NCBI RefSeq assembly: GCF_006345805.1
Contig: NW_021829610.1
Span: 1-32,149 of the forward strand
Direction of reading: 5' to 3'
Length of the DNA: 32,149 bases
DNA from: Octopus sinensis
Taxonomy: Eukaryota
The notes beneath the pieces were generated by a model, which was given only the letters and a program-made list of their open reading frames with translations, was not told the DNA's origin and did not search any database. A program made the translations under genes and the position numbers. How positions within the stretch are numbered: position 1 is the stretch's first letter; each line of letters starts with the position of its first letter. Shown piece after piece: positions 1 through 32,149 of the stretch.

Positions 1-91
1 TAAATAATTCAAATTTAGCTAATCTATGAATATTTTCATTAAGAGAGTATTTAAGATTAAACAAACGTTCCACTTGAATATACATAAGCTT

Positions 92-514
92 GGAGTGGCT
101 GTGTGGTAAGTAGCTTGCTTACCAACCACATGGTTCCGGGTTCAGCCCCACTGCGTTGCACCTTGGGCAAGTGTCTTCTACTATAGCCTCGGGCCGACCA
201 AAGTCTTGTGAGTGGATTTAGTAGACGGAAACTGAAAGAAGCCCGTCGTATATATGTATATATGTATATATATGTGTGCGTGTGTGTTTGTGTGTCTGTG
301 TTTGTTCCCCTAGCATTGCTTGACAACTGATGCTGGTGTGTTTATGTCCCCGTCACTTAGCGGTTCGGCAAAAAGAGACCGACAGAATAAGTACTGGGCT
401 TACAAAGAATAAGTCCCGGGGTCGAGTTGCTCGACTAAAAGGCGGTGCTCCAGCATGGCCGCAGTCAAATGACTGAAACAAGTAAAAGAGTAAAGAGTAA
501 AGAGTAAAGAGTAA
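92..514 (+). mobile_element. SINE family A (tRNA-like head, internal TA/TG microsatellite, (AAGAGT)n-type tail)
   Basis: Aligns end to end with copies at 10464-10869 and 30533-30974; A-box-like TGGCTGTGTGG and B-box-like GGTTCAGCCCC; ends in gtaaagagtaaagagtaaagag repeats. Confidence 0.9.
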
Positions 515-898
515 TAAACAGCAAATCAGGTATTTCTCTGTTAGGAAGAATGTCCCCTGCAGCAAACATCTAGATATCTGTGCAAATGGAAAATTTTAAA
601 TATTCTCATTTTACAAAATAAATAATGACAAAGTTCAACTACGAAAGTCTGTTTACGAATTATATGATCATGGCTTGTACAACCATGTGCTGTCAGTCCC
701 AGAAATGGCTTAGCCTAAAAAATATTGCAAATGAAATAAAAGCAGCTCTAGTATAATGAATGTTATTAACAACATATACTTTAGGTATTTCCTGTAAGGG
801 GAACAATATGGATTTGCAAGGCATTTCTCATGTACAAAATGTGATATGTTTTTGTTACCAACATCCAAAGGTCGACTCACAATATTAAGCAAATGGAA

Positions 899-959
899 AC
901 ACACGCATACACACATACACTCACACACACACACACACACACATACACACACACACACA
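899..959. repeat. (AC)n microsatellite
   Basis: Direct reading. Confidence 0.95.
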
Positions 960-1019
960 GACTCATAAGCATGCATACATACAAACATAAATACGTACAT
1001 CTATAAATTCGTACGCACT

Positions 1020-1213
1020 TATGTGTATATATACATATGTATGCATATATATGAATTTAAATACATGTATATGTATATATATGTGTGTGTGTAAATATTA
1101 TATATATAAATGCACATATATGTGTGCGTGTTATAATATCTATATATATATATATATATACACACACCCATATATTGTTTACCACACTCACACATATAGA
1201 TAGATATGTACAA

Positions 1214-1268
<55 letters not shown>

Positions 1269-1309
1269 TTATCTCTCTCCTCTCTCTCTCTCTCTCTATA
1301 TATATATAT

Positions 1310-1348
<39 letters not shown>

Positions 1349-1400
1349 TGTGTGTGTGGTGTGTGTATACCTATATATATTATATATACATATACATAAT
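1020..1400. repeat. Compound microsatellite field (TA)n/(TG)n/(TATC)n/(TC)n
   Basis: Direct reading; explains the YIYI/LSIY ORFs in the track. Confidence 0.95.
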
Positions 1401-1815
1401 TGAGCGGTGTCGATTTAAAAAATTTGGTTATTAATATGAGAGTCGAAACATTTGAATGGCCACTCGAATTTATTTTGCAAAAGGGGATTACATTTGTGCT
1501 GCATGAGGAAAAATAGATATACTTCAACAAATAAATAGCGTTTTCTTTTAAATAAACGTATGCTGTATTTTATTATGGAGGAAATCGATAAATTTCGATA
1601 ATAGAAATAGATTTCATATCAATACGACTGCAATTTCATCTCTTAACTTAATTATTTCATATATTTTCAAAAAGTTTTGTTTGTGTTTGTATGACTGTCT
1701 GGGTATGTTATTATTTCATTGTTGATTCTTGAAATATAAATAGTATATTTTTGGAGTGTCTCTGTGGTTGACAAAAAAAGCTTTGAATCATGTTAATGCG
1801 ATAGATGGTACTTAC

Positions 1816-1887
1816 ATCGTGGTGGGGGAGTATATTGGTGGTTTGACATGTATCTCGTTTAACATATTGAGTTGTTTATGATGTGGC
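1816..1887 (-). CDS. Possible 72-nt internal exon (phase 2-2), PHHKQLNMLNEIHVKPPIYSPTT
   Basis: Minus strand: tatgtattacacAG acceptor, GTAAGT donor at 1815-1810, only one open frame. No homology recognised; short enough to be chance. Confidence 0.25.
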
Positions 1888-1979
1888 CTGTGTAATACAT
1901 ATTATATTAGATTCGTTACAGCAATCACATTTAAAAAGCTCATGACATTTACAAACGATAAATACATACATACACACAT

Positions 1980-1993
1980 AGATAGATAAATAG

Positions 1994-2058
<65 letters not shown>

Positions 2059-2068
2059 GGTGTATATA
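1980..2068. repeat. (GATA)/(TA)n/(TG)n microsatellite
   Basis: Direct reading. Confidence 0.9.
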
Positions 2069-2855
2069 TGAATACATTCTCAAATTACATGTACGCATAA
2101 ATACACACAGACTCACTCACACGTATGTATATTTTATATGATTTTAGTTTCCTAATGAAGGTAAATCCAGTAACTCTGAATCTCTTTACTTCGTAGCCAA
2201 TGAAATAAGCACTTTCCTATCGTAATATCACTTGCATCAACATTTTGTTAACTCTTATATACGAGTTTCCTAAACATTCAGAAACAACTAAAAATATTTT
2301 TCGATAGAAATAGAGTGACATATATTTTGCGGCCAGAGTTATGTTGATTTTATTAACATCAGTATTTGTCTATCACATCTACTATAGAACCTGGAATATA
2401 CACATAAATACAAAAGACCTCGGGCAGAATTGGATCGAAATGTAAACAAAATATAATTTATCAATTTTCTGGGATCTCCTCCAATTCATCCATCACGTTC
2501 CACTCTCTCATTTTCTCTCTTTTTCGATATGTGTGTGCATGTATGTTTAAGTATGTGTGTATGCTCCTGTTTTTTTTTTTGGGGGGGGGTACTTACTAAT
2601 ATACCCATATATAATAATATTTAATGCATGCTGTATATAGTTTCGAGCTACAAATAGTTTTACACAGCAAGATGTAAATTAGGCAGGTTACAATAACATA
2701 AGTATGTCTGCGAGCGTGTTACGAAATTTTACTTAGACTGTATCTCCGAAGCATGAAAATATTAGCTGCTCGTAATAAAAATATGCTGTGTACATTAAAT
2801 AATACCACACTGGATGGAGTACTCTTTTTGTTGATCTTATCTTAACAGAAAGTTA

Positions 2856-2886
<31 letters not shown>

Positions 2887-3150
2887 ATTATATATATATA
2901 TAGATATATAATATCTGACTCTGTCCGACTGTCTCGGCACAGGGGCCACTCGGAATCCAACCTTCTCTGTGAACAGGAACTGATCTTGTCAATTCCTTCC
3001 TTTGCGCCCTATGGGTTCACTCACTACCTTACCATATACCTCCGACTATTGTACCCCTGTCAGGAGCTTGTGTACTGCTGAAAGATCTTAGGGTCACTGA
3101 AGCACACAAACCACCGTACAGGAAGGAGTGGACGTTGTGGTGGATGTTGT

Positions 3151-3359
3151 TAGCACGTCGGGCGAAATGCTTAGCGGTATTTCGTCTGCCGTTACGTTGT
3201 GAGTTCAAATTCCGCCGAGGTCGACTTTGCCTCTCATCCTTTCGGGGTCGATAAATTAAGTACCAGTTAAGCACTGGGGTCGATATAATCGACTTAATAC
3301 CTATGTCAACCCATGTTTTTCCCCTCTATGTTCAGCCCCTTGTGGGTAATAAAGAAATA
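3151..3359 (+). mobile_element. SINE family B, long-tail type, 5'-truncated
   Basis: Matches other B copies; 9-bp TSD ggatgttgt at 3142-3150 and 3360-3368. Confidence 0.9.
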
Positions 3360-3739
3360 GGATGTTGTAATATAGTAGATAATTTTCTTTTCTTTGGCCT
3401 GACAACAGAATATATTATACTTCTTGGTTAGTTGCCTAGAGGATTCCAACTCGAATATTAGAAAAGATTCATCAAATGAGCGAATATATTTTATTAGGAA
3501 TTATTACCAAGATGCACATTCACACTCACACTCATATATGCACGCACACACAAAACACATCCTCATACACGCGCGCACACTCACACACGCATAACCACAT
3601 ACGCACCCGCGCACACTCACACACGCATAAGTACACACGCATACGCGTGAATAGAACTGCAACATTATATGGTTTTGTTTTCTTGTCTTAATTACTATTT
3701 AACTGTATACAAAATATGTTTGTATTTGTGGCTTGTATA

Positions 3740-3781
<42 letters not shown>

Positions 3782-3784
3782 CCA

Positions 3785-3990
3785 TGTTGATTCGTTAGCT
3801 ACTGCACGCATTTTTTTTCTCTCCTTCTTTCTGTGTTTTTCTCTCTCTGTGTATCTTTCTGTTGAAGAGCGTAGGCTCGAAACGTTAAAGACTTGTTTTA
3901 TTTATATTTCCTGAGCGCCATACAATACAATTGTTCGTTTGTTTTCCACCGCCTTCGTCTTTTGTTTATTTTCATAAAGCTTCCCGTTAT
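3785..3990 (+). mobile_element. Penelope-like pseudo-LTR remnant between (TA)n tracts
   Basis: Homologous to 7245-7425 (opposite strand); carries a hammerhead-like core and runs into (TA)n, as known for PLE terminal repeats. Confidence 0.6.
3854..3891 (+). ncRNA. Minimal type I hammerhead-like ribozyme motif (variant core CUGUUGA)
   Basis: TCTTT-CTGTTGA-A-GAGC(GTAG)GCTC-GAAAC-GT-T-AAAGA: stem I TCTTT/AAAGA, stem II GAGC/GCTC, palindromic stem III AACGTT. Activity untested. Confidence 0.6.
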
Positions 3991-4504
3991 ATATATATAT
4001 ATATATAGATATATATAATATATTATATATATAATACAATACTGAGAGGAGGAGAGAGAGAAAGAGAGAGGGGAAAACGTGTGTGGACAGCTCGTCTATA
4101 TTGTATAGAATTCCACACAAATATAAAATTTTAATGATAGAAGAATTTTTCGTAATACAACATAAAACTAAAGCAAATATATAGAATACGCATCTATCCT
4201 AAAACTACTAACCAAGGATTTCAGAATCCAGTTGCAAAAATCTACAGATATCGATAATAGCGAGTATAAGCGTTGTTCTTACGCAAGCGAATAATACTGC
4301 ACCTCCCAAATATTTGTAGCATTGATGATGGTTCTGAAATAAGGGTTTTCAAAAGGAATTTATGGCTAAATATTGAAAAATACGTAAAAATTAATCTAAA
4401 TAATATAATACAAGTAGAACGAAAATATATTTTCAAAATATGGAGTACACAACTACACCCCCAAATATTTATATGCGTGTATATATATGTTTGATGATGG
4501 ATAC

Positions 4505-4930
4505 TTCTTCACTGATGAAGACCATCTTTTCAATTAGTAAATGCCATCGGGTGATCTCGCATGACTAGCAAGTCCGGCCCCCGGAAAAAAATGTCCTACT
4601 GCAGATGATACGGAGATTAAAAAATTGTCTGGAATTGAGGTCAGTCGTGTCCAAGAAGTGCTCGTTTAAAGACGGAGTGTTCGATACTCCAGTTCGATAC
4701 TCCAGTACTTGACATGTTTTACAACCATCGTAAATCCTTTTTTTCCAAATTGATCGATTATACGTCACCTGTTTCCAGTCTAGAATATCTACACTAGGGA
4801 CCTCATGACTGTTTTCTATGACATCCCTAAACGTTTCTTAAATACATGGCCGAAAGTTTTCCGCCTTATAACTCCCCATAAAACAACTTCCTGGGCAACC
4901 TCTTATACGCCATCGTAACACAGACACCAC
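4505..4930 (-). mobile_element. RTE-clade LINE, decayed 3' end of ORF
   Basis: Minus-strand translation across stops and frameshifts: MAYKRLPRKLFYGEL*GGK ... FRDVIENSHEVPSVDILDWKQVTYNRSIWKKRIYDGCKTC ... CSRTF/AGLASHARS. Matches the RLPKKLFYGEL...RSAW...C..TF...GL.SH.R.H C-terminal pattern of RTE ORFs. Confidence 0.8.
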
Positions 4931-5749
4931 ACAAACATATACATGAATAATTACACACATACACACACACTCTATCTCTCTCTCTCTCTCTCTCAGTCAC
5001 GCACTCACACTCACCTCTCCACACATATTATATATGTGTATGTATACATATATACGTGTCTGCATGTACGTCTCCTTGTTTGTGTGAATGCATATATTTA
5101 TGCGTATGTACGTAAGTTCAATTTGGTAAGCTAGTTACAGACATAAAATTGAAAACATTAAAATATTGACTTGAGAATATATTCCCCAAAATAGGATTAC
5201 ATTGGTAATTCATTGTAAACATGTATGTAGTTGTAGAAATAAAGAAGATTTTTGTTTAATAAACAATTGGTGTTTTCCGGTAAGAAGAAAATCGATTTTT
5301 TTTTAATAGTTATGGAAAAATATGAATACAATTTATTACTTCAACTTTTGTCGCTTAACTTGATTATAAGAAATAGACGTGTGTTTGTACGAATGTCTGA
5401 GTATGCTATTATCACATTTTTTCCGACTTGAAATAAAGAAAATGATATAGAATATCATTGTGAGTGTCCCTTTAAATAATTTTACCTTTGTTCTTCCGTA
5501 GGGAAATTTTGTAACGCTATCTAATATATATTCCCTTTGATGTCTTGCGATTCCGACGTGGTCAATACTATACTTACCTTATACTATATTATAAATTGAT
5601 TATTGTATACATGGAAACCCTTAAGACTGAGGAACCTATAACTATTCTTCATGATGCTTCTGGTGTAGAATCTTGTTTCCCTAAAGCAAGTAAATTCAGT
5701 TCTTCAGCAGAAATACATTAGACTAAAAGTTTCAGGAATGGATTTTTGA

Positions 5750-6166
5750 CCGCTTTCGCATAAACTGATGTAATTTTTTTTCACTTACGTTGTCTTGAAG
5801 CTGTGCTGTAACTTCTGCCTCATAAACGACACCTGATCAAGTGTCCATGTTTCAGGTCTCGAGTGGTGCAGCTAGGAATGAGCTCTTGGTGATGCTTACC
5901 GGTGATAATATTGGTCATGTTCTGGCAGCAATGGTATGATATTTTAATCGAGTGTCAGTTAAATACCTTCCTGCATTTACATTTTATTGGGAAATGTCTA
6001 TCTAAAATCGACAGGAAAGTTTGCCTACGTTAATTGTAACATTCAATGTCAAGAGGGTAGCAAACCATATTATTTTCCTAGGTCTATTTATAGAATTATT
6101 CTTATGAGTTAGATTCAGAGTTGAAGGATTGTGATATATTTTGTAGTTGAAATTACACTTAGCTAG
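5750..6166 (-). mobile_element. Penelope-like retroelement ORF relic (RT-to-GIY-YIG linker and start of GIY-YIG)
   Basis: Translation across frameshifts: NRPRKIIWF..NVTINVGK / FLSILDRHFPIKCKCRKVFN*HSIKISYHCCQNMTNII / SGVVYEAEVT..NVSEK / NYISLCES. Matches the PLE pattern RNIIWFNPP..TNIGK.FL.LIDKHFP..IKISYSCMPNM..VVY.A.V..YIGL.E. Confidence 0.8.
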
Positions 6167-6184
6167 GAAATTGTTTCAGTGGTG

Positions 6185-6320
6185 AGTTGCCTTGAGCCTC
6201 ACACGGATACTGTCAGTCAAATTCGCTCACCAGGCAACGGCTAATCTGACATGGGGCTATAGTAAAAACACCTCGTCCAACAATGCTAACTAGCAGAACT
6301 CGAAACCACATGATTATAGT
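6185..6320 (-). mobile_element. Highly decayed SINE family A 5' fragment
   Basis: ggctatagtaaaaacacctcgtccaa resembles ggctatagtagaagacacttgctcaa of the 12122-12250 copy. Confidence 0.4.
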
Positions 6321-6409
6321 GTCCATGTCGCTGTACATTTGCTTACATACATACATGCATGCATTCCTTTATATATACATATGTGTGTATGTGTGTGGTG
6401 TGTTTACAT

Positions 6410-6672
6410 GAAGGTGCATGTTTCAGTGATTACAGCTCACAATCATGTGATAATGAGTTCGATTCCTGGACCGGCCTGTGTGTTGTGTTCTTGAGCAAGA
6501 TATTTTATTCCTCACTGCTCCAGATCACTCAGCTGAGGAAAGGATAACATCAATGGTAAGAAGAAGGGAGGCTGGTATGCATGGGCGACATCTTGTCTTC
6601 CATAAACAACCTCCACCGGACTTGTGCCTGGGAAGGGAAGTTTCTAGGTACAATCCCATGGTCAGTCATGAC
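6410..6672 (+). mobile_element. SINE family D, decayed, with internal deletion
   Basis: Shares head and 3' motif (tttctaggt.caatcccatggtcagtca) with 11142-11482. Confidence 0.8.
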
Positions 6673-6991
6673 TTTTACATACGTCTATGCATTCTGTATG
6701 TTATTGTGTCTGGACATAATTACTCCTGAACACGTGTAATATTAGTTAATTATACATTTGTTCCTTTATTTTCTAATTAATATCAATGTCTTCTACAATT
6801 TGTTTGCTTCAATACCGTCTGTCAATTGAATGATTTTAGCTGATTTTCAAATATTACGTGTCAAAATTGAGCACAAACTACACGCACACATACACACACA
6901 TACGCACACACATACACGCACACATAAAATAAAATATCATTATTATTAAAAATGATAATAATAAAGTGGCCAGGAAGCTTACATAAAAAAT

Positions 6992-7144
6992 TAGGGTAAG
7001 CAACATATATACCATCTTTGCTAGAAAGAAGAGTGAACTCTCCAAAACCTCATATTTCTCACTAAACAAAACACGTGAGAAATATATGTCTTTGGAGAGA
7101 TGACTTTTCTTTCTAGCATAGCTGGTATATATTTTTATGCCCTA
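6992..7144. mobile_element. Decayed foldback / MITE-like inverted repeat (arms about 70 bp, 12-nt spacer)
   Basis: 6992-7062 matches the reverse complement of 7075-7144 at roughly 80% by hand alignment; termini TAGGG...CCCTA; no TSD found. Confidence 0.7.
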
Positions 7145-7149
7145 AATTT

Positions 7150-7202
<53 letters not shown>

Positions 7203-7244
7203 AATATATATATATATATATTTACAGCTAAATATTTATATATA

Positions 7245-7425
7245 TAGTTGGAATTTACAAAAAATAAGCAAAAGACGAAGACCGGTGTGTAAACAAGAAA
7301 CAGATGTATTAGTTTAACGCTCGAGAAGTGAGAAAGTCTTTTTCGTTTCGAGCCTACGCTCTTCAACAGAAAGGAACATAGAAATAGACAGAGAGAGAGA
7401 AAATAAAAAACAGTGTCCACCGCAA
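7245..7425 (-). mobile_element. Penelope-like pseudo-LTR remnant, second copy
   Basis: Reverse complement is homologous to 3785-3990; its 3' end runs into (TA)n. Confidence 0.6.
7336..7374 (-). ncRNA. Hammerhead-like motif, degenerate copy
   Basis: CCTTT-CTGTTGA-A-GAGC(GTAG)GCTC-GAAAC-G-A-A-AAAGAC; same core as 3854-3891, but the U16.1 position is A. Confidence 0.5.
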
Positions 7426-7475
7426 CAAATCCCATACCACACGCTAAGATCTCTGGCCAGTTCTTCTCTACTTAC

Positions 7476-7610
7476 AACATATGCCCCGTGTAAACTATCA
7501 GTCGACATGTCTTTCCTACAAGTGTTCTTAAAACTTTTTAACGGGTCATTTACGGCATGAAGGTCTGAGAGGACTTGATAAATGTCTTTGGCACTTCTCT
7601 TTCTTCCAGA
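7476..7610 (-). CDS. Candidate 135-nt internal coding exon (phase 0-0), SGRKRSAKDIYQVLSDLHAVNDPLKSFKNTCRKDMSTDSLHGAYV; product unknown
   Basis: Strong acceptor (long T run then ctttccttAG at 7612-7611), GTAAGT donor (7475-7470), length 3n, only one of three frames open, non-repetitive composition. Confidence 0.55.
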
Positions 7611-8949
7611 CTAAGGAAAGAAAAAAAAATATTTATAATAATTCTCACCAAAATCAATCTCACAATATTTTATACTTTACACACGACTATATCATGCTAT
7701 CTTCATTTAAGCATGATCCTAAGCAAATTTTAATTTCTTTATAGAATTAGTTTTGCAGATAATATCCAACCGCTAAAATAAAATTTCTCGGCAGAAGTAT
7801 ATCTAAACTCTACTCAAACCATTAAATTACTAAGCACGATTCCACTTTGGGATTTTATTCTCGAGTTCTTTTATATTATACCAATTAAATTCTTTCTTAG
7901 CCTTTTTCGCCATCCACTTTACTTTTCTTTCCTTTCTCCATCATTCTACTTCACCTATCAACTAATTTCAGTCCACTTCTTCACATTACTAAAATTTATT
8001 TGTACTACAAATCTAATTCTTTATTTGGTGTTTGCTAAGCCAGTTTGGATGAAATTTGAAGTCGCTTTTATCTATTTAAATATATATGTGTATGCGTGAG
8101 CGTTTATATATGTCTGTGTATCTAGAAAGCAGTAAGCCTTTCTAGATTAGAATACTACTTTATTCTTAGTGCGGTTTCTGAATCAATCAACACTTGAAAG
8201 CCACACCAAATAACATCTTACACGCGCCAAAGTTTTGGCGTCTACGGAGCTGCTCATTCTGCTATAAAAAGCAATTACCTCGACTTCAAATCAAACCCGA
8301 ACACCATAAAAATTCGAGGACATTTTAGATGATGCGGATGGTCGATATACGCTGCTTTAAAAAGAATGACGCACATTCACGGTTTGAATGTCTTGTATTT
8401 GTTTAATAAGCTTTGACGTTGGGTTTAAGAAAAGAAAAGAAAAATCGCCACACCATTACACTCTCCGACCGTATCAACGGAATGTAACCTCTTGTTAAGG
8501 CGTCCACTTATTCCCGTTTTCTATTGTATTCTATATCATTGCTGCATAGAATTTTTTTTTTTTTTTTCGTGCTGGAAAACTATAAACTCAATATATTTAC
8601 ATATTTCATTTAGCTCAACTGCATTGCTTCACTTCACATGCATGGTAGTAATATCTTAGCGGAATATTTCATCCGTCACCGAACACCATGAACATAATAT
8701 CCACACTCTGCTTGTATTTCTTTTACAATCGTCAATAAACATGAAGTCAAGATGAACATCAACGATATTAGCTCAATTAAACCGAGATAGACAGAAAGGT
8801 TTATGGATGCAGATACTTTATTTGAGCTAATTGATAAATTGAATCCTGACAAATATCATTCATGATTGTTTAAGCAATGAATACAGAGGCAACAGTAGTT
8901 TTTTCACAATTATCCCAGTGCGTATATCCCATCATATCATCTGCGTTTT

Positions 8950-9143
8950 AAGGTGGCGGGCTGGCAAAACCATTAGCACACCGGATAAGATGTTCAGCTA
9001 TATTTCGTCCGTCCTTATTTTCTGAGTTCAAATTTGATTCGGAGTCGATAAAACAAGTACCAGTTGAGTATAAGGTTCAATTTTATCGACTATCTTCCTC
9101 CGCCGAACTTACTGACCTGGTACTAAAATTTCAAATCAATAAT
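8950..9143 (+). mobile_element. SINE family B, short-tail type, decayed
   Basis: B head and core; possible 8-bp TSD atctgcgt (8939-8946, 9144-9151). Confidence 0.8.
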
Positions 9144-9408
9144 ATCTGCGTAGTATTACAACAATGATATTGAGAATATAAAGTACGATTATAGACGAAT
9201 ATAAACCCGTAACAGATTTGAACCTCTATATTAGGGCTTCTCAGGGTGGGCATATTCCCCTACTGGTGGACATGAGCAAAAAGGTGGTGGGTGATGGAAC
9301 TTCAGAACAGAGATTAATATAAAAGAAGACTGAATAAACTTTCTATATATCATAAGTTCCTATAAAGGCACATGTTATATACTAAATTAATAAATTCTGG
9401 TATATTTA

Positions 9409-9409
<1 letters not shown>

Positions 9410-9447
<38 letters not shown>

Positions 9448-9535
9448 TATGTAGGTATGTATGCATGTATGTGTGTGTGTGTGTGTGCGTGTGTGTGTGT
9501 ATGTGTGTGTGTGTGTGTGTGTGTGCGTGTGTGTT
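9410..9535. repeat. (TA)n/(TG)n microsatellite
   Basis: Direct reading. Confidence 0.95.
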
Positions 9536-9624
9536 TATCCTCTTTGTTTTGCGAACCCATAACTTAGTAGTTCAGCAACAAAGACTGATAGAATAAGTTC
9601 CAGACTAAAAAATCTATCCCGGAT

Positions 9625-9716
9625 ATTGTTGTTGCTGTTGTTGGTTTTGTTGTCGTTGTCATTATTATTATTATCATTATTATTATTACTATTATTATTA
9701 TTATTATTATTATTAC

Positions 9717-9752
<36 letters not shown>

Positions 9753-9803
9753 TGGTAGTGGTAGTAGTAGTAGTAGTAGTAGTAGGTAGTAGTAGTAGTA
9801 GTA
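9625..9803. repeat. Compound trinucleotide tract (TTG)-(ATT)-(AGT/GGT)
   Basis: Direct reading; source of the poly-L/V/I/Y ORFs. Confidence 0.95.
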
Positions 9804-10463
9804 ATATAGATAAGGTTTATGTACTGGTCGAAGTAAATGAACCCGGGAATGGGCAACCTTTTTTCGATAAGCAGATCGCATTTGACAAAGCTTCTTATCA
9901 AGCGAACTGCACGGCTTAGTAAAAACAGAAAAAAGGAAATTAAGGCAGTTTTACATTTGGCCCGCCAGTCAGAAATTCCTGCGGGTCTCATTTTGCCTAT
10001 GACTTTTAAAATTTATTGGTCGCTAAATGTTATTTATCATTTGATATGAACGGAAGATGCGTACGAGTCATCTGCATTAAATGTTATGCATAGTGGTTTG
10101 CGTGGGAACAGAAACTATTGGAGATGTTATAGCCTGTATTCGAGGGTAACGTAAAGGCAGCTATTGCTATAGCTGTATTGAAATTAATGTGATTGCTGAA
10201 ATGTTATCTGATAATTAAGAAGCTTATATTCTAACAGAAATGTGGTTATCTAACGTGATAAATGATACATGTAAATTAATTTCTTATTTTACGCAGAATT
10301 TTTGTGAATACAGCATCGTTGGCTGTAAGATTCTATCTGGATAAATCACTAGCGCATTGTATTTATACTGGTGAGAAGGAGGAAGTTTTCACTGAACAAA
10401 TCAATAGGGGCAACTATTACTAATGATTTTCTCTCAAAAGTTTATATCATTTGCCAGTACATA

Positions 10464-10869
10464 GGCGTTGGAGTGGCTGTGTGGTAAGTAGCTTGCTCAC
10501 GAACCACATGGTTCCGGGTGCCGGGTTCAGTCCCGCTGCGTGGCACCTTGGGCAAGTGTCTTTTACTATAGCCTTGGGCCGACCAAAGCCTTGTGAGTGG
10601 ATTTGGTAGACGGAAACTGAAAGAAGCCCGTCGTGTATATGTATATGTATATGTATGTGTAAATGTGTTTATCCCCCCAAAATCGCTTGACAACCGATGC
10701 TGGTGTGTTTACGTCCCCGTAACTTAGCGGTTCGGCAAAAGAGACCGATAGAATAAGTACTAGGCTTACGAAGAATAAGCCCCGGGGTCGATTTGCTCGA
10801 CTAAAAAGGTGGTGCTCCAGCATGGCCATAGTCAAATGACTGAAACAAGTAAAAGAGTAAGGAGTAAGA
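10464..10869 (+). mobile_element. SINE family A, near full length, with long TSD
   Basis: Exact 20-bp direct repeat atatcatttgccagtacata at 10444-10463 and 10870-10889 (the last 1-2 bases may belong to the SINE head). Confidence 0.93.
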
Positions 10870-11141
10870 ATATCATTTGCCAGTACATATCGTTACACAC
10901 TCGCACAAACACATACATACGTACATATATGCTTACGTGCGTAGATAAATACATTATTTTATTTTACATAACCCCATGCACCTCTGATGGTGCATGGGGT
11001 TATGTAAAAACAAATGTTCACAAAACCTAGAAATACCCAGTTTCCCGAAGAAAGAGCAAAAGAAAGCGATGCGGATTCAGTAAATGAAGAATTGTAAGAC
11101 GTTCCAAAATTTCTCGATATGAAATTCTTATGTGAATACGT

Positions 11142-11482
11142 GAAGGCGCTTGGCTTAGTGGTTAGAGCGTCGAGCTTACGATCGTGAGGTTGTGAGCTCG
11201 AATCCCGGACCGGGCTGCTTGTTGTGCTCTTGAGCGAGACACTTTATTTCATGTTGCTCCAATTCACTCAGCTGTAGAAATGAGTTGCGACGTCACAGGT
11301 GCCAAGCTGTATCGGCCTTTGCCTTTCCCTTGGATAACACTGGTGGCGTGGAGAGGGGAGGCCAGTATGCATGAGCGACTGATGGTCTTCCATAAAAAAA
11401 GAAAAACCTTGCCCGGACTTGTACATGTGAGGGTAACTTTCTAGGTGCAATCCCATGGTCAGTCACTACCGAAGGGGGTTTC
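11142..11482 (+). mobile_element. SINE family D (tRNA-derived head shared with family C, different body)
   Basis: A box TGGCTTAGTGG, B box GCTCGAATCC, then tgtgctcttgagcgagacactttatttc; second copy at 6410-6672. Confidence 0.88.
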
Positions 11483-12121
11483 ATATGTGTATACATGTAA
11501 ACATTTGAGTAATGCAGCGACAGTTCAACCAACACTCCAACTCAACCATACATTTGTAAACACCAGGAAATCTTTTAATTCAAAAAGTCTTCTTGCTTTG
11601 TTAGCCCGGCGTGAATTCTTGCAAGAAGTAAAGTAAAGCAAAGCCCCAAAGTGAAGTCATACATAACCAGCTGCCCTTCTACATACCAAAATATAAGAAG
11701 ACATCTAGGGACATTTATAACACGTTTGCTGAACCAGTAAGCAATATACACTTTCAGTTTCGTACCTAACATTACTAGAACAACATGATGCATAACCTGT
11801 CTGGGGCAAAATATGGCTAAGCTCGGTTTCTTGGAGGGAGCACTAAAAAACATTAATTCATGTAATACAAATGATTACGATATCTGGGACTATAAAAATT
11901 TGCATGATGTTACTAAGATTTAATGGATGATGAATAAGAGAAGATTGCTTTCCTGCACCACCTTGCTAACAAGCAGGCGGCCGGTGAGAGATTTACTCTA
12001 AATTAAGAAAAGAAGGGAAACACGTATATACATATATACATACATACAAACGTGCGTACATACATGTAATTTAAAGAATGAAAATCCCTTCGCAAGGTGT
12101 AAGCTTATACCTCCGGTTTCA

Positions 12122-12250
12122 CAAATTCACTCACAAGGCTTTGGTCGGCCCGTGGCTATAGTAGAAGACACTTGCTCAAGGTGCCACGCAGTGGGACTGA
12201 ACCCGGAACCATGTGGTTGGTAAGCAAGCTACTTACCACACAGCCACTCC
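12122..12250 (-). mobile_element. SINE family A, 5' portion only
   Basis: Reverse complement of the family A head through ccttgtgagtgaatttg. Confidence 0.9.
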
Positions 12251-12362
12251 AAAATTATATATCATGCAAGCGACACTTAATAGAAGCCAGTTATATATAG
12301 TAATTTTGTTCTTGTAAAAAAAAAAATTTTTATTACAATTAAAAATTCTTATCGGAGTAATT

Positions 12363-12468
12363 GACCAACTGGCCGACCAACCAACTAACCAACCAACAAA
12401 CAAACCAACCAACCAACCAACCAACCAACCAACCAACCAAGTGGCAGACCAACCAGCCAACCAGCCAT
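12363..12468. repeat. (CCAA)n tetranucleotide tract
   Basis: Direct reading. Confidence 0.9.
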
Positions 12469-12574
12469 CTGGAATGTCTCTCTCCTAGAGATTTAAAGTT
12501 TTCTTGTGAAGACTCCTAACAATTAGCTAACATATGTCACTTAGCGTTTATTAGTCTACCTACTTCTTCAAGTA

Positions 12575-12729
12575 CCACCATCACCACCACCACCACCCCC
12601 ACCCCCACGAACACCACCAGTAACAACGTCAGGATTTCAACCATCCATATCACGACCACTACAAATAAATTACCCTGCGGCTGCCGCACGCGGTATCTAC
12701 TACTACTACTACTGCTACTACTGTTACTA

Positions 12730-12804
<75 letters not shown>

Positions 12805-12810
12805 ACTACA

Positions 12811-12847
<37 letters not shown>

Positions 12848-12866
12848 TTACCACCACTACCACCAG
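12575..12866. repeat. Compound trinucleotide tracts (CAC)n and (CTA)n-(CTG)n-(CTA)n
   Basis: Direct reading. Confidence 0.95.
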
Positions 12867-12985
12867 TACCGAATCTTATCGGTTTGACTCCGGCTTATTT
12901 TGTCGACCTCTTAGGACCTGCTGCTAAGCACTTAATTAAATTCTTGGAACTCATACTGAGCGGGGCTCTATCCGTAAGTTAGTTC

Positions 12986-13018
<33 letters not shown>

Positions 13019-13902
13019 GTAAACACACTCGCAAAAGTAGACCCACACACGCATCCATATATATATATATGTAACGAAATATTTAGATGTTTACCCACGC
13101 AAAAATGTCCCCTACCACTCACGAATGCACACACTACACACATATGCGCACACACACTCACACACACATTGAAACACTTTACAGTCGTATGGACTGAAGT
13201 GCAGAAAAGGGACATAACATGGTTTTATTAGAATGAAGCCATGCTTCATTCTAATAAATAATATATAACGAAAAGAATAATATATAATATATAACGAAAA
13301 TAATAGAAATTTCAATACAATATTTTGTTTCGTTGTGAATTTTACTGCTTATTTATTTTTACAACGTAGTTGTATCCTAGTCAAGGCGAACGGCACCGTT
13401 TTGAAAGAATGTAAATTGTAATGCAAGCGTAACACGCGTTAATTTGGATGCGATCTTTATCTTGCCTCTTGGCACCTGGAGAATGAATCTCCAAGTTGAT
13501 CTGCATCTGCTCAGTTTCCTTCCCGTGATGCGATTTTGTTCACACAAGCGGATATATTATCTAGGAGGAAGTAACGAGTAGTGTCACTTATCTACACAGA
13601 AATTAACCAAGTAGCCAGTAGCAACCACGTAGTCACAGGCGTAGGCGTAGCTGTAGGGGAATGTTTTCGTACCGGTTGTGATATGAATGCTAGTAAATAT
13701 TTACTTCAGGTATGTTCATGACCATCATACCTGGAGCGGGCAGCGTCTGTTTTCTCGTTTCTTTTAGAAATTACTAATTCCATTCGTTTGAAGGTTCATC
13801 TACTCCGAACACGTTCCGTTCAATTGGCTTGCCATTTGTAACTGAGACTGTACATGCGTACACTAAGTGTCCTTGTCTCTAGGAGTGGCAGTATTTCAAA
13901 TA

Positions 13903-14129
13903 TATTTCTTTACTGCCCAGAAGGGGCTAAACATAGAGGGGACAAACAAGGACAGACGAAGGGATTGAGTCGATTATATCGCCCCCTGTGCGAAACTGGT
14001 ACTTTATTTATCGACCCCGAAAAGATGAATGTCGACCGCGGCGGTATTTGAACTCAGAACGTAACGACAGACGAAATACCGCTAAGCATTTCGCCCGGCG
14101 CGCTAACGTGTCTGCCAGCTCGCCGCCTT
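13903..14129 (-). mobile_element. SINE family B, long-tail type, full length
   Basis: Reverse complement runs from aaggcggcgagctggcag to cagtaaagaaata. Confidence 0.92.
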
Positions 14130-14967
14130 ATATAGTTTATAAGCATTTCTTGATGGACTTCTGGTTTCATTTACACCATTAGATCATTATTTGTTCTCGT
14201 TTTATTCCGTCATGCAGTGATCGTATAACAAGCCCTCAGTATTTCAAATAGTGAAACCAAGTGTAGTCCTCTTTTTGACAGGGGTGTTTGTCTTGTCTAG
14301 AGACCGCATTCACTCGGGGTGGGTTGAGCTGGATTCATTCATCCTCAATGCTGCATCTCTCAAAAACGCCGACCAGACCTGGTGATTTTTTACAGGGGTT
14401 CTTTTGTGCAGCTTGTATATTTGATAATGTTTTAGCCCCTTCCTTCTCCAGCGCATTTAAAATTTTGCAAAGTACGAATAGATGAATAATGCTGCTGTCG
14501 GGAGAGCGTAATCCAGAAAATCTATACAGTTTAAATGAAGTACCCCTGAGACACTGACCTGTAACGTGCTTTAAGCTTCGATGCAAATCAATGATTGAGA
14601 ATAAAACATCATAAGCACGGCCATCATTCCTGCAAATTATGCTGCTAATGCACGGAGCGCACCGGAATATACATCGACCCCTGTACATTTATTCAGTTAG
14701 TGAAGAAAAATTTTTCCTGTATCTATATTGGATGAGTGCTATGACTTGGAGGATTTCTGTCACAATCAGACGAATTCGTCGATAATTTATCATCAGCGTC
14801 GTAATTTGTTAAATAAGGGCAATATATTTTTCATCGTTTTTTAACTGAGAAGGCGCAGGGAATTTCCACTTCGGTCGATATCCACAGTTTTAATACAATT
14901 TAACAAGAAAGAATGGCGTATAAAAGAACAGTAGACCCTATAAGATTTTTGAATGTTGCGGGATTAT

Positions 14968-15291
14968 TTAAAGACTCCGCCGGTTACGACGACGAGGGTC
15001 CCAGCTGATACGATCAACGGAACAGCTTGCTCGTGAAATTAACGTGCAAATGGCTGAGCATTCCACAGACACATGTACCCTTAACGTAGTTCTCGGGGAT
15101 AATCAGCGTGACACAGAGAGTGACAAGGCTGACCCTTTGAAATACAAGTACAACTAATTTTTGCCAGCTGAGTGGACTGGAGCAACGTGAAATAAAGTGT
15201 CTTGCTCAAGGACACAACGCGTCGCCGGGAATCGAACTCACAACCTTACGATCATGAGCCGAATGCCCTAACCACTAAGCCACGCGCCCTC
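14968..15291 (-). mobile_element. SINE family C, full length
   Basis: tRNA-like head (TGGCTTAGTGG, GTTCGATTCC); 11-bp TSD tgcgggattat at 14957-14967 and 15292-15302. Confidence 0.93.
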
Positions 15292-15800
15292 TGCGGGATT
15301 ATAAACTTTTGTAGATTGCGCACAGGTATGAGTACTTGCCTTTCGTAGTTCGAGATTTGGGTTTTCTTTGACTGTCCTTAAATAACACTCCTCTTACTGT
15401 TACATCTTCATTTCCTTATTTTTTGTTACGAATGGTTTTTGATAAATATTTTGATACGCACTTCGACACAGTTTTGTCTGATGATATTTGTTTTTTTTTT
15501 CACAGCTTTATCTTCCATGACCACAGTGTTGGTTCTCTGACCTTCTAACAATTTTACCAATCCACTCACTTTTTCTTTGATATATGTTATCGGTAATTTC
15601 TCTTCTCAAAACAAGAAATAAGCATGGAAGGTTTCAATGTTAAGAAGTCCAATATAAGACTATCTCATGATTTTCTATTTTCGAGAACTAGCCTATGTTG
15701 AGGGATAAGGTGGCCGTGTCAACGAAATGATTATGTATCCGGTTAGTTATATTACTTACATTCCACATTTACCATCACTTGTTAAACAAGTTGGTAAGTA

Positions 15801-16088
15801 CACTGGCGAAAATAAATTTAAGACCGATGATAAAAGTTCTATTTCTTACAAAATATTTTGTTACTAACACCATACAAACTATTCTTATCTTTTACACTTT
15901 ATGCAGAATTTACTTCTCTTCCGAATGATGCAGACAATAACTATTTTATAAAACTTCAAGAATTCTAATGCTAAATTAATATAAACGTTTCAAATTTACC
16001 GGCAAAATTAATTTACTGGTGTTAGTAACAAAATATTTTGTAAGAAATAGAACATTTATCATTGGTCTTAAATTTGTTTTCGCCAGTG
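15801..16088. mobile_element. MITE, non-autonomous Tc1/mariner-type (288 bp, 72-bp TIRs, TA TSD)
   Basis: TIRs 15801-15872 and 16017-16088 match at 69/72; TA on both sides (15799-15800, 16089-16090); termini CACTGGCG...CGCCAGTG. Confidence 0.9.
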
Positions 16089-17451
16089 TATGATTTTTGA
16101 GATGTTTAGCTTATTTTGCACAGAATTGTAGATATTTGCTATAACTATATAAGTAATTAGGAAGTTATTGTCGTTTTGTTATTGAGAATTACATTACGTT
16201 TATTACGTGACATTTGTAGTCTGACTTTAATACTAAATCTCCCTATTATTTTCGAATTGTCATTTTTCTAAGCCAATTGGTAATTAACGTGAGTCAGTAT
16301 CAGAGACTTTTCTCAGAGAGAAAACAAGATTTACTGCTTGGACAATGAAAATGCAGCTGTAGCATAATTGTCTTTAAGTATATTTTGTAGAGCTTGTGTG
16401 AGACAGCTTCATAAAATAATGATGTAGCTGTTTAGGAATACACCATGTAAACGACATTTGTCATCCATTCAAACTGGATTTTTGCATCTAAGTCAACTGA
16501 AGACATTTTGAAGGTAAAATATAGGGATAAACAATTTTCCAAAAATTACTGGCTATGTAAATGCCATGTGTTTTTGTTAGTTCCCAATGCTTGGTATATG
16601 TTACATAGTTTTCTATTTTTGATTTCTTTCTAGATTTTAATTATACTATGTCTTAATCGATTTTGTGTTAATATTTTTGATTTGATAACCCCGTTTTCGA
16701 TCCCAATCAGCAAGGTTTGTTTTGTGAATCGCAACGTTAAAAGTCGTATACAACATTCTGAGAATACTACCCCACGCCCAGCTGTCTCTTCTTACTTTCC
16801 CTTTTTCGGTTGCACGTTCCACGCACGGGCTTTAGAATTAGTGTGCAATATGTACTGATTTATAATAGATTTATAATATTATTATTGGATTTAGATCTGA
16901 AATATACAATTCAGGCAGCCCAGAGCACATTCACACATTTAATTCAGGGAACCCAGAGCCAAGTCGTACGATAAATGTTTTTCAGTATACGGCTTTTATT
17001 ATCGAGATGAGTTTAAATTTCATTGAATAGCAAAATATTTATTTTGCATTCTGTATGAACACATATATTCATGACTTTCGTTTCTCTATGCACAAATATT
17101 CTGGAAATAAGGACTTCTGTATTTTCTTCCCTCCCTGAAGTTCTAAGTCATCTCATTAACAACCAGACAACCTACTTGTCAGCATTTTTTCCTAGTACAA
17201 AGAACATTCTAATGCCTTTGGTAAACTGTTTCATAATCCAAAAAATTCTCTGAAGCTACACACTATTTAGGTTTGTGTTTAAGAGGAAATGATGAATCAG
17301 CTTCGTTCTTTTTCTATTCCTGTAGAATACCAAATGAGTAGGCGTTATTACCGAACTAAAAGGTAAAAATTACTGATTGCATTCGGAGCCAGAAGTACTA
17401 TCATTTCAGTATTTCTTAGTAAATATTTTCATGAAGTTGAAACTTGCAGAT

Positions 17452-17499
<48 letters not shown>

Positions 17500-17649
17500 C
17501 AGCTATGAATTGTCTCCAACATTTCATTGCTGTTAATGTAGCTCACCATGCTGTCACCATTTAATGGACCTCTCTTAAACGAGTCATAAAATATTGTATC
17601 GAAAAAACTTTCTTCTCTTCGATCCAGGCAAATGAAAGTTTATTTGTTG

Positions 17650-18150
17650 TTATTGTCTGGCGTTATCCAGAGCCAATTTTTATTCGATATCGTGTCACAG
17701 GACTCAAGTATAACTCCCCCCTTTTTTACTGAAAATATGAAATTCTTTCTATTGTACTTGTTCGATATTCGTGTTCGGAAGTATTTTAAGAAGCAGTTTA
17801 TAAATTACTATCGAGTATGTGTTGGTATATTGTTACATAAATTGTTCCTTTGTCTCTTCTTGAGAATCATTGGTATGAGAAAATAATCCAGATATTTGGA
17901 CTGAACTTTTTCAGAGGGTACTGAATATAACGTTTGTGTGGCACTACGGTAGGTGAAACGATATACACCAATATTTTAAAGTTACAAATTGCATTTTTCA
18001 TCGTAAAGAAGCTTCAAAAGAGAGTTTGTACTCTTTTAGGATGATATCTTTTGTTTTTCCCAATTTCAATCGAATTGTCTTACCAGAATAGTCATGCAGT
18101 GTGCTTTTACTGCCCAAATTCGTTTCCGCAGTTGGTTTCCAAAATGTTTC
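17650..18150 (-). mobile_element. Probable LINE (RTE-like) AP-endonuclease relic
   Basis: Fragments in the correct order: ETFWKPTAETNLGSKSTLHDYSG (cf. ETRW.G.GE..L....LYSG), FSHTNDSQEETKEQF (cf. YAPTND..EE.K..FY), KNWLWITPDN (cf. KWTW.SPD). Many stops. Confidence 0.5.
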
Positions 18151-18158
18151 TAATATAA

Positions 18159-18361
18159 TATTGGTTTCAAATTTTGGCACAAGGCCGTCATGGTTTAATG
18201 GGAGGCAGGAGTCGATTTCATCGAACCCAGCACTTGAATTGCTCTTCTTTAATCAACCCCAAAGTTTGAAATACAAAGTCAACCTCAGCGGAATTTGATC
18301 TCACAATAGACAAAATGCGGCTAAGCCCGGTGTACTAACAATTCTGCCAGCTCACCGCCTT
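18159..18361 (-). mobile_element. SINE family B, short-tail type, decayed
   Basis: Reverse complement of B head and ccttgtgccaaaatttgaaaccaat tail. Confidence 0.8.
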
Positions 18362-18389
18362 AAAATGCTTCTAATATTCTTCATTGAAT

Positions 18390-18586
18390 AAGGCTGCGAC
18401 CTGGCGGCATCGTTAGGGGCATTTCATTTGTCTTGACGTTCTAAGTTCAAATTCCAACGAGGTCGACTTTACCTTTCTTCTTTTCGGATTAGATAAAATA
18501 AGTACCAGTTAAGCACTGGGTCCGATGCAATCGACTAAACCCCTCCCACGAAATTGCTGTCCTTGTACCAAAATTCGAAACCAATA
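18390..18586 (+). mobile_element. SINE family B, short-tail type
   Basis: B head, core and short tail; inverted relative to the copy 28 bp upstream. Confidence 0.85.
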
Positions 18587-19237
18587 CTTCTTCAATGGGT
18601 ATTTCATCGCTGCTTATGATTTTAACGTGTATCGTGTCTAAATTACTTTTACAGTTTGTCTACGAAAGAGCAATTTTGAAAGCACACATTTTACTTCCTA
18701 TCAATCATTTTAACTCTCATGTTTTTAACAATTTGTGTGTTTTCAGTCGTTCTTGTTCGTCGTTGTATGATGTTTTTAGTTATTTACACATCTGGAAGTG
18801 CTACATACATTCATCTGTGTCATTTTACTTGCTTCCTTTGTAGAATATATTTTATATCATAATTTCCATTTGTAACTGTCAATTTCTCAGCTGATATTTG
18901 TAGTGATATCTTTTTTAAAATTTACATATTGTTTATAACTTTGAGTATACAAGCATATATACAATTACGCAACTGGATAACAGAATTTGATACCATAATG
19001 CGATTTCTCGAGTCTCTTCTGTATACTGATAGTGTTTCTTAACAGCGGTTTTCTTAGATATACGCTAACTGTTCTTGAGAATCAATTAGGTTGGTACGTA
19101 TTTTAGCCGCCTGTTGGTAGATGCATCGCTGATGTTCATTTTTAATCTGATGTGAAATTTTGGAAAATCCTAATAGCATAATCTTAATCCACATTGTTAT
19201 GTACATGTACATGGTTAACAAATTTAGTAATTTCTTC

Positions 19238-19402
19238 AAGGCGGCCAGCTGCCAGAATGGTTAGCATGCCGGGCAAAATACTGGTAGCGTTCCGTGCGTC
19301 TATAGGTTCTGATTTCCAATCCAACCGAGGTCAATTTAACTTTCATCCTGTAGAGGTCGATAAAATAAGAACCAGATGAACAGAGGAATCAGTATAATCA
19401 AT
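19238..19402 (+). mobile_element. SINE family B, decayed
   Basis: aaggcggccagctgccagaatggttagcatgccgggc head and degenerate core. Confidence 0.75.
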
Positions 19403-19474
19403 ATTACTAACCATATCATTGTGATTACTTTCATTATTCCAGACAGCAATAAGATGACTATTACTAACCACTTT

Positions 19475-19885
19475 AAGGTGATGAGCTGGCAGAATCATTA
19501 GCACGCCGGGCGAAATGCTTAGCGGTATTTTATCTGTCGTTACGCCCTGAGTTCAAATTCCGCCGAGGTCGACTTTGCCTTTCATCCTTTCGGGGTCGAT
19601 AAAATAAGTACCAGTTACGCACTGGGGTCGATGTAATAGACTTAATACCTATGTCTGTCCTTGTTTGTCCCCTTTGTGTTTAGCCCCTTATGGGTAATAA
19701 AGAAATAGGTATTTTATCTGTCTTTACGTTCTGAGTTCAAATTCCGCCTAGGTTGCCTTTCATCATTTCGGGGTCGATAAAATAAATACCAGTTATGCAC
19801 TGGAGTAGATATAATCGACTTAATCCGTTTCTCTGTCCTTATTTGTCCCCTCTGTGTGTAGCCCCTTGTGGACTGTAAAGAAATA
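19475..19885 (+). mobile_element. SINE family B head-to-tail dimer (full unit plus headless unit)
   Basis: Junction aaagaaata|ggtattt at about 19707-19709. Confidence 0.92.
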
Positions 19886-19929
19886 AGAATCGTTATCTCG
19901 CAGAACAAAATTCTGTGCGACATTTGGCT

Positions 19930-20085
19930 GGTCTTTACGTTATGATTTCATATCTCACCGAGATAAACGTTGCTTTTCATCGTTTTGCGCTGATAAAATA
20001 AGTATCAGTCAAGTACCGGGGTCGATGTAATCAACATCCTCATCCCCCTTAAAACTACAGCCCCTATACCAAAATGTAAAACTAT
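19930..20085 (+). mobile_element. SINE family B, short-tail type, decayed
   Basis: Degenerate core (ttttcatcgttttgcgctgataaaataagtatcag..ggggtcgatgtaatc) and tail. Confidence 0.65.
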
Positions 20086-20551
20086 TAAACCAACAACACA
20101 AGATCCACAATTTCGAAATAGCAAAAGAACACTAAATATACGTTGTTAATAGCCATATTTTACAGCCTTGATTTCAAGATTCGTCAACAACTATCGCCAG
20201 TTCTTATGGAATCGTGTATTGTTTATGTGGTTTAATAATTGAATCTCTAAGTTATATATTCTTTAGTGCAATTTGCATCTGTGTATATTTGGTTTCGGTA
20301 ATGCTGCAATGGTCACCTAATTGGTGTGGGGGATATTATTAATGGCCTGAAACTTGCTTCGGACATCGTTCAAATTCAGTCCTTTCGTCTATCACGTAAT
20401 TCCGTTTATTGTTTCTCGGTACATTTGCCATTGTTTTCTAATTTTGCGTAACATACGCAAAGAGAATGACCGATTATCTGGAGAACTATGTGCTTCTGCC
20501 AATGAATGTATCGTCTCATTAGTAGAAGTGAAAAACGAAGAAAATCTGCGT

Positions 20552-20594
<43 letters not shown>

Positions 20595-20683
20595 AATAGT
20601 TACATGAATTTGAAATCGCAGTCGAGTAAATATCTCCGACTGGCGGTAGAGTTCGTTCATCGTCATCATCATCATCATCATTA

Positions 20684-20902
20684 AAGGGCAGTGATCTGGC
20701 AGAAAGGTTAGCACGCCGAGCGAAATGCTTAGCAGTATTTAGTCTGTCTTTACGTTCTGAGTGCAAACTTTGTCGCGGTTGACTTTGCCTTTCATCCCTT
20801 CGCAGTCGATAAATTAAGTACCAGTGAAACACTGGCATCGATGTAAACGACTTATCCCCTCCCCTAAAATTGCTGCCCTTGTGGAAAAATTTGAAGCCAT
20901 TA
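20684..20902 (+). mobile_element. SINE family B, short-tail type
   Basis: Head, core and cccttgtggaaaaatttgaagcc tail. Confidence 0.88.
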
Positions 20903-20935
20903 TTATTATTAATATTATCATCATCATCATCATCA

Positions 20936-20987
<52 letters not shown>

Positions 20988-20992
20988 CATCA
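20903..20992. repeat. (ATT)n/(ATC)n tract directly after SINE tail
   Basis: Direct reading. Confidence 0.95.
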
Positions 20993-21116
20993 TCTCTAAT
21001 TCGAGCCTATCTAAGCTACTAAGAATGCGTGTGACAACTTGAAGATCTACCGAAAAAGGTTTTTATCCATTATATATATACTGTTCAGTATTTACGTGTT
21101 GAAAAAATATATCTTC

Positions 21117-21165
<49 letters not shown>

Positions 21166-21170
21166 TAATA
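21117..21170. repeat. (AAT)n microsatellite
   Basis: Direct reading. Confidence 0.95.
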
Positions 21171-21254
21171 AATAGAAATAAATGTGAATAGAGAAATCAC
21201 AGACTTACTGTAGATCCAAATGAACCAACAGCTTTTTGTATTATAGGATGATAG

Positions 21255-21348
21255 TCTGAAATTTTGGATTCGTTGGCTCTTCGATTACATCAACACGAGT
21301 GCTCAATTGATACTTATTTTATCAACTAAAGGAGGCAAAATCACCTCA
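21255..21348 (-). mobile_element. SINE family B fragment, strongly decayed
   Basis: tcgattacatcaacacgagtg..gatacttattttatc resembles the reverse complement of the B core. Confidence 0.5.
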
Positions 21349-21372
21349 TGGGGTAAAACTGCTAGATATACT

Positions 21373-21674
21373 TATTTCTTTATTATCCACAAGGAGCTCA
21401 ACATAGAGGGGACAAACAAGGACAGACATAGGTATTAAGTCGATTACATCGACCCCAGTGCGTAACTGGTACTTAAATTATCGACCCCGAAAGGATGAAA
21501 GGCAAAGTCGACCTCGGTGGAATTTGAACTCACAACGTAACGCAGACGAAATACCTATTTCTTTATTACCCACAAGGGGCTAAACACAGAGGGGACAAAC
21601 AAGGACAGACATAGGTATTAAGACGATTACATCGACCCCAATGCGTAACTGGTACTTAATTTATCGACCCCGAA
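21373..21674 (-). mobile_element. SINE family B head-to-tail dimer, 5'-truncated, single TSD
   Basis: Same junction as the 19.7-kb dimer at 21554-21556; 9-bp direct repeat agatatact at 21364-21372 and 21675-21683 brackets both units. Confidence 0.92.
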
Positions 21675-22419
21675 AGATATACTAATTAACACATTTTAAA
21701 ACCGTTTGATATACTGCTACGTATTTTGTCTGCTGATGTATCGATTCAACCATTTCGCTGTCTTCTATTTCTAATATACGGAGAAGTTCACCAATTTTGA
21801 AGGAAAATGTAATAGTGAATTGTATTAAACGTAGTACTTCACAGATACTTTATTTTATTGGTCTAGCAGAAATGAATGGCAAAGTTGATTTCTGCAGGAT
21901 TTGAGCTCATTCTAAAGATCCGTGACAATTAATGCAACGCTCGAACGATTCTGATAATCTTCCGCCCTTATAAACATATCATGCTGGTGATAATCATCAT
22001 TGCTTTTATTCAATGTGGTGAAAGTTGTGGAGGGCACATTGAAAAGAAAATTAACATCTATCACAAAAAAATTTATATCAGAAAAATCCACCATTAAAAA
22101 TAACAATAAATATTGTAATTACAATAACCAAAACTAATGAAAAAATAATCGAATAATTTCGAAACGTAGATGAAGATAATTCCATAAGTAATGAAAACGT
22201 TTGTCTTAATAAGGTACGATTTCTTACTAATTTTTTATGCAGTAGGAAAAACATTAATGTAAGTTATATAGTGTGCCCTTAAGTTCTCTAAAATTCACGA
22301 TTATAGCTTGATATTGGAAGTATTGCATCTAATGAAGATAAGGAAGGATAAAGAAAGAGGGAACTATACGCCATTTTGATTTTCTGTACGTTTTAAGCGT
22401 CTCCTCATCCTCCTCAAAC

Positions 22420-22795
22420 TGCTTCTTCTTCTTCTTCTTCTTCTTCTTCTTCTTCTTCCTTCTCTTCTCTTCTTCTTCTTCTTCTTCTTCTTCTACTTCT
22501 TCTTTTTCTCTTCTTTTCTTCTTCTCCTTCTTCTTCTTCTTCTTCTTCTTCATCATCATCTTCCTCTTCTTCTCCTTCTTCTTCTTCTTCTTCTTCATCA
22601 CATTCTTCCTCTTCTTCTCCTTCTTCTTCTTCTTCTTCTCCTCCTCCTTCTTCTTCTTCTTCATCACATTCTTCTGCTTCTTCTTTTTCTTCTTCTTCTC
22701 TTTCTTCTTCTTCTTCTTCTTCTTCTTCTTCTTCTTCTTCTTCTTCTTCTTCATCATCATATTCTTCATCATCATCTTCTTCATATTCTTCTACT
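22420..22795. repeat. About 375-bp (TTC)n-derived polypyrimidine/polypurine tract
   Basis: Direct reading; source of the poly-K and poly-E ORFs. Confidence 0.95.
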
Positions 22796-23352
22796 CCTTC
22801 TGTGTACCTCATTTTCCCGCATCTTGTTTATGGATGTTATCTCTTTCATTATGAAGGTAGAAGTAAAACAGATACCAAAAAAAAAAAAATGTTAATCTCT
22901 TTCCGCCTTTGTTAATCTCCAAATGTTTTAGTTTTAAATCAGAAATACGTAATAAATGCTTGGTTTGCCACAAGCCAATGTTTTTATTGACTTTGCTTAC
23001 TGACTAAGGCGATACAAGTTATTAATTACCAATAAATGGACTGATTTTCATCCGATTCATAATCATTTTCACTACTCCTATGTTTCTTTCAGCTACAAAC
23101 TCCCATCTGTCCTTCTCTGTACACACAAACACATTAAACAACACACAGACACACACAGAAGCACGCACACAGACACAACACACACACGAGCATGCATTCA
23201 GGCATGTAGGCGTGCATTCTCACACACGGGCACATACACAAATATATATATATATATATATTACATGTTTGTATATGTATTTGCGCCCATAACTAAGCAT
23301 GTCAGTAAATATATATATATATTATATATATATAATATATATATTATATATA

Positions 23353-23385
<33 letters not shown>

Positions 23386-23650
23386 ATATATATATACACA
23401 TATATATATATATATTTATGTATGTATGACTATGGTGTGTGAACTGTGATCTCAACTTACGATAGCATGGAATCAAAGATATATATGTATATATATATAT
23501 ATATATATGTATTTATTAATTTAGACCAAGTTTAAACACCCTGGGCCAGGAATACTAAAACAAAAGATAAGTCCTCCGAAAAAGGAAAAAAATTCTTTCG
23601 TGCAAATCTGACCCTGATACATACGATACAGCTAAGGGTCAGACCCGATT

Positions 23651-24076
23651 CTGATTGGTCAACAAGTTGATGACGTCTAGCTCTGCTAGAATGGACAGGA
23701 TACAAACAGGGGACAGTCATTAGTCAGAATATTGATGACGTCCTTTTCTGCTTGACTAGTCACCTAACAAGTACAGACAGGGGGCAGATCTAATGTAGCA
23801 TAAGTCGTGATTGGGCAGAATCTGGACGGCGTCCGTTCTGCTTGACTAACGAAGCGACTGGTCAAAACAGGAAACCAAACAAGAGGCAGTTATAATGCAG
23901 CGATTGGTCAAAATAATGATGACGTCCGTTCTACTTGACTCACGAAAACTGGTCAAAACAGGAAACAAACACAGAGGCAGTTATAATGCAGCGATTGGTC
24001 AAAATAATGATGACGTCCCGTTCTACTTGACTAAGCCACCTAACGAAACAGATTGGTCAAAACGTTGATGACGTCA
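23651..24076 (+). promoter_or_regulatory. Tandem array of six inverted-CCAAT plus CRE-like modules (putative NF-Y and CREB/ATF enhancer)
   Basis: ATTGG(-like) at 23654, 23719, 23810, 23903, 23994 and 24052, each followed 17 nt from its start by TGACGTC(-like) at 23671, 23736, 23827, 23920, 24011 and 24069; the last is a perfect TGACGTCA. Confidence 0.7.
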
Positions 24077-24107
24077 CGCTACGCTGGATTGACCACCTAA
24101 CAGGCAT

Positions 24108-24191
24108 TATAAAACCGAGCACTTCACAAAAACTCACTAGAACCACCCAGCGAACTTCCACCATGGGTCATCACAATTGCTTAAGGTAAAA
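24108..24191 (+). promoter_or_regulatory. Putative core promoter: TATA box, Inr-like TCACT, Kozak ATG, possible splice donor
   Basis: TATAAAA 24108-24114; CTCACT with A at 24136 (28 nt after the first T of TATA); CCACCATGG with ATG at 24163; AAG|GTAAAA at 24185/24186. Confidence 0.5.
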
Positions 24192-24549
24192 ATGAATTCT
24201 CGCTCTTTCGGAAAACATCAATCTTGTATTGACCGCTTTCCACCACTTTGATCTGTTTTTTGTATTGAATACGTATCGCCACCGTGGGCCACTGCAACGA
24301 ACACTTTGAACATATACTTCAAACTATATATCAACTATACTTGAACTATTATATCAACTATACATGAACTCGAAGATGTCTGACTCCGTTGTGTATATAA
24401 ATGAATTTCTTGTGTTTGACGGCATGAGCTGTCTTTTTTTATATATAACCTTTTTTTTGATAAGGTTCATTTCAGGAACTGAAACATGTTATAATGTATA
24501 TATAAAAATTAAAAATGTATAATACAGCAGCTTTTCGAACTTCATTTTT

Positions 24550-24583
<34 letters not shown>

Positions 24584-24586
<3 letters not shown>

Positions 24587-24755
24587 GATAAAAATGGTAA
24601 GATAACAAAAGAAAGAAAGAGACCTCGATATTATGTAAATAGAGGAATTTATCTATAAATGTAATATGTGATAATTATTCGGTAGCCATGATAAAACTCC
24701 GAGTCTCGGATGCCGAGGTGGAACTCCACGCTGCCATCTCTTCAGTTATCCGGCC
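24584..24755 (-). mobile_element. Second type of Penelope-like terminal-repeat remnant abutting (TA)n
   Basis: Contains a CTGAAGA...GA(G)AC hammerhead-like fold; 3' end runs into (TA)n at about 24555-24583. Confidence 0.5.
24690..24750 (-). ncRNA. Type I hammerhead-like motif with long stem II, core A14G
   Basis: GATAA-CTGAAGA-GATG...GTGG(AGTT)CCAC...CATC-C-GAGA-CTC-G-GAG-T-T-TTATC: stem I GATAA/TTATC, near-palindromic stem III ACTC-G-GAGT. Confidence 0.5.
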
Positions 24756-25001
24756 ATCGGAAAAAAATGCTATGAAAAATGACCGGAAAAATTAAGTACT
24801 CGGGTCGATTTGTTTGACGAAATTCTTCAAAGTGGTATTACAGCATAAACTGAATCAATTAAAATACTAAGATGTGTCGCACCAAGTTTCTAACATCACA
24901 GCAACGGCATGAGACCGTAGCCAGCCTGCGAGAAACATGACTTTAAGAACAAAAGTACTTGAAAACGATTAAATTCTACCACAACACTTTTGATCATATA
25001 T

Positions 25002-25235
25002 TTATTTCTTTATTATCCACAAGGGGCTGAACACAGATGGGACAAACAAAGACGGATATAGGTATTAAGTCGATTACATCGACACCAGTGCGTAACTAGT
25101 ACTTAATTTATCGACCCCGAAAGGATGAAAGGCAAAGTCGACCTCGGCGGAATTTGAACTTAGAACACAGCGGCGGACGAAATACTGCAAAGCATTTCGC
25201 CCGGCGTGCTAACGATTCTGCCAGCTCACCGCCTT
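25002..25235 (-). mobile_element. SINE family B, long-tail type, full length
   Basis: 12-bp TSD ttgatcatatat at 24990-25001 and 25236-25247. Confidence 0.93.
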
Positions 25236-25565
25236 TTGATCATATATCTACTAGACGTGTCTTCATTTGAAGCTAAGGTACAAAAGCGTCATATTCAGTT
25301 CTCACTTTATACCTAAATCACGAAAACTATTGAAATACGTCGAAGCTACAGAGCTGACAACTATACAAGAAGTGAGCTTTATTTCAACCACTGCGGGCGG
25401 GTGCCGAAGGAAATCGTACACGTTAGGAATTTTCCCTCGCAATATATCCCTTCTTAGGCGGTGAATTGGCAGAATTCATAGCATAGAATACGTCATAGTA
25501 TTCGTGCCAGCGAATGTTTAACTAATTCAGAAGTCGATAATAAACCGAGTACATCTTCAACTGTA

Positions 25566-25920
25566 AAGGCGTATGGCTTAGTCGTAAGCGTACTTGGTTC
25601 ACGGTATTGATGTCATGAGTTCGATTATCGGTGGCGGGCTCTGATCTTGATTAAGGCACTTTATTTCACGTTGCTCCAACTCAGCTGACAAACATGAGTA
25701 GTAAATGCGTTTCAAAGGGCCAGCACTGTCACGTTCGGTAACACGCTGAACCTCCCCGAGAACTACGTTAAGGGTACGTGTGTGTGTGCGGGGGGATGCT
25801 CTGTCACTTGTACGTTAATTTCGTGAGCAGGCTCTTTTGTCTATCGAATCAACTGGAACCTTTGTCGTCGTAACCGACAGAAGGCCGGTTTTCTTTAACT
25901 ACTACTACTACTACTACTAC
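25566..25920 (+). mobile_element. SINE family C, diverged, with (CTA)n tail
   Basis: Aligns with the reverse complement of 14968-15291 (ccccgagaactacgttaagggtac, gtcgtcgtaaccg). Confidence 0.88.
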
Positions 25921-26014
25921 TTGATGATACAACCCCAATAGCTTAGCGGTTAGGTCAGCCTACCAATGAACGGGAAGCCAGTTTGACTCAGAGTTGCACG
26001 TTTCCCTTTGATAT

Positions 26015-26127
26015 GTCGGGAGTAACGTGAATTGAAGTGTTTTGTCCAAGAACAGAACACACCACCGGTCTGAGCAATCGAAACCACGAGCTTCCGATCA
26101 ACAATCTTAGAACTAGGCCACGCACCT
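26015..26127 (-). mobile_element. Decayed SINE C/D head fragment
   Basis: Reverse complement aggtgcgtggcctag...tttcgattgc...gttcttggacaaaacacttcaattcacgtt. Confidence 0.6.
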
Positions 26128-26171
26128 GATTATATAAATGTGTGCATGCGCGTGTGTACACGAGTGCGCAA

Positions 26172-26206
<35 letters not shown>

Positions 26207-27863
26207 GTGTAACATTTCGGTGTGCTACGAGATATTGACAGTTAGATAGATAGATAGATAGAAGACAGACAGAGAGTGAGAGAGAGGTTTTATTACTTTT
26301 AAATGTATTCAGTGTGCATCTTATATCATCTAAACGATGGTATACAGGGACAGTTTATTTATAATATTGCAATATAGAGGAGGAATAATGGTTCTTCATA
26401 ACACAATCAGTCAGATTTCTTTCAGACATTTGGTTGAGGCATTTCGCATGAGATCAATACCACCAAGATAAGTTAATACATACCTGAACATTTTATAGAG
26501 AGTTTCTGTCCAACTATTCTATTAAATTAAATTCATCGATCCTGATTTATTAGCCTGCAGCGATTCATTTTCAAACACTGCGAACTCGTGACCAGCTACG
26601 ACGTTAGAATTTTACTGGTTTCCATTACTGGGCGAATTTTTCAGATATTCTGCCAACGTTCTATTCAGTTAATTTATATCTAACAATATAGCGTTTTGAG
26701 GTTTTGTTTAAACATAACAGATGCCTAACAACAGGTCATAGATGTTTGCTTTTCTTAGTTAATGCCTCTTCAGTGATATATATATATATGTATGCATGCG
26801 GTCGTTTAGATATCGATATATTGCTTGAGAGACGCTGTACGATTCATGTCGATAACTTTCTTGATTCAACAGTAACAGCGGTTTTTACTTGATGGGAAGA
26901 AAATGGGAGTGAAACACATTTTGTTGATACAGAATTATTTTAAGCGAGGAAGAGAGAAAACTGATTTGAAGTCATGCTTCGAATTAAACAAAATGCAATA
27001 AAAAAAATCTAGAGAAGTAAAAGTATTTGAAAGAATAAAAAAGAGAATTTGGCAAGTAATCAACGATTAACGATATATGTTACAGAATTAATCGTTAAGA
27101 ACTTTCAAAGTTTATGTTGCAAAGTTCAATAGAGCGTTGCGATTGTTGGAGATTTTAAAGTAACAAATAGAAGTAATTAGGCCTATACAGTTGGTCACAG
27201 ATCATTTGGCTTATGTTGCCTGTTATCTCTAATTTTAATTCTACAGCATTTTTCTCAACATATCTATTTGAATGTTTCACTATTGAAATTATACAAATAT
27301 GTAAATTGCACAGAACGCTTCGCAAACACTATACAATAGAAGTATTATCTACCAAACTCGCCTTGGCAAGCCTGTAATCGATATGAAGAAGGATTTGCAC
27401 ATTAATCTATCAAAACTAAACTGAAATGAAAGATAAAATAACACTAAAAATTAATCGAACAATCACCTTTTTTTCCCGTTAGAGCCTGTTGCCTAAGCGT
27501 TTAAGGAGTTTCAGAAATACATAATATTCATTATACAAGATTGCTTACAAATATGGAGCATTCTCATTAGGCAGAAACCAGTCCTGATGGTTGATATTGT
27601 GAACTCTGCACTATAGAAGTCAGGTTCTGAGCTTATGTTTGATCGTAGTTTGGATTTATTTCAAATTAGATATTGTATATCTACGAGATAATTTGAACAT
27701 TGAAAATGATTTTCACTCATAAAGGTTAGATTGATTTCAGTTCTATATTATGATACATAGGTATTTTAAATAATTGCAAGAGAGATTCTTCAAGTCTAGT
27801 CAACCTTTAGAGGATGTAGGGGTAGATAAAAAATGGAACGGCTTGCTAGCATCCATAGTCTGA

Positions 27864-28080
27864 AAGGCGGAGAGTTGATAGAATCACTAGTACCCCAGGT
27901 AAGATGATTAGTGGTATTTCATCCGTCTTTATGTTCCGAGTTCAAATTCTATCGAGGTCTACTTTGTCTTTCATACTTTCGGGGTCGGTAAACTAAGTGC
28001 CAGTTGAGAACTGAGGTTGATGTAATCATCTTAATCACATCCACGAATTATTGGCCTTGTGCCAAAATTTGAAGCCAATA
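27864..28080 (+). mobile_element. SINE family B, short-tail type
   Basis: Head, core and tail; near-TSD catagtctga / catagtttga (27854-27863, 28083-28092). Confidence 0.85.
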
Positions 28081-28624
28081 TTCATAGTTTGAGATGGTGG
28101 CACTTGGAAATCCAGCGGGATATTCTCACGAAGGTTGTTTCTGATAGATTTTTATCAAGGAGGGAACGGCACTCGACCCCCACGAATCTTCTCAGGAGAA
28201 AACTGACGTAAATATATTAGTGGCACAATGAAAATATGAATGTTGAGTAGCAGCATTTTCATAATGAAAAGAGTAAAAAGTGTGTGTGATTTGATGAGAT
28301 ATTCCTAAAATAATTAGAATATCTTTCTGAAGATACGAGTTCATGTTTCATTGCTTTAATAAAAAAATTATACCGCTTTTTTTTTACACGGGTTTAATTA
28401 ATACAAAGATGTGTGTACAACATTTGCGCAGTAATATGTCAGTGTGTTTATGCATACACATATATACGCATACGTGTTATACATACATGTTATACGTAAA
28501 CACTCACAGTGACACTTACGCACACATCATGTATTCATATGTATGTATGCATGTAGCTATAAATATGTGTGAGTGCCAGCGTGTTCTTGTATATTTGTAT
28601 GTATATGTGTAGATATATACCTTC

Positions 28625-28670
<46 letters not shown>

Positions 28671-29174
28671 TGTGTGTGCGTGTGTCTTTGTGCGTGCGTG
28701 CGCATGAGATTTTTGTGACATCAGTTCTATATCAATTCTTAGGATGAGAATAAATTTCCAGAAAACATTTGCGTAGAATAAATGTCGTTTGGTATTTTCT
28801 TTGAATTCTTTTGCCATATTTCTATTTTTTATGCATATGCAGTAAAAAGGTCCACAAAATGTAATTTTATTAATACAAAAGTGAGCAATATTTGTACAAT
28901 AATAGAGCCTATTATTCGGAGTACAATTAAGTTATATTCTTTTCTATTTCCGTATAGTTTTAACATCAAATACATTCGTTTGTAGTCGATGCATGTGTTA
29001 CTGTAATTTAAATTCATAAATATCTTCAAAGCATTTCGTTTCGTTTTGATATCATTACGATTTCCTCTTTTATTTTCACTCAGTTCAACAAAACAATTCT
29101 AAATTTTAATAGAGACAAATGTGAAAGCAAAAGAATAATGAAAAAAATATTCATTTCAAAAGATGATTTATTAT

Positions 29175-29210
29175 ACGCAATATATAATATAATATAAAAT
29201 ATTATATTAT

Positions 29211-29271
<61 letters not shown>

Positions 29272-29322
29272 ATTTATTATGCGTTAACAATCTCTGCTTT
29301 CATTATACGTATGTATATATAT

Positions 29323-29390
<68 letters not shown>
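29175..29390. repeat. Long (TA)n tracts
   Basis: Direct reading. Confidence 0.95.
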
Positions 29391-29392
<2 letters not shown>

Positions 29393-29635
29393 GCAGTAAA
29401 AATATCAGTAACTCTGCAGTGACATCAAATATGATATCTAGGGAAACATATACAAATATATTTCAGCAAAAGGCCATCAGTCGAATGAGAGATAGACAAA
29501 TGAGAGTGTGTTATTGCTGTGATACTTGTCCACATTTATCATTCAACATATAAAACAGCACAAGGAGTAATTAAACTAAATATGTTCACCTCACCGACAA
29601 CTTTACTATTTTTCTGTGGACATGTTACCAGTGAT

Positions 29636-29725
29636 TTATATATATATATACATCCAACCACACCAACCCACATGCATATACGTATATGCACACACATACA
29701 CATATATACTTCTATATTTTTATTT

Positions 29726-29769
<44 letters not shown>

Positions 29770-29998
29770 CATAAGTATGCGTATGTGTATATATGTATAT
29801 ATGCATATATATAATAATACATAAAGATGTTTGTATATACATGTATATGTATAAATATATATATGTATATACGTATATACACACCTGTATATACACACAC
29901 ACATATATATAAATATATATGCCCCTATAATGTATAAATATGCATGTCTATGTGTGTATGTGTGCCCGTGTGTATATTGGTGTGTGTATGTTTGTGTG
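29636..29998. repeat. Degenerate (TA)/(CA)/(TG) low-complexity field
   Basis: Direct reading. Confidence 0.9.
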
Positions 29999-30532
29999 TA
30001 ATTCTATACAGAGTCTTTTCTGTTTTTCAAATCTACATATATTCGAAATATCTATCTTCCTACACAAGCATTATTAATAGACTGATCCGATGAACCAGAG
30101 ACAAGTTGTACATTCCAGAATGCACATAATTTTAATGAGAAAAACATCCATAAATATTTTGAGATTCGGAAAATACTATTCGAATTGTTCTGATATGTCA
30201 GATTCTACTAAGAGTTGAACAACATGCTGTCCTATATTCGCTTTATTTTTTTCAATTTTTGATTTCGAATCTTTGCAACAACATTGACCTTCATCCATAT
30301 ATGTATCCAGTAAAACAGATTGCTATAAAATACTATTTGATATCTTTCCTTAGAAACCAATCCTTTATCACTGAGCGAAATGTCCTGATGCTATCGTCAC
30401 TACACACTATGGTACTCGAGTCTTGGCGTACGCTGGTCAGTTGATGATCTCTTGACCTTGTATCAGTTTCTATATCATAATATAATTTTTACTTTCTATT
30501 ATAGGTATATATATTTTCAAAAGTTAGACAGT

Positions 30533-30694
30533 AGGTAAGTAGCTTGCTTAACAACCACATGTTTCCAGGTTCAGTTCCACTACGTGGCCCCTCGGGCAAG
30601 TGTCTTCTACTACTGCCTCTGGCCTACCAAAGCCTTGTGAGTGGATTTGGTAGACGGAAAATAAAAGAAGCCCTTCGTATATATGTATATACAT

Positions 30695-30747
<53 letters not shown>

Positions 30748-30974
30748 AGATGTGTGTGTGTATATGTTTGTGTGTCTGTGTTTGTCCCCCCAACATCTCT
30801 TGACAACAGATGCTGGTGTATGTCCCCGTAGCTTAGCGGTTCGGTAAAATAGTGCGATAGAATAAGTACTAGGCTTACAAAGAATAAGTCATGGGGTCGA
30901 TTTGCTCGACTAAAGGCGTTGCTCAAGCATGGCCACGGTCAAATGACTGAAACAAGTATAAGAGTAAAAGAGTA
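30533..30974 (+). mobile_element. SINE family A, slightly 5'-truncated, expanded internal (TA)n
   Basis: Aligns with 92-514 and 10464-10869. Confidence 0.9.
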
Positions 30975-32149
30975 TGGGCAAAATACATGAAAACTGGTCG
31001 AAAGTTTAACGGAGAGAAAAGGGAGACAAAAACACGATACTAGGGACATTTGCAGCTGGTTTTATCTTCAGTTGGTTTCCGAGACGTTTTAGTCGTTTCA
31101 CGCTATCTGTAGACAATTCGGTTTCGAAGTATAAATACAAAAATCATAGTATGAAATTCGTTGCAAACATAGTTTCGATCTGCAGATTCTAGGTCATGGC
31201 CCCAACGTACTTCTACTATGAAACAATTTTTATAGAAATTAAATAAGTTTATAATGTGTTATTTCCTATATTCTCTGCTCTGGATTACATTACTTTTGTC
31301 GCATCATCCATTATATGCTATTAACTCATTTCTCTGCATTGGAATGTAATAAATATACGAATGAGAATAACATTTTGCGAGGCCGGTATATCAATTTTCT
31401 TACTGAACAAGAACATTTCACTCTGCTGATAATCCGGAATTCGTATCTGAGTAACCACATGCACTGCAAATTTTTCTCTTCCTTTGGCATGTTGGGATCA
31501 GCCAGAAGCCAAACCAATTCTATAAAAGTTTGCTTTAGCGCAGCACAGCATAACAAGTGAACATTCTAGTACAACACTACAGGTAAAGAAATCCTTATCA
31601 TAACATCGTGATATATTAGTGTCCACGGGAATATATGTACCATATCATATTGGCTCTATTTTTGTGTATATTCACCGTATGTAAAAATCTATTTCACTCA
31701 GTCGAAGATAAGCTGACGCCTTTGCACGTCTGTCTTGTCCAAAGCCAAATCAACCATCGTCTCTCCATTTTGGGATATATATTTCATTACAATTTATAAT
31801 AATTGGTAAATAAAAGTGAAACGTTTTGACATGAATAAAATAATATACCAATTGACAATAAGGGAGTATATATTTTTAAATAAATATATTTTTAAAGCTT
31901 CAGTTAATTCGTGATAACACATCCCTGTCACGAGAGACGGTGTCACAATAACATCACTTTCTTTTAGAAGGGAAATGCATCCAAAAACCACATTAGTTTT
32001 CAAACATACATTCCATACCAAGTCAATATGGAGTGAAATTATCGCAATTACTTGACTTTTGAGCGACTTAGCTTCAAAGAGAATATTAGGAGTTTAAATT
32101 GAAATGTGAAACCGCATCTCGATCTCCATCCATTTTGTGTTTTTATTCA

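Follow-up and report, generated by a model that had tools for sequence, protein, structure and literature searches.

A CCAAT-CRE array assigned to the pseudo-LTR of a young Penelope-like retroelement in Octopus sinensis, and use of its splice donor towards host exons

The 32,149-nt stretch of Octopus sinensis DNA analysed here (the window), an entire contig, contains six similar modules, each combining a CCAAT box, read as ATTGG, with a CRE, and followed by a TATA box and a splice donor. What kind of sequence carries such an array, and does it work as a promoter? A sequence-only reading had taken it for an orphan promoter from an LTR, DNA transposon or virus, antisense to a candidate host gene. 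We hold it probable that the stretch is the pseudo-LTR (pLTR) of a Penelope-like element, that array and TATA box serve as the element's own RNA polymerase II promoter, and that the exon behind them is spliced onto host exons elsewhere.

Modules and core motifs in the window

Read from the window letters, the ATTGG-like motifs start at 23654, 23719, 23810, 23903, 23994 and 24052, which gives module-to-module spacings of 65, 91, 93, 91 and 58 nt. The CRE-like motifs start at 23671, 23736, 23827, 23920, 24011 and 24069, so that the ATTGG-to-CRE offset is 17 nt in all six modules. The features are:

23654..23677, + strand: module 1, ATTGG-N12-TGACGTC, from the window letters
23719..23742, + strand: module 2, CCAAT half degenerate (ATTAG), CRE intact
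23810..23833, + strand: module 3, CRE mutated (CGGCGTC) in comparison with other copies
23903..23926, + strand: module 4, within a 91-bp tandem duplication (23830-24034)
23994..24017, + strand: module 5, second unit of the 91-bp duplication
24052..24076, + strand: proximal module 6, with the palindromic TGACGTCA at 24069-24076
24108..24114, + strand: TATA box TATAAAA, 39 nt from the proximal CRE
24134..24185, + strand: predicted first exon, from the Inr-like TCACT to AAG, its 3' end taken from spliced contigs at homologous copies
24186..24191, + strand: splice donor GTAAAA, used in run X3 at other copies

The six modules, their spacings, the invariant offset and the perfect palindrome of the proximal CRE were all found as the sequence-only reading had described them. 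So were the positions of the TATA box, the Inr-like site (TCACT at 24134-24138, its A at 24136), the ATG at 24163 and the donor GT at 24186-24187, as well as the side motifs CTTGACT (four times), CACCTAAC (three times) and CAGGAAAC (twice). The common module consensus holds for the offset in all modules and to the letter in fewer, both motifs being exact in four of the six. GATTGGTCA is exact in four, the exceptions being module 2 (ATTAG) and module 3 (ATTGGGCA), and TGATGACGTC in five, the exception being the CGGCGTC of module 3. This last mutation belongs to the window copy, as the module 3 CRE is intact in 28 of 29 other copies, and ATTAG in module 2 is the state of the whole family. ATTGG-N12-TGACGT occurs four times in the window against 0.02 expected, and at least four occurrences were reached in 0 of 100 shuffles. 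Modules 4 and 5 go back to a single recent 91-bp duplication (92% matches), so the six modules are not independent. Among donor-like sites, the GTAAAA donor scores highest in the 3' regions of both the window and L157, a related copy. The 5' end of the exon before it is predicted, since contigs cannot show a transcription start.

The parent element and its two frames

The stretch with the array is the 3' pLTR of a young Penelope-like retroelement, present in the window as a 5'-truncated copy. This copy spans 23520-24555, between (TA)n tracts, and its parts are:

23479..23516, unstranded: left (TA)n-rich target flank
23520..23558, + strand: last 12 codons and stop of the RT/GIY-YIG ORF2 (FRPSLNTLGQEY, then stop), a peptide that also ends the 781-aa frame of copy L035
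23559..24555, + strand: 3' UTR / pseudo-LTR, its last 590 nt recurring in copy L032
24457..24490, + strand: predicted minimal hammerhead ribozyme variant with a U3-A8 core and a 5-bp helix II, from a pattern search
24555..24583, unstranded: right (TA)n flank of the target, of a kind typical for right ends in the family

Position 23520 is the 5' truncation point of the window copy. The sequence-only reading mentions neither the GIY-YIG ORF remnant at 23520-23558 nor the hammerhead-like core at 24457-24490. About 74 nt near 23581 are missing from the window copy and present in 26 of 29 others. Outside the element, the window carries a 380-nt (CTT)n tract at 22422-22801, 700 nt left of the insertion, and SINE-like repeats (3150-3361, 19498-19709, 21366-21536 and 24996-25166; 105-273, 10490-10658 and 30534-30702), which represent several dispersed families in both orientations.

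A search for copy number and element boundaries, proposed in the sequence-only reading, was run with a 741-nt query on the 2.72-Gb genome. It gave 825 candidates, 40 of which were scored and yielded 42 matches; the full-length ones among these, self excluded, showed 95-97% identity. A 26-mer over the exon-1 ATG and donor occurs 480 times in the genome (control 0), and we put the family at about 480 copies. Against 29 other copies, the window copy shows a median of 1.8% mismatches, and these 29 show 1.6% among themselves; the family is therefore young. Right ends are fixed on (TA)n and left ends are variable, with a tail after the right end in L009, L158 and L161. With about 480 copies and intact parent frames, the promoter is no orphan. 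L016, L017 and L018 share flanks and truncation point and are probably haplotigs or a segmental duplicate, so they are not independent insertions. In L035, 2784-4065 and 8717-10000 are near-identical (99.7%) over 1.28 kb, comprising the pLTR end together with host flank, and go back to either a local duplication or an assembly artefact.

The element reaches 4.85 kb in the longest of 20 fetched 10-kb stretches. Long copies contain two frames, a 479-codon frame with ORF1 (about 465 aa) and ORF2 of 781 codons, the latter with RT, a CX4CXXC linker and GIY-YIG. The ORF2 of L035 matched the profile RVT_1 (E=1.2e-6) at 28.9 bits, slightly below the cut-off of 29.6, and GIY-YIG above the cut-off (E=3.3e-6), with the endonuclease C-terminal; the motifs DKG, GxKF and YLDD were read directly. 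Its linker between RT and endonuclease, CGRPNCGIC, fits the CX2-5CxxC of the Neptune/Nematis clade, and by this linker we class the element as putatively Neptune/Nematis-type. The C-terminal rather than N-terminal endonuclease and the DKG in place of DKA separate it from Naiad. In L032 the last 590 nt of the element are repeated directly ahead of ORF1 as a direct pLTR, and inverted 5' copies were found at L009/L012 and L047. Direct or inverted pLTRs, RT with C-terminal GIY-YIG, 5' truncation and a tail are all marks of Penelope-like elements, whose pLTR organisation is a known trait (PMC8557442). The single ORF of EN+ Penelope-like elements is not seen here, as ORF1 and ORF2 overlap, ORF2 in the -1 frame, in three families. 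Besides the present family (A), these are family B (L149-L156, L162) and family C (L163-L166), further two-ORF Penelope-like families with 64-67% ORF2 identity, in which many copies have intact frames of 780-789 codons. Six N-terminal ORF2 matches of two families lie within about 115 kb at G000:C6:12,731,000-12,846,000, where near-full-length elements appear to be grouped locally.

The hammerhead is a predicted motif, in the pLTR where Penelope-like elements are known to carry one. By pattern search the U3-A8 core was found in eight of the eight regions examined, six of them with a helix II whose 4-5 bp start at the base, and two sister families have equivalent cores with different helix II letters. 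An Rfam search returned no hammerhead match, only (TA)n-driven microRNA matches. A pyrimidine-rich CAG in loop II (L032 4344) is a candidate acceptor.

These features bear on the origin first proposed for the array, the U3 of an LTR retroelement, a DNA transposon or a virus. Multimerised CCAAT and bZIP sites ahead of a TATA box do resemble the enhancers of LTR12/ERV9 (PMC3730095). However, the array follows the RT-GIY-YIG stop codon in every copy that extends far enough; the upstream protein is this one and not gag-pol with integrase, the left end is variable through 5' truncation, and a tail and the hammerhead core are present. We saw neither a frame for an integrase or transposase nor terminal inverted repeats. 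A solo LTR with TG...CA-like ends was rejected because the left end is the truncation point. We give an LTR, transposon or virus hardly any credence as the present state, since the array belongs to the Penelope-like pLTR; capture of an ancestral LTR fragment by the Penelope-like lineage is possible as the origin of the array.

The ORF1/ORF2 overlap carries TTTTTTAG (L032 5823-5831, L035 about 5845-5855), which is conserved in the sister families L149-L166. At 15 of 16 overlap junctions from three families, one with an extra T, ORF1 reads a T6A heptamer in X-XXY-YYZ phase. Of 30 family-A copies, 2 lack the anchor for the comparison, and the exact family-A overlap motif is present in 26 of the 28 that have it. 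The same letters have the form of both a -1 slippery heptamer, in the phase of ORF1, and a T-rich splice acceptor. The -1 frame of ORF2 and its lack of an early ATG in two sister families favour a -1 ribosomal shift. Downstream of the heptamer we found no stimulatory hairpin, the folds ranging from -0.9 to -4.2 kcal/mol, and looking for ORF1 relatives that are longer and fused gave no match, which weighs little. The overlap letters are also the most T-rich acceptor 3' of the donor and share the frame of the exon-1 ATG, which makes splicing past ORF1 a rival to the frameshift. The 3' region of sister family B contains no donor-like site, and no donor-to-overlap junction appeared among the rows listed. 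The overlap would thus be either a -1 frameshift site or a splice acceptor.

Conservation of the array and use of the donor in RNA

We compared 50 related regions with 270 CREs, regions and modules that are related by descent and whose counts are not independent. An ATTGG stands upstream of 216 of the CREs, and for 215 of these the offset was 17; the remaining 54 of the 270 were without an exact ATTGG, the middle G often being lost (ATTAG, ATTCG). Column conservation was anchored on ATTGG alone and covered ten distinct modules from 26 windows, two of the ten being near-duplicates shifted by an indel. Mean identity was 0.90 for the CRE, 0.56 for the spacer and 0.36-0.38 for the flanks. Statistics anchored on the CRE were set aside as circular for the CRE and as including non-homologous rows.

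The subfamily copies L157, L158 and L161 (92-94% protein identity) have a different module number and a largely different proximal spacer, and they keep ATTGG-12-TGACGTCA and the AAG/GTAAAA donor (the slash marks the exon end). The TATA box is kept in L157 and L158, 44-45 nt from the proximal CRE, and mutated in L161. L159 has one degenerate module left, and in L160, which is closer than the sister families, the array is absent. It is also absent from the 3' regions of the sister families (64-67% protein identity); family C has CACGTGAC/CCAAT repeats in its place. The array is therefore not required for Penelope-like elements in general, and motifs that are kept in subfamilies and absent in sister families point to a lineage-specific promoter design under apparent selection. 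The ATG at 24163, earlier taken for a Kozak start, is without counterpart in the diverged subfamily copies, and in the mapped chimeras described below the long host ORF does not start at it.

Could the array be the product of neutral unequal tandem duplication in a 3' UTR, with an offset that merely reflects common descent? The recent duplicate of modules 4 and 5 would fit, as would a module number that varies between subfamilies and sister families that do without the array. Such a history is at odds with a CRE conserved far above the flanks when ATTGG is the sole anchor, and with a proximal module that keeps motifs and offset around a largely different spacer in L157, L158 and L161. We consider it very unlikely. 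The conservation is biased towards the motifs, and the offset is more than a trace of tandem duplication, which the sequence-only reading had named as the finding that would count against it.

The transcript data are assembled contigs, from which neither start site nor level can be read. No run is recorded as RNA; X3 was treated as such on the ground that its junctions coincide with splice sites. In this run six contigs in five rows exit the element at L032 4055-4061. Four of the five rows map to single places in the genome, and all of these resolve to the 4054/4055 (AAG/GT) donor; in each of the four partners the foreign sequence starts right behind a pyrimidine-rich YAG, chance-matching letters counted. 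The fifth row, of two contigs, gave 0 genome matches at two lengths, probably as its letters mix both contigs. Upstream of three of the four partners lies a same-strand pLTR, for C24 at a distance of 2.5 kb (here a solo end of 606 nt that has two modules), for C4 at 4.0 kb and for C7 at 7.6 kb, against a chance of about 7e-4 per partner. We thus observed use of the donor in cis at three loci, all at copies other than that of the window and in a single run (X3) of one study. The proposed AAG/GTAAAA junction is a working donor in RNA at these copies.

A core-2/I-branching glycosyltransferase ORF of 452 aa, which has an ATG of its own, lies in the C7 partner exon. This ORF is single-exon (L083 166-1521, minus strand; G000:C7), and the pLTR exon joins it as a 5' exon. 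The C22 partner has no pLTR copy within 280 kb upstream, a region with two N gaps. One gap in the assembly (G000:C22:15165281), with (TA)n at its borders, is found 3.8 kb ahead of the exon; the copy may be hidden in this gap or be a polymorphic insertion. This host exon (L051 1356-1514, minus strand) encodes a 53-aa peptide that had no match in a Pfam search and may be the beginning of a small methyltransferase, which it resembles. The C22 case had raised the idea that a leader exon is trans-spliced, which is disfavoured with three of four partners having a copy in cis.

In the DNA run X15 the loose ends were 5' truncation junctions, none of them behind the donor; run X6 showed nothing at the donor, and contigs of run X8 end at it. 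Among the rows listed in X1, X2 and X3, none splices the donor to the body of the element itself, and unspliced contigs cross the pLTR-body junction. With regard to a retained intron near the 5' end, a trait of Penelope-like elements, the donor is present in genomic copies, and its use was seen towards host exons. The antisense host gene proposed for the window was not found, as 0 of 150 six-frame segments (150 of 173 candidates) reached the Pfam cut-off, a search that short exons could escape.

How would the array work? NF-Y and an ATF/CREB-type bZIP factor would bind each module at fixed spacing, as the motifs and the established NF-Y/bZIP cooperation suggest (PMC3730095, PMC7793273). The array would then activate the TATA/Inr core, with transcription starting near the Inr. 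In a partial tandem, the 3' end of the upstream copy would drive the full-length copy downstream, as in D. virilis Penelope. Solo 3' ends, which are far more numerous than full copies, would fire outward and have their first exon of about 50 nt spliced to the next host acceptor. A response to cAMP is a guess from the CRE motif.

The same chimeras could come from exonisation, in which host transcripts start upstream, enter the Penelope-like 3' end and use the donor while the array initiates nothing. Read-through across repeats is common, the contigs cannot show starts, and those of X3 extend upstream of the TATA box over the array. On the other side, no loose end enters the exon from upstream within 3950-4054 in X3, so no upstream host exon is joined there, and the order of TATA box, proximal CRE, CCAAT and donor is kept despite changed intervening sequence. 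In addition, the pLTR is a promoter in the only element tested (PMC2377424). We therefore regard exonisation without initiation as unlikely. Donor use together with motif-biased conservation supports the mobile-element Pol II promoter cassette with splice donor that had been suggested.

Under the promoter reading, element copies may switch on neighbouring genes; the chimeras come from other copies, and none is tied to the window copy, which is best read as an ordinary truncated relic, a solo end with four intact modules. A wider picture is possible, and we hold it tentatively. It is that of an amplifying Penelope-like lineage with a spacing-locked, U3-like NF-Y/CRE promoter, whose hundreds of solo outward-firing copies would supply tissue- or signal-responsive alternative first exons to host genes, and whose RT-endonuclease, encoded in the second frame, would be reached either through a -1 shift at U-UUU-UUA or through splicing of the same first exon to this site.

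Comparison with known systems

The class of element is known, and its likely promoter, similar to an LTR U3, is unusual. By 2008 it had been stated that pLTRs act as promoters with a possible effect on host exons, and Penelope-like promoters have been dissected in one fly element only (PMC2377424). TATA/Inr-like motifs were noted in rotifer pLTRs (PMC3846280), and Penelope-like families have been annotated in an octopus genome (PMC13282606). The available parts of PMC11167929 and bioRxiv 10.64898/2026.07.22.740005 hold nothing on such arrays. Within a literature coverage that lacks most subscription journals and Repbase, no paper turned up that describes CCAAT-CRE arrays in pLTRs, capture of host exons by a pLTR with support from RNA, ribosomal frameshifting or a two-ORF strategy in EN+ Penelope elements, or the present octopus family. 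In comparison with the fly element, the family offers a very different, upstream design of TATA box and enhancer, and RNA evidence of host-exon capture at defined loci. With hundreds of near-identical copies and natural variation in module number, the effect of transposon promoters on host genes becomes testable in this animal.

Compared with Neptune/Nematis-type EN+ elements, the octopus element has two overlapping frames (ORF1 about 465 aa, ORF2 781 aa). We take the type with a frameshift-separated ORF1, in the figure legend cited next, to be EN-minus Athena. Canonical EN+ Penelope-like elements have a single ORF (Craig et al. 2021, PMC8557442), and the legend to Fig. 1 of that paper allows a frameshift-separated ORF1 for some Penelope-like type.

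Like metazoan minimal hammerheads of Penelope-like elements, the predicted variant has a U3-A8 core, a helix II, a near-absent helix III and a location in the pLTR, whereas its helix II has 4-5 bp and theirs 7-8 (Cervera and De la Pena 2014, PMC4209133).

The array shares with LTR12/ERV9 and with NF-Y/bZIP composites the repeated CCAAT and a bZIP site at a fixed distance 5' of it (PMC3730095, PMC7793273). Since distances are measured differently, in PMC7793273 from the centre to the middle A, the gap of 12 nt in the octopus array is not directly comparable with the published 10-12 bp. Unlike LTR12/ERV9, the octopus array is not in an LTR, and its putative NF-Y and CREB sites are known by motif and spacing.

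A further known system is D. virilis Penelope. Its promoter lies in the pLTR and is TATA-less, internal and LINE-like, with a donor 46 nt after the start; the drive of downstream genes or exons was stated, and in partial tandems a downstream copy is transcribed from the 3' end of the one ahead of it (Schostak et al. 2008, PMC2377424). The octopus element likewise combines a probable pLTR promoter with a splice donor about 50 nt past the start, which is here a predicted one. In contrast to the fly element, its promoter would be upstream, TATA-containing and built on a multimerised CCAAT-CRE array, like an LTR U3, and host-exon capture, predicted for D. virilis Penelope, was seen here in RNA contigs.
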